Part shown: piece by piece, positions 1 through 64,000 of the stretch
Numbering within the stretch: position 1 is the first letter of the stretch
How the letters are laid out: each line of letters opens with the position of its first letter
DNA from: Eledone cirrhosa
Taxonomy: Eukaryota
Assembly: GCA_964016885.1 (NCBI GenBank)
Contig: OZ024742.1
Location: 85,064,001-85,128,000 of the forward strand
Direction of reading: 5' to 3'
DNA: 64,000 bases
Translations under genes and position numbers: made by a program
Notes under the pieces: model-generated
The model's input: the letters and a program-made list of their open reading frames with translations, nothing else
The model's database searches: none
Told to the model about the DNA's origin: nothing

Positions 1-2942
1 CATTTAGATACAAACATTCATCACCATCCTTCAGAATTTTCTTCTTAATTCCATCGCAATTTCTGTGGCAACAATAAATTGGTTTCTTTGGCGTTCTGCG
101 AGCAGTTATGATTAAATTGAAACTTAGATACATATTAACTTAGCTTATTCCAAATAAGGGGTTATTTCATGCAGTTTTTTTTATTTAGATTATATTTGTA
201 AACGATAATTAGTTCCAGCCATACAAGTATACTGATGACTACATTGAACTTTCACATATCCGAGGTTACTTTGGAATTATAGTGGTACAATATTTGCCTT
301 CGCAAAGGAAAACTGTACGTGCATGTCTCTAACATTCTACTGTGTATAGTGGCACTGAATTTCAACCCATCACTCACGAACACAGAAGCATGTTTACTAA
401 AGATAACTTGTGTGGTTTACTTCATATATGGGTTTAATGTTAGTTATGTACTGAACGAACCCAGGAAACACGAGAAAGGGAAAATACATTGATGACAGGG
501 ATGTGAAAAAGTTCACTATATCAAGTCTTTAGATATGTGCTATGGAAAAGATATATAACTAAACAGCTATTTCTTGACTAGCACAATTTTATAAAGTCAA
601 AAATATATTTCCAAATGACATCTCAATTTTAACTTCACCATATGAACCATCATTGCTTTCAAGAAACTTCACTCTCTTGCAAGTATTGAAGTACAATTTT
701 AAGAAAACTCCCTCCGTTTAACCAACCAGGATAGATGCTCTGAAGAAAGCGTCCTCTGTGTTGCCCAATGTCCCCTGGTCACGTGAAAAGGCAAAATACA
801 TCATGTATGTATTTCGTCATTTGTCTCTCGCTTAATGCCACACAATATAACAAATATATATATAATGTCATTACGTGATACAGTCAATAACTAGCGCATG
901 TGTCTCAATTGCAAATTAGTATCAATAATACATAAGAATGTGTATCAAAATTTACAATGGTCACAATAATATTTTAATAAATGTATGCTATCCATGTTTT
1001 AAACTGTTCAATTTCTTTGCATTTACAGTATTCTATTTGCTTTTCGAATTTTAATGAGAGCACTAAACATCGTTGTGGTTATTTATTTCCAGATAAAACA
1101 TGATCAAAAATGTTCTAGCTAAACTCTTTACTTGTTTGATTTCAGATATTACATATACAGGGAATGCATTTTCTATTCTTCCGACTCATTTCAAATGCTT
1201 TAGGGTATCTAGTAGCTCAAAGTCCCGTGTAGAGGCGCATTCTCATGAACGATTGGATTATATCGCACCGGAATCGTCGATGAAAAAGTGCCTGGAATAA
1301 AGATCTTTCCAAACATTAAAGTGTAAAGAATTACAGATGAGTACACAGAACTTGTAATAAGGTGTTTAGAGTACTTCTCACTGTAGTATCATATTCCATG
1401 CTAGTGATACGAATGTTATCCTGATTGGATCCATCTATGTGTAGTGTGCTGAAAAGAAATGCCGCAGAATCAACTTCATGCTTCGTTGTAATGCCGGTAT
1501 AATTGTACTTCGAATTACATACTTTAAATAGTAGAATTGTTTAGACTTGCATAATAGAAAATCTGCAGTTAAGAAAGAAACAAATAGTAAATTACAGAGA
1601 ATGTATATTGGAGGAAGGAAATAAAATAGATTTGGAGGAATGCCAATGTACAAAATATCTGGCGCCAAATAATATTAGTTCACGTTTGAATTTCCTTTTT
1701 TGTCTAGACGTCATTTTTTTAATACAAGTTGCTACTAAATAATATTATACGCACATTTATTAAATTGGCTTCGTTACACATTCTGTTTCTTTTCCGGCTC
1801 ACTTAACCTATGTTATTACTTATTGATTTTGTAAGAAAAAAAAGAAGAAATGCAATGCTCGTTAATTTTTCCTGTATTATGTTAAGCATTTTTTTTTTAT
1901 TTTAATTTCCTCATCGGCTTCTACAATATCGAAACTTCATGTGAAATATTGGCATCTTAGATGGTCTCTTTCTTGAAATTTAATTTGCCTTCGTTTTACA
2001 TTTATTGAAACTAAACAAAGTATTTTTGTGATAAACCAGACTACAGAAAAATCTGACTTTCATTGCATTTGACTAAAACTAAGTAATCTTAGAACAATAA
2101 CACCTGCATGATACTTTCACCAACAATATTTCAGAGATCTCTATGTAATCACTGAGTTCAAAAAAGAAAACGTATCTTTTTTTTACATTAGCTGAATCAC
2201 AATTATAACTCTCAATTGATTCTTAAAGATGTTTATTTATTTTATAAATTTGTATATGTAATTTCCCAGATTGTACGAATATATCTACAACTGAGACGTA
2301 TACTGGAACATCGATTATAATTATTGTTTTCGCTTATTTCCAGGCTGAGTATTATGCAACATTGTTTCTAATTAAAAGAAACATTACACATCAAATACAA
2401 AATAACAAGGACATAATAGAATAATTTAGGCAAATATACGGTAAATACATGTTGGATTTCCCAAAGGGATTCCAAGATGTTTTCTCAGGTATAAATAATT
2501 TCCATAAGATAGTGGTAAAATTAACAGCACATTTTCTGGGCAAGAATGCAAATGATTACACTGAACAGGAAAAGGGGCGTACTAAAGCGGATTGATATTC
2601 TTTATAGGCAACATATCACAACACCAGGGCTCTCATAATCACAGCTATAACTTAAGTGTTCATCGTGTCCTTGAAACTATAATAATATGACCGTATACCG
2701 TACGTAATCTAGTTATGAAACGCATTTTGTATAGCCGATGATCCAATGTGTCTATTCTGAAATACCACCGTCAAGGCTTCTTGCATGCGTACAGCTGCGT
2801 CTTCGCCAAAGGAATACAAGACAATCTAAGAAAAAAATAGTATAAATAATAGTATATACATTCATACGTTTTATAAGTCATAGTATATACATTCATACGT
2901 TTTCAAGATTTAGAAAAGTCGGATCTGGTATTCCACCTCTGC

Positions 2943-2945
<3 letters not shown>

Positions 2946-3022
<77 letters not shown>
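2946..3022. repeat. (TC)n microsatellite
   Basis: Pure TC dinucleotide run. Confidence 0.95.
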
Positions 3023-3027
<5 letters not shown>

Positions 3028-4958
3028 CTATATTTTTCCCTCTCTCCTTGTCATTATTTGTCTCTCAACCTACTTGCCTGTGGTCTGTCTCTCTATCTGC
3101 CTGCCTACATGTCTTTTGCCAGTCTATTTGCCTGTTCCTACATATATATATCTGTCTGATTAGCTGTCTTTCTATGTGCCTGTCTCTGTGTCGGAGTAGA
3201 TGATTCTTTCGCTTTTTCAAAGACATGTATTTCAATTGCATGTAAAATTCTTGGTGTCTATAATATAATTCTACCCAAGAATTTATTATGTGATTTGAAA
3301 GCCTCCGAACAATGCTCAACTCCTTCGGTATGACGTCTTCTACGTCGGTCACTCCATGATGATGTAATGTAATACACAGTCTTTTCAATAGTTTCTAGAT
3401 TTGGTTACAAACATTGATTTACAAAAATTATATCAGTAGTTTTCAGTATTTATGTGATTTTCCGAGGCCAAGAAAACAAACTGATTTAACATGGTTACAA
3501 TGCTAATGAACTGAACACTTAATAATGATAATCCATTTGAAACAAAGATTCTAAGCAACCTAACTAGCTTCGTACGTTAGCAATATAATTGTTTGATATC
3601 TGAAATTGGCCTATGAGTTTCGTGGATACATGTGATTGGAGACTAGTGGCAGAGGAATCTCTCAACATACAGTTCAAGATGTGTTCTTAATACAGATATT
3701 TAACTTGCATTTAATCCGTAAGTTCCCCAGTATACGTATAGATATTTACCTTTCCATGGTTTCTCAATATTAAGTTTCTCTGATTTACTCCACAAATGTA
3801 ATACATTGTAACTGTAGTCCAACATCTGGTGGCGGTTCAATTTGTGCTGTGATGCAATTTATAAAATAAACGATTGCTTAGTTCTTCGATGGCACGAATT
3901 TAAACACGTTTGTCTAACTTGATTTCATTATCATTTCCTTTTGGATAAATGTCAGCAGCAAATGAAAACACATCCTATCATATTTCCCTTGAAGGCAGAG
4001 CAGAGAAGTTTAGAAATTGCTCGCTTCCTGTAATTTTTTAAAAAGTTTGTAAACAAACGGAAACCACTGAGATTCTACAGTACTAGCCTCACGTATATCG
4101 CTTGTTTGGTAACTTGAAATTTCAAGAACCTGGAATGATTTGGTATTTCTCTGATGGGGAAATCTTTGGTAAAGGACGTAAGGTCAACCGGAAGAATGAC
4201 AGGTGTTTATGCACAGAATAAAGAGATTCTAATGGTCATGAACATAAAGTTTCTGGCAAACCTATATCGCTCTTGGAGTCAGACTTAAGGGCCAAAGTTG
4301 CTGACGAGAAGGTGGCATTGGGAAGTGTTGTGAGACCTTGGATAATGCATGTGATCAGAAGAAGATCGTACACCAACTAAAATGACTGTGTCGTCTCAGG
4401 ACCAGGATGTTCCAACAATGGATCAGCCTAAATATATGTCCACATAGCTCTCCAAAACTGAGACTAATGGCGTACTTGAGAGAGGTCAATTAATGACCCC
4501 TATAATCATATAACATGTATGACTTCCACGTAAATATTATAAAGTTCAAAACATATACAGGGCATCGGATTCGGTCAAGTCAACATTCAGATCTCGAATT
4601 CATACAGTTATCAGCACTAACGGCGAATCAATTGCGAAGATGAGTCAATAAGCTTCTCAAGCATATTCGTAATTTTTATTTCAAATAAACCTCGTTTTTC
4701 ATGACTTATGTCTCTTTACTCAAAACATCTACATTTTGTCAAGTGAAGGAAAAACGTGTACCATGCTTAGATCGCGAATCCATTAAGTTATAGTGAGTAC
4801 GTATTTACCGTAGAGATAAAAAGATACCTCTCTCGTTCTTGTTGGCTTATATGACACGAATATTTTATACAGAGGAAGTCAAAATAAGAATCACTCATTT
4901 TAGTTAATATTTCATAAACTGCAGGTGCACCAGAGTTAGTGATCATGTACCTATGTAG

Positions 4959-5087
<129 letters not shown>

Positions 5088-5758
5088 ATTTGCCAATGAA
5101 GATAATCACCAAAGAGTAGGAAACAGCATAATTACCAGTATCTATACCATTCATAAAATTACTGTCTGGGTTAAAAGGTAGTAGAATATATGCTATTCAA
5201 TTTGTGAATAGAAGAGCGACAAGGAAATACAATAAATAAAACAGTTCTCCATCTTACGGTTAAATGACCTTGGAGAATTATCGTTGATAATATATATGAA
5301 TGCAATACTTGCATGAACATAAAAATCAATAATTTAAACATACGCTCATTAATTCTCATGATGTTGTACATTTGTTCTAAAATGTCTGGTGAAATGTGTC
5401 TGCACATTATAGTCAGCCAACACAAGAAGTAAAAAATAAACATTGATGAATAACATTGGTACATCAATTTAACAACGAGTACAATACTATGTTTTGATAT
5501 TTTATGGATTAAATATATTATAAATATGTCTTGCAATGGATTTCATTATTCAATTCATTATGTAGTGTATTTATCAGAAAGTAAAGGTTTCAATTTACGA
5601 AATTAAATTTGTAATATTAAATCGAAAATGCCTTTTTCATTAAAGGGAATCTGGAAGCCACAAACCTGATTTTAATCTAATGCACCACAATAGCTATGAA
5701 TAATCTGAATGAAGCCAGCTTTCAGATTTTGTAAATTTCTGGTTAGTAATAATTTACA

Positions 5759-5878
5759 TTCTTCTTCTTCTTCTTCTTCTTCTTCTTCTTCTTCTTCTTC
5801 TTCTTCTTCTTCTTCTTCTTCTTCTTCTTCTTCTTCTTCTTCTTCTTCTTCTTCTTCTTCTTCTTCTTCTTCTTCTTC
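5759..5878. repeat. (TTC)n microsatellite
   Basis: Pure TTC run; source of the poly-S, poly-E and poly-K ORFs. Confidence 0.95.
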
Positions 5879-6399
5879 ATCTCCATTACATATTTCTGGT
5901 AGGGTGGGGTGCGCAGCCTCCTCAAACACGCCTACCAGTGGTTTGGATCAGAAGCAGCCGTCTCCAATGGATACGACCGGATTACTAAGAACTATCAACT
6001 TAGCTCATGGATATATACCAACAATCATTCTCGTGCTCTACCTTTGGTTTTTCCTGCCGGCTGGTTTTGCCTGTAACATCTGTCCAGCGATTCACTCATT
6101 AGACATTCTAATCATGTCTCCATTATTGGAGCTTTCAATCACATATTCACAGACGAAACTACTCCCTAATCGCTTATCTATGCTTAATATTAAGTAAAGT
6201 TACTATGGAACTCTACTGTGAAGTCCCAATTCGGTCGGATGTACTTGTGATCGTATTCCATCGAACATTACCAAATTTCATGACCATAGGTACATGTAGC
6301 TAAAAGAAAATGAAAAATAACGACTTCGGCTATATATCGCCCTCCCGTCTTTTGAAGTGCGAATGATAAATCTGCTGCATTACTGCAACAGAACCTACC

Positions 6400-6830
6400 A
6401 TTCCTGCATCAGCTACATGGATTCCGTGACTCTTCAAAACAAGCCCCATATATTTGCACCTCTCTACATCCTTCAGTGGAGTTCCACTCATATGCACAAT
6501 ACAGCGGGCAGGCTGTACTGAATGGACAAGACTTTCCGTTTTCGCAGAATTGATTTAGATTTTTGGCGTTCAGCTCTTCGACAGTACACGTTAAAGATCA
6601 CCTTCCCTCGAATTAAGTAGAAACATGTCATCTGCAAATTCCGGTCTGACGAAAATGTGACTGGTGCGATAAGAACCCCAAAACTGCAGCATGGTCAGAG
6701 GCAAAGAAATCAATCATACAGCAGCGTCCTTTGCGTAAGTAATAAGAAAGGTGCTGAAGCTTTAAGTACAGAGGAATCATTGAAAAATCTATTGCAACCT
6801 CCATCAAATATAGTGATATTTACCGATGTG
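6400..6830 (+). pseudogene. Highly decayed I-group (Ingi/Nimb-like) LINE fragment
   Basis: Peptide remnants SPIYLH (APE-like), TGAIRTP (post-RT motif) and SNKKGAEAL...NIVIFTD (RNase H-like). Judged by eye only. Confidence 0.3.
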
Positions 6831-6914
6831 CCAGCGACATGTCCTGGGAAGCGTTGGATGGACGTACGATCCAACATCAAGCAGTCCCTGAACATGGCTG
6901 GCATACTGTGATAC

Positions 6915-8159
6915 TCATTTCAGGTTGTTGTTGTGCTTATTCATTAATCTTCTTTTTAACTGTCTCTTTAGTGCCTGACTATTATGATCAATATCTTGCT
7001 CCCATATTCCTCTCCAGAATGCCTTAGACTGTTTAGCATCAGGGAATACATCGTTACCTCTTTCTTTTCCTTCCAGCTGTTCAAATAACATCTTCTGGTT
7101 GTTGTCAAACATGTGGTTATGTCTATACTTACTAACTCTGTTCTCATATCACTTAATCGGTTTGCCGTTTGCTAGAATGCATTGCTTAAGTTCCTTTATG
7201 ATAACATTTCGCTCTTTTCCCTTAGTGTTGTATTTTATTTTCAATCTATGTTTAGTGTTTATATTTTATAATGTCATATTTAGTAAACACTCAAGCTTTC
7301 CAATATATTTTCTCATTTTTTGTTTCTTCCACCAAGGCCCTATTTTTTATTGTTTGTTGTTTCCTCTTGTTTTAATACAAAGCAATTTCCTCACCACATT
7401 TGCGGTTGCTTTGAAGATGGTGTTGCATCGATGAATGTTCTTCGCCTCAGGATATGGGATGAACCTGTTCACCTTAGCTGTCGTTTCTTCTAACTTTTTC
7501 CTGTCTACAAATCTTAGGTTCATAGGTTTTCCACTATCATTATAAATTTCATCTGCCACTAATTTCAGAATATCAATCTGTGTTGCAGAAGTTATTTATT
7601 TCAGAATTCAGGTCATTGTCTTCTCGGGTTGCTTCCTCAGGTCTCCAAACCTCTTCACCCTCATTACCCACTGGCTCATTTGCCTGATATACTCCACTCT
7701 CCATTTCCAACTCCATCTCTCTGCTCATGTTCTCCAGTTCCAACTCGCTTATCTATCCATTGGTTCTTATTACAAGAGCCTGACTCGCCAATCTGTGTGC
7801 ACCTTATTTAAATAGACCACCTTATTCCAGATTTTATGCATCGGTTTCCTATAGCCGTTTTCCATGGGGTCACCCTTCAGGTAACATCTCGTGACAATTC
7901 TATTCGATTCTTTCGTCCAATTGGTTCTTACCCAATTCCTTCTTCTTCCTCCAAACACAGCAGTATTTGGAGGATAGCCAGGTCCTTGCTGCTAAGCCAG
8001 GGAGCATTTGCTGGCTGATAGTCTTTGACGTAAAGTTCCAGTCGCCTTTTCACCGTTATTCGAATTATTTAAGTTCGACATTTAAACACTTATATCGAGG
8101 ATTGGTGAATTTAAGTTTGCACCAACACCAGTGCTTTTAGCGTGACGTCATCACGTTTC
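6915..8159 (-). mobile_element. R4/Dong-type non-LTR retrotransposon, 5' portion (decayed)
   Basis: Minus-strand peptides RTNWTKESNRIVTRCYLKGDPMENGYRKPMHKIW and MFDNNQKMLFEQL...PDAKQSKAFWRGIW resemble Dong/R4 N-terminal regions; the 5' end abuts (TAA)n at 8160. Confidence 0.7.
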
Positions 8160-8180
8160 ATTATTATTATTATTATTATT
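8160..8180. repeat. (ATT)n microsatellite, insertion-site remnant
   Basis: Sits exactly between the Dong 5' end and the Tx1 copy A 5' end. Confidence 0.9.
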
Positions 8181-11100
8181 GGCGACCTACGTAGTAAATC
8201 GTATCATCGTGAGCTCAGCAAAGGTTTGTTATTTTCAGTTGTTTAAAATTGCCATTTATGGAAAATTTTTATTGTTAACTGTATATAAGTGCACATACAT
8301 TGATTTCTGAAAAGGACACTCAAAAAGATTGGGGCCTTGAGCCCAAAATTTAAACTTTTTATAATTATCAAACAAACATTTTTCTTTGAAAAATCATGGA
8401 TGACTCAGAGTCACTCCTTCCTCACAATCTAACACCTCACACCGACACCACCATTGTAAATATTGCTACGTTTGCCAACACTGGAAATGTAAGCAGTAGC
8501 AATATTTTAAATTTGTATCAGGCAGACGTTCATTTACCGCCATTACCAATGACTGCAGGTGTTAAAACCGCCACCCCCACCAGCACCACAGCGACGACAG
8601 AAACAAAAGAAGAAAAAATTAACTCGTGATATCGAAATGAATTCAACCAAAATGAACTCTTCCACACCGAACACCATTGACGCCACCACCACCACCACAA
8701 CTGAAACTAAAATTAATAATAGCAAAAATAACGATAACAACAACAGCAACAATGAAATTAAGAAAACTACCCTGAGTTTTGCTAGAGTAGCAAAAACGTG
8801 CGAAGCGATCCAGGTAACTCAAGAGGAATTAGAAGAGGCCAAAGGAATGGTAAAGAAAGATGGGTACAGGGTCAGCATCACCCCCCCCTAATAAAATGGA
8901 GAAACGTAGCCTATGCACCGTGTCTTATCGGACAATTAACATAAAATCGCGCCGAGTGGAACGGGCATCCGAGTCCCAAACCCAAAAGCTTTGGGACATG
9001 TGTGGGCAAAAAAAAACCCACATCAGACGTGGGCAGAAATATGGAACCGTGGACGTGTTATTTTAAACACCACAGGAGGCCAGAGAACATTCCATGGCCC
9101 CATTAAGAAGTGACGACTTCACACACGTCCCAAGCTATTGTGGCCAGAGACTTGTGAAGATCAGGGTGACCCACGTTCCACCGGCCATCGAAATTCCCTG
9201 GCTAGTGGCTGCCGTCCTCGCCGGCATTGAGGCCAACACCAAGATAATTGAAATAGCGAAAGAAAAGCAGGAGAACTGGTCCGGATCTAGGATGGAGCTC
9301 CTGGTCCAAGCGGACCATAAAAGCATTGAGGAGATCCCAGAGGTAATAGACCTCACTGACGGCAGCCACCTCACCGTAATCGTCGAGGACAGAAGACCCA
9401 GGTGTGTCGTTTGTGTTGAAGGAATCCACCTAAGGGCTTTCTGCCCTCAGGCTAAAAGTATGAGGCCACCTCTCTTACCCAACCATCAACACCACCAGCA
9501 GCAGAAATGGCAGCAACAACTGTAGCAGCAACAACAGAAGCAACTGTAACAGCAACAACCCCAGCAACAGTAGCAAAACCAACACCACCACCACCCAACG
9601 CGCCAGAACTAGCGCCAGCACCTACACCATCCACCACGCCACAACCCAAACCAACGCCTGTGGAGGATTTTCCACTCCCCGGCTTATCGCAACTGGAGAC
9701 AGATTGTCACGACGAGGAGTGGGAAACGGTAACAGGAAAAAAGAAAAAAAGAAACCAAATAAAAAAAATTCTCTTCCCTCCCCCTCCAAAAACAAAATAC
9801 AGATGGAAACAAATAAACTATCAAACAAAAAAGTTAGGACAGATATGCCACCATCCACACCAGCCTCACCAACTCCATCACCACAAACACCAACACCATC
9901 ACCATCATTAACCCCAACACCACCATCACCAACACCACAAAAGTCACCAAAAAGCGAAGCAGAAACAAACCCACAACAAACGCAAACAAAACAAAAGAAC
10001 CAAAACGATACACACTACACAGCATTAAATTTGAACAACAACCAATTATTACACTACATGCAAGACAACACCAGCATCACAGAAAAAGACTACACAGCAA
10101 CCCAAAAGTTCACACCACATCCACACATACAAATCGCTCGCATCACACAGAAAACGTACACGACATTAACACAAAAATTCCTCAAAAGCATCGGAGACTT
10201 CCGACAAACACTCTCCAGGAAGATTTATAAGGACACCCTTCCATAGGAGGCCACAAGCAGTGAAAAGTTTGGAAAACCATCCTTCCTCTACGAGAAGTTA
10301 TGTAAGTGGTCTTTCCCATCTTTTCCACTCCATTTCAACATGACCTCACTCAGAATAGGCAGCATAAATGCGCGTGGCTTGGGGCGTCATGGAAGCAGGG
10401 CCACCTGCTCAACGACCTCAGGTCACTAAACATAGATGTAATGGCCATCAGCGAGACCAGAATCTCCGAAGCACGGGCCTTCGCACCGATCTTCGGCGGC
10501 TACGATGTGTATCTCCCAGCCGTCCGGGATCGGGGGGGGGGGGATTTGCTGTGCTTTTTCGGAGAGGTTTGGATCTCGCCATACGGGCCATCTTTCTGGA
10601 CCCAGAAGGTAAGTTAGTATTGCTGGACGTGACAAGCGGAGAGCGGCAAACTTTCAGGCTAGTGGCCTTCTATGCCCCGACAGGAACAGGGCGGCCTAAT
10701 TTTTTCCGGCGTCTGGAGAACTTTCTTGGAACGTCCCGCTCTTTAGTGTTAGTGGGCACTGGAACGGGATCTTAGATGCACCCTGGGACTATGTGGGATT
10801 AGCGGATAGGGGAGGAGGGTGCAAGAGCCTCACCAACCTGCTCAGGCGTTTTGAACTGTCTGACAGGTACCGATTGGATTTCCCGCATGTGCCAATGTGG
10901 ACTTAAACAAATCGCATAGGGTCATCCAGATCATATCTCGATAGAGTATTTTGTAGAGAAATAGATAGTTCTAGCATAGGCTGTCCACAATTCAAGATAG
11001 TCAGCTACACGAACCACAAATTCGTGATCTGTGTGCTTGACTTAGATAGGCTTCATAGACGAGGACCCGGCTACCGGAAGCTAAACGCGTCCTTACCAGC

Positions 11101-11447
11101 GCGCAAGGCCTACAGAGCCTGGATTAGCGAACTAGTTAAGCAGGCGTTGACGGGGGCCTACCGTCAACAACAAGTGGTGGTTTGCTCTGAAAAGAGCAAT
11201 TAGAATAGAGTCCATTAGGTTTAGTAAGGCTTTAGCAATAGAGAAAAATAGAGCAGAGGGAGAATTAGTCCGAAAATTAGACGAGCCGATTAGCAAAGGC
11301 ATCGCGACCGACGTACTTGCGACGAAATTGGCCCTTGACCAATTCTTCAATGCAAGGCACAAAGGCTGCGTTGTCAGAGCTAGGATGCGTACTCCCAGAC
11401 ACAAGGGGAGGAAAGCCGTTCAATGGGCCCGAGTGGCGGAGGCGCAC
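8181..11447 (+). mobile_element. Tx1-type retrotransposon copy A (frameshifted ORF1 from ATG 8396; ORF2 from ATG 10340, 3'-truncated)
   Basis: ORF1 pieces are homologous to copy B ORF1 (LSFARVAK...EELEEAK, CTVSYRT, CVVCVEGIHLRAFC). 10302-11445 is nearly identical to 16135-17281. Several frameshifts and stops. Confidence 0.9.
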
Positions 11448-13779
11448 ATGCATCTTTATGTGATTTGACTTGTGATGTACTTATAATGACAGAATATATT
11501 GACAGAATCTTCCTTAGTATATGGGCAGTTCCCATTAGTACTATCTTTCATATTTCTCCTATATGCGGGTTTCTTGGGATTTGAGATAAGTAATTATTAG
11601 ACCCCCTAGGTATCATTCCGAGAGCGCCTACAACCATTGGCATCGTTTTAGTTCTCAATTTCCACATTTTTCCAAGTTCATCTCCAGGTCCTTATACTTG
11701 CTAAATTTTTCAAATGTTTTTATAGATACATTCTTGTCTATTGGAACGGACATATCAATTAGCAGGCATATCCTCTTTTTAAGTCCTTCAGTATTATATC
11801 AGGTCTATTTGCATCTATTTTTCGGTCTGTTTGGATGCTAAAGTTCCACAAGATTGAGATGTGATCTTTTTCAAGTACTGGAGACGGTTGATGCACCCAC
11901 CAATTCTTTTGATGGGGCAGGTCAAAATGCTTACACATTATCCAATGTATGTATTGTGCAGCTCTGGCGTGCCTGTTTAGGTATCCTGTTGGAGCTATAG
12001 GACTGCACATTGAAATTATATGATCAATGGTCTCTGGTTATTTTTTACATACACCGCATAATGGGTTATATCCATTTTTTATTATGTTGGCTTGGTAATT
12101 TTTGTTGGCAGACACTAATCTTGTGCTGATATAATTAGTCCTTGAGTCTTCGATTTCAGTCCAGAGGATGCCAACCACTGATGTGTTAAAGTTTTGTCAA
12201 CATCAGGATTGTTAGCTTTTTCTGGGTATTTTCCATACAGAGGCTTTTCTTGCCATTTCTTAACCAGTTTCTGTAGCAGTTCTTTCTTTGCAGTTACTTT
12301 TACCTGCTTTGCCTTTTATGTGTTTTTCATTTCAGCAGTAAATGGGACTTCTGTAATGTGTTGTCCGTTACTGTATCTTTGTGCATCTTTTGTAATGGAG
12401 TATGATCTTTTGATGCTTTCGTGTTTCAAAACGAGTTTGATCATCCAATCATGTGATTCTCTTAGATATGTATATAATCCAATTGTTGCAGTTTTCAACG
12501 CAATATCTAACTGGATTAACCCACGTCCTCCTTATTTCCTAGGGAGATATATTCCTTAGGGTGATGCATTCTGTGCATGGTTAAGAATTTTTAATATTTG
12601 TATCGAGCCTAAGGACTTCTGTGCTTGACCAGTTGATGACATTGTAACTGTAGGTTACTACAGGTATGGCAAGCGTGTTTATGGCATGGATCCTATTCCT
12701 TGCATTCAATTCCGTTCTTAAGATTGCTCTTACTCTGCGGTAACATTCCTTCCTTATTCCTTCCCTCATTGTCGAGTGCTTGATTCCGTCTCCTTCACAA
12801 ACACCTAGATATTGTAAGTTTCCTCTTGATCAGGTTCTCCTATCACATTCCCCCGATCAAGATTAATGTCTGAACTTTTCAGCAGCTTACCTCTGGTGAA
12901 CGTTGCTTTAGCGCATTTATCTAGTCCAAACTCCATTTTAATGTCATCACTGAACTGCTCCCCAGTGGATAATAGCCCTTGAGATTGTTCATCATTTTTT
13001 GCAAATAGTTTCAGGTCATCCATGTAGAACAAATTATTAATGGTTTTGCCATAGACTGTATATCAATGTTTTGTTTCATTGAGCATCTTACTTAATGGTA
13101 TAAGTGCGATGCAGAATAAAAGCGATGATAAAGAGTCACCCTGAAAAATTCCACAATTAATATTAACTTTTCCAGCTTGCAGTGATTTTTTTTCACTATT
13201 CAAAAGGACTGTGGTTTTCCATGTCGTCATACTGAATGACAGGAACCTCCTGACAACGGGAGATATTTTGAAAATCTCTAAACATTTTTCAATCCAACTG
13301 TGTGGCAAACTATCGAATGCTTTTTTGTAATCTATCCAAGCAATTGATAGATCTTTTTGTCTAATATGACAATCTTCCAATATCATTTTGTTAACCAAAA
13401 GCTGATCCTTACAGCCATATGAGCCTCGTTTACACCCTTTCTGATCATTGGGAAATAGGACATTTGTTATCAGGTGGTCATATGTATATTCAGTTAGGAC
13501 TGACGTTAACATGTTATACATTGTGGTCAAGCAAGTTATCGGTCTGTAATTTTTGGAATTGTTTGTCTCAGCATTCTTCGGATGTAGGAATGTAATGCCG
13601 TTAACTAGCCATTATGGTATATTTTCTGGCTCCTTAACTATTTCATTGTAAAGTTGGGCTAACAGCTCATGAGACTCTGTGAAGGCATTTATCCAAAAAT
13701 TTTGTATTTTGTCTTTTCCTGGGGATTTCCATTTGCTGGTTTCTCTTAGAGCCAAGCGCAACTGTTCAACTGTCATATT
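11445..13779 (-). mobile_element. R4/Dong-type retrotransposon, 5'-truncated and decayed (RT, CCHC, restriction-like endonuclease)
   Basis: Minus-strand motifs WIDYKKAFDS, GIFQGDSLS, FYMDDLKL, YLPRK-GGRGL, ILWNFSIQTDRKIDANRPDII (PD..D-type RLE). The 3' region matches 20019-20220. Confidence 0.88.
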
Positions 13780-13820
13780 TTCTTCTTCTTCTTCTTCTTC
13801 TTCTTATTATTATTATTATT
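13780..13820. repeat. (TTC)n-(TTA)n compound microsatellite
   Basis: Directly 5' of Tx1 copy B. Confidence 0.9.
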
Positions 13821-14122
13821 GAATGCCATGGTTGACGGAGGCTCGGCTCTGTAAGGTATAGTAATTTTTAACCGTTAAAACAATTGTAAATTGTTTAAAA
13901 CTTGAACCAAATTGTTGATAAAGACACACTCCTCCTCGTGAGAGGGGTCTTTCTGTCCGTTATTTGGCCCTTCGGGGTTAAATAACCAGTTATTGGGGTT
14001 TTGTACCCAAAATTTCATTTTAAACAAAAAAACAACATGGCTACGAAAAAAAAAAATTTCATACGTCACTCCCACTCATTCCGTCTTCTTCTTCCTCAAT
14101 CATCACTACAGCAGAGAGAAGA

Positions 14123-16138
14123 TTGTCTCTCTCCCTCCCTTCTTTAAATGTGTCTCTCTCCCTCCCTTCTCTTTCGCAAGTGACGAAAGAAAAGAAAAGT
14201 CTCGTGCAAAGCGTGCAAGGTTTCTCCACGACGACGACGACAGCGACGAAACAGGTGTGCGGGAAATACGAAAACCCAGTTCATTCGTCTGACGTCAGGA
14301 ATAATAGCAGTAGCAGCCGTAATAACAACAGCAACAGTGACAATGAAAACAACAGTAGCAGCCGCAACAGCATCACCAGCAGCATAAACAACAACAGCAT
14401 TAGCAACAGCAACACCAACAACAACCACAGCAACAGCGGCGGAGGCAGTAGTCGTAGTACCTGCAGCAACAACAAAAGTACCAGCAGCTCTGACGACAAC
14501 AACAACAGAAGAGAAAAACCAATCTCATTTGCAGGTATTGCGAAAAACTTGGAAACAATCCTCATAACAAATGAGGAATTAGAGGAAGCGAAGAAGATGG
14601 TGACAAAAAACGGACACCGAGCAATCTGCAAGGCAGCGGAAAACTTTTTCGAAACCCAAGAGCACTGTACGGTCACGTACCGTACAGTAAGTACAAAATC
14701 CAGTAGGGTGGAAAGAGCCACAGAGGCCCAAATACAAAAAGCCTTGGGATCTGTGTGGCAGCGGAAAACGCACATCACCCGAGGCAAACAATATGCCACC
14801 GTAGACGTACTTTTTGCCACACCCCAGGAGGCAAAGGCCCAATCAGTAGTGACCCTAAGGAGCGAGGAAATGGTGTTGGTGCCCTCCTACTGCGGGCAAA
14901 AAATTGTGAGGGTCAAACTGACCCACGTCCCCCCCGGAATGACCCCGTCTTGGCTGGCCGCGTCTGTCCTCGTCGGAATCGAGGACAAAACAACTGTACT
15001 ACAAGTACAGAAAAAAGTAAGAGAAGATTGGGTCGGCTCCTCCATTGAGATGCTAATCCAAACCAACCAGGAGTGCATCGAAGCTATCCCGGATGCGATA
15101 GACTTCGATAACGGCACTCAACTGCCCATAAGTGTTGAGGGCAAACGCCCGAAATGCTTTCGCTGTGGATCGAAGACTCACCTCAGGGCCTTCTGCAACG
15201 AGAAGACCCTGAGAAAGGAGAAAACCCCCCTCCTTCCGAATCCGGCTCCACGGCTACCAGCAACAGGACAAGCGGCAACCAGGAACGATAGGTCCGTGGC
15301 ACCCATACCCACTCCACGGAAATCAAAAACAGCAGCAGCAGTGGAAATATTAACAACAACAACAACAGCAATACCAAATGCAGCTGCAACAGAGACTCCA
15401 GTGCAAACATCACCAACAACAACAAGTGAAAGAGTGGAGCTGGTACCCCTCCCCGACCTCACAGAATCAGACATGGAGTGTGAGGTGGGAGAGGGATGGC
15501 AAAAGGTCGCAAGAAGACACAAACGCAGAAGCAGCGCATCGTCGCCTTTGAAAAGGGAGGAAAGAAATGAGAAAAGGGTAAAGTCTACTGCAAAGAGACC
15601 CACAGCAGCAACACCACCAACACCATCACCACCCACACCAGCACCACCATCACCACCGGCGACAACCCCACCGCCAACAACACCTTCAACACCACCCCCA
15701 CAAGCACCAACATCGCAAACACAACAACAAAACACACACACCCAGCAACAACGACAAGAAAATAGCAGAACCACACCCCACCCCCAGAAAAACAAATGCA
15801 CGGCAATAAACACACACAACAAGAAACTAATGACTTACATAATTGAACACACAGACATTTCACAACAGGACTACATAATACCAGCACCAATCAAAACGCC
15901 AACTAACATAAGACTGCTAAAAATAGCACAGAAACAATACACAAACATTAAAACGAAATTCCCCAACGCAGTTGGTGATTTCAGGGACCTAGGAGGAACC
16001 ATCAATCGAAGAGTATATTCAGACATTCTCTTAGAAGAGCCGACGACCAGCCGAAGGGACGATTCAATGGTCCCTTCACCAGACGATCAAGTGAAAAGGG
16101 ATGTAAAAACCATCCCTCCTCTACCAAAAGTACGGTAA
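14123..16138 (+). CDS. Tx1 ORF1p (gag-like nucleic-acid-binding protein with zinc knuckle)
   Basis: 671-aa open frame with CFRCGSKTHLRAFC knuckle and N/S-rich and P/T-rich low-complexity tracts. The real start is probably ATG 14037, one base out of frame across an A11 run. Confidence 0.85.
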   Translation: MSLSLPSLNVSLSLPSLSQVTKEKKSLVQSVQGFSTTTTTATKQVCGKYENPVHSSDVRNNSSSSRNNNSNSDNENNSSSRNSITSSINNNSISNSNTNNNHSNSGGGSSRSTCSNNKSTSSSDDNNNRREKPISFAGIAKNLETILITNEELEEAKKMVTKNGHRAICKAAENFFETQEHCTVTYRTVSTKSSRVERATEAQIQKALGSVWQRKTHITRGKQYATVDVLFATPQEAKAQSVVTLRSEEMVLVPSYCGQKIVRVKLTHVPPGMTPSWLAASVLVGIEDKTTVLQVQKKVREDWVGSSIEMLIQTNQECIEAIPDAIDFDNGTQLPISVEGKRPKCFRCGSKTHLRAFCNEKTLRKEKTPLLPNPAPRLPATGQAATRNDRSVAPIPTPRKSKTAAAVEILTTTTTAIPNAAATETPVQTSPTTTSERVELVPLPDLTESDMECEVGEGWQKVARRHKRRSSASSPLKREERNEKRVKSTAKRPTAATPPTPSPPTPAPPSPPATTPPPTTPSTPPPQAPTSQTQQQNTHTQQQRQENSRTTPHPQKNKCTAINTHNKKLMTYIIEHTDISQQDYIIPAPIKTPTNIRLLKIAQKQYTNIKTKFPNAVGDFRDLGGTINRRVYSDILLEEPTTSRRDDSMVPSPDDQVKRDVKTIPPLPKVR

Positions 16139-16173
16139 GTGGTCTTTCCCATCTTTTCCACTCTATTTTAAAC

Positions 16174-19100
16174 ATGACCTCACTCAGAATAGGCAGCATA
16201 AATGCGCGTGGCTTGGGGTCGTCATGGAAGCAGGGTCACCTGCTCAACGACCTCAGGTCACTAAACATAGATGTAGTGGCCATCAGCGAGACCAGAATCT
16301 CCGAAGCACGGGCCTTCGCACAGATCTTCGGCGGCTACGATGTATACGCATCTCCCAGCCGTCCTGGATCGGGTGGAGGAGTTGCTGTGCTTTTTCGGAG
16401 AGGTTTGGATCTCGCCATACGGGCCATCTTCCTGGACCCAGAGGGTAAGCTGGTGGTGCTGGACGTGACCAGCGGAGACGGGCAAGCTTTCAGGCTAGTG
16501 GCCGTCTATGCCCCGACAGGAGCAGGGCGGCCTGATTTCTTCCGGCGTCTGGAGACCTTTCTTGGAACGTCCCGCTCTTTAGTGTTAGTGGGCGACTGGA
16601 ACGGGATCTTAGATGCACGCTGGGACTGTGTGGGATTAGCGGATAGGGGTGGAGGGTGCAAGAGCCTCACCAACCTGCTCAGGCGTTTTGAACTGTCTGA
16701 CAGGTACCGATTGGATTTCCCGAATCTGCCAATGTGGACTTGGACAAACCGCATAGGGTCATCCAGATCATATCTAGATAGAGTATTTTGTAGGGAAATA
16801 GAAAGGTCTAGCATAGGCTGTCCACAATTCAAGATAGTCAGCTACACGGACCACAAATTTGTGACCTGTGCGCTTGACTTAGATAGGCTTCATAGACGAG
16901 GACCCGGCTACTGGAAGCTAAACGCGTCCTTACCAGCGCGCAAGGCCTACAGAGACCGGATTAGCGAACTAGTTAAGCGGGCGTTGACGGGGGCCATCGT
17001 CAACAACAAGTGGTGGTTTGCTCTGAAAAGAGCGATTAGAATAGAATCGATTAGGTTTAGTAAGGCTTTAGCAATAGAGAAAAATAGAGCAGAGGGAGAA
17101 CTAGTTAGAAAATTAGACGAGGCGCTTAGCAAAGGCATTGCGACCGACGTGCTTGCGGCGAAATTGGCCCTTGACCAATTCTTCAATGCAAAGCACGAAG
17201 GCTGCGTTGTCAGAGCTAGGGTGCGTGCTCTCAGACACGAGGGGACGAAAGCCGTTCAATGGGCCCGAGTGGCGGAGGCGCGTCGTGGCAACAAAGCCAC
17301 GATCCGGTCTTTGGTGGACCACGATGGGCGCATGCTACTCGATCCCGGGCAAATGTGTGAAGCTTTTCAGAGACACTTCGCTCAGCTGTTCGGGGGCAGC
17401 GGGGGGCCGGGTAGAGGGATGGACTTTAGTGTCTACCTCGACGGACTGCCGCGGCTCTCGGCCACTGAGGCGAGGTGTTGCGAAAAGCCGATAACAGCCG
17501 CTGAAGTACGGGAGGCAATGACTGGCTGCACAAGGGGTAAATCGCCTGGTTTGGATGGTCTGCCCTATGAACTTTACGTACAGATGCCAGACTTGTTCGG
17601 AGGCCTCTTGGCGGACGTCTACTGCAACTGGCAACAGAACGGGAGAATTCCCAGTTCTGTGAGCCGAGGAGCGGTGGCACTGCTGAGAAAGGATCCGAAC
17701 AAGGGGGATAACATAGACAATTTCCGGCCCATAACTCTGCTAAACACAGAGTTTAAGATTTTGGCCAAGGTGCTAGCAAAGAGGTTGGCGCTTGTCGTTG
17801 GTGGTCTGGTGGGAGAGGCGCAGACATGCGCCATTCCCGACAGATCCATCCACGACAACCTCCACCTCATGCGATACATCGTAGAGTGGGTAGCTAGGGA
17901 ACCTGGCACGGGTGGGTCCTTGATCAATTTAGATCAGTCGAAAGCTTTCGATAGGGTCGACCATCGTTACCTAGCGGCAGTCCTGAGGGCGGCTGGCTTT
18001 GGGCCCGTCTTCAGAGGCTGGATCGCTGCCATGCACAGCGACATCTGCTCTGTGGTGAGAGTGAACGGTCACCTGTCGGAACCGTTCAACATCATGCGCT
18101 CGGTCCGCCAAGGATGTCCCCTCTCGTCCCTCTTGTACGTATTGACTCTCGAGCCATTACTGCACAAACTGGAGACGTTGAGGGGAGTCCCGCGCGAACT
18201 AGGATGCGGAAGATCCGTGTCAGCATATGCGGACGATGTCACCGTAGTGGTGTCGAACGCCAAACACATCGAGGCGATCGGCACTACACTAAGAGAATAC
18301 GAAGCGGTGACAGGAGCAATGATCAACCAGGAAAAGTCAGTGGGACTGCAGCTCGGCACCTGGAGAGGCAGGTCCATGCCGTCCAACAGCGTCGTCGGGC
18401 GCTGGACGGACGGACCGGTTAAATTGCTAGGGGTCTGGTTCGGTCCGGACCTCCAGACGGACAAAAACTGGGACGAGGTGACGAGCAGGGTGGCTTCTCT
18501 CACCCAGAAATGGGCGGAGAGGAAGCTATCCCTGAAAGGTCGAGCGGAGGTGGCTAACGCGTACATCGCGTCTGTCATCTGCTACCGCCTAACCGTCGTA
18601 CCTTGTCCTAAGCCTCACCTGACTGCGCTGGAGCGTTTGCTCTTTCGCTTTTTGTGGAAGGGACGTGCTCCGATGGTCAGGCGGTCCATCTGTTGTCAAC
18701 ACCCGCTACGTGGAGGGCTGGGCATGCCGTGGCTGATGATGCGCAGGCACGCGCTCAGGCTACGACATCTCCACCTCTTCCTCGACGGTGATCAGGTGTG
18801 GTCGCCGTTTGCTAGACGCGTTTTTCCCCAGCTCGTTTCCTTGACGGAGCTGCAGTCCTGGGTCAAGCGAAGACCGAGAGGGAGCGCCTGGAGACTGGAA
18901 TGTCTTCAGGCGCTCACAGCCCTCGACCAATCGGGCAATGTGATCGGTGGAAACTCCACCTCGGCGTTCTATAGAGGATTAGTGGAGGGGAAGAGCGACG
19001 ACGTACTTGGGGAAACTCTAGGCGTCGACGAAAATCAACTAGCCAATCTCTTCGGAAGAACTTTCGGGCCAGGGCCTATGGACAACTTCCAGAAATCTCT

Positions 19101-19593
19101 GGCCTGGCAGTGCTACCGAGGAGCCTTGCCAGTTCGGGATAAACTCTACAGGCATGGAGGTGCCGTCAGCCGGGCATGTCCGAGATGTGCGCAGGGCGAC
19201 GAAACCGTCCTGCACGCACTCGTTCAGTGTCCGAAAATTGCTGACTTGTGGGTTTATGTCGAACACCTGCTGTCGCGTTTAGGACGGATCCAGCTATCAT
19301 CTGAGTCTATCGTGAGGATTGCCCCGCCCTCCTCCTTTAGCCGGGAAGGGCAGGCAGTTTTTATCTGTCTGGTGGCCATGGCGAAAGAGATAGTATGGTG
19401 GACACGTTTGAAAGGGCTGAAGACGAGCACTTACCTCTTCGGTGATGCTCTGATTGACTTTTTCAAATTTCATTTGAAAAGGAAAATCAGAGTAGAGAAG
19501 GAAGTGCTCTCTTCCCAGCATTTTGTTGAAAGATGGGTGAGAGAAGCAAGAATGGCCCGAGTGAATGGGCCGACTCTGAGTATATATCTGTAA
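16174..19593 (+). CDS. Tx1 ORF2p: APE endonuclease, reverse transcriptase and C-terminal zinc-binding domain
   Basis: 1139 aa intact. SINARGL, ISET, VYAP, GDWN, SYLDR, TDH (APE); KSPGLDG, RPITLLN, LDQSKAFDRV, VRQGCPLS, YADD (RT); CPRC...ETVLHALVQC. Confidence 0.95.
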   Translation: MTSLRIGSINARGLGSSWKQGHLLNDLRSLNIDVVAISETRISEARAFAQIFGGYDVYASPSRPGSGGGVAVLFRRGLDLAIRAIFLDPEGKLVVLDVTSGDGQAFRLVAVYAPTGAGRPDFFRRLETFLGTSRSLVLVGDWNGILDARWDCVGLADRGGGCKSLTNLLRRFELSDRYRLDFPNLPMWTWTNRIGSSRSYLDRVFCREIERSSIGCPQFKIVSYTDHKFVTCALDLDRLHRRGPGYWKLNASLPARKAYRDRISELVKRALTGAIVNNKWWFALKRAIRIESIRFSKALAIEKNRAEGELVRKLDEALSKGIATDVLAAKLALDQFFNAKHEGCVVRARVRALRHEGTKAVQWARVAEARRGNKATIRSLVDHDGRMLLDPGQMCEAFQRHFAQLFGGSGGPGRGMDFSVYLDGLPRLSATEARCCEKPITAAEVREAMTGCTRGKSPGLDGLPYELYVQMPDLFGGLLADVYCNWQQNGRIPSSVSRGAVALLRKDPNKGDNIDNFRPITLLNTEFKILAKVLAKRLALVVGGLVGEAQTCAIPDRSIHDNLHLMRYIVEWVAREPGTGGSLINLDQSKAFDRVDHRYLAAVLRAAGFGPVFRGWIAAMHSDICSVVRVNGHLSEPFNIMRSVRQGCPLSSLLYVLTLEPLLHKLETLRGVPRELGCGRSVSAYADDVTVVVSNAKHIEAIGTTLREYEAVTGAMINQEKSVGLQLGTWRGRSMPSNSVVGRWTDGPVKLLGVWFGPDLQTDKNWDEVTSRVASLTQKWAERKLSLKGRAEVANAYIASVICYRLTVVPCPKPHLTALERLLFRFLWKGRAPMVRRSICCQHPLRGGLGMPWLMMRRHALRLRHLHLFLDGDQVWSPFARRVFPQLVSLTELQSWVKRRPRGSAWRLECLQALTALDQSGNVIGGNSTSAFYRGLVEGKSDDVLGETLGVDENQLANLFGRTFGPGPMDNFQKSLAWQCYRGALPVRDKLYRHGGAVSRACPRCAQGDETVLHALVQCPKIADLWVYVEHLLSRLGRIQLSSESIVRIAPPSSFSREGQAVFICLVAMAKEIVWWTRLKGLKTSTYLFGDALIDFFKFHLKRKIRVEKEVLSSQHFVERWVREARMARVNGPTLSIYL

Positions 19594-19853
19594 ACTAAAG
19601 GTGGAAAACTGGGAGAGGGCACTTGTCTTGGTGGTCAGGGTCATTGTGGCTTTTTACTGGGCTTTCTCCACAAATGTCCCTCCGAAGTCTCCCCCCTATT
19701 GGGGAATTTTTCATTGTTATTTTCATTGTTATTTTTGTTACATCCTCTGTTTTTGTTTTTTTACACGCAGAAATGCCCATTTGTACCGTCCTGCATTGTC
19801 CTGCACTGTCCTTAATGTCTACTTTATGTAAACCCTTGTGGTTAATAAAGAAA

Positions 19854-19855
<2 letters not shown>

Positions 19856-19910
<55 letters not shown>
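19856..19910. repeat. (ATT)n microsatellite / Tx1 tail
   Basis: Follows ...AATAAAGAAATC directly. Confidence 0.9.
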
Positions 19911-19911
<1 letters not shown>

Positions 19912-20222
19912 AGTTTCATTAATCTTGCTTTATGTTCATACGAGTTATCACCAAGTCACAACCAATGACCTCAAGAGACAACAAGGTCCGCCATGTTCAA
20001 GAAAGAACATACATATTCACACATGCATTTTTAGTGTTTAGACTTGTGATGTACTTATATTGACAGAATCTTCCTTAGTATATGGGCAGTTCCCATTAGT
20101 ACTATCTTTTGTATTTCTCCTATACGCGGGTTTCCTGGGATTTGCGATATGTAATCATTAGACCCCTTAGTTATCATTCCCAGAGCGCCTACAACCACTG
20201 GTATTGTTTTAGTTCTCAAGAG
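19911..20222 (-). mobile_element. R4/Dong family 1, short 5'-truncated copy with intact 3' end
   Basis: 20019-20220 matches 11445-11660; (ATT)n on both sides. Confidence 0.8.
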
Positions 20223-20283
<61 letters not shown>

Positions 20284-20284
<1 letters not shown>

Positions 20285-21107
20285 TCCTTGAGTCTCAGTC
20301 ATTGATGTTAGTTAACTGGAAAGTTTGTTGGAATGAATATCAAGCCACTACCTGCAGCCTCAGATATTCATGACGTATCGGAGGGTTCTTGCTCTTCCCA
20401 GCAAGCATGCCTTTTGAAGCGTTCCCAAAAGCGTGAAGGGGCCGATTTTCTTTAACCATCCCTGGAACATTTTGGAGATAGTCCCCAGTGCGCCTATGAC
20501 AATCGGGATCACTTTGACTTCATGGCAGTCCAAATCCTTTTAACCTCCCACTTTAGGTCCTGGTATCGGTTAATTTTCTCCCTCTCCTTCTCTTGCACTC
20601 TCGTGTCGAATGGGCAGGCCACATCCACAATCAGGCACGATCTTTTTTCTTTGTCCACAACCACCAGGTCAGGTCTATTGTGTTCCAGTTTCTTGTCCGT
20701 CTGTATCCTAAAATCCCACAGCACCTTCACCTGATCGTTCTCTATCACCGCCTCTGGCTTATGCTCATACCACTTCTCAGAATGTGGTAAATTGTTTACT
20801 TTTCACAGGTGCCAGTGGATCACCCTGCCCATCACATCATGTCTCCAGCCCTTATAGTGGGTCTGGGCTAGGTGTTTACACTCGGATACAATGTGAGCCA
20901 CAGTCTCCTCTCTCTCTCCACAGATCCTGCACAGTGGGCTAGCCTCCTCCTTGTAAATATGGTGTTTCAACCACTTCGTTTTGAGGGCCTGCTCCTGCGC
21001 AGCCATTAACATTCCTTCTATAGCCTTTTTAAGGTCTCCTCTTTTCAACCAGTTCAATGGCCGTGGATCTCTAAATTCAGTTTTCTCAAAGAAGGTACTA
21101 TGAAGGG

Positions 21108-21108
<1 letters not shown>
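20284..21108 (-). mobile_element. R4/Dong family 2, 5'-truncated copy (CCHC + RLE)
   Basis: EGMLMAAQEQAL, CRICGEREETVAHIVSEC and VLWDFRIQTDKKLEHNRPDLVV...DVACPFD; flanked by (ATT)n at 20223-20283 and 21109-21167. Confidence 0.85.
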
Positions 21109-21167
<59 letters not shown>

Positions 21168-21169
21168 GT

Positions 21170-21777
21170 TGTTCTTTGAGTCTCAGTCATTGATCTTATT
21201 TAACTAGAAAGTTTGTTGAAATGAATATCAACCGCTACCTGCAGTCTCAGATATTCAGGACGTATCGGAGGGTTCTTGTTGTTCCCAGCAAGCATTCCTT
21301 TTGAAGTGTTGCAAAAAGCGGGGCTGGACAAATCTTCTTTAACCATCATTGGAAACTCTTTGAGATAGTACCTATTGTGCCTATGAGAATCGGGACGACA
21401 TTGATTACATGGCAGTTCCAAATCCTTTTTACCTCCCACTTTAATCTTGGTATCGGTTAATTTTCACCCTCTCCTTTTCTTGCACTCTCGTGTCAAATGG
21501 GCAGGCTACATCTGTAATCAGGAACGATATTTTTTCCGTGTCCAAAACCACCCGGTCAGGCCTATTGTGTTCTAATTTCTTGTCCGTCTGTATCCTAAAA
21601 TCTCATAGCACTTGCACCTGATCATACGACATCTCAGAATGTTACTTTGCATAGATGCTAGTGGATCACCCTGCCTGTCACATCATGTCTCCTGCCTTTA
21701 TAGTGAGTCTGGGCTAGGTGTTTACACTCGGATACAATGTGAGCCACAGTCTCGTCTTTCTCTCCACAGAGCCTACA
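21170..21777 (-). mobile_element. R4/Dong family 2, second more decayed copy
   Basis: Colinear nucleotide similarity to 20284-20930 with an internal deletion. Confidence 0.8.
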
Positions 21778-22216
21778 CGTTTCTTCCAGAAAAAATGTGT
21801 GGAACGAACCAGCGGAGCATATACAATGTTAAAACAAGTAATTAGATTCCTGGTCAATAGAAAATTAAGATACATTATAATTAACAGTGTCAGTGACATT
21901 ATATTAAAGAGCAATAACAACAAAATAATATTACAATGATAAGATAGTAACATATTGAAAAGTGTTTTCAATATTTATGAAGAGAGTAATACTTAGTCAA
22001 TATATCAAGCATATTATACCAAGAATGTTAATAATAGCATGCCTTAAGGTAAGACAGGTGTATAATGGGAGTATGTGTTAAGTAAACAGTATATGCTGAA
22101 TTAATTGCAGACAAATATGTTTACGCAGGTGGTAATATAACAAGTTTATATTTGTCTGGAAGAAAGGATCGTCAGCATTTGAATACATTAAACAAAGCTT
22201 TTATTGTTTTCTATGT

Positions 22217-22220
<4 letters not shown>
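21778..22220. repeat. Block A of a duplicated segment (second copy 28882-29298)
   Basis: Colinear similarity from CGTTTCTT...GGAGCATATACAAT to ...ATGTTGCA. Confidence 0.85.
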
Positions 22221-22312
<92 letters not shown>

Positions 22313-22418
22313 TATGTGTGTGTGTGTGGGTTTCTGTCTGTGCATATGTGTGTGTGCGTGTGTGTGTGTGTATATATATATATTTATATTTATATATATG
22401 TATAATTATATATATGTA

Positions 22419-22461
<43 letters not shown>

Positions 22462-22463
22462 TC

Positions 22464-23693
22464 ATGGTATGGTCGGAAAGGAGACTTAAAGATCTCCTTA
22501 ATGAGAGCTCCATAGACCTCATCATGTACTCTCATTATGTAGACGATATCAATATAGTTATAAGAACATCCCCACTAGAAAGCACCAACAAGTTTGATTT
22601 AGAACGTAGCACGATGGAAAACATCCAGCAGATAGCTAATTCCATACACCAGATTATAACTGTAACTATCGACTTCCCTTCCGAACACCCTAACAATAGA
22701 CTACCTGTATTAGACACAGAACTCTGGATTAACACTATAGACGAGAGAGCCCAAATTCTCCACTCACACTATGCTAAACACATGGCCTCCAAATACCTGA
22801 TACTCAAAAACTCAGCAATGTCTAGTAGTGCTAAGTTTAATATTCTGATCGCAGATTTGGTACGAGTGATAAAGAATGTGTCCCGCATGTGCGACCCAAC
22901 AGAAATGGAAAGACACATCCAACACTTCATCAACCGCATGCAGTTCTCTGGCTACAGCCAAAGAGACAGAGTTAGAGTATACGAAGGAGCCATGGAGAAG
23001 TATAAGACCCTCATAGAACTGGACATGAAAAGAATTTGCCCATTATACAGGAGCAAATCATGGAATAGCTTAGATAGGGCTAGACATAAGATAGGGAAAG
23101 CCACCTCATGGTACGACAACCAGAGATACCAGAGTGTCATGTTTGTGGACGTTACCCGCAGAGGGAAATTAGCTAACCAGTGTAGAAAGGCGCTGAGAAA
23201 GACCCACTTAAAAATAAAGGTGGTAGAAAAGCCAGCAACCACCATAAAATCCCTGATCAGCAAAACCTACCCTTTTAAGAAAACCCACTGTACCAATAGG
23301 AAGTGTATCATATGTAAGGTAAACCCCCGGATAAACTGTAAAACTAGAAACGTAGTCTATAGCATAAGATGTACAGAGGGTACTTGCAGAAACATGACAA
23401 CAACATACATAGGTGAGACAGCTCGTAGCATAGGTGAAAGGATAGACCAACACTGGGGGGAACTAAAAGGACGAACAAACGGGTCAGTACTATACGAACT
23501 AGCTAGACAACAACATGACGGTAACATAGACAACATAGAAATTAGAATAATATCTAAACATAGAAATGACCCAGCAGATAGGCAAATCAGAGAGGCCAGT
23601 GAAATAGAAATTAGAAGGCCAAGAATAAACAGAAAGAATGAATGGAATAACAACAACACCCAAACAAACAACACTGGCCTCAGTGAAGTATAA
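22464..23693 (+). CDS. Penelope-like element (Naiad-like), 5'-truncated ORF: RT C-terminal part + GIY-YIG endonuclease
   Basis: [24 protein letters not shown]...[12 protein letters not shown] linker, [28 protein letters not shown] and REASEI...INRKNEW. Confidence 0.88.
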
Positions 23694-23951
23694 ATAAGTA
23701 AATAAAATAAAATAAATAAATAAATAAATAAATACATACACAAACACAATAACAACAAGCACATAAACACACACTAGTCACCCATCACACAGCAAACAAA
23801 ACACTACACACACGCAAACGCATGCGCAAAGATGACAAAATAAAATAAACAAACAAGCAAATAAATAAATAAATATATAGACAGTGTTCTGTTATTAATT
23901 CTGGCAATATTACACAAATATGACCCTCCCCAAGTATAACAATATATATTT

Positions 23952-24180
23952 ATATGTTTCTATAAAATTTAGAAATGGCTTCAACATGTATAGTACTCTT
24001 CATTCGAAGAAAATCGTCAAGTTTTCTCTGACGATTTCCATCTTATGAAACAGTTCTAGTCCTGTAGAAGCAGGTTCTAAATGTCGTATCTACTCTAGTA
24101 ATGTAATGAGTGGTTACTTACAGTGGTTCAACTCGATTGAACCCAGGTCTCTTTCTCTCGTTGTCTCCCCCATCTCTTTC
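23952..24180. repeat. Block B of the duplicated segment (second copy 33354-33590)
   Basis: ATGTTTCTATAAAATTTAGAAATGGC...GTGGTTACTTA...CTCGATT is shared, and both copies run into (TC)n. Confidence 0.85.
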
Positions 24181-24186
24181 TCTCTC

Positions 24187-24251
<65 letters not shown>

Positions 24252-24279
24252 CTCTCTATATATATATTTACATATATGT

Positions 24280-24893
24280 TTACATGGTGGCTGCCAACTC
24301 GTTTTCGAGTACGGCCATTACCTTATATCCATGTAGGAGAACCCCTACCGATGCGCTGAACGAGTGACTTTTTAGTCCAGCCAGCGACTTGAAAACTCCG
24401 GTACAAACACTACACTTGTGACAATTATTGACACATAGTGCTTTGCCTTTGGTACCATGTGACGACAAGTGCAGAGAGATCTCCAGATACAAAGCAATGC
24501 CTGTGCCGTGAAGCTTTTATAGTGAGCAAAGGCACTGCACAAAGCCAGTCCCACTCTCTTAACCAAGATGATATTTACCAAAAAGAAGAACAAGTCAACA
24601 TCATTGGATACCATCAGGGTTGCAGGTGTTACATCAGAGTTTTCCTTCTCCTAGAATTCTGCCTTGACAAAGGCTAAGGGGTCATCTCTCCCACTGATTT
24701 TGGATGGCCATTGACTCTTAAGAGCTCCTTTGCCCTTTGACAGGTTTTGTTTTTAGTCCTGCAGGATGTCCAAAGTCACCCTCCTCACCAAGAAACCTTG
24801 GTGGGGTTGCCAGTTTAGTCGCCAACGACCCGACCATGAGACAGGTTGTACTGGGATACATGTTACCAGTAGCACCAACTGGTGACCTGATAG
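24280..24893 (-). mobile_element. Non-autonomous RTE derivative (5'UTR joined to 3' end)
   Basis: C2H2-like CSVCTGVFKSLAGLKSH followed by an RTE-type 3' stem (GGCCGTACTCG...CGAGTTGGCAGCC); the 5' part is shared with 26742-27328. Confidence 0.6.
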
Positions 24894-24984
24894 GTATACA
24901 TACATATATACATACATACATATATATATATATATTTATACTTGTATATATTTATGCATTAATATTCGAAAAACTCAGATTACT

Positions 24985-25067
<83 letters not shown>

Positions 25068-25180
25068 ATATCACAATAGATGCGGTAAAACCAGATCGAC
25101 CATTACTCACCATATTACTCGATTCTTGGGGTAGTAGAATCGATAATACTGTCTGCACAGTATGGACTCTGCCTCTTTAT

Positions 25181-25273
25181 ACCCTGAGGATGCCACCTAT
25201 TTCCCGCCGCCGAATACCGTGGATTCTGTTCGGATTTAGCTGTTGAAACGACAGGAGCTCAGCCATCGGGGTC
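25181..25273 (+). ncRNA. Decayed type I hammerhead ribozyme (related copies 35635-35714 +, 37382-37437 -)
   Basis: CTGAGGA...GAAA, stem III (CGGCT/AGCCG around GAGCTC in the 37382 copy), then TC and GGGGTC; stems carry mismatches. Confidence 0.45.
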
Positions 25274-26099
25274 CCGAACTTTTCAAACACACATATACAT
25301 ATGTATATATATATATATGTGCGTGAATGAGTTATGATAATGTGTTTCGTCACTGAGAAACAGCAAACGATGCTACTCATTAACAGTCCACATTATCTAT
25401 ATTCCAATATATGGAGCTACACATGTTCGTTCATCTTCTATGTCACAGTGCCCACGATTACATAAAGTATATTATTATTGTCATCTTTTGCTTTCTATAA
25501 TAAACAACAATGACAATTTCCATTCATTTAAATTTCAATGAATCCTTCCATAAGTAATGTCCTGATTTTCGTATATTGATCGAAATCTCTGCCATTGTTC
25601 TCGGACGGTCTTGGTCATGATTTTTGTTTATTTGCCTGTTGTTATTCCTGTTGAATGTTAATGTTTCTATTTGTTATTGAAAAGAAAAAAAAACACATTA
25701 TTATTGTTTGAGATAATTTGATTTTCGGAATATAATTGTTTATGTTATATTTTTATAGTTATGTTTGTATAATTGATTTAAATTTTTTCAAAATAAAAAT
25801 ATTTATTTAACTCTGCAAATTCGGAGGAATCGAACATATTTTTCAATGAAATTCTCCATTACTAGTTGACCATATTGCACATCATGAATTTGAATTATAT
25901 TCCTTGTGCATTTGTGAATAATTTATCCATGGCAATTATTAATGTTTTTTTAAAACAGATCATTAGTGAAAACACGTTATAACAGAACGTGCACACAAAA
26001 ACACACAAAGACAAATGTATATATGCATACACATATATAAACATGTATAAATACATATGTGCATTTATATACATATATATATATATATATATATACACA

Positions 26100-26175
<76 letters not shown>

Positions 26176-26477
26176 AGTTTATGTATATGTTCTGCTAGAT
26201 TATTGATGTGAAATCCTGTGTTGAAACCAATATTTCTATATTTGCTGATCGTTATTTTGCAATATTCCACATAGAATGAAACACCCGCACCATATAATTT
26301 ACACGTGATCTTTATTGTTCGTTTTTCAATCGTCTGTCAAAGTTCTTTCGTCACCCAAACCGTGAGGTCACCAATGATTCTCTGTTTCGTGCATCCCCTT
26401 TTTCCTGTGCTACCCAATCTGCTGGCGACAGCAGTCCATGTTGAACTGGCATGCACAGAAATGATGTAATGTTATTA

Positions 26478-26620
26478 GATAATTGTTTCTACTTTTGTCA
26501 CAAGGCCAGCAATTACCGGGTACATTACTGGTACTTTATTTTATCGACCCCGTATGGATGAAAGGCAAAATTAACCTCGGCGAGATTTGAACTCAGATCA
26601 TAAAGGGACGTAATGTTATT
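26478..26620 (-). mobile_element. tRNA-derived SINE, same family as the 56-58 kb array
   Basis: Shares the TACTGGTACTTTATTTTATCGACCCCG...GGATGAAAGGCAAA...GATTTGAACTCAG core. Confidence 0.75.
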
Positions 26621-26741
26621 AGATAATGATATTGAAACGAAGTCATTGGATGAGCCGATGTTTCTCCAAACGCTTTCACATTTAACCGATGGTTGAATTA
26701 AGCAAGCATCATTTAAATAGCAACAGTATATATATATATAT

Positions 26742-27328
26742 GATGGCTTCCCCCTCGTTATCGAGTATGGCCATTGCACGATATACCATTATTAATAATT
26801 ATTAATTAATTCTATCGTACAATGCCTGTGCATGAAGATATGTTTTAAAGTGATGAAAAACCTTACACTGAGCCAATTCCACTCTCTGAGCGACAGTAGC
26901 TATAGCCCGAAAAGAAGAAAAGATCAACATCATCGGTAACTACTGAGTCGCACGTTTTCTGAGTTGCCTTCTAGAAGAATGCCTTGACAAAGGTTAGGGG
27001 TCCTTCACTGCCAGTAGTTTAACCGCGTGGTCTGGTGTCCAGCCCGACTATTTCTATTCCCCCGCGCATATACATACATGTGCACACATGTATATACATA
27101 TATACATAAATATGTACATGTGTATATACATATTTACACAATTTTGGATGGCCGTTGACCCTTATGAGTTCTTCCGCCCTTTGTCTGGTTTTGCTTTTTG
27201 TCCTGCAGGGTGTCTAAAATCACCCTCCTCGCCAAGTAAACTTAGTGGGGTTGCCGGTTTAGTCCCCGACGACCAGACTATGCGATGGGTTGTATTGGGT
27301 TACATGTTACCAGTAGCACACAAGAGTG
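26742..27328 (-). mobile_element. Non-autonomous RTE derivative, second copy
   Basis: Homologous to 24480-24893, with an RTE-type 3' end GGCCATACTCGATAACGAG...GCCATCAT; flanked by TA repeats. Confidence 0.6.
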
Positions 27329-27333
27329 ACTCG

Positions 27334-27371
<38 letters not shown>

Positions 27372-27654
27372 CAATATGTATATATATATATGTGTGTATA
27401 TCTATACATATGTGTGTGTGCGTGTGTTATATTATTTATATATGTTCATACATGGAACAAAAGTGTTACCAAACCTTTCAAACCCTAATATTTACCATAG
27501 CTCCAGTTTGTAATAGGAATCACAATTGTGACCTACACTTTATGCAATTTTATTCTTGCCCGAAAAATATGTTACACTAGTATGGAGAAGAGGTCTCTTA
27601 AAAACTTAAATAATGGTAGTTAAGACGGGATTAATTCACCATAATCGTTAATTG

Positions 27655-28590
27655 CATGTTATATATTTCTGTTACATGGTTACTCGTGCGACTTCTTCAG
27701 ATCCTTACGCAATCATAGATGCAATTATGCAATCGTTGTGATATCCCGTCTATCTATCTATCTATCTCTATACATATATTGAGAAAGATGAAATAAGAAA
27801 GATGGCATTAGATAGTGATATATATATATATATATATATATATTTCGTTCTGAATTTGTTTAGCAGGATTTTTTATCTGAAAACGTTTGTTGAAACCGAT
27901 ATTGTTATGCATTGGGAGGGACACTGTTTGCGCACGCATGTGTTACATCCGGGTGTCTGTGTGTGTTTATATTTGTTTATTTATTTGTTTATTTACATGT
28001 TACTGGCTGGTTGTTTGTTCTATGTATGTGTTTTCATTTTGTCCTTAATTGTAAGTTGTGATGTTGCTATTCCATTCATGTTTTCTATTTAATTTTCGTT
28101 GGAGTTCATTTATGTTTATTGCCTCTGTGATTTGCCTAAACATTGCGTCTTTTCTGTGTGTAGATTCTATTTTTATTTCTATGTTCTCTAATTTACCATT
28201 GTGTTCTATTTTAGCATGTTGGTGGAGTACAGATGATTATTTACTATCTTGAAGCTCTCGCCAGTGTTTATTTATCCGTTCCCCAATACTACGAGCTTTC
28301 TCACCTATGTACACTATATTCTTATCTCTACATTGTCCTTCAGTACATATTATGCTATATACTACATTTCTAGTTTTACAGTTAATATGAGGGCTTAGTT
28401 TACAGATTATACATTTCTTATCTATATAGGGATGTCATTGAAAAGGGTATGTATTACTAATAAGTGTTTTTATGGAGGTACCTGGTCTTTCTACTCTCTT
28501 AATATTGCGTTTATGTTTATCTAGGGCCCTTCTAAATTTGTAAGCTAATTCACCTCTAGGGGCTGTATCGATGAACATTACACCCTGGTA
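27655..28590 (-). pseudogene. Naiad-like Penelope 3' fragment (GIY-YIG, 3'UTR, decayed hammerhead at 27655-27705)
   Basis: YQGVMFIDTAPRGELA...ERPGTSIKTLISNTYPF parallels [16 protein letters not shown]...[17 protein letters not shown] of the 22464 ORF; CTGAAGA...GAAATATATA lies downstream. Confidence 0.7.
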
Positions 28591-28637
28591 TTTATTTATA
28601 TATATATATATATTATTTATATATATATATATATATA

Positions 28638-28747
<110 letters not shown>

Positions 28748-28830
28748 CAATTATAAATAAGAAGAGGTCATATTTTGTATTACCCAATTAGCATATAGAC
28801 AATTATCAGATATATTACATTACAGAAATA

Positions 28831-29298
28831 CAACATCTAAAACAATCACATTTTTGTTTAATGTATTTAATTGTTGACGATCGTTTCTTCTAGACAAATA
28901 TGTGGGACCATCGGAGCATATACAATATTAAAAGAAGTAATTAGATTCTGGTCAATAGAATATTAAGATACATTATAGTTTACAGTATCGATATTAAAGA
29001 AAAAGAACAACACAATAATCTTAAAAGTGTTTTCAATATTTATGAAGAGAGTAATACTTAAAGTCAATATATCAAGCTATTATTAACAAAGAATGTTAAT
29101 AATAGCATGCGTTAAGGTAAGACAGATGCATAATCGGAGCATGCATATATGTGTCATGTAAACAGTATATGCGGAATTAGTTGCAGAGAAAGATGTTTAT
29201 GCAGGTGGTAATATAAAAAAAGTTTATATTTGTCTGGAAGAAACGTTCGTCAGTTTTTGAATACATTAAACAAAAAATGTATTGTTTTTTATGTTGCA
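28831..29298. repeat. Block A' with ~70-bp imperfect terminal inverted repeats
   Basis: 28831-28905 is the reverse complement of 29225-29296 and includes a GAAACG(T/A)TCGTC hammerhead half-site. Confidence 0.7.
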
Positions 29299-29454
29299 TA
29301 TATATATATATATATTAATTTTACATATATATACATATAAATATATATACACACACAAACACACAGATATACATACATATATGTGTGTGTCTGTGTGTGT
29401 ATATATTTACAGGTATATATAAGTATAATTATATATATACATATATATATATAT

Positions 29455-32400
29455 TCTTTAGGTCGTTTTGGAAGTCTCAACAATGCAGGTGGGTAATTCT
29501 CTGGGTAACAAGATCCGGTGCTGGAGAGAGAGATGTAAGTGAATGTAGAATGAGATGTATAGTGTGTAGAAGAACGTAGGAAAGAGCGTAACAAATAAAA
29601 GTAATAACACGAGATAGAGTTACCACTCTCACAATTAAAAGAACTATTTCAGCCGCCCACCTCTGTTTGACTGACCCCAGTTATTACTCAGTTATTCAAA
29701 ACAACGAACAGTAGAGGACACGTATCGATCCTATCCGACATATAAACGTAAACTCTCCCCCAGTTGATGGATGTGAATCCGAAATATAGGGACAATTAAA
29801 TCTCTCCCAATGTAATTCTATCTCGTGTTATTTTTATTTTTTATGCTTTTTCTTATGTTCTTCTACACATTATACATCTCATTCTACATTCACTTACATC
29901 TCTCTCTCCACTACCAGATCTTGTTACCCAGAGAATTACCCACCTGTATTGTTGAGGTTCCAAAACGCCCTAAGGAAAATATATCCTCTTATTCCACAAT
30001 GCTTCAAGCAAACTTCAATACTCTCTTATCCTGAGCCAGGAATTGTTTGCATCCGTAAGGGAACTGTTCAGACTGTCGGTGAAATGGGCCAATGTTGGCT
30101 GTCAAATTATTTTCCTGAAACGCTGCCTAAAAAAACGATGTCATCCCCACCACCATCAGGAACATCCACTCACCAGGATGCCTACATACACCAGCTTTTC
30201 AAAACCCCACTAGCCGCATACATCGCACGTGTATCAAACAGATCCTGAGATATCTCAACCGCCAATTGCACATCCATAAGCGGACACTCTCAGAGCGGAC
30301 ACATCGACTGTCAGTAACACCCGGCGACTTGCTCCTTAAAATCACTAAAACAATCGACCAGTGCTACCACTCCAGAGTCCAACACGAGAAAAAACGGCTC
30401 GAGCGTAAATATGAGTGGATCCTGTCTAAACTCCACAACGAGAACACCAACACTAACAAACAGACACACCAGAACCACGTGGAAAACAACAACGTAACAA
30501 CCGCCGCCGATGCATCCTCCAACACTGAGCCACACCTCAACGATGCGACGCACCTGGTCGCCGACCTAACCGGCACTCTCACGAGCGACGAACTGAAACG
30601 CCTACGCCTTGGACCCAAGTTCATCGTCTCACAACGACTCGACGACAGACTCAAACTCGACATCGAAGCCAACTTCTGTCGAGCCGAGCCGCCTACCAAC
30701 TTAAATAGGTGTCCGCCATCAACAACGCCACAGAAAATAACAGCGCCCACGCAAATCACGCTAAGTTCCCCCACATACCACACCGCCAACCCACTCCACC
30801 TCCACCCACCAACCACGAACTCGACACTAAACTCATCAGGTTAAAACACTCCATCTCGGATATTCTACACAAAAACACACACACACGCACAACACACAAC
30901 CTCACCAAATCCCAACTCACCTCTCTCTCCAACCTGAAATCGAAGAATCTTATCTACCTCCCCTCCGACAAGGGAAAAGAATTCTGCGTCATCAACAGAG
31001 AGGCCTACAACATTCTGTCCCTCCAACACCTTGCAATGACAACCTCTACTGCAAGGTCACTGGAATTACTCCCGCGCAGATAGAGGAGCACATCAACGCC
31101 GCCTGGGCGAACATCTGCGACCGGCGGAAGCTCCCGAAGAATATGAGATACAACCACATCACGAGGAATAGCAGACTACTCGCCTTCTAACACCTCGTGA
31201 AAACACACAAACAGGGACCCGACCTGACGATCAAACCCATTGTATTGACCGTGGAAGGACCGCTCTACAAAATGTTATGGCTCCTAGGCAGAATACTCAA
31301 ACCCATCCTAGACACAATGCCAGGATACGTAAACAGCCCCGTGGAGGTGTTGGAGCGCCTGCATCAAAAGGAGCCCGACACCAGAAAGGCTAACAGATAT
31401 GCCTTCAGCCTTGATGTAGTCGTTCTTTACACCTCGGTCCCGGCACTCCCGACCGTTGATATACTGATGGTACGCGTCCAATCTACCGACCTACACTGCT
31501 TCGGGCTCACCACCACTGACATCCATCAACTCCTATCCATCGTCGTTCACAACACATACTTCGGATTTCTCGCCCAAACATACCAACAAACTCGGGACTG
31601 CCCATGGACTCAAGCATGTCGAGTTTGCTAGCGATCTCATACATGGACAGCCACGAACGCAAGGCACTCAACACCTGCCGCCCCAACGACGTCGCCTTCT
31701 TCTCAAGGTACGTGGACGATATCCTCCTCCTCACATCTTCCCAGGAGATGGCGAACAGAATCTATGAGACGTTCAACAACACGGACGAGAATATTGATTA
31801 CAGTGTTGAACACCCCAGCGACCATGGGTCCCTTGCCCTCCTCGACCTCCGAATCAACATCACAGAACAGGGAGCTATATACACCAACTTCTACCGCAAG
31901 GCAGCCTGCAGGGACCTGTTCGTCCATTACAAGTCCGCCCTCCCTAACAGTGCTAAAATAAGGTACATCACGAACGAGATCATGCGAATTAAAAACAGAT
32001 GCACCGATCCCACGAGTGGTGTCACCCATACCAAGCGATTCCTCAAAGTTCTGGAGACGAACGGGTACCATGCCTCACTCACAAACAGAATAAGAGACAC
32101 CAGACGCAAGAGGCAGAGAAAGACCCAAGACAAGTGCTTCCTTAAAATACCACACCTGGTCGAAAATACCACCAAAGCTATCTGCAGGGGTATACGGAGG
32201 GAGGGCTTCGACATCCACCTGACCCACTCGGACCCCTCCCTGCGAAGATGCCTCTCCAGGAAACCCGGGAAATCGACTGACGCGTGCTCCCTCAGAAACT
32301 GCCCGATGCACCATACGAACTGTTGCTCACGCACATAAGTCGCGTATAAGGTAGAATGTAACAACTACTATATAGGTAGCACAATCCGGCCGCTACACAT

Positions 32401-33343
32401 CCGGATCAAGGAGCACATCAACACCAGGGTCTCATCTTTCCGGAAACACTTAACCAAATGTGGAAACAAAGACGGAAGGCCCATTGTCGCAGTGCTAACG
32501 ACGGAACGAAACGTCTGCACATTACGAATCAAGGAAGCACTTTGGATCAAACGCCTAGAGCCACAAATAAATAATCGATCCGAGAGAAATGAGGTGGTTG
32601 GTTTAAACAAAAGATGCAACAGCCCACGCACACACACACACAAAAGCGAGACAACAACACACGCACACACACACACAGTAGCATTCCACCATACGAATAT
32701 ATACTACACTGCTAATACAGATAAACGAGGCAACGACACACGCACGCACACACACACACAAGCGAGACATCAACACACGCACACGGACATACACACAGTA
32801 TCATTCACCAAACAGATTAGGGAATACGACGACCACACGAATACACTATTCAACACTGGAAATACAGAAACCAGCACAGGCAGATAATACAATGGTTTGA
32901 CAGTTAACGCCATCCCACTCCCACAATTAAAATAACTATTTCAGCCGCCGTCCTCTGCTTGACCGACCCCATTTCGCGCGCGCGCTTTGCTGAATATCTC
33001 AGTTATTCAAAACAACGGACAATAGAGGATACGTATCGATCCTATACAACAGGTACCCTCCCCCCGGAAAACCCCCCAGTTGATGGATGTGAATCCGAAA
33101 TATAGGGACACTTTAATCGCTCCCAACGTAACTCTATCTCGTGTTATTATTTTTATTTTTTACGCTCTTTACTACGTTCTTCTACACACTATACAGCTCA
33201 TTCTACATTCACTTACATCTCTCTCTCCACCACCTGATCTTGTTACCCAGATAATTACCCACCTGAATTGTTGAGGATTCCAAAACGACATAAAGAAATT
33301 TATCTTATTCCACAATGCTTCAAGCAAACTTCCATACTCTCTT
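29455..33343 (+). mobile_element. Full-length but decayed Penelope-like element with pseudo-LTRs and an inverted 5' segment
   Basis: Direct repeats 29624-30030 and 32915-33343; inverted copy 29455-29623. Frameshifted ORF from ATG 29999: FLKRC, LGPKF, PSDKG, SLDVVVLYTSVP, RYVDD, FYRK...SALP, YIGSTIRPLHIRIKEH, EALWIK...PQIN. Confidence 0.9.
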
Positions 33344-33344
33344 A

Positions 33345-33611
33345 TATATATATATATGTTTCTATAAAATTTAGAAATGGCTTCAACAGGTATAATACTC
33401 TTTATTCGAAGAAAATCGTCACGATTTCCATCTAATGAAACAGTTCTAGTCCTGTAGAAGCAGGTTCTAAATGTCGTATATACTCTAGTAATGTCATGAG
33501 TGGTTACTTACTGTGTTTCCACTCGATTTAACCCGGGACTCTCTCTCCCCCCCCCCTGTCTCTTGCTATCTCCCCCATTTTTCTCTCGCTCTCTCCCTCT
33601 CTCTCTCTATA

Positions 33612-33704
<93 letters not shown>

Positions 33705-33737
33705 GTATACATACGTATATACATATATATATATATA

Positions 33738-33774
<37 letters not shown>

Positions 33775-33809
33775 CTGTATACATACGTATATACACATAT
33801 ATATATATA

Positions 33810-33852
<43 letters not shown>

Positions 33853-33885
33853 ATCTGTATACATACGTATATACACATATATATA

Positions 33886-33920
<35 letters not shown>

Positions 33921-33946
33921 CTGTATACATACGTATATACATATAC

Positions 33947-34041
<95 letters not shown>

Positions 34042-34150
34042 TATATGTGTTTATACTTGTATATATTTATGCATACACACACATATATATCTATCTATCT
34101 GTGTGTGTTTGTATGTGTGTGTGTGTTTGACTCTGTGTGTGTATGTGTGT
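33345..34150. repeat. Block B' followed by a compound (TA)n minisatellite
   Basis: Four CTGTATACATACGTATATAC units separated by TA runs. Confidence 0.85.
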
Positions 34151-34648
34151 GTTTGTGTGTGTGTGTGTGGTGTATGGGTAACCACCTCAACAAAGATATT
34201 AATGATTGCTGCAACGGATTTGGGGCAAAATCCCAAAAGTTCTGGAATAGGATCTTCAAAACCTTGTCCCTGTAGTTTTTAGATACGATATCCTGGGCTG
34301 ACGCGATTTAATCTAAGCTCTCTCATATACATTTTCAATGTTTTCATCTTACACGCCTTTGATATTTTCAATTAGTTCAAACCAAATTCTGGTTGAAAAT
34401 GTAAGAGAAATATAATCATGATCCATTGTTTTAAGTAAATAAATGGTGTTTATTGGTAAGAAAATTGTCGCGACAGAAATGGATGTCTGAAAGTCTCGGC
34501 ATGAGAGAATGTGAAGAAACGCAGATTTTGGTTTTTGGTGCATCCATGCGAATTATTCCTATACGTACATACATACATATACACACACATACACACATAC
34601 ACATATATACACACACACACACACATATATATATATGCTTAAATATGC

Positions 34649-34716
<68 letters not shown>

Positions 34717-34776
34717 TGCAGATTGGAGCTCTCGAGGGGTTTACGCTTTTTTGTTTGTTTATTCCGGGGTAATGTA

Positions 34777-35193
34777 AAATAATTAACTCAAATATGTAAA
34801 ATTTGGCTTCGCTTATTATAAAAGATAGATATACTGCTATATATATTTCGGTAACAGCCATCAGTGCTGTGACCTCTTCAGGCAGTCCGAATTGGTGTGG
34901 GAAAGGCAGGTACATATGTTGTTGAAGTGTGTTTTACTCCGTTAATACATAGATATGTCCATCTCCTGGTTGTGTTGTTATTCCATATGTTTCCAGTTCC
35001 TGAGAGGAATAACAACACAACCAGGAGCTGGAGATATCGATGTATTGACGGAGTAAAACACACTTTAACAACATCTGTACCTCTCTTTCCCTCACAAATT
35101 CGGACTGCCACTGATGGCTGTCACCGAAATATATATAGCAGTATATCTATAATTTATAGTAAACGAAGCCAAATTTTACATATTTGACTTAAT

Positions 35194-35199
<6 letters not shown>
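34777..35199. repeat. ~200-bp-arm inverted repeat (two Penelope pLTR-like fragments in inverted orientation)
   Basis: 34777-34984 is the imperfect reverse complement of 35005-35199, with a ~20-nt spacer. Confidence 0.85.
34834..34885 (-). ncRNA. Minimal type I hammerhead ribozyme
   Basis: Minus strand reads CTGC-CTGAAGA-GGTCACAGC actgatg GCTGTTACC-GAAA-TATATA-TA-GCAG: intact core, stems I and II, palindromic stem III loop. Confidence 0.85.
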
Positions 35200-35252
<53 letters not shown>

Positions 35253-35411
35253 TCTTGAGAGAGATCTTGAGTTTATGTTGGTTGTATACCAACACCTCAG
35301 TATGCAGCCTGGAGCACTCGACGAAGAGCGCAGGTTGGTTTGGTTACCCCGGAGTAGTGTAAAATAAAGTTAAATAAAAGTCAAATGATTAAAATTTAGC
35401 TTCGTTTATTA

Positions 35412-35464
35412 CTGCTATATATATTTCAGTTACAGCCATCTTTGGCTGTGACCTCTTCAGGCAG
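35412..35464 (-). ncRNA. Minimal type I hammerhead ribozyme (same family as 34834-34885)
   Basis: CTGC-CTGAAGA-GGTCACAGCCA aaga TGGCTGTAACT-GAAA-TATATA-TA-GCAG. Confidence 0.82.
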
Positions 35465-35583
35465 TTTGAATTAGTATGGTATAGACAAGTACATATGTTG
35501 TTTAGGTGTATGATATTGTCAATACTCTGATATGCCCAGTTCCTTGTTGGGTTGTTAATTCACTGGGGAACTGGAGTCATATG

Positions 35584-35617
<34 letters not shown>

Positions 35618-35744
35618 ACGAAGGAGTTGTGGTCGGGAACCAGATGGACCATAACGCACCAGAGTCCAGCAATAGCGGTCGAAACGGAACTGTTTGAGCT
35701 CTGCCGTCGGGGTCATACTTTCTCCTATATATATACACACACAT

Positions 35745-35784
<40 letters not shown>

Positions 35785-36621
35785 GAATATATCAATGATA
35801 TTAATAAATGGAAACTATCTTTATAAAACCATATTTAATTTATTATGTATATTTCAAGGGTACCAACAGTTTGAAGCGCACACATAAGATAAAATACAAA
35901 AGGTGTTTCATAAATATTGACATATCCAAAAATCAAGAACGTATCGTCTTAAGTTCAGTTTGGATAGTGAAAGAAATTTCAAATCTTAGGATGAATATTT
36001 TAATGAGGCTAAACGTACAGTTGAAAAAGATCGTATATTTAGACGCTAGGTAAATTTAAATGATTTTTTAAGGGAAGACGAGAGACAGGTTAATATTAAT
36101 ATTAAGGTGTAAGAAAATTTAAGGAATGAGTATAAGAAAATAAATTATATTATAGTTAGAAATACACTATTATTATTAAAATATAATTGTATGGATAATA
36201 TCAGTGAAGGTGTAAAGAGAGAGATACAATTATATTTAATTATAATTTTACACCCCGATGAGACCCATACATGTGTTGAAGTGGTGGAATACCAATTTTT
36301 AAAATTGAGAGATAGTACTAATTATTAGATGTATTCTAATCGTGAATTATAACATTATATAGATAATATTTATAAGTATATTTTATGAAAAATTAAGATT
36401 GTAAGTGTATTTTACTTTATTATATTACAACAGGTTTTTTTTATATACATACTTATCTAAATAATTTTGGTGAGTATATATGTGTTTTTCAATACATAGA
36501 TAATTTAAATATTTTTATATATGTAGGCGTTTCGATGAATTTCGTGTTTACATTTTCAATATATAGTTAAGAAAAAGGAAGTAGTTCTAGTGTTATTAGA
36601 GAAGATTATTTTGTACATTCT

Positions 36622-37012
<391 letters not shown>

Positions 37013-37034
37013 ATATATATATATATATGTCTAG

Positions 37035-37350
37035 GGCGGGTAAAATTCCCGAGACCCATGGAGTTCTCTTCAGTGTTCTCTGTCCCTCATTATCGCTGCC
37101 ATGTCCTGCGTCGTCTGTGTCTCTCCTTAGGGCATCAACATATGTTAATGTCGGTCTTCGTATTCCAGTGTGTCCATGATGGTATGACAGAGTTCTTTGA
37201 GATACTGGCTGGAATGCTTCAGGGAGATACATTGGCTCCCTACCTTACTTTTCATCGCAGTGGGCTATTGAGTGCGCCTTGCGCTGGAGAAACACCATAA
37301 CTCTGGCTTTACAGTAACACCGGCTCAGAGCAGGAGAGTTAAGGCGAAAA
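37035..37350 (+). pseudogene. RTE RT fragment joined to an inverted 3' fragment
   Basis: DGMTEFFEILAGMLQGDTLAPYL on the plus strand; RRPTLTYVDALRRDT (RTE C-terminus) on the minus strand. Confidence 0.65.
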
Positions 37351-37455
37351 GATATATATATATATATATAGGAACGAGTAGGACCCCGACGGCTGAGCTC
37401 AAGCCGTTCCGACGGCTAATTCTCATCCACCTGGTTCCTTACCACATTTCCCTCG

Positions 37456-37535
<80 letters not shown>

Positions 37536-38674
37536 CTTCTGAATTCATATTTATTCTGATGTGTACGGCAATATACATTTGAAATATTTTCACTATGCAC
37601 TACATGAATTCATACTATGTATCAGACATAATTAATAATTTATAAACCAACAATATGATTCCCCTTACCTTCCACATAATGATTGGTAATTGTATGTACT
37701 TGTCATTTGTGTACATCTTATATTACATGAAAACGAATTTAAAATCCAATGTAACAGACAGATATACAAAAGACATATATCCATAGACTTCAATTAAGTA
37801 ATACGCTTTATTACATTCGTGTTTCACGTGCAATGTGTAATAGAATGTTATGCAAAATGCGTAGATTATGCCATAAACTAGGATAATCAAATATCCGTTG
37901 TTCCGAGAATAAAAACGAATACATAGTTCATAATAAGCTGAAATTTTCGTGAAGTGGCTAGTATAATGCGCTTATGCTTGCCTATTGTATTAACTACAAC
38001 CCTCGTCTGCCTCGGTTTGAAATACAATGGAGATAATTTGGAGAATAATTGTCACGTACCTACTGCGTCGACTAGATAGAAAAATAAAATTAGATATGTG
38101 AGAGAGTAGAGAAACTTAAAGCTATACCTACAGATAGTAAAACAGTACAATAGATATCCATATACTTTCTGGTGAAGGGGGGAACAATATAAACCCTGAG
38201 CGCTCGCCAATAATTTAATATCACCGCCAAGATATATTGCTGAGAGGAATCTCATTAAAATCAAATCTGATGTGTAAAATCCCAAGGTTACATTCACCAT
38301 AGTACTAACATATGTTAATGACCTGATGCTCTCTTTTTTATGATTTTATATCTTTTGGCATACCTACCATTGCTTCTGGCTAAAGCTGAACTTTATAGTT
38401 AACGTTCAAAACGCTACTAATTGCAGCATTGACAAATCTTGAATAGCTGATGGTTTAAATGCTGCCTTATTTCAATAGATGTTCAGTGCGTCATTCTATA
38501 CTGTCATTTAATTCTCAATAGCAGTTACGTGCAGTCGGATTCTATCAGCAACATTATTTTCGGACTCAATTTTTTATCAATCCTCATTTCTTTTTGATTA
38601 CGTCCTCAAACAATCGTATTATCAATTAGCACACACATATATATACAGCTATGTCGCACATACATGCATAAACA

Positions 38675-38702
<28 letters not shown>

Positions 38703-38707
<5 letters not shown>

Positions 38708-39356
38708 TATGAATAACGAGTTCTAAACTCAAACAGTCCTTTACAATGAAATAGCTCAAAGAAATAAGTATTTCTGAGCCGTGTAATACAAGTTAATATA
38801 AATTAATATATATGATAAACACAAATACCAACATATAAGTTTTTGTATTGTAAATGACTAAGTTAGCTAGATTGAAAAATACTAATTATAATAATACAGT
38901 TTGCCTGTCTCGATTTAAAATAATAAATCAATAAAAACAAATGATATTGGCAAATGGCCGTGGTACTTTGACAAATTTAAATTTCAAAATCCAAACCTGC
39001 TCCGTAGATAAGTTTAAACTTCAAAATCCAAATAAGTTTCGATAAATGAAAAAGTGAAAAAATACCAAATTCAGATCTCATCAGCAAGTACCCTTAAAAA
39101 TTGGTATGTTTCACTTCAAAATATTTAAGAAGACTGATTAACGCACATGATTTTTCAGTGTCTAGCTGCCTCATACTCGTGCTGCTAGAAATAAAAGCCG
39201 TTTTTAGGGGGCTAAAAATTAGCTCGGCAGAAGGAGCCGTGATACTATGAATAACGAGTTCTAAACTCAAACAGTCCTTTACAATGAAATAGCTCAAAGA
39301 AAGGAGTATTTCTGAGCCGTGTAATACAAGTTAATATAAAGCACGAGTATGTAACT

Positions 39357-39418
<62 letters not shown>

Positions 39419-39475
39419 AGTTACATACTCGTGCTTTATATTAACTTGTATTTACAATACAAAAACTTATATGTT

Positions 39476-39480
<5 letters not shown>
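38703..39480. repeat. pLTR-like unit with direct and inverted terminal segments
   Basis: Direct repeat 38703-38801 and 39242-39340; inverted arms 39322-39358 and 39417-39457 around (TA)n; CTGATGA-GAT...ATC-GAAA on the minus strand at 39035-39085. Confidence 0.6.
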
Positions 39481-39519
<39 letters not shown>

Positions 39520-40087
39520 TAACACAAGAGAAGTAACATCACAAGAGCATGAGGATAGAGAAAAGCCCTCAATGCCCATATAATGATGTGCACAAATATA
39601 ATGCAGCCCAACAAAAGGACTGCCAACAACTTCCAGGCCTGGAACAATGACGTGCCAGCGTTGTATGGGCTTCGAAAAGACCATAAAACGAGCAGTGACC
39701 CTGTCACAGGACCACCAACACGGCCAGTCTGTCGAGCTAACATTGCTAGTAACTACAGACTGTCCTACTTCCTCTCCCTGATCATACGCCCCATCATTGA
39801 AATGTCCCCAGATGTATGTGACAGCACGGAGGACTTCCTCAGCAGAATCGGCGAGAGTAACCTATCTAGGTACCTAACAAACTGCATAATAGGTAGTATG
39901 GGTGTTGTGTCCCTGTATCCATCTATTGACGTGGATTTTGCTGTGGATAAATGCGTAGAAATGATCAGTGAGAGTAATGTTGAATTCCGCGGGATTGATA
40001 CCAGTGAGCTGGGACTCCTACTTAAACTTACCTATAGTAATAATTATCTAGACACATATGACCTTAGCAACATGTGCCCTACAAGAC
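39520..40087 (+). pseudogene. Naiad-like Penelope RT N-terminal fragment
   Basis: VPALYGLRKDHK, GPPTRPVC, CDSTEDFL and IIGSMGVVSLYPSID. Confidence 0.8.
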
Positions 40088-40760
40088 TGAGTAGCCCAAT
40101 TTGCATATCGATCCGTAGTGTCTAGCAACCACCGTAGTGTCTAGCAACCTTTGTCAGTGTTGAACAAACGAGCAACGATGGTTGCTAGACACTACGGCTT
40201 AATACGGGATGTTTGTTTACAAACACACCGAGCATTATAATAAATGTTCGGTGAATCCATACGTACATATATATATGTGTATGCATATATGTATATATAT
40301 ATACATACTACTGTACGTCTGCATACATATATGTATGTGCGTGTACATACTTAGATTTAAGTAACAGTCGTACTAAGAGTTTTAAATGAAATTTCGTTTC
40401 ATTTTTTCCGTTCATCGTTTTCGGTGTACCCGGACGATTAACCCACTCGATATGCAAATTGGGCTACTCAGCCGTTAATATGCATATGGTCAGTATATAC
40501 GTTCAACAATCTGGCAGGAAGGTATACGTTGCTGACGATAGCTAATAAGCTCGAAACTAGTACAGCATTCCTTTGTCAGTGTTGAACAAACGAGCAACGA
40601 TGGTTGCTAGACACTACGGCTTAATACGGGATGTTTGTTTACAAACACAACGAGCATTATAATAAATGTTCGGTGAATCCATACGTTCATATATATATAT
40701 ATATATGTGCATGTATGTATATATATATACATACTACTGTACGTCTGTATACATATATGT
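40088..40760 (+). mobile_element. Tandem ~422-bp unit with hammerhead and inverted 5' fragments (retrozyme / pLTR-like)
   Basis: CCTTTGTCAGTGTTGAAC recurs at 40148 and 40570; 40088-40148 consists of reverse complements of internal segments. Confidence 0.75.
40528..40566 (+). ncRNA. Minimal type I hammerhead ribozyme
   Basis: GTTG-CTGACGA-tAGCT aata AGCTc-GAAA-CTAG-TA-CAGC with a palindromic CTAG loop; the first stem II pair is mismatched. Confidence 0.78.
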
Positions 40761-43700
40761 GTACATATATATATGTATATTACATCTATGTATATATTTA
40801 TATATATGCATATAATATGTATCTGGTATGCTTAAAGCGAGAAAGAAAATTCGAATTTAATTTATATATATATTTGTATATACAATTGGAAATAGCTAGA
40901 TCACCCCAAAACGTTATTGTGTATAAACCTCTAGTATTTGGTTGTTTACGCAGTTTTATCCAGATTTCTTAAACTAACTAGAACCTACGACCACATTGTA
41001 ATCTGTACATTCTACCTATAAACACGGCACACAAACTTACACCCATATATATCGCAAAGGATTTTGCAAAACCTTTGTAAGTTTAAATTTGGCGCCGGCA
41101 AGGCAGCACTTCTTTGATAACAAAGTTACCACCAAATGAGCCGTAAGTACACAAATGTAATAAGAAAATATGTAATTAATTTTGCCAGTCTTGCTTTTAC
41201 CTCTTGGAAACTGAGTTAGATTTCGAGAATTAGTAACTTGACACTTTAGGGCCAGTGATCTTCTTCCACCCTATACTACTAGCAAGCCGTGTACCCCACC
41301 CATTCGATACCCCGTGCCAACGTGTGCTCACCATATGTTTTCCTTATGCCGGGCAGCCAACATCCGGTTACATATCATTGCAAGCATATCACAAATAATA
41401 AATCATATACCATTATCCCCAAATACCTGTCTGATGACAACATATGGATTAATTGTTACATAACGAATGTATGTCCTTTAAATGTACATAACAGGATGAT
41501 GTATTAAACTGTAGCTGTATGCTTGATACAGTATGTCTTCCTTTTCATAATATTGTAACTCTGTTTGATACCATATATGCACTACCACATGGTGCATATT
41601 TAGTGTAGTGCTTACGTCTCATTGCACGATAATCGGTCCATTGTTTGATAAACCAAAACTGATCACTTACAATTTCTAAGTCAATAATGCTTTCGAAATT
41701 ACCAGACTATTATTTCAAAGTGATGGAATTTGAAAGATATCGTCGGATATACACGTATTATCTACATTCCCCACTCTTTAGACATAATCTCAAGGTAATT
41801 GGAATCTGCTATGCTGCTAGGGTATCAATGAAGTATTTCATACAATTTCATCTCTTAATTAAGATGATGAAGTATTTATATTGAAACCAATCATTTAAGG
41901 TCATGCACATGGAAAATATGATAGAATATCATTTACTTTAGTATTTTTCATGGCAACTGTTGTGGCGGCGATGAAATATAATGCCAACTTGTGGCTTCAT
42001 TGTTTCTTACATATATCCATACGGATACACGTAATGTATCCGAGTATAGCCACTTCTTCTCACAAAAAATAACAAAACTAAAACACTACATTCATATATG
42101 CACGATTGTGTACAAATTTGATGGTTCTCCAATTGTGTCGGAGGATAATTCTAACTGTCTTCTATTAAATAGACCAATCAAAATCTATTTAATCATATGC
42201 CTTAGAATAGGAGTTTGAAATGTGATATAAATAGGAGCAGACTAATTCAATCCTGTTATAGTTTATGTAAATTATAACATACTATGTATAGCTATCAGGT
42301 AATATTTTCTTTGTGAATTTGAAAGTGATCAACCGACATCGGATGATACTTTTTATTATTCAGAATACATTGATGTCGAATTCTATTTTGTCTGATTGTG
42401 AAAAATAAGTGAGTGCGACCACCCCACTCATTAAATTCTCACAGTTCCTTTGCACAAGGATTTCGTGACCGAATCAGACCCTGAACATGATGACCAGTCC
42501 ATCTTTCGAGCGTGAGACTACACTGTTGAATGGGAAGGATTTGCCGCTTGAGGTGTAGAACTGAACGTCCACCCAATTGTAATTATCCGGGTTGATTTTT
42601 ACTAACGTCAAAGTTTCATAATCCTGTTAGTAGTTGCCGAACATTTCGATTACCAAAATGTTCGAAACATCACGGTGAAATTGTATACATATGCTAACAC
42701 ATCCCTTCCACGCTCTAGTTCGAGCACAATGCCGTTCAACAGTTCCAGCTTCCGCATTGATCGCTCGAGAGTCAGGTCTTACTGTAGTGACGAAAAGGTG
42801 TTTCTTGACTGACCGAATGCGTGATGTGAAATTATCACTATAAATGACCCTTTACATCGAAACAGAACCTAGGGGCGAGAAAAAATTGTCTTGAGAACAG
42901 TCACCACATACGGATGATCGACCATATAGAAATATTTCGATTGATCAGAGACCACCCGAAGCCTGGTTTTCTCCTTACCCTATTATTTGGCGTAGCGATT
43001 GAGGTAGATTATGTTATGTATAGGCCTGATATCGCTCTCCTTGCGCTTCTGTAACTAGATTTGTTACGACAAGCAGCAACGTCTTAACTATAACGTTGGC
43101 AACGATCTTAAATACTTTAGAAGTTATGGGCCACAATTTATTAAATATTTCCCACTATCTCGTCTATCCTCATCGTTAACTGATAAACGGAAATAAAGCA
43201 ACAATTTCAAAACATAATCTATAAATACATAATCAATCTAAACATAATTATGAATAAAATAATGCAAATGTTTTACTGTGAAATTATCGAACATTTCTAG
43301 AAACACTATATTTATCATAAAGCTTAAATCCATAAATCGCTATTATTCATAATTTAATCAAATTTTGAGGATATAATTCTGCCTCGAAGCAGGAACAATG
43401 CTATACTATTATTTCCCTATTATAATATGGAGTCTAATTTCGGAGTTGGTATTTAAATATTCTTAAAAAATGAATAATGATGTATCAGGTTTGTGTTTGA
43501 GAAATGTTGAGTAAATCACGGACACGGGGAATGTTTTGATAAAATTCTTTTTTGTCATCAGTTAAGCGGGCCGCAAGCACACATAAGAACATACTGATCA
43601 ATAAATCATTATTTATAAATGCACGCTTGGGTAGTGTTATTGAACAAATCTTTTGTTGCCAAAATGTCAGTGTTATAATTTTCAGGTTTATAATACACCT

Positions 43701-46700
43701 ATTAATAATGCAATGTTGGCATTCCTCTAGGCTAGAAATAAACAAATTATTTGGTTAAACAAAGGAAATGATATGCATGAAATTGTTCGTAGAACGTTCG
43801 TAAACATTTAAACATGGTAATATTAAAATATTGATTTAAATCGGTGTTTGTACCTCACAACTTAAAAATGTGTTAATGTTCTCAGTGAAAAGAAAAAAAA
43901 ACTTCCGGTAGATGTAGATAGAGGTTAACTAATATAAGTCACAGCACAAATCAAGAAATATCAAATACCTATTATTCAGGTAGAAGTTGTTGAATCTATC
44001 TGATACAACGTACATTTTCACATTAGAGTACTAAAACTGTTAGCTTACAGATACAGTTGAAATGTTGATTAACAATAATTTTGAAATTGACTTTAAAATG
44101 CAAGCGTGCATATTACCAGTCTGAAGGTAACTAGCCTAAACCTCCGAATTCGTGACCGAACTTATACATTTACTAATGTAATCACTCTGCATCATATCAT
44201 GTATCAACTACTTTTTTAATTTGTCGTCTTCACAATGGATACGTTAATCTCTCATCAATGAAATTCACATAACCCGTAGAGAGATGAAAATAAAGATGAG
44301 AGACTATATCTAATTTGCGTAATGAACATGTGTGGGTGATGCTCATTTGAATATAAAAAATAGAAAATAACGACTAGAAATACTTATTTGCATACAACGC
44401 GAACATAACTCGTTACAATTAATTAGCAGTAGTACTAAAATATGAAGAATATTAGCGCACGGAAGCATATACTTACAGGTTTATATACAATAAACATATG
44501 AGCGCCTCGCTATCAACCAATATATTTTTTGTTACGAAAAATGTATTTGTCTCTCCCTTGTTATATGAACATATCACATATTTCAGAAGTTACTGATAAT
44601 ATCAGGCAGCTGTTTCATAAGTAATCAGACACTCATCGGAGACATTTACTCGAACGGCTCTGCTATGTATATAGACTAGAGCCGATGTAGATTCTGCGTA
44701 TTGAATATTTGCTAGATGTACTCATTTGCATATGCAAATAGAAAGCGTCTACTGGAAATTGTTATTTGCATACATTGCAATATGTACTGGTTATGATTTA
44801 TTGCCAGAAATACTAATTTATATATTATAGGAAACGTTCCCTCCTACAGACAATCTCTAATTCTTTTGATAATAGATGAAAACTTGAATCAAATTACATT
44901 GATATCCATCTGAAATTTAAAGGGTAATAGCTCAAATTTTAGTGGAACTCGTAAAGGGCATTCAAATTCCAACTCTAAAAACCTTTATGGATGAGATTAG
45001 TCTTTCCCGAATTCAAATGAAACATGCAGAATAATTAATCATTTAGGTTGGGCAGGGGGTGCCTCTTCTAGAGTGATATTCAAATCTTGGAGTGTGACAA
45101 GGTGGAAGGAGATTGTAGTGGTAAGAGGTGTGTTCACTAGCGAAACAAGATCTGCCAAGGGTGAGCTACGAAGCAATAACAAATCTTAGAAGTTGGTATG
45201 ACCACTTCCTGAATCTATGATAAAAGGAACCGAAACGCAAAGAACGTCAGCAGAATATCTGTTGGTAAAAAAAAAAAAAAAAATATTACTACTTCTCGAG
45301 TCAATAACATGTTTGCTATTTCAATTTCATATTAATCACACAACTTCCCCGACCACTGTTTATTTACAACACCAGAACTAATACAATATAGTACATGGGT
45401 GAAAAGTAACAGAAACGCAAGAAAATGGATTCGTATCCCACTAGGTCTCACTGATATTCTTCTCTACACTTGACATAGCAAGCTGAAGTTACCTTTCATG
45501 TCTATCGTTGTGGACGACAAAGTAGAAACTGGAAAGCTCTCGAAGATACTTGAGGACTTCCAAGACAAGATCGTGAGGTCGTTCTAGTCTAGGATGGTGA
45601 AAAGACCACAATGGCGATCCGTCCTAAGCTGAGGAGAGCCAGACAATATAAATTCCTAGAGGTAGTGCATACAATAGAGGAAAACTATATAATCAGAGAA
45701 ATAATAGGACTAAGTCAGAACAATAGGCAATCAAACTCAGACCAATTGAGGCTATAAAAATGGGATATTTATCAGAATCCCGAGGAAAGATAAAAATGAC
45801 CTTATTTTGAAGGAACCGAGAAAGCAGAAGAGCAAAGGCAGCAGCGTCAAAGTAGGACATGTGAAGGTTAACACCAGATGTGTCTCAACTTGATGAATTG
45901 TGGCATATGCCCATTATTAGAATCAACTTTATCGATCTTCTGTCCATGAATACGAAAGTACGGATGTAGGACAAATCATATAAGCCTGAGTCTCCAGTGG
46001 AACATATGATAATCTAATACTATGATAATCTAATACTAGCGTAAAGTATATAAACATGACGGCACAATAAAGTTCTTAATGAGATCATACATGTGACAAT
46101 TACATCCGAAGTAAAGTCATCTCTAAAAACCTTTTACATTACATAATTTAGCAAATGAAAGACACGAACAGATATGCAAAAAGGGGAATTAGAATAGAGA
46201 GTTCTCGATACGGCAAATGATTGAGGTTAGAATAGATCTACCACGACCAAAGATTACAAGCAAAAATCGCTTGAGACCAGACATTCTTCTACATTTGATT
46301 GACATCATCATGGTGTTTGGGAGTAGAACTGGAAATACAGAGGTGTTCAAACCGAAAAGTCTACTAGTCTGACCAACACTCTAAAGGAAACCTAATTCCA
46401 TATCAAATTTCACGTCAGAGAAATTAGATCCAGATCACTTTGTCGGCCAATCTGCCTATAATCCCATTTAATGTCCATCAGTCTCAGGGAAGAAGACGAC
46501 CAAAGCAGTGAAAGGAAGAAGAGGACCAAAACCCCGTACGGTTAAAATGCAAATCAATCTTCGATCGATATACATCTGGAGAAACGGCGTTAACAGAAGA
46601 GCAACCACGAGTCATGATCTAGAAGTGGGTCAGCCTACTTTGTGTGGAGATTTAAGAGGCAAGTCACTTGCATGAGGATCTTTTCTTTGGCGCTCTACTA

Positions 46701-46775
46701 CATTCCTACTTATCCATGAGACTTTGTTTTAATACTAGCATATTGAATCAGTGTATGACCATTTACATTTCGACT

Positions 46776-46830
<55 letters not shown>

Positions 46831-46987
46831 GAGAGAGAGAGATTCCATTAGAAAGAAATTTAAGGGGTATAAAATAATCGTTGTCACGAAAAATACATAA
46901 TAAAGAGATCAACCGAAGCAAGTCGAGGGATTGAACAAATTTCGTTCTATCTTTCTAATGTTATTCGTTATAACGGAACTGTACCTG

Positions 46988-47053
<66 letters not shown>

Positions 47054-47789
47054 TGTATATATAGTGTATTTTGCAATACACTGTATGCTTAATTAAAAGC
47101 ATTTCGAAGACCTTACGCTATTTTTTTAGAGTAGCGACAGTCTCACTTACTTTACATTTTCAGCAAACAAGGGGAGATAAAGCTGACAGAGCTCTGTTTC
47201 GTACTTTTTGTTTCTTATCAAAGCTAAGTACTCCACTTGTTTGCTGAAAATCATGAACGTGTGCTTGATACAATTAAATAGTTCTTATTGTACTTTGGTA
47301 TAGTTTCTATAGTGCCACAAGTACCTTATAGGTTTTAGATGGTGCACTTTTCCTGGGCCAGCCCTACAAATATTGCCTGTCATTGATTCAAATATAGATC
47401 CATCTCTCTCATGTTGAGGGGAATGGAGATGATATTGTCATGCGTCTTTTTGTCCAATGTAGTGGTGTATTGAAGGTTGATAAGTAGGTGATGGGTAGAA
47501 ACGATCGTATAAAGAAATAATAACAGGTACCAAAGTTTTATGAATGGTTTTAGAATTGTACACGGATACCTGTGGTGATATGATCATAGCTACTGAGCAG
47601 TGATAGGAGAGGAGGTAATTGGGATGGGGATGTATACATTGTGAGAAGAAATATTAAGGTGCAATAAGGGGAGAAGAAAATGATGGTGGAAAACTTTGGT
47701 AGAAAGTATTGCTACGTATTCTGTCCAGTAGAGGGTCTGAAAGTTGATGTGTCAGGTCGGCATATTCTTCTGGAAGGCGGGCCTTCAAA

Positions 47790-48430
47790 TTTGCAGCACA
47801 TTGTCAGTTAAAGATTCGTTTTTAATACCCCCACGATTATCTGGCTCTAAAATCTCCGAGATTTTTATGAAATTCATTCCAATCGCATCTCGTGTCCAGT
47901 CGCATATTGTGTCCAATCCAACCCATTCTACTTTTGCACCTTACATCAAATTTCTCAAACGCCAAAGTTTTCTCTCAGCTTGTTTATTATTCTTGCATAC
48001 TAACTTTGCAGCACCATGAGAACATCCACGCATAATTCCCTTCCATCTTTCGCAGGTTTTTTTCTATCAAGGTCTATAGGTCTATGTGACAATGCAATGT
48101 AGCATGAAGGTACGCTCAGAGGCAACATACATACTGTATTTCACTATAAAATAGAATCATTTGTTGTGTGCAGATGTAACAATTCCCTAAATATTTTCCT
48201 GCTTGTTCAAGACTTTCTATCACAGTTTCAGACCACGACTCCTCACTGCTTCTCTAACTTGTTTTCTTAGAGTATACTAATGGGCATCTACAGCATACAA
48301 TTCCCGTAGTGTCTGCTATTTTGCTTGCAATCACATAAACCTCTATTGTGTCTGTAAAGTACAGTCAAAAGCCGTTCATACATTCAAGATTGCAAGATAG
48401 AAGAATATATGAATATCAAACAAATAAATA

Positions 48431-48450
<20 letters not shown>
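47790..48450 (-). pseudogene. Decayed RTE-like LINE remnant
   Basis: Minus-strand GWIGHNMR motif, preceded by an HGAAK...ERKL segment resembling YGAE-W. Confidence 0.35.
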
Positions 48451-48468
<18 letters not shown>

Positions 48469-48697
48469 TATATAAGATGTGGGGGGGGGGGGGAGACAGG
48501 CAGAGAGACAAAGAGAGATTTCTGTATTTATCATTGTTGTGGTATATGTATGGCCACTGCGTTCGGTCGTTTTTCTTGATGTCTCATATTTTAACTGTTG
48601 TGTTTACCCTGGTCGGTTATGTATTAACATTGTGATTCCCTCAAACAACTCATTTAGTACCTATATGGCAGTTACAACATCGACTCATGCATAATAT

Positions 48698-48780
<83 letters not shown>

Positions 48781-50429
48781 GTGTGTATATGTATGCATGA
48801 GTACATGGATATCACCAAATGTCTATTCCCTGACGCAAGTGAGTAATAAAATAAATATCGCAGTTTGGAATTAGTTTGTCGAGTTAATAATTAAGGTGAC
48901 AAAACAATTTATTTACCCAACTATATCATGTCTTTACTTACAAACAGCCATGATGGAACAGTCAAAACTGTTAAGCTGAAAAACGATGTTAAGAATCTAA
49001 AAATAGAAACTACTCAATCTGAATATCGCGTGAATTGATTACAAAAAGTAATTTCATTGCATGTGTCATTCAGTGAAGAAAACATAATATACCAAGCAGC
49101 TGCAATATTAAGGCAGTATCTAAATCATGCCAAGTCATAATATAAAATATCGATATCACAGCACGGTAAACTGAATATAATAATAAGCAATAATATTTCC
49201 ATGAAATAATTTATATTGCCGAATATTTATCTCCAGTATTTGTCTTCATAATTCTTTCTTCGTAAAACTTGTATTGAATGGACAGCATATGAAACATAAT
49301 TTTGTGTATAATTTAAACGTTTGCGAATGAGTCATCATCCAGCTGAGAAAACGACTGAATTGTACATTTTTAGAATAATGATCGCAAAAAGTTATTTAAA
49401 ACGAAAAACAGGCGAATTAATTTGACACTGAAATTAATTTGAACGGACAACAAATCCCCAAGCAATTATTTACGAACGAATGAATGTCATGAAATAAACG
49501 AGATAATTAGAAGCATATGATAAATATGAGAGCCACGTTAAATGCTAAATATAAGATTATTTTAGGTATACATTAACATTGTAATCACAATCTACTAGAT
49601 AAATCTGTAGAATGAATTAGAAATAAATAAAAAAAACGCTAGATTGGTAATCGAAGGAAACAACTACTTGTATACCAATCATATACTCTTAACTCTGATA
49701 TAGACATACAGTTCTGGTTGATCATATACACATATCGTGCGATTAGCATATAGCGACAATGTGTTCATAAGAAAATCTAAAGATACTGAATCAAAATGAA
49801 AGAATAGTTAGGACATGAAGATAAAAACAGTGCCAATAAATTACTATGAAAAAGAAATATATATATATAAACAGTACCATATAAACCATACAGTACACAT
49901 CCTGCTGAAGGCGATAACTATCCCTTACTACAGCTCAAACAAAACAATCTCAACGCATAAAACACATCATACAGGATGAAAACCAAATAAATGAAATAAA
50001 ATAACACCATGGATACAACAATATCACTACATTTGTATTTATAAACATTATGAACGAAAAAGATTCTCGAATATATATTTAAAATTTTGCATTCAATTCT
50101 ACATTAAAAGGGAATAAAACAATTTAAACTTTCACTTAATTTTGTTAATTCATTTGCATGTCCTAGCTAGATGTATAACATACATAATGATGTTTTGTAC
50201 ATATTGCTCAAGATAAATTGGTAAATATATCTGAATGCCATATATTCAATACGCAATATAAAAGACATTCATTTCATCTGTTATATAAATATTAAGTCAA
50301 TTGCGTTCTTTTTCATTAAAAACAATTCTGGGCTACAGCTGTCCGAATGTTTATTCTACTTCCATATGCATACATTTCTACACACACATACACACACGCA
50401 TACACACACACATATATATATACTTACAT

Positions 50430-50461
<32 letters not shown>

Positions 50462-51839
50462 GTTTGTGTTAGTATCTATGCATGTATGTATATATTTGTT
50501 TATGTATATAAGAATGCATATATGTGCATGTTTCAATGTTGAATGCAGTGTTTCACTTATACGTCCCTATGTATTTGTGTTACGTATTTCTTGAAGAAAC
50601 GATGGTGAAAGTGTAGATGCTTATTTACCTATTTTGAGTTGATTGCAAATACGAAAATATGCTGCATCTATTCGTTTTTTTATGAGTCTACCTTTTTATG
50701 CAATTTTGAAATAATTTTACTATTAAGTCTTTTATTAAATAAATAATTGTGCTAAATAGTTTGTTTGCGTTATGGTTTATTATTAATATAGCTACCGTTT
50801 CCAATCAATGATTTTCCGTGAAGATTCTCTATCAGATATTTGCACTGCAAACTATATTTATCTGGAAACTTAACTATTTACAAAAAGGTTGCTTATACTA
50901 AAAACGTATGCGTCATTATATTTGAAGAAAATGCCAATTCAATTTTTCATAAATTTTAAACATAACAATAATATGTTTTAAAGACATGATTTTTTGACAG
51001 CCCGAATACATTAAGATATTCAATTATGAAAATGTCCCCACGACGAAACGTGAAAATATCTTAGCGGTTAGTTTAATTAATGATTGAGAAAGCCATAAAT
51101 ATGACATACTTTATGTTTTTAATCCTTCAATCTTCTATATTACGTACTGAAATAAGATAAAATTGTTTTGCCGCGTTTAGTCTATTAATTCATTGCGACA
51201 TTTACCAAGTCATAATTCAGTTATGAATACTTTAGTTTCAAATGAAAGTGCATATATGAACATTTTATGTCAGAAAAAATGAATATCTGAAGGACAGCTG
51301 TCACTGTGAAATGCATTGATTAGGCATTGAAAATTTCACTTAGAGATTATTATTGACAAATGGATGGATTCAAATAATATATAGTGTTTCCTGACGTCTT
51401 CATGCATTTATGTATCTGTAAGACGAAGTACCACAAAGTTCAAGTCAGTGTTTCCCGGTGCTGAACACTAGTTTTAAAGAGGAATAAAAAAAAAAAAGAT
51501 GGTGATTATAAAACGAAAGAGAGATATAGAGAGAGGCAACCGTACATACTCAGTAGAAGACAGGATGGGTGCAACAAATTTATGTATATATGGGGGTGGG
51601 TGGGTGCATATAGATATATATATATATATATACAGGGAATACAGGGAATGCGTGGGAATTAAAATTGTTGAATTGCTTTATTGATCTGTAGAAATAAACA
51701 GAAAATACAATTAACTCAATATAAGGCAACCCAAAAGCTGAAGTTAACATTAGCAGGTTAAAATCTATTTTCTGTAGAAAATGAAGTAATGCGATGAGCG
51801 TAAGTGCTCGTGTTAGTTATTTTCCTCCCTAATGTCCTA

Positions 51840-53400
51840 GTGAATTGGTGTTAGTAGAATTCAACAGTGATCCCAAGTGTTCCAATGTAGGGTGTATATT
51901 CTATCGCTGAATGTGTGCGAAAGTTTAAGGCTCGCAACTTCACATCTTGGTGTTTGATGAAGCATTATAAGAAGCAGCTACTAACAAGATTCATTAGGAC
52001 CTTTTAACCCTGATGATCTTAGCCCATAACCCTCTGCATCAATTCCATATTCTGGAAACGTCATTCCGTACTGGAACCATTAAGTAATTGGTTGGTAGGA
52101 GTGATTGATACTGAAAATAGTATGTAGCTGTTTGCTTTATCCCCTTCTCGATGATTTTCAGTGGAGAATGCATCAGAGATAGCGATATAATATTATCCAC
52201 CTCAAAGTATACCAGAGATTAACCGATGTGGATTTCTTGTGGTACTTTGACAGCAACCTCAAGAAAAAGATTCTGCTCGAAATGTTCGATTATATATCTA
52301 ACTGGATACAACTCACAGCACAAATAGATATTAATCTTACAGTTGTTTAGCATGTTCATGTATATGATAAACTGCAGGACAGACAGACTTGTACGACGCC
52401 GGCATTTCTGAGATCTTCTTAGAAATGGAATTAACAAATTGGAGATAAAGGTATCTTTATTATGATAGGCAAGATTTTATTGACATTTAAAATGTGAGAT
52501 ATAAGAAATTCAGATTGTTATACAAAATCATGGTTGAGATAGCAAGCATGAAGTTGTAGCGTGTAATGATTTTGAGGTCAAAATAAATCTATTATATGTA
52601 AATATAATAGGATAGTGAATTCCAGCATGATAAAGTTGTTGGAATAAGTTTAAGGTAGGGGTTTGTAAATGTTGCATAATAGCTATAAGAATATGTAAAA
52701 TGTCCCTTGTATCCCGAAGCCCAATTGTTTAATGTTCACATCTTGTATAATGACGTGATTGAAGTTGAGTAATTTAATATTTCTACTGGTGAAGATAAGC
52801 TTATTCATATGAGGCAATCATACGTGGCTACAAATATTTATTAAAAGCCATGTAAAGATTGTGAAATTTAATTTTATTAACAGTCTGTTCAGGCGCGTGT
52901 AAGGTATTGGGGACATAGATTCAACATAGAATCTAAACATGGTATTATGTAGATGACTGTTTCTGAAAAATGTTGAAGATAGAAGGTTGAACAATTAGGA
53001 GTAGGAGTTGTTAAGAAGAAGCAATGATTGCTCAAACTGTTAGGTAAGAATCTTCCTCAACTTTACAGTTCTAGGATCATTTATAGTTTTAGGATCATAT
53101 ATCTATTCTAGAAATATCTACTTCAACAAATGCCTAATTTCTATATCAATCCTAAGCCAAGAATTAATACAATGGCGAACTATTTGTATCTCTACAAGTC
53201 CTAGCAAACTACAAACAATATGTGGTGTTAGGTTGTTAGTATGATGATAATAGCAGCATCATGGTCGGTTAGATCGGTTACATTTTGTTGGAAATTGCTT
53301 CATATATATAACACCATTAAAGAAACATTTTAGAAAATAGTGTCCATTGTGGGGGTTTTTTTTCCTCATTTATTTCACTAGCCGTGTATAAAATTACAGT
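51840..53400 (-). pseudogene. Old, decayed APE-RT LINE (CR1/L2/Jockey-like)
   Basis: Minus-strand remnants VTDLTDHDAAII (APE end) and LGFGIQGTF (RT); many stops. Confidence 0.4.
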
Positions 53401-54587
53401 AAAATAAGTTGTATAAAAGAAAAGAAAGTGAGATACTATATTAACAATGAGGGGAATAGTATATCGTAGGAGAGTAAAGTAGTGGTTCATTAATGAGAAT
53501 GCAATAATCAGAGTAGTGAGGCCCTACAGAAAGTTTATAGTGAAAAACTATCATATTTTTAATGACGGCCTGTAAAAGATGTATTTTATGCAAATACATT
53601 TTTTTAATTTTAGTTACAAAAATGGAAATGTGTTTTAATATTTCTAAATGTAGTAGCTTTTAGTATAACCGGGTTTGTTGATTACTCAACAGCATCACTT
53701 TAATCTATATAATTTCTATCTTTTGATTGTGCAAGTGTTGCATCTTCACACATAAAATGATTCCAGAAAATTCGTCAACGACAGGGGTAAATAAATTCGA
53801 TTTAGGCATGTTTTATCTAATGGAAATGGGATATCTGAGGTGAGTGATAAAGAGATCCTGTTTGTGAAAACTGTTCATACATAAATAAATTCATACTCCT
53901 TATCCTGGTCACGAAAACTTCGTTTTCTTTTGCTTTTCTTTTTGCTATCTATTTAATTATACGTTAATATTATGAATAAGCAGTTACTATATTTACTCAT
54001 TATATGCGTTCATCATACATACAACATTATAAGTTTAAGGCAAAATTAATCTTACTAATACCTGCAGTATGCTAACTATGTTTCTTAAATGGTATATGAC
54101 TATATAAATTCATATATATAAAGAATGATTAATAAAACAGGTAGACATCATAAAAAGGTAATTTATTCCAAGTGTTTACAAATGTTTCATTAGTAGTTAG
54201 ACAGCCTAGTCATGCTATATGCACATTGAAGGTTATTTATTTGCAGATACTCAATTATCAATTGCAGTTTGTACCACCAATTCTTCAAAGCAAATGGCTG
54301 GATTATGGTTTCTTTGTATTTCTTAAAGGGAGTAATTGGGGAAGATAGAGTAGAAGGAAAGGGAGAGAGGGAGAGAGAGAGATATGTAGGGGAAGGAGAA
54401 ATGGGAGAGAGTGGTTTGAAGAATACAGATAGCATAATCTAAATGTTGTGATAGGGGTCCAACAAGTGGTTTTATTATACTGCTTACTCTCAAAGTGACA
54501 ACTTAGCATTGTGTTGATATTATCAAGTTTGGAAATATTTATTGCCACAGAGAGCAGGTTAATAGATGTAGAGAAGGAGGAGATAGA

Positions 54588-54590
<3 letters not shown>

Positions 54591-54662
<72 letters not shown>
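54591..54662. repeat. (GA)n microsatellite
   Basis: Pure AG run. Confidence 0.95.
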
Positions 54663-54667
<5 letters not shown>

Positions 54668-56189
54668 GAGAGAGAGAAAGAGAAGGGGGGTACAGAACAA
54701 GTTAAGAGAAGGGGAAGGAAAGGCGATACACACTGAGTTGATAGTTGTAGTTTGCTGATCGTACTTAAGTATACATTTATTACGATAAGCAAGGTACTGG
54801 TTAGTAGTGGGGGGGGGGGTATAGTTAGGAAGTAGGTATTGAGTGAAATTAGTTAGCGAGAAAGTGGTGTAGTAGTCTCGGGTTCAAATTATCTTAAGTT
54901 ACTTTTATAGTGAGAACACTGATTTACAGTAAGCTGTTAATAATTAGCAATTACATGAATTAAATCAAAAACCTGTAATTAAATTGCCTTTTATTATGCA
55001 TGTCAAAATATTGTCGTATTCTACATCTTCCTTTCCAGTTTGGTGGTTAAATCAGGGAAATTATCATTGAGAAGCTAAATATTCAAGAGTGCATTTATAA
55101 TTCACCGGTCATGCAAGTACCATCAATATTATTTGTAAAATATCCCAAACACAGCAGTATGAAATATTCACAGGAAATATATGGTTTAAATGTTCATCTA
55201 TGTGCACAGACATTCATAACTCAATACGGGGTTCATAAGTAATTATGAGATATTTTAACGACTAAATCACACATTTTCTACGTCATAAATAGAATATTTT
55301 GAATATTTTCCTTCTAGTTAAAATATTGAAAGTAAACCATCTGAACAGAAATGATAGACTAAGTGATAATATGGTCATAAATAACAGCCTGAGTTATCCA
55401 TATAAGTGTTCACTAGTTAAAGATATATTGCCCCTATATTGAACTGGAAAACCATGGAGTCATCTTATTCTAACATGATTAAGAAGTTAATTATATAGCT
55501 ATTTAAAAAATAATTAATATTTTCTTATATAGGCGTTAGAAAAGAATTCCATGTCGGCTGGGTAGTGTTTAATTATATTTAATTAGACCTTCTTTATATT
55601 AATGCCGCGGAGAAGATGATAGACAAAAGGAAACGTTGCCGGATTTAAACATACAACGTAATGACCACAAAAACTTCGCACCGAATAATACAAAGAATTT
55701 TCGTATATCGACAAGGCCAGAAAATGTTGATACCAGTACGTGATTTGAACTTTATGTTAGCAAAGTCCATAGGACGAAACGTCAGGTCGACCGCTTAGGG
55801 ATTGAAACTGAAAATGGAAAATATCAGACAAATATCATAAAGTATTTCATCCAACATTCTACTCATTCTACCTATCCATACTCCTTAAAAATATTAATTA
55901 TACTGACAATTGTTATATTCAACGTGCGCAAATATGCAGAAATATTGTAAGAACGAATAGAAAAAAGTAATATATGTTTACAGTCATTTAGAAAATACTA
56001 CCGAAAAGGAATGATATGTGTTGTACAGATAATTGCAAATCATTGAGACCCAATGTAAATATGCTAAAATTATGAGGTAAATAATATTATCTTCTCTAAT
56101 ATATTCTGTAGGATATACAGGTGCATCTCCATTTTAAAAACCGAGAGAAAGAATTAAAATAACAATAGGGATGCCGAAGAAAATACTTA

Positions 56190-57180
56190 TAATAATAATT
56201 GTTTCTACCTTTGGCACAAGGCCAGCAATTACCCCAATATATTATTGGTACTTTATTTTATCGACCACGTAAAGGTTTAAGGCAAAATTAACCTCGGCGG
56301 GATTTAAAGTCAGATCATAAAGGGCCGTAACACTATGCCACAAAGCATGGCGTCCATCATTCTACCGATACTGCCGATCCACCACTCAATACTTATAATA
56401 ATTGTTTCTACTTTAGGCACAAAGCCATCAATAACCCAGCGCATTACTGGTACTTTATTTTATCGACCCCGTAAGGATGAAAGGCAAAGTCAACCTCAGC
56501 GGGATTTGAACTCAGATCGTAAAGGGACGTAACTATGCTGGAAATAATAATGGTTTCTTATATAGGCACAAGGCCAGCAATTTGGGGGAGAGGGGAAAGT
56601 CGATTAAATCGACCCCAGTGCGTGACTGATACTTTATTTTATCGACCCCGCAAGAATGAAAGTCTAAGCTAACATCGGTGGAATTTAAACTCATAATGTA
56701 AAGGGCCGTAACTCTAGGCCACGAAAGAGGTTGTCCGACGCTCTACCGAATCTGCAAATACACTACCCTAATAATAATAGTAATGATGTTTTATTTAGGC
56801 ACAAGGCTAAACATTTTGGGGGCAGGAGAAAGTCGATTAAATTGACCCTAATGCATACTGGTGCATTATTTAATGACGCCGTAAGGATGAAGGCAAAGTT
56901 AACTTCGGTGACATTTGATCTCATAAGGTAAAGGGTCTTAACTCCATGTTTCGGAGCATGGTTTCGACGCTGTACCGTTGCTGCCAATCCACGCTTTAAT
57001 AATGATAATACTTATTTCTACTTTTGGCACAAGGCCAGCACTTATTTCAGTGCCTTACTGGTACTTTATTTCATCGATCCCGTAAGGGTGAAAGGGAAAG
57101 TTAAACTCGACGGGATTTGAACTCAGACCATAAGGGGCCGTAAATTTCTGCTGCAAAACATGGCGTCAGACCATCTAGCA
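56190..57180 (-). mobile_element. Head-to-tail array of about five tRNA-derived SINEs separated by (AAT)n
   Basis: Minus strand shows an A-box-like TCGGCAGTATCGG, B-box-like GAGTTCAAATCC, a GCCTTTCATCCTTACGGGGTCGATAAAATAAAGTACCAG core and a CCTTGTG-N9-GAAA tail then ATTATT. Older copies near 55510-55870 and 60420-60570. Confidence 0.8.
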
Positions 57181-57227
57181 ATAGGACGCCATGCTTTGCA
57201 GCAAAGAGTTTTAATAATAATAATAAA

Positions 57228-58395
57228 ATAGCAGATGTGGATCACATCTATCTCCCTAGACAAAATGGAGAAAGCGGAATGATCCAGTTAGAGGTTTCAT
57301 GCAGGATATCGACCATTGGACTCAATTAGTACCATAAAACCACAGATGACTGGATTATGAAAATGGTCAAAGTCCACGAAGGTAGGAAGAGATTACATTC
57401 AGTCACAAAGGAAAGTAGGACGTTTGCAGAAAAACCCGGAATACAGTTTGAAAATAAGAATGCCTCTGCAATTAAAGCCGCAAAGTATGTTAGTGTTGGC
57501 AAACTATGAAGGCCTACAGTGACTCTTCACTAAATGCGAGTAAAAGTCACTGCATAGGCAGTATGTTCTCCTCAGCAAAAAACATGATGTAGATCTAACT
57601 CTCACCCGTCACTGGATGCGGAGTTCTGGGCTAAAGACAGATAGTGAACGCTTTATTTTGGTTGCACAAGACAAATGTCTCCCAACGAGCCAATGTGGTC
57701 AGAAATGGAGCTAACCAAAAGTGTGGATTCTGTGATTTCAGACTATAGACCACCTGGTTTCAGGCTTCAAGGTAGTAGCTGTCCAGGAATATGAAACGAG
57801 GAATAATAGAGTGGAGCAATACTTCCACTTGGTAATGTGCAGGTTTTATAGTCTGGAAATGGAGGGAAAACTGTACAATCATCACCCAGAGGGCGAGACC
57901 GCAACAATCCTCTGGGATTTCTCTTTGAATACTGACAGCTGACAGCACAATCAAGGCCAACAAATCTGATATAATTGTGAAGAACCACAACGAAAAAAAA
58001 AAAAGAACATGTTTCGAAAGAGTTCGGACAGCTCAGTAAGTATACAGATTGAAGTTCAGAAAATGTGGTATCTTAAGGTCTGTAAAATACCAATGAATGT
58101 CGGCACACTTGGAATGATAAAAAGGGTACGAAAAAATATTGTGAACGGAAATATGGAAAGCCATCGCTGCAAGGTATGCAGAAAATTGTGCTGACTGATA
58201 CTGCCTATGGCCTAAGAAGGGCATTATCAATTAAAAATCTTTGCAAGGGCATTCAATGTTGTTTGTTCCCTTGTGGAACCATCTGTATGAAAATGGATTC
58301 TAAAATGTATGTATTATAAAATTTTGCCTCAGCTGCCAGGTGGACTTTCGGCATGATTTGGAAAGAAGCAAAATTCCAAATAAGTTTCAAATCAT
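57228..58395 (+). mobile_element. Decayed R4/Dong 3' portion
   Basis: HIYLPRQNGESGMIQLE, HWMRSSGLKTDSERFILVAQDKCLPT and TILWDFSL; (AAT)n on both sides. Confidence 0.75.
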
Positions 58396-58399
58396 CATA

Positions 58400-58615
58400 A
58401 TAATAATGGTTTCTGATTTAGGCACAATACCAGCAATTTTGTGGAGGGGGTAAGTCAGTTAAATCTACCCTAGTCCGTGACTAGTATTTTATTTTATCGA
58501 CCTTGTAAGGATGAAAAGCAAAGCTAACCTAGGCGGGATTTGAACTCAGGACGTAAAGGGCCATAACTCAATGTCACTAAGCATGTTGGCTGATGCTCTA
58601 CCGATTCTGCCAAAC
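58400..58615 (-). mobile_element. tRNA-derived SINE, full-length copy
   Basis: Same family as the 56190-57180 array, joined to the Dong (TAA)n tail. Confidence 0.8.
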
Positions 58616-61190
58616 CAATAATGGTTTCATTGCATTATTGATGTTGTTGAAGTAACCTCAGTACCTACGTTTATGTAGGGCAAATTAATATTCCCCAGTG
58701 TCAATGAGTGGCTGTGTTAGCAAGTATGTCTATTTCACTGATAGTTTTCTGTTCAACCTTGTTTACAGCTGTGTTTATGATACCTCAAGATGTCAACACG
58801 TGAACACTGAAATAGTGTATTTCATTTGTCTGCATGTATCTTGCACAGACCTAGCATAATATATTTCTTTGTTTTTAGAATCTGTTACCAACTAGCAATA
58901 CCTTTCAGTTTCATTGTTATTCAGGATTTCTGAAAGTTATCCAAAATCTTAAGTTGAACCTCATCCAGATCAGACCAGCCAAATGATTCACATTATCTCC
59001 CAGATTTTCACTAGAACGAGAGCGGCCTTTCCCTCCGCTTGTTCTCTAAAGAATGCTAAGCCAAACATACCGCTGTGCATATTTCCAGAATTAGAGAAGG
59101 CTATGAGCACCTGAAAATATTTACTTATGTCAAAAGCACAGTCTCTTTGTATGATTGATCCATTACTCTAGTTTAGAGAAACGAATAAGTATGCGAATGT
59201 TCATCATATATTTTTGTGTCCTGGAAATGTTGATGTAAAATCTCCAAGGTATATATTCAAATCATCAGCCACTGCTACGCAATCATCAACACATGGAGTT
59301 TGGAATGGGATTGATGTTTGACCAAAAGCTCAGTCTTTTACAAACGAGATAATGAATTAGCCTCTAAACAGTTAAAACAGATTACAGATATGACAATCTG
59401 AAGGTAATATATAATGGTATTTTATGCTGCTATACGTGTTTATCGTTTCAGGTGATGTTGCTTTTGCTTGTGAATGGTGGTGGTACATGATGTAGCTTCT
59501 CGACATTGGTTTTAAGCAGCAGCCAATAATAAATGTTACATGTCAGTTAATCTATATAATGAATTTTAATAATTATTTACCGATGTGCGTGTTTCACCGT
59601 TTTCAGGAAATACCTAAGTAACCTTTAATCCTTCCTTTCTTAAAATATCCGTAGCTTCTCATATTTGTTTTGTTTTTTGGTATTTAAGTGTATTCCGTGT
59701 TACTCCTTCTCACAAAGCAATATGTGAATCAATGATGGACATTAGTTGCCTGGCCGAAATTGAGGTAAACAATTGTTGCTGGTTTTGTAATAGCATTTAT
59801 TCCTGATACAAGGTGTGTTGTCTTTCTTACAGCCCCGTTTAGATGTGGCGTTAATTGAGTGAGAGCTTTGGTATCATGTACAACCACTCTTGTTATTTAT
59901 CTTGATCACTTTCCATTTCTCGTCAGCTAGCAAAATCTCCACTTCGTTGGTTGTTTTTGGCTTTATTTGAGATCGGGAATATAAACTAATGCAATTAACT
60001 CGTAGAAATAACATTGTATCAATTCCTGGGGCGATAAACGTTTTATCTCCGAATAAAATAAATGAAACGTGTGATGTTCGATGGTCAAATTGGTTCATGT
60101 ATGATAGAGTTTATTAGATAAATATAATTCAAACACATGTACGAGACCGATGATGTTTGTTAGCATAGCCAATTTTAATTGGTTAATTGGAGTTCAGAAA
60201 TTGATAGCCACGTATATCAACAGAATGAAATAAAGAGTATTCTGTTTTAAATATAGAAATACAATTAATTGTGCAACATTAAGTTGAAATCTAGCAGCTA
60301 TACATAAATGCCACATATATAATCGTTGAATCAAATAAACCGCGCGTCGAGAATTGAACGGAGATAAAAGAACAGGGATAATGGGAAATAGCTTGGTATT
60401 GCTGAAGGTCAATTATTCATTCATTCCCCATATTACTTTTAAGCAAATAGGTGGATATGGCAGAATGGCAAGAGCTCTGGAGAAAATGTGATTGCGATAT
60501 TTGTTCTGAACTTTTACGGTGAGTGTTCAATACTCCGACGTCAAATTTGCATTTTTTCCTTCCTAAGTAAATAATTGTTTTTTTTTTTTTGGGGGGGGGG
60601 GGGGTCCCTTAAATTTTATTCATTTATTATAAGGTTTATAATCTATTTCTTAGTAAGTAAATACAGTTTAATAGAAAAAGAAAAAATAGATTCAGAAGAA
60701 TGAAATGTAAAATAATAAAAAAGAGATTAAGAACAAAAAAACAAAAATGGGAGGGAATGCCAAGGACTCTATATCACAAAAGAATATTTATTATATTTAT
60801 ACATATTGTATAAAGCTATGCTTGAAGCCAAACCCTATTTCTTTCTTATTTAAGTTGAGCCAACTTATGCAGCTTCATATGCAAATTAGATTAATCACCT
60901 CATTTACACAGACAAGAAAACTATATATTCTCGCCTGTCTTCTAGTCCAGCAGTCGCAATCGGTGGGAGGGACCGTCCTGGCGATGGCCAGTTAAGCCTG
61001 AAATTCAGAGACGGTTGTCCCCCTTGCTTCTGCTGGACATCACCAGAGGGCGTCAGTAAGACCCCCCCCCCCCCCCTCCCGGTGTTTGCATAGCTATAGC
61101 TACGGCTTCCTAAAACCGTATTTATTTGGAGATACGAAATATTTATGCATATTGTATGAAGCTATGCTTGAAGCGAAATCCTATTTCTTT

Positions 61191-61223
<33 letters not shown>

Positions 61224-61225
<2 letters not shown>

Positions 61226-61321
61226 AATAATGAGAGGTATACAAATATATGTGTATACATACATATACGTATACATACATATGTATGTATAGACATATAT
61301 TTGTATACCTCTCATTATTGT
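61224..61321. repeat. Near-perfect ~100-bp palindrome
   Basis: ACAATAATGAGAGGTATACAAATATATGT...ACATATATTTGTATACCTCTCATTATTGT. Confidence 0.85.
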
Positions 61322-61720
61322 CTCTAACTCCCTCACGGTAGAGTAACTACGGAAGTATAGTGACTGCTTTCAAGCAAACACTATATACACTTCTAGTCAA
61401 CCTTACCACCCTTCTGTAGCCTATGTATCATATCAATATCTCCCTCCACCTTCTGAGATATTTTCACTGCTACAAGGGATTAATCCCCTTTCCTGACGGT
61501 GTATCACGTGATAGAGTCTCCCTCCGCCTTTCTGAGATTTTCTCGCATGCTACGGACGTATGTAGTAAGGGCTCTTCCCCGAGGGGCTCTCTTAATTAGC
61601 TGGCTTACCTCACAACAATGTTACATATCTATGATATAACATTTTTGCATAGTGACCAGCGAAACTGTACAGTCGGGACTAAAGACAAAATTGGTATTGT
61701 ATCTATTATTCCTTTTTATA

Positions 61721-61762
<42 letters not shown>

Positions 61763-62087
61763 ATTATGTAATAAACAACATAAGACAATTATTCCATTTC
61801 CCAAATGTTTCACGAAACAGACGAGCTCAACAGAGACGTCTGAAATCGCTCATCATCATTAATATGGACATAAAATTTGAATTTAGAAACAAAGGCTATT
61901 ACAATTGAAAGCGAGGCTGAAATATAATAAAACAAAGATAAACACATATAAAAATAATGCAGTTTTTATACGCATATATGTGCACGGATAATTATGTATA
62001 TGTTTTGTCTAATTAATTTATCTGTATTCTATTCCGATATTATAAATGTGTGTGTATGTAAGTATTATTTTTTTTATATGTATGTGG

Positions 62088-62130
<43 letters not shown>

Positions 62131-62165
62131 GTGTATGTATGTGTATTTATATATATATATATGTA

Positions 62166-62249
<84 letters not shown>

Positions 62250-62271
62250 GTTTATATATATGTGTATGTAT

Positions 62272-62306
<35 letters not shown>

Positions 62307-62677
62307 AATATATATATACATATGTGTGTGCGTGTATGTTTGTATGTATGTATGTACGTGTGTGTGTATATATATATACATATATATGCACATGTACATA
62401 GACATAGATACATATATGTGTGTGTATTTTTATATCCATTTACATTATTTCATGTAATTTTATGTATTTTTGTACATCATTGTGTTTATCTACGAGTTGC
62501 GGTTGTGCGCATGCGAGTGTTTTTATTTATACCATACTATTTTGTAATTGGTTTGTTACTTTTTCGGCTGTCCGGTCAGATGCATACATATATTAAATCA
62601 ATAACATGAAATGCGCTTATGTTTGTATCTATGTATACCCACGCTTCTATATATGTGTGTATATATATGTTTGTATG

Positions 62678-62809
<132 letters not shown>

Positions 62810-62851
62810 AGAGGGGAGGCTGGACTGGTGCAAATCCTTGGAAGGTTTATT

Positions 62852-62909
62852 ATGCTATGATCATTTCAATGACCGGGTTCAGTATGAATCCGGTGATATC
62901 ATCAGGTAT
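62852..62909 (-). ncRNA. Type I hammerhead ribozyme with a long stem II
   Basis: ATAC-CTGATGA-tATCACCGG attca tac tgaac CCGGTCATt-GAAA-TGATCA-TA-GCAT with palindromic TGATCA; one mismatch in stem I. Confidence 0.62.
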
Positions 62910-63174
62910 TCGAAATATAACAAAGGAATATAACAGATAAAATACATGGGGCTGAAAATCAATGGGGCTGATAATCAGAGGCAAGAGGACGACCGACTAT
63001 TTAGCAGCTTCTACCTCAGTCGGCTGCGCATTATAATAATTACCTCCGTACTCACACCACCAACTACACAAACGAAGATGGGTGAGTTGCATTACGTTGA
63101 GTACTCTCCATAATATTACATCGAGATTGACCATATGGAATGACCAGTTCTATCCAGTGGTGAACAAACTAACC

Positions 63175-63270
<96 letters not shown>

Positions 63271-64000
63271 TAAACAAATAATGAATAAACAATTCCTTAT
63301 ATTAAACAAAAAAAGTTCATTATTTAACGATCGTTTCTAGGATATATATGTGTTAGAGTTGGCATGCATATTCAACAGATCTATGTACAAAATTATACAA
63401 AATTATACAAACTATCAAGATTAAATATACATACCAACACATATATACGCCGTCTTCAGAAATAATGAAATATATTTATTGATAATAACAACAATTCAAA
63501 CTTTCAGGTCCGTTTGGGAACAAAATTGACCAATGAAAATACAAAAGGTTTAATGCAGTTCGGTGTGTGTATATACATGTAACAACCCTTACACATATTT
63601 TACAAAAATGTATGCACAACCTGTATACGCATCCAAAAAGGATGGATGCAAATACAAAATTTCAAGGTTAATGTCTCTGTAAGTTTATAATGCACAGATA
63701 AGATGCGTATAGATACATAAATATGAAATAAGTGTATACACATATTTTCATACTAACACATATCCGTACAATCACACATACACGCGCGTATATGCATAAA
63801 CATACACATAAACTACGAACATACAAACACACACACACCCCCACTCACATATATATATATGTGGATATAAAATCCTAAGCACATGGATATTAATTTACTC
63901 ACATAAACACTGGCACACACATTTAGATAAAGATACAGAAATTAGGTGGGAGGGGGGGGGGAGAGGTCAGTATTCAACGGTTTGGGCTGACTGCTTAATA

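Follow-up and report, generated by a model that had tools for sequence, protein, structure and literature searches.

Among Tx1-type LINEs, the precedents for insertion into microsatellites are Kibi, which targets (TC)n, and Koshi, which targets (TTC)n, both from teleosts (PMC4494074; PMC3812793), together with the crocodilian Tx1-1_Crp group, whose target is (TTCC)n/(TTTC)n (PMC4494074). As these sources describe them, all are APE-encoding LINEs with two ORFs that carry one microsatellite on both flanks, and a Tx1 family is regarded as sequence-specific if one repeat type occupies more than 20% of its flanks (PMC4494074). The mechanism by which APE elements target microsatellites has been called poorly understood (PMC3812793). 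TAA repeats are given, in the available text of that source, for Dong alone (PMC3812793), an element with a single ORF and an RLE nuclease. That APE and RLE lineages can converge on one target is indicated by Keno (Tx1, APE) and Utopia (RLE), which are both described as U2-specific, with identical 3' flanks at the same site and on the same strand (PMC4640811). As for cephalopods, the active LINEs named in the available text of PMC9115989 are RTE and Dong, and Table 1 of PMC13282606 gives, for Octopus vulgaris, 13 recently active L1-Tx1 families with 421 insertions as well as recently active Dong-R4 families; the word 'target' is absent from the main text of that article.

Here we describe a LINE family that lies in (ATT)n in the 3.0-Gb genome of the octopod Eledone cirrhosa. 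By analogy it appears to work like Kibi and Koshi; its target, however, has an A/T-only unit, whereas the targets of Kibi, Koshi and Tx1-1_Crp are pyrimidine-rich. It shares its microsatellite with Dong but differs in having an APE nuclease, two ORFs and the opposite orientation, and, unlike Keno and Utopia, the APE and RLE lineages here face opposite ways within the repeat. Like the Octopus vulgaris L1-Tx1 families, which probably include orthologous ones, it consists of young, long copies. Microsatellite-specific Tx1 elements are thus known, and the ATT target is new as far as we searched: no (ATT)n-specific Tx1 element was found in the literature covered (a set without Repbase, Kojima and Fujiwara 2004, and the target list in figure 3 of PMC4494074).

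The copy B locus and its neighbors

The window is a 64,000-nucleotide stretch of contig OZ024742.1, to which all positions below refer. It holds two copies of the family on the plus strand, copy A and copy B, and several minus-strand RLE elements, which we take to be Dong/R4-like from their RT, CCHC and RPD motifs.

8160..8180, +: (ATT)7 array upstream of copy A (from the sequence)
8181..11445, +: copy A, an older sister subfamily, degraded, 3' part deleted (by sequence comparison with copy B)
11445..13780, -: Dong/R4-like RLE element, family 1, 5'-truncated and degraded (RT, CCHC, RPD nuclease motif)
13804..13820, +: 5' (TTA)n array, 17 bp; its junction phase, ...ATT followed by GAATG, is common to sibling copies
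13821..19855, +: copy B, full-length APE non-LTR retrotransposon of 6035 bp (L1 group, Tx1-like); termini set by sibling copies
14037..16138, +: ORF1, about 698 aa in intact siblings; ATG out of frame here, with an A11 run at 14046-14056
15155..15196, +: ORF1 CCHC zinc knuckle, C-x2-C-x4-H-x4-C (from the sequence)
16174..19593, +: ORF2, an open frame of 1139 aa counted from Met (Pfam matches to APE, RT and zf-RVT)
about 16174-16890, +: ORF2 APE endonuclease, catalytic motifs present
18226, +: ORF2 reverse transcriptase YADD motif
19177, +: ORF2 C-terminal CCHC motif
19594..19855, +: 3' UTR with terminal sequence CCCTTGTGGTTAATAAAGAAATC and no poly(A) (from the sequence)
19856..19910, +: 3' (ATT)18 array, serving copy B as tail/target and the convergent RLE fragment as (TAA)n tail
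19911..20222, -: RLE family 1, 3' fragment between two (TAA)n arrays (from the sequence)
20284..21107, -: Dong/R4-like RLE element, family 2, 5'-truncated, between the (TAA)20 arrays 20223-20283 and 21108-21167
21168..21778, -: RLE family 2, second fragment (from the sequence)

The first-pass annotation, made from this stretch alone, had read copy B as starting after (TTA)n and ending in (ATT)n, copy A as likewise starting directly after the repeat, and ORF2 as open over 1139 aa; each of these observations stands as tabulated. The first bases of copy B, GAATG at 13821, abut the (TTA)n array, which likely houses the upstream copy of the target-site duplication, and (TTC)8 lies just upstream of that array. 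(TTC)n is in fact often found immediately beyond the 5' (TTA)n array (window 13780-13805; loci L040, L042, L059 and L060) and, in at least one case, at the truncation point of an RLE element. At the other end of copy B, AATAAA occupies 19844-19849, 6 nt upstream of the repeat. Its 3' UTR folds no better than shuffled sequences (z -0.70), and an Rfam search of window positions 8000-22000 gave no matches.

The domain order of ORF2, with an N-terminal APE, an RT and a C-terminal CCHC (PF03372, PF00078 and PF13966 in Pfam), is that of the L1 group, and its structural matches lie nearer L1 than RLE elements: the best solved relative is human LINE-1 ORF2p (E 9e-53 over EN-RT; PDB 9k6g and others), with R2 proteins at 6e-22 or weaker. 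The EN hairpin loop region is equal in length to that of LINE-1 in the alignment. Compared with human LINE-1, however, the copy B family has no poly(A) tail, a CCHC-type ORF1, a strict repeat target and mostly full-length copies. The features of Dong/R4 are not those of copy B, which encodes an APE, has two ORFs and carries (ATT)n on its own strand. In a quick tree with long branches, ORF2 grouped with animal sequences, apart from plant L1; its relatives there are unnamed or 'hypothetical' proteins of argonaut, limpet, fish and turtles, among which no named Tx1-clade reference figures. The family is likely a member of the Tx1 clade. Among named proteins, the nearest are those of Argonauta hians (73% across the RT region), along with a fragment within a gene model of Octopus sinensis. 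A metagenome scan found 71 related loci, mostly 23-33% identical, and the 32 inspected had no (ATT)n arrays and one poly(A) end, being too distant to inform. Related ORF2s of Patella caerulea and Metynnis hypsauchen (the P0250 and P0329 clusters) carry consecutive locus tags, which suggests tandem arrays of other target-specific relatives.

ORF1 has low-complexity N- and C-terminal parts around a core with RNA-binding-like domains. It matched no Pfam family and no homologue was found; look-alikes in the ESM Atlas (0.88-0.93) have zf-CCHC, ZCCHC3 RNA-binding and RRM domains, a lead only, and a single-sequence fold was unusable (pLDDT 32). Tx1 ORF1s have been defined as Type I-like, with RRM and a CCHC knuckle rather than Transposase_22 (PMC5203782). 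In the closest siblings, A9 in place of the A11 run restores the reading MATKKKF; 14 of the 16 examined have MATKKK in frame or the A9 form, and the ORF1 start is in frame in 31/36 full-length copies. The two extra A's of copy B may be either a mutation or an assembly error. With a working-looking ORF2 and a frameshifted ORF1, copy B would be a less likely source of new insertions than its siblings.

Copy A is 93% identical to copy B in DNA at the start of ORF2, which carries several frameshifts, and differs from it in the 5' UTR and ORF1, where the core is 49% identical in amino acids. Six complete A-type copies switch to the B sequence at B position 2270, immediately ahead of ORF2; what distinguishes the two subfamilies is thus an exchanged 5' module. 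None of the seven A-type copies fetched had intact ORFs. A class of 1161-aa ORFs that was suspected of being A-type proved to be B-type in 12/12 cases fetched.

Six elements or fragments are piled in one repeat tract around copy B, with (TAA)n arrays between them. Because minus-strand RLE elements border both flanks of copy B, the owner of the (ATT)n cannot be assigned from the window alone. Genome-wide, the Dong/R4-like family ended in (TAA)n on its own strand at 30/30 loci, a polarity opposite to that of the copy B family; RLE 5' flanks were observed only in the window. Elsewhere in the window are a degraded Penelope-like element (29623-33345) with an RT, a GIY-YIG-like motif recognized by eye and terminal repeats in both direct and inverted orientation, and an old RT fragment of a related LINE (42467-42827, minus strand; 65% identical), near which there is no ATT array.

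Flanks of the family across the genome

(ATT)n lay directly 3' of the element at all 30 of the 3' ends fetched from 40 matches listed. At the other terminus, 30/30 B-type 5' ends (26 distinct flanks; 38 matches listed) and 30/30 A-type 5' ends (40 matches listed) followed (ATT)n, with ATT immediately before the G in nearly all full-length junctions. A flank-blind sample was chosen by an internal 311-bp piece of ORF2; the 40 matches scored, out of 629 candidates, were all 100% identical and came from one strand of one chromosome. In these copies, of which 36 were full length, 3 truncated and 1 unresolved, (ATT)n was present at 40/40 3' ends and at 38/39 resolvable 5' ends, and copies chosen by EN protein match had it at both ends in 12/12 cases. 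One repeat type thus occupies 97-100% of flanks in four samples, well above the 20% by which sequence-specific Tx1 families have been recognized. The junctions are ATT repeats and not the (TC)n or (TTC)n of Kibi and Koshi, (TTC)n being present merely farther out at some loci.

For comparison, across 20 arbitrary regions of 10 kb each (200 kb), 15 bp of perfect (ATT)n immediately precede 305 of the 399,400 oriented positions (0.08%). (AT)n arrays, which cover 3.7% of this control DNA against 0.27% for (ATT)n and are thus about 14-fold commoner, lay directly at none of the scored junctions. Truncated copies gave a further view of the target. Among 15 5'-truncated copies, a set that omits 5 further rearranged or unresolved loci, 9 had at least three ATT units upstream, 2 had one or two and 4 had none, against a background of 0.12% for 9 bp of (ATT)n, and the phase of their 5' junctions varied. 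That 9/15 truncated copies also follow (ATT)n argues that the repeat is the target and not just a tail. In addition, no duplicated unique sequence was found outside the arrays at the 47 full-length loci listed, where the shortest uninterrupted 5' arrays measure 15-18 bp, which indicates that the arrays existed before insertion. The first-pass annotation had proposed (TTA)n specificity, to be abandoned if most 5' flanks were random; the 5' ends of all four samples, and most of the truncated ones, bear the proposal out. At least three more LINE tail variants (…GGCCAATAAAGAAATC, …GGCTAATAAATGAAATC and …GCCCAATAAAAAGAATC) also terminate in (ATT)n, pointing to further subfamilies with a shared target.

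Age, tandem stacks and mosaic copies

All 150 EN matches scored were at least 98% identical, 122 of them in open frames of at least 1161 aa; copy numbers given here are lower bounds (at least 150). In the 40-copy sample, ORF2 was intact in 29 copies and both ORFs in 20. Across 30 intact ORF2s the pairwise distance averages 0.43%, in agreement with the youth proposed for the family at first pass, and copies of the ORF2 sample stand 0.24% from the family majority. The accompanying suggestion of a near-intact, possibly active element holds for ORF2, which is open, and for the family, half of whose sampled copies have both ORFs intact, with the caveat that ORF1 of copy B itself is frameshifted. 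Shared ORF2 variants (n = 28) comprise 19 synonymous and 9 non-synonymous changes, private ones 49 and 71, a pattern that would fit several active sources.

Many copies stand head to tail, an arrangement explained if each insertion regenerates (ATT)n on both sides. Of 18 tandem pairs, 15 differ by 14-84 substitutions and 3 by 0-5 bases, the median for random pairs being 38. At 6/18 pairs, the array upstream of the first copy contains an interruption that reappears at equal distance before the second; the duplicated stretch measures 24-42 bp and ends exactly at the neighbor's 5' junction (L372, L377, L362, L353, L370 and L413), and at L372 it starts in the unique flank outside the array (about 12 bp). 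These lengths are at odds with a plain duplication of 15-20 bp. The first 600 bp show 0-2 differences in the five of these six pairs that could be projected, as do 21% of random pairs, and three of the five have at least one rare allele in common. This suggests that the new cDNA may have been completed on the adjacent older copy, or that local duplication was followed by conversion. A similar interrupted array stands upstream of L377 (C1) and of L413/L414 (C4), a hint of flank carry-over.

Linkage was computed at 36 polymorphic sites in 61 copies (the B-type copies among L332-L383 and L404-L422). It falls from an r2 of 0.33 below 250 bp to less than 0.1 beyond 1 kb, and four-gamete conflicts reach 60-85%; the copies are therefore mosaics of shared haplotype blocks. 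Barring an assembly effect, such a structure is unusual for a LINE, and its cause could be template switching, ectopic conversion or assembly polishing. In sequencing runs, reads or contigs of the element reached very high depth in two, and depth 3-40 with few contigs in X4, X7 and X8; only low-complexity parts were covered in X22 and nothing in X20. Transfer between species was not accepted as a reading of the X4, X7 and X8 signal, given that depth and the few contigs.

A sister family, a SINE and the choice of target

A fragment in locus L090, 62% identical, led to a sister LINE family that is 68% identical to the copy B family in ORF2 (61% in EN, 76% in RT) and has a near-identical tail motif. 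It too is young (1462 candidates, with matches 99% identical). At 20 of its loci (L384-L403), the 3' end is a TATC-type or related TA/TACC repeat in 17, poly(A) in 1 (L389, right after the tail motif) and absent in 2, with (ATT)n at none of the 20; its resolved full-length 5' ends follow (TATC)n. With one family in (TATC)n and at none of these loci in (ATT)n, the target tracks the lineage and not the genome.

A tRNA-like SINE that is frequent in the flanks has the terminus GGCCTTGTGCC-AAAAGTAGAAACA(ATT)n, which the LINE tails, CCCTTGTGG(TT/CC)AATAAAGAAATC(ATT)n, resemble. It is abundant and young (1574 candidates; loci L149:6075-6250 and L252-L281). Duplications with at least 12 matches flank 17/30 young copies, and 13 of those 17 are unique sequence of 12-20 bp beginning with ATTA upstream; (ATT)4 precedes only 4/30. 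If this LINE group mobilizes the SINE, as the likeness of their tails would suggest, then the SINE gives the nick phase and the duplication length, and strictness at the level of the array needs more than the nick motif.

We consider it probable that the copy B family is a young, mostly full-length Tx1-like LINE family that enters pre-existing (ATT)n in one orientation, likely by target-primed reverse transcription on the repeat. The flanks, phase, orientation, youth and intact ORFs are observed in the copies; the steps of insertion are a proposal. The APE domain of ORF2 would nick the (AAT)n strand, and the transcript would run through AAUAAA into the downstream repeat, ending in (AUU)n plus poly(A). 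The (AUU)n would then anneal to the cut strand, so that cDNA synthesis is primed there, and priming in this way would leave the poly(A) uncopied. A second cut some 15-20 bp away would produce a duplication hidden in the array, and the (ATT)n left on both sides would allow stacking in arrays shared with the Dong/R4-like RLE elements, which use the opposite strand. Specificity carried by EN is described as established for Tx1L (PMC1950540), and pairing of RNA with the target has been described in other LINEs (PMC6007223). Counting against this explanation are the 4/15 truncated copies without 5' ATT and the 2 with one or two units; moreover, the SINE lies mostly outside arrays, so that, were it to use this ORF2, the endonuclease by itself would not require an array.

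The last point belongs to the strongest competing reading, possible though clearly less likely, in which specificity is set mainly by the RNA: EN would nick loosely at ATTA-like sites, while repeats in the RNA (a 3' AUU trailer and possibly a 5' AUU leader, if transcription began within the upstream array) would select arrays and finish the 5' join by annealing. SINE duplications that begin at short ATTA motifs, mostly outside arrays, agree with it, as do the near-invariable ATT-G junctions of full-length copies against the varying phase of truncated ones, the 36/40 full-length copies, and the similar interrupted arrays before copies on two chromosomes (L377, L413/L414); 3' repeats have also been proposed to influence site choice in RTE elements (PMC6007223). 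The partner of the SINE, however, is deduced from the likeness of tails only, and the absence of an outer duplication around 47 full-length loci implies arrays that pre-existed. EN is also the most diverged part of ORF2 between the ATT and TATC families (61% against 76% for RT), as fits EN-borne specificity. EN is often the faster-evolving domain. Somewhat less probable still is an extension of this reading to an RNA-guided, recombining LINE population, in which the microsatellite is picked mainly by the element's own RNA repeats and the 5' end is finished by annealing, either within the array or on an older copy next to it; this would explain the roughly 90% full-length copies, the invariant 5' junctions, the 24-42 bp duplications and the mosaic copies.

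The remaining alternatives would give the repeats or the copies another origin. It is improbable that DNA-level duplication and gene conversion, or assembly polishing, account for most of the high copy number, stacks and mosaics in place of many recent retrotranspositions. Some copies do have flanks in common (L034-36, L038/39, L052/53, L340-343), 3/18 tandem pairs differ by 0-5 bases and r2 decays from 0.33 to below 0.1 across the 61 copies, but the flanks of most copies are distinct and stop precisely at the ends of the element, private substitutions are present, and synonymous changes predominate among the shared variants (19/28). Such duplication would in any case bear on age and number, not on the target. 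That (ATT)n is merely the element's own tail, with 5' arrays due to stacking, slippage or survival bias, we regard as very unlikely and largely refuted. Many 5' flanks do consist of the tail of another copy or of a SINE; many 5' arrays, however, follow unique DNA or 5'-truncated RLE bodies, the background is just 0.08%, and copies 0.24% from the majority are already in arrays in 38/39 cases, which leaves little time for selection.

With (ATT)n, the known targets of Tx1-type elements gain an A/T-only microsatellite, and APE and RLE lineages are seen to share one repeat on opposite strands. Intact ORF2s in two sister families that are 68% identical and differ in target, together with a SINE of relaxed targeting, make the targeting mechanism testable. 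If the RNA-guided reading is true, the target would be reprogrammable through the terminal repeats, and the (TATC)n sister family would be a natural example. The many intact young copies make this family a candidate active element in a cephalopod genome.

Follow-up and report, generated by a model that had tools for sequence, protein, structure and literature searches.

A predicted, covarying long-range RNA helix that loops out ORF2 of a Tx1/L1-type retrotransposon in Eledone cirrhosa, and its possible role as a splice switch

How does a bicistronic LINE RNA yield abundant ORF1p but little ORF2p, and how does it survive with a stop codon kilobases from its 3′ end? Both belong to a long-standing question that has been studied in few elements. 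LINE particles need more ORF1p than ORF2p, and they show cis preference. Several described systems resemble the locus analyzed here. SART1 and mammalian L1, like the present element, have a bicistronic LINE RNA whose ORF2 is translated from its own AUG near the ORF1 stop; SART1 has an overlapping stop-start and local downstream structure, and the accessible text of these sources describes no distal partner, the structures mentioned being local ones in SART1 and a loop proposed hypothetically for L1 (PMC5972666, PMC10275272). The Tx1 clade combines microsatellite targeting with a CCHC knuckle in ORF1 (accessible parts of PMC4494074 and PMC5203782). Its members Kibi, found in (TC)n, and Koshi, found in (TTC)n, share with our element two ORFs, an APE-RT-zinc finger ORF2, the ORF1 CCHC knuckle, and a strict microsatellite target, but the target here is (ATT)n (PMC4494074, in part). 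Our literature searches turned up no description of a junction-to-3′UTR helix or of splice sites around ORF2 for such elements. In Ty1/copia elements, a conserved donor, U1, and a spliced GAG-only RNA have been described (PMC5580714, in part). For Tx1/L1 elements generally, a search of full-text literature, with coverage that leaves aside most subscription journals and Repbase Reports, found no report of a junction-to-3′UTR helix or of an ORF2-skipping subgenomic RNA.

The element and its family

The window, the whole 64,000-nucleotide stretch analyzed, carries a full-length Tx1/L1-type non-LTR retrotransposon of subfamily 1a at 13821..19855 (+ strand, as are all features below), flanked on both sides by (ATT)n and 98-99% identical over ~6.1 kb to other copies. 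The ORF1 region spans 14037..16138; it encodes 698 aa with a CX2CX4HX4C knuckle in intact relatives, while in the window copy the frame is lost at an A-run close to the start, and 14597-16138 is the part still open. ORF2 (16174..19593; 1139 aa), the part looped out by the predicted helix, encodes an endonuclease, a reverse transcriptase, and a zf-RVT domain (Pfam PF03372, PF00078, and PF13966). An AATAAA signal, present in nine of nine aligned 3′UTRs, and the (ATT)n tail occupy 19844..19910. The window also contains copy A (8181..11445), a decayed, 3′-truncated relative similar to subfamily 1b that ends near 11445; it has the same spacer and a donor-like motif at 10302 but no 3′ arm.

With its endonuclease, reverse transcriptase, and C-terminal zinc finger, all identified with Pfam, ORF2 has the make-up of the L1/Tx1 group. 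The CX2CX4HX4C knuckle of ORF1 was read in translations, and no Pfam family scored above its cut-off in ORF1. (ATT)n precedes 44 of 44 full-length 5′ ends, a count in which overlapping loci enter a few ends twice. The microsatellite target and the ORF1 knuckle, as read from sequence, fit the Tx1 clade as the accessible text of PMC4494074 and PMC5203782 describes it; a quick tree placed the element among unnamed relatives only, with no named Tx1 reference among its rows. The genome harboring the window is 3.0 Gb. The family is large and young, the best 150 of 35,533 candidates being 99-100% identical over the first 200 aa; its copies frequently lie in head-to-tail arrays, and at least 1205 and at least 983 copies are intact at the ORF1-ORF2 junction in two groups of the family. 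Because the family is young and abundant, the helix feature belongs to active elements. No relative of the element was found in viral contigs, and Rfam gave no match at gathering score over 13700-20000, where three weak miRNA matches fell far below threshold.

Pairing between the ORF1-ORF2 junction and the 3′UTR start

The original prediction paired the inter-ORF spacer (16137-16161) with the start of the 3′UTR (19601-19624), and this complementarity reads as described, with 22 pairs and -29.7 kcal/mol. Given wider stretches, the best duplex (-35.1 kcal/mol) joins 16134-16162, a 5′ arm made of the ORF1 stop and the spacer, with 19600-19627, a 3′ arm at the 3′UTR start that has an anti-donor stretch at its end. 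A proposed extension to 16170 and 19591, covering both stops, is absent from the predicted duplex: the ORF1 stop is covered, but the ORF2 stop is not in this copy, since the duplex begins 9 nt after the first base of that stop; at the other boundary of ORF2, 11 nt separate the duplex from the ATG. The wobble pairs do favor the sense RNA, the antisense duplex reaching -23.2 against -29.7 kcal/mol here and being weaker in all seven subfamily representatives. The supposed local competitor at 16089-16103 is predicted to form its own upstream hairpin in the window copy, and the matching stretch pairs with the spacer in subfamily 1b; its counterpart in copy A is present, starting at 10259 rather than 10260. 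A T at 19626, where C is the usual base among copies, weakens the helix of the window copy (-35.1 vs -40.7 kcal/mol). When the spacer was compared with all 50-nt tiles (step 10) of the + strand of the 64-kb window, its best partner was the 3′UTR start, at -34.9 kcal/mol against -31.7 for the runner-up. This margin of ~3 kcal/mol is modest within the window, and the case beyond chance comes from the sequences of relatives.

We took 112 stretches from the same genome, picked to reach diverged families, and ranked seven subfamily representatives, whose ORF2s are 70-97% identical at the DNA level, against 356-367 windows of their own elements. In seven of seven, the best partner of the spacer is the first 50 nt past the element's own ORF2 stop. 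Cognate pairings range from -40 to -47 kcal/mol, whereas pairings across the two main clades range from -23 to -37 kcal/mol, and dinucleotide shuffles match the cognate value in 0-9 of 500 cases. Covariation takes the form of compensatory changes and of whole-helix replacement among subfamilies; the inner helix is built of unrelated sequences in families 1, 2, and 6 and in clade B. An alignment of clade B has four pairs changed on both sides, three changed on one side, 28 invariant, and 14 non-pairing cells, while the structural alignment of clade A is unreliable owing to indels. Pairing of -30 kcal/mol or lower occurs in 62 of 64 parsed copies with both ends, which are not independent of one another; the two exceptions both lack the 3′UTR start, and the count leaves out eight further copies lost in parsing. 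In the older family 6, where typical arms give a 12-bp helix, two old copies reach -30 and -34 kcal/mol and are not top-ranked, and shuffles equal them in 31 and 10 of 300 cases, respectively. The minimum-energy fold of the whole 3.8-kb region includes the helix in seven of eight elements, the exception being L083. Once the opening of local structure is charged, the net predicted stability runs from -16.6 to +2.2 kcal/mol over nine rows, a marginal value that would be expected of a switch.

Similarly, two families from a second host carry a predicted helix of the same topology in shifted registers. These elements, with 41% protein identity, were found as tandem arrays in a genome scan; the record is labelled a bacterial MAG and evidently holds eukaryotic DNA. 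For the main family, the predicted 5′ arm consists of the final 45 nt of ORF1 plus the spacer, and the 3′ arm of the final 42 nt of ORF2 plus its stop. The 3′ arm is the top-ranked partner in 11 of 14 distinct rows and among the top three in 14 of 14 with a 55-nt window; when the window is widened to 75 nt, it comes first in three of eight, and 0-18 of 200 shuffles match it. At one variable pair, 31 copies have G-C, four have A-U, and two are mismatched; a second variable position does not covary. In the other family, represented by L228 (61% DNA identity to the main family), the ORF1 stop, AUG, and first codons pair with the last 38 nt of ORF2 at -43.3 kcal/mol, against -32.2 at the next site and with none of 1000 shuffles equal, in one of seven windows tried. 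A quick tree unites the families of both hosts in one clade (SH-aLRT 100), and unrelated arm sequences occupy the same two junctions in three lineages. Outside this clade, the spacer is best paired with the 3′UTR start in none of 21 evaluated elements (28 tried, of 71 loci). With three sliding windows, three of the 21 ranked first once, with gappy helices, where about two are expected by chance, and we regard none of these 21 elements as a convincing case. Within the clade, comparison of sequences confirms that the complementarity of the arms is conserved beyond chance with compensatory change, and the original proposal of a loop or switch of ~3.4 kb is borne out to the extent that relatives support a conserved, covarying, predicted helix looping out ORF2.

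Donor-like and acceptor-like motifs

A 5′ splice-donor-like motif, GTAAGT, overlaps the ORF1 stop at 16135..16140 and is kept across families and reading phases as a candidate donor. All families of this genome have a donor-like G/GTAA(GT) at their ORF1 stop. Families 1-5 have GGTAAGT in three stop and phase arrangements (CGG TAA; GGT AAG TGA; GGT AAG TAA), and family 6 has CAG/GTAAT, without the +5G. In the second-host main family, the motif reads AAG/GTAAGT and, in 72 of 72 occurrences (some counted twice through overlapping loci), follows the stop by 2 nt, where the sequence is non-coding; the L228 motif, CT/GTAAT, is weak. The helix is predicted to cover the ORF1 stop and the donor-like motif in all families, and the first bases of the motif are paired in the predicted helix of all representatives shown.

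Candidate acceptors are less uniform. In the window copy, a pyrimidine tract followed by CAG lies at 19748..19770; it is also present in subfamilies 1b and 6 and absent from 2, 4, and 5b. Joining the donor to this acceptor would add 19 codons to ORF1, which would then end at a stop codon in 19829-19831. The phase-2 families 1a, 1b, and 6 have a common acceptor at +161 to +180 nt from the ORF2 stop, which the phase-1 families lack. If the TAG at the end of ORF2 served as acceptor, ORF1 would terminate after 1-4 codons in seven of seven phase-1 representatives, although pairing constraints partly confound this pattern; the tract before the ORF2 stop is T-poor (5-7 T of 20). At the 1a acceptor site, family 2 reads CAC. 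The U-rich 3′UTRs of families 4 and 5b contain no YAG, and these families have no good acceptor other than the ORF2-ending TAG. The second-host main family has a donor past the ORF2 stop; its 3′UTR also contains an acceptor that occurs with eight variants of the pyrimidine tract, the YAG being invariant in 49 of 49 occurrences. In L228, a donor lies at +43, and strong acceptors begin at +187. Candidate 3′UTR acceptors occur in most families, with 1a, 1b, 6, and the two second-host families each having one and 4 and 5b being weak in this respect. They share no single position in the aligned 3′UTRs, and we rejected one 3′UTR acceptor common to all families.

Spliced copies were sought in the genome with junction patterns that miss some exon starts. 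In the first group there were 0 and 2 junction-type matches, the two both being local lesions, against 1205 unspliced copies, and in the second group 0 against 983. Such an absence is expected if RNA lacking ORF2 is rarely mobilized; it gives a splice model no support. Likewise, among 8000 candidates scored, no ORF1 homologue with a spliced tail matched at E≤1e-5.

Other uses of the junction were rejected. The distance from stop to ATG is 32-51 nt, with frames 0, 1, and 2 among ten rows and both 37 and 38 nt among young 1a copies; because the ORF1-ORF2 frame is free, readthrough and frameshifting are excluded. A short intron of 52-59 nt that would fuse ORF1 to ORF2 is in frame in 1a, but in family 2 the first YAG is out of frame. 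Fused RNA should be mobilized in cis, and no intronless copy occurs among 1205, so this intron was also rejected. A-to-I recoding of the paired stop was rejected as well, since DNA contigs have no A>G at 16137-16138 at 1% and the frames differ.

Possible functions of the helix

What might the helix do? The DNA itself shows the arms and their covariation, along with a motif resembling a donor where ORF1 ends and sites resembling acceptors from the ORF2 stop onward. The donor-like motif and 3′UTR acceptors, neither of which figures in the original proposal, make splicing a more likely target than the control of ORF2 translation. We propose, with a probability of about one half, that the helix hides a splice donor located at the ORF1 stop, thereby dividing the RNA between an unspliced bicistronic form and a spliced ORF1-only mRNA. 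The covarying arms at the ORF1-ORF2 junction and the end of ORF2 would close a 3.4-kb loop. The helix is predicted to form once the end of ORF2 has been transcribed, just before the acceptor appears, and its 3′ arm would pair with donor bases in competition with U1 snRNA. Because the acceptor appears only after the 3′ arm has been made, the arm could displace U1 from the donor first, and the RNA would stay whole. Clasped RNA would be exported whole, as template for ORF2 translation and for transposition, and unclasped RNA would be spliced to a short ORF1 message, with the outcome that ORF1p exceeds ORF2p, as LINE particles need. We consider this the best reading, as it uses all of the parts: helix, donor-like motif, and acceptors. 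Against it stand the absence of spliced genomic copies, the lack of a common acceptor position, the T-poor tract before the ORF2 stop, the weak L228 donor, the missing +5G in family 6, and the L083 fold without the helix. More tentatively, and on slightly unfavorable odds, an entire clade of Tx1 elements may treat ORF2 as a regulated intron, with a clasp that joins the ORF1 and ORF2 stops and depends on full length picking between spliced ORF1-only mRNA and unspliced genome.

The alternatives and the splice switch are not mutually exclusive. The strongest, which we think possible but clearly less probable, places the helix in the cytoplasm, where it would act on termination-reinitiation by holding the ORF1 stop and ORF2 AUG close to where ORF2 ends, so that ORF2 initiation would be throttled, or licensed solely on RNAs whose 3′ end is intact. 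The predicted helix spans the ORF1 stop in every family, and its edge either lies 2-11 nt short of the ORF2 AUG or extends over it; with 12 nt past the stop under the ribosome, -14 to -19 kcal/mol (-29 in family 6) is predicted to remain. Precedents point the same way: SART1 depends on structure beyond its stop-start site and looping has been suggested for L1 (PMC5972666, in part), and synthesis of the Tombusvirus polymerase needs a 3.5-kb pairing (PMC3234231, in part). However, this alternative leaves the donor and acceptor motifs unexplained, and the position of the helix relative to the AUG differs widely among families. Upstream of the ORF1 stop, reading by eye found hairpins and no shared UGGGA TURBS motif, expected ~40-80 nt upstream. 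It is unlikely that the helix is a fold-back which places the poly(A) end close to the ORF1 stop and thereby shields the bicistronic transcript from nonsense-mediated decay. The ORF1 stop lies 3.6-4.0 kb in linear distance from AATAAA, the 3′ arm lies within ~270 nt of that signal, and engineered fold-backs, in which a sequence just downstream of the stop pairs with the 3′ region and loops out a long 3′UTR much as here, suppress this decay in human cells. Those constructs are synthetic, though, and pair ~42-50 nt past the stop and beside the poly(A) signal, whereas here the arm overlaps the stop (PMC2689704, in part); moreover, the second-host arm is ~450 nt from AATAAA, 21 other bicistronic relatives lack the helix, and the splice motifs again go unexplained.

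Slightly more doubtful still is a role in RNP assembly or reverse transcription (compaction, cis preference, or 3′ end protection), with the splice-like motifs incidental or serving as U1 sites without splicing. U1 binding without splicing does suppress premature 3′ end formation in EVD (PMC5580714, in part), and the lack of spliced genomic copies would agree with it, but nothing links a role of this kind with the ORF1 stop, and the 1a ORF2 lacks any A(A/T)TAAA on which such suppression could act. The original suggestion that the helix ties ORF2p to its own 3′ end found no support here, and we infer that ORF2p is finished beside the 3′UTR anyway. Finally, chance complementarity of a pyrimidine-rich spacer with a purine-rich 3′UTR start is very improbable and largely refuted. 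The 3 kcal/mol margin in the window, the family 6 copies that are not top-ranked, and the strong competitors in GC-rich second-host windows would suit it; the shuffles (0-9 of 500), the gap between cognate and cross-clade energies, the compensatory pairs, and the unrelated arms at the same two junctions in three lineages argue against it.

We regard the helix as a real sequence feature and a variant on known long-range RNA switches, with a function that is predicted. Covarying across the clade at both boundaries of ORF2, it offers a defined handle for disruptive and compensatory mutants, and it brings a long-range switch in the style of plant viruses, and possibly subgenomic splicing, into non-LTR retrotransposons. 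In the Tombusvirus PRTE-DRTE interaction, the nearest viral counterpart, RNA just past the first stop pairs over ~3.5 kb with the 3′ region in a switch-like manner tied to polymerase production; that pairing drives readthrough, which is excluded here because the ORF1-ORF2 frame is not conserved (PMC3234231, in part). Ty1/copia GAG splicing, as in Arabidopsis EVD, uses a conserved donor at the end of the structural gene, as proposed here, and separates a short structural-protein mRNA from an unspliced full-length RNA, a division whose counterpart we infer for our element (PMC5580714, in part). EVD is an LTR element in which a short intron and premature termination were demonstrated by experiment (PMC5580714), whereas the present element is a non-LTR retrotransposon whose intron, judging from its sequence, would be all of ORF2, gated by a long-range helix. 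If a whole clade does treat ORF2 as a regulated intron, LINEs would possess a subgenomic strategy like that of retroviruses or copia elements, with RNA structure as its sole gate.

The ORF1-ORF2 junction and the ORF2 start

What happens at the junction between the two reading frames? From about the donor-like GTAAGT onward (window 16134; relatives L048-L050 and L061), the sequence is common to subfamilies that differ in their ORF1 ends, and the loose ends of matching contigs switch exactly at window 16134. Together, this common sequence and these loose ends suggest that ORF1 has been swapped near the ORF1-ORF2 junction. Upstream of the ORF1 stop, a hairpin is predicted in the last 20-30 codons (window about 16054-16080); it recurs in both clades, in L074, L083 and L096. 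Downstream, a mini-hairpin of 3-4 bp can hold the ORF2 AUG, pairing CCA with UGG (window 16168-16177 and equivalents), and in subfamily 1b UCA and UGA take their place. This mini-hairpin may be only Kozak context.

Sister-clade elements

Outside the helix-bearing clade, an ORF1-end window ranked first against the ORF2-stop region in each of L104, L106 and L234, which belong to one sister clade (27-28% at the amino acid level); their pairing helices are gappy, and the count of first-ranked elements is near chance.

Element ends and remnants in the window

In the 3'UTR, a C-rich/TAT/G-rich hairpin motif (window 19690-19710) and the terminal AATAAA are each kept in all nine of nine aligned families, and both are candidate 3'-end recognition elements. 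Families 1a (window about 13850) and 4 (L083 5'UTR) have further donor-like motifs at a distance of about 30 nt from the 5' end. The two element copies are flanked by an older piece of the lineage with 65% identity (42467-42827, minus strand), a weak RT fragment (31604-32338, plus strand) and other LINE-like remnants (11450-13760 and 20300-21100).

Elements of the second host

In two second-host elements the 3'UTR holds a full intron-like unit, with donor, pyrimidine tract and YAG. Counted from the ORF2 stop, it spans +17 to +267 in L203 and +43 to +187 in L228, and in both the unit is still present in genomic copies. Tandem arrays of intact Tx1-type elements make up a large part of a record that carries a bacterial MAG label (L196-L233, L236, L238), which is likely host DNA inside a reference prokaryote genome set.
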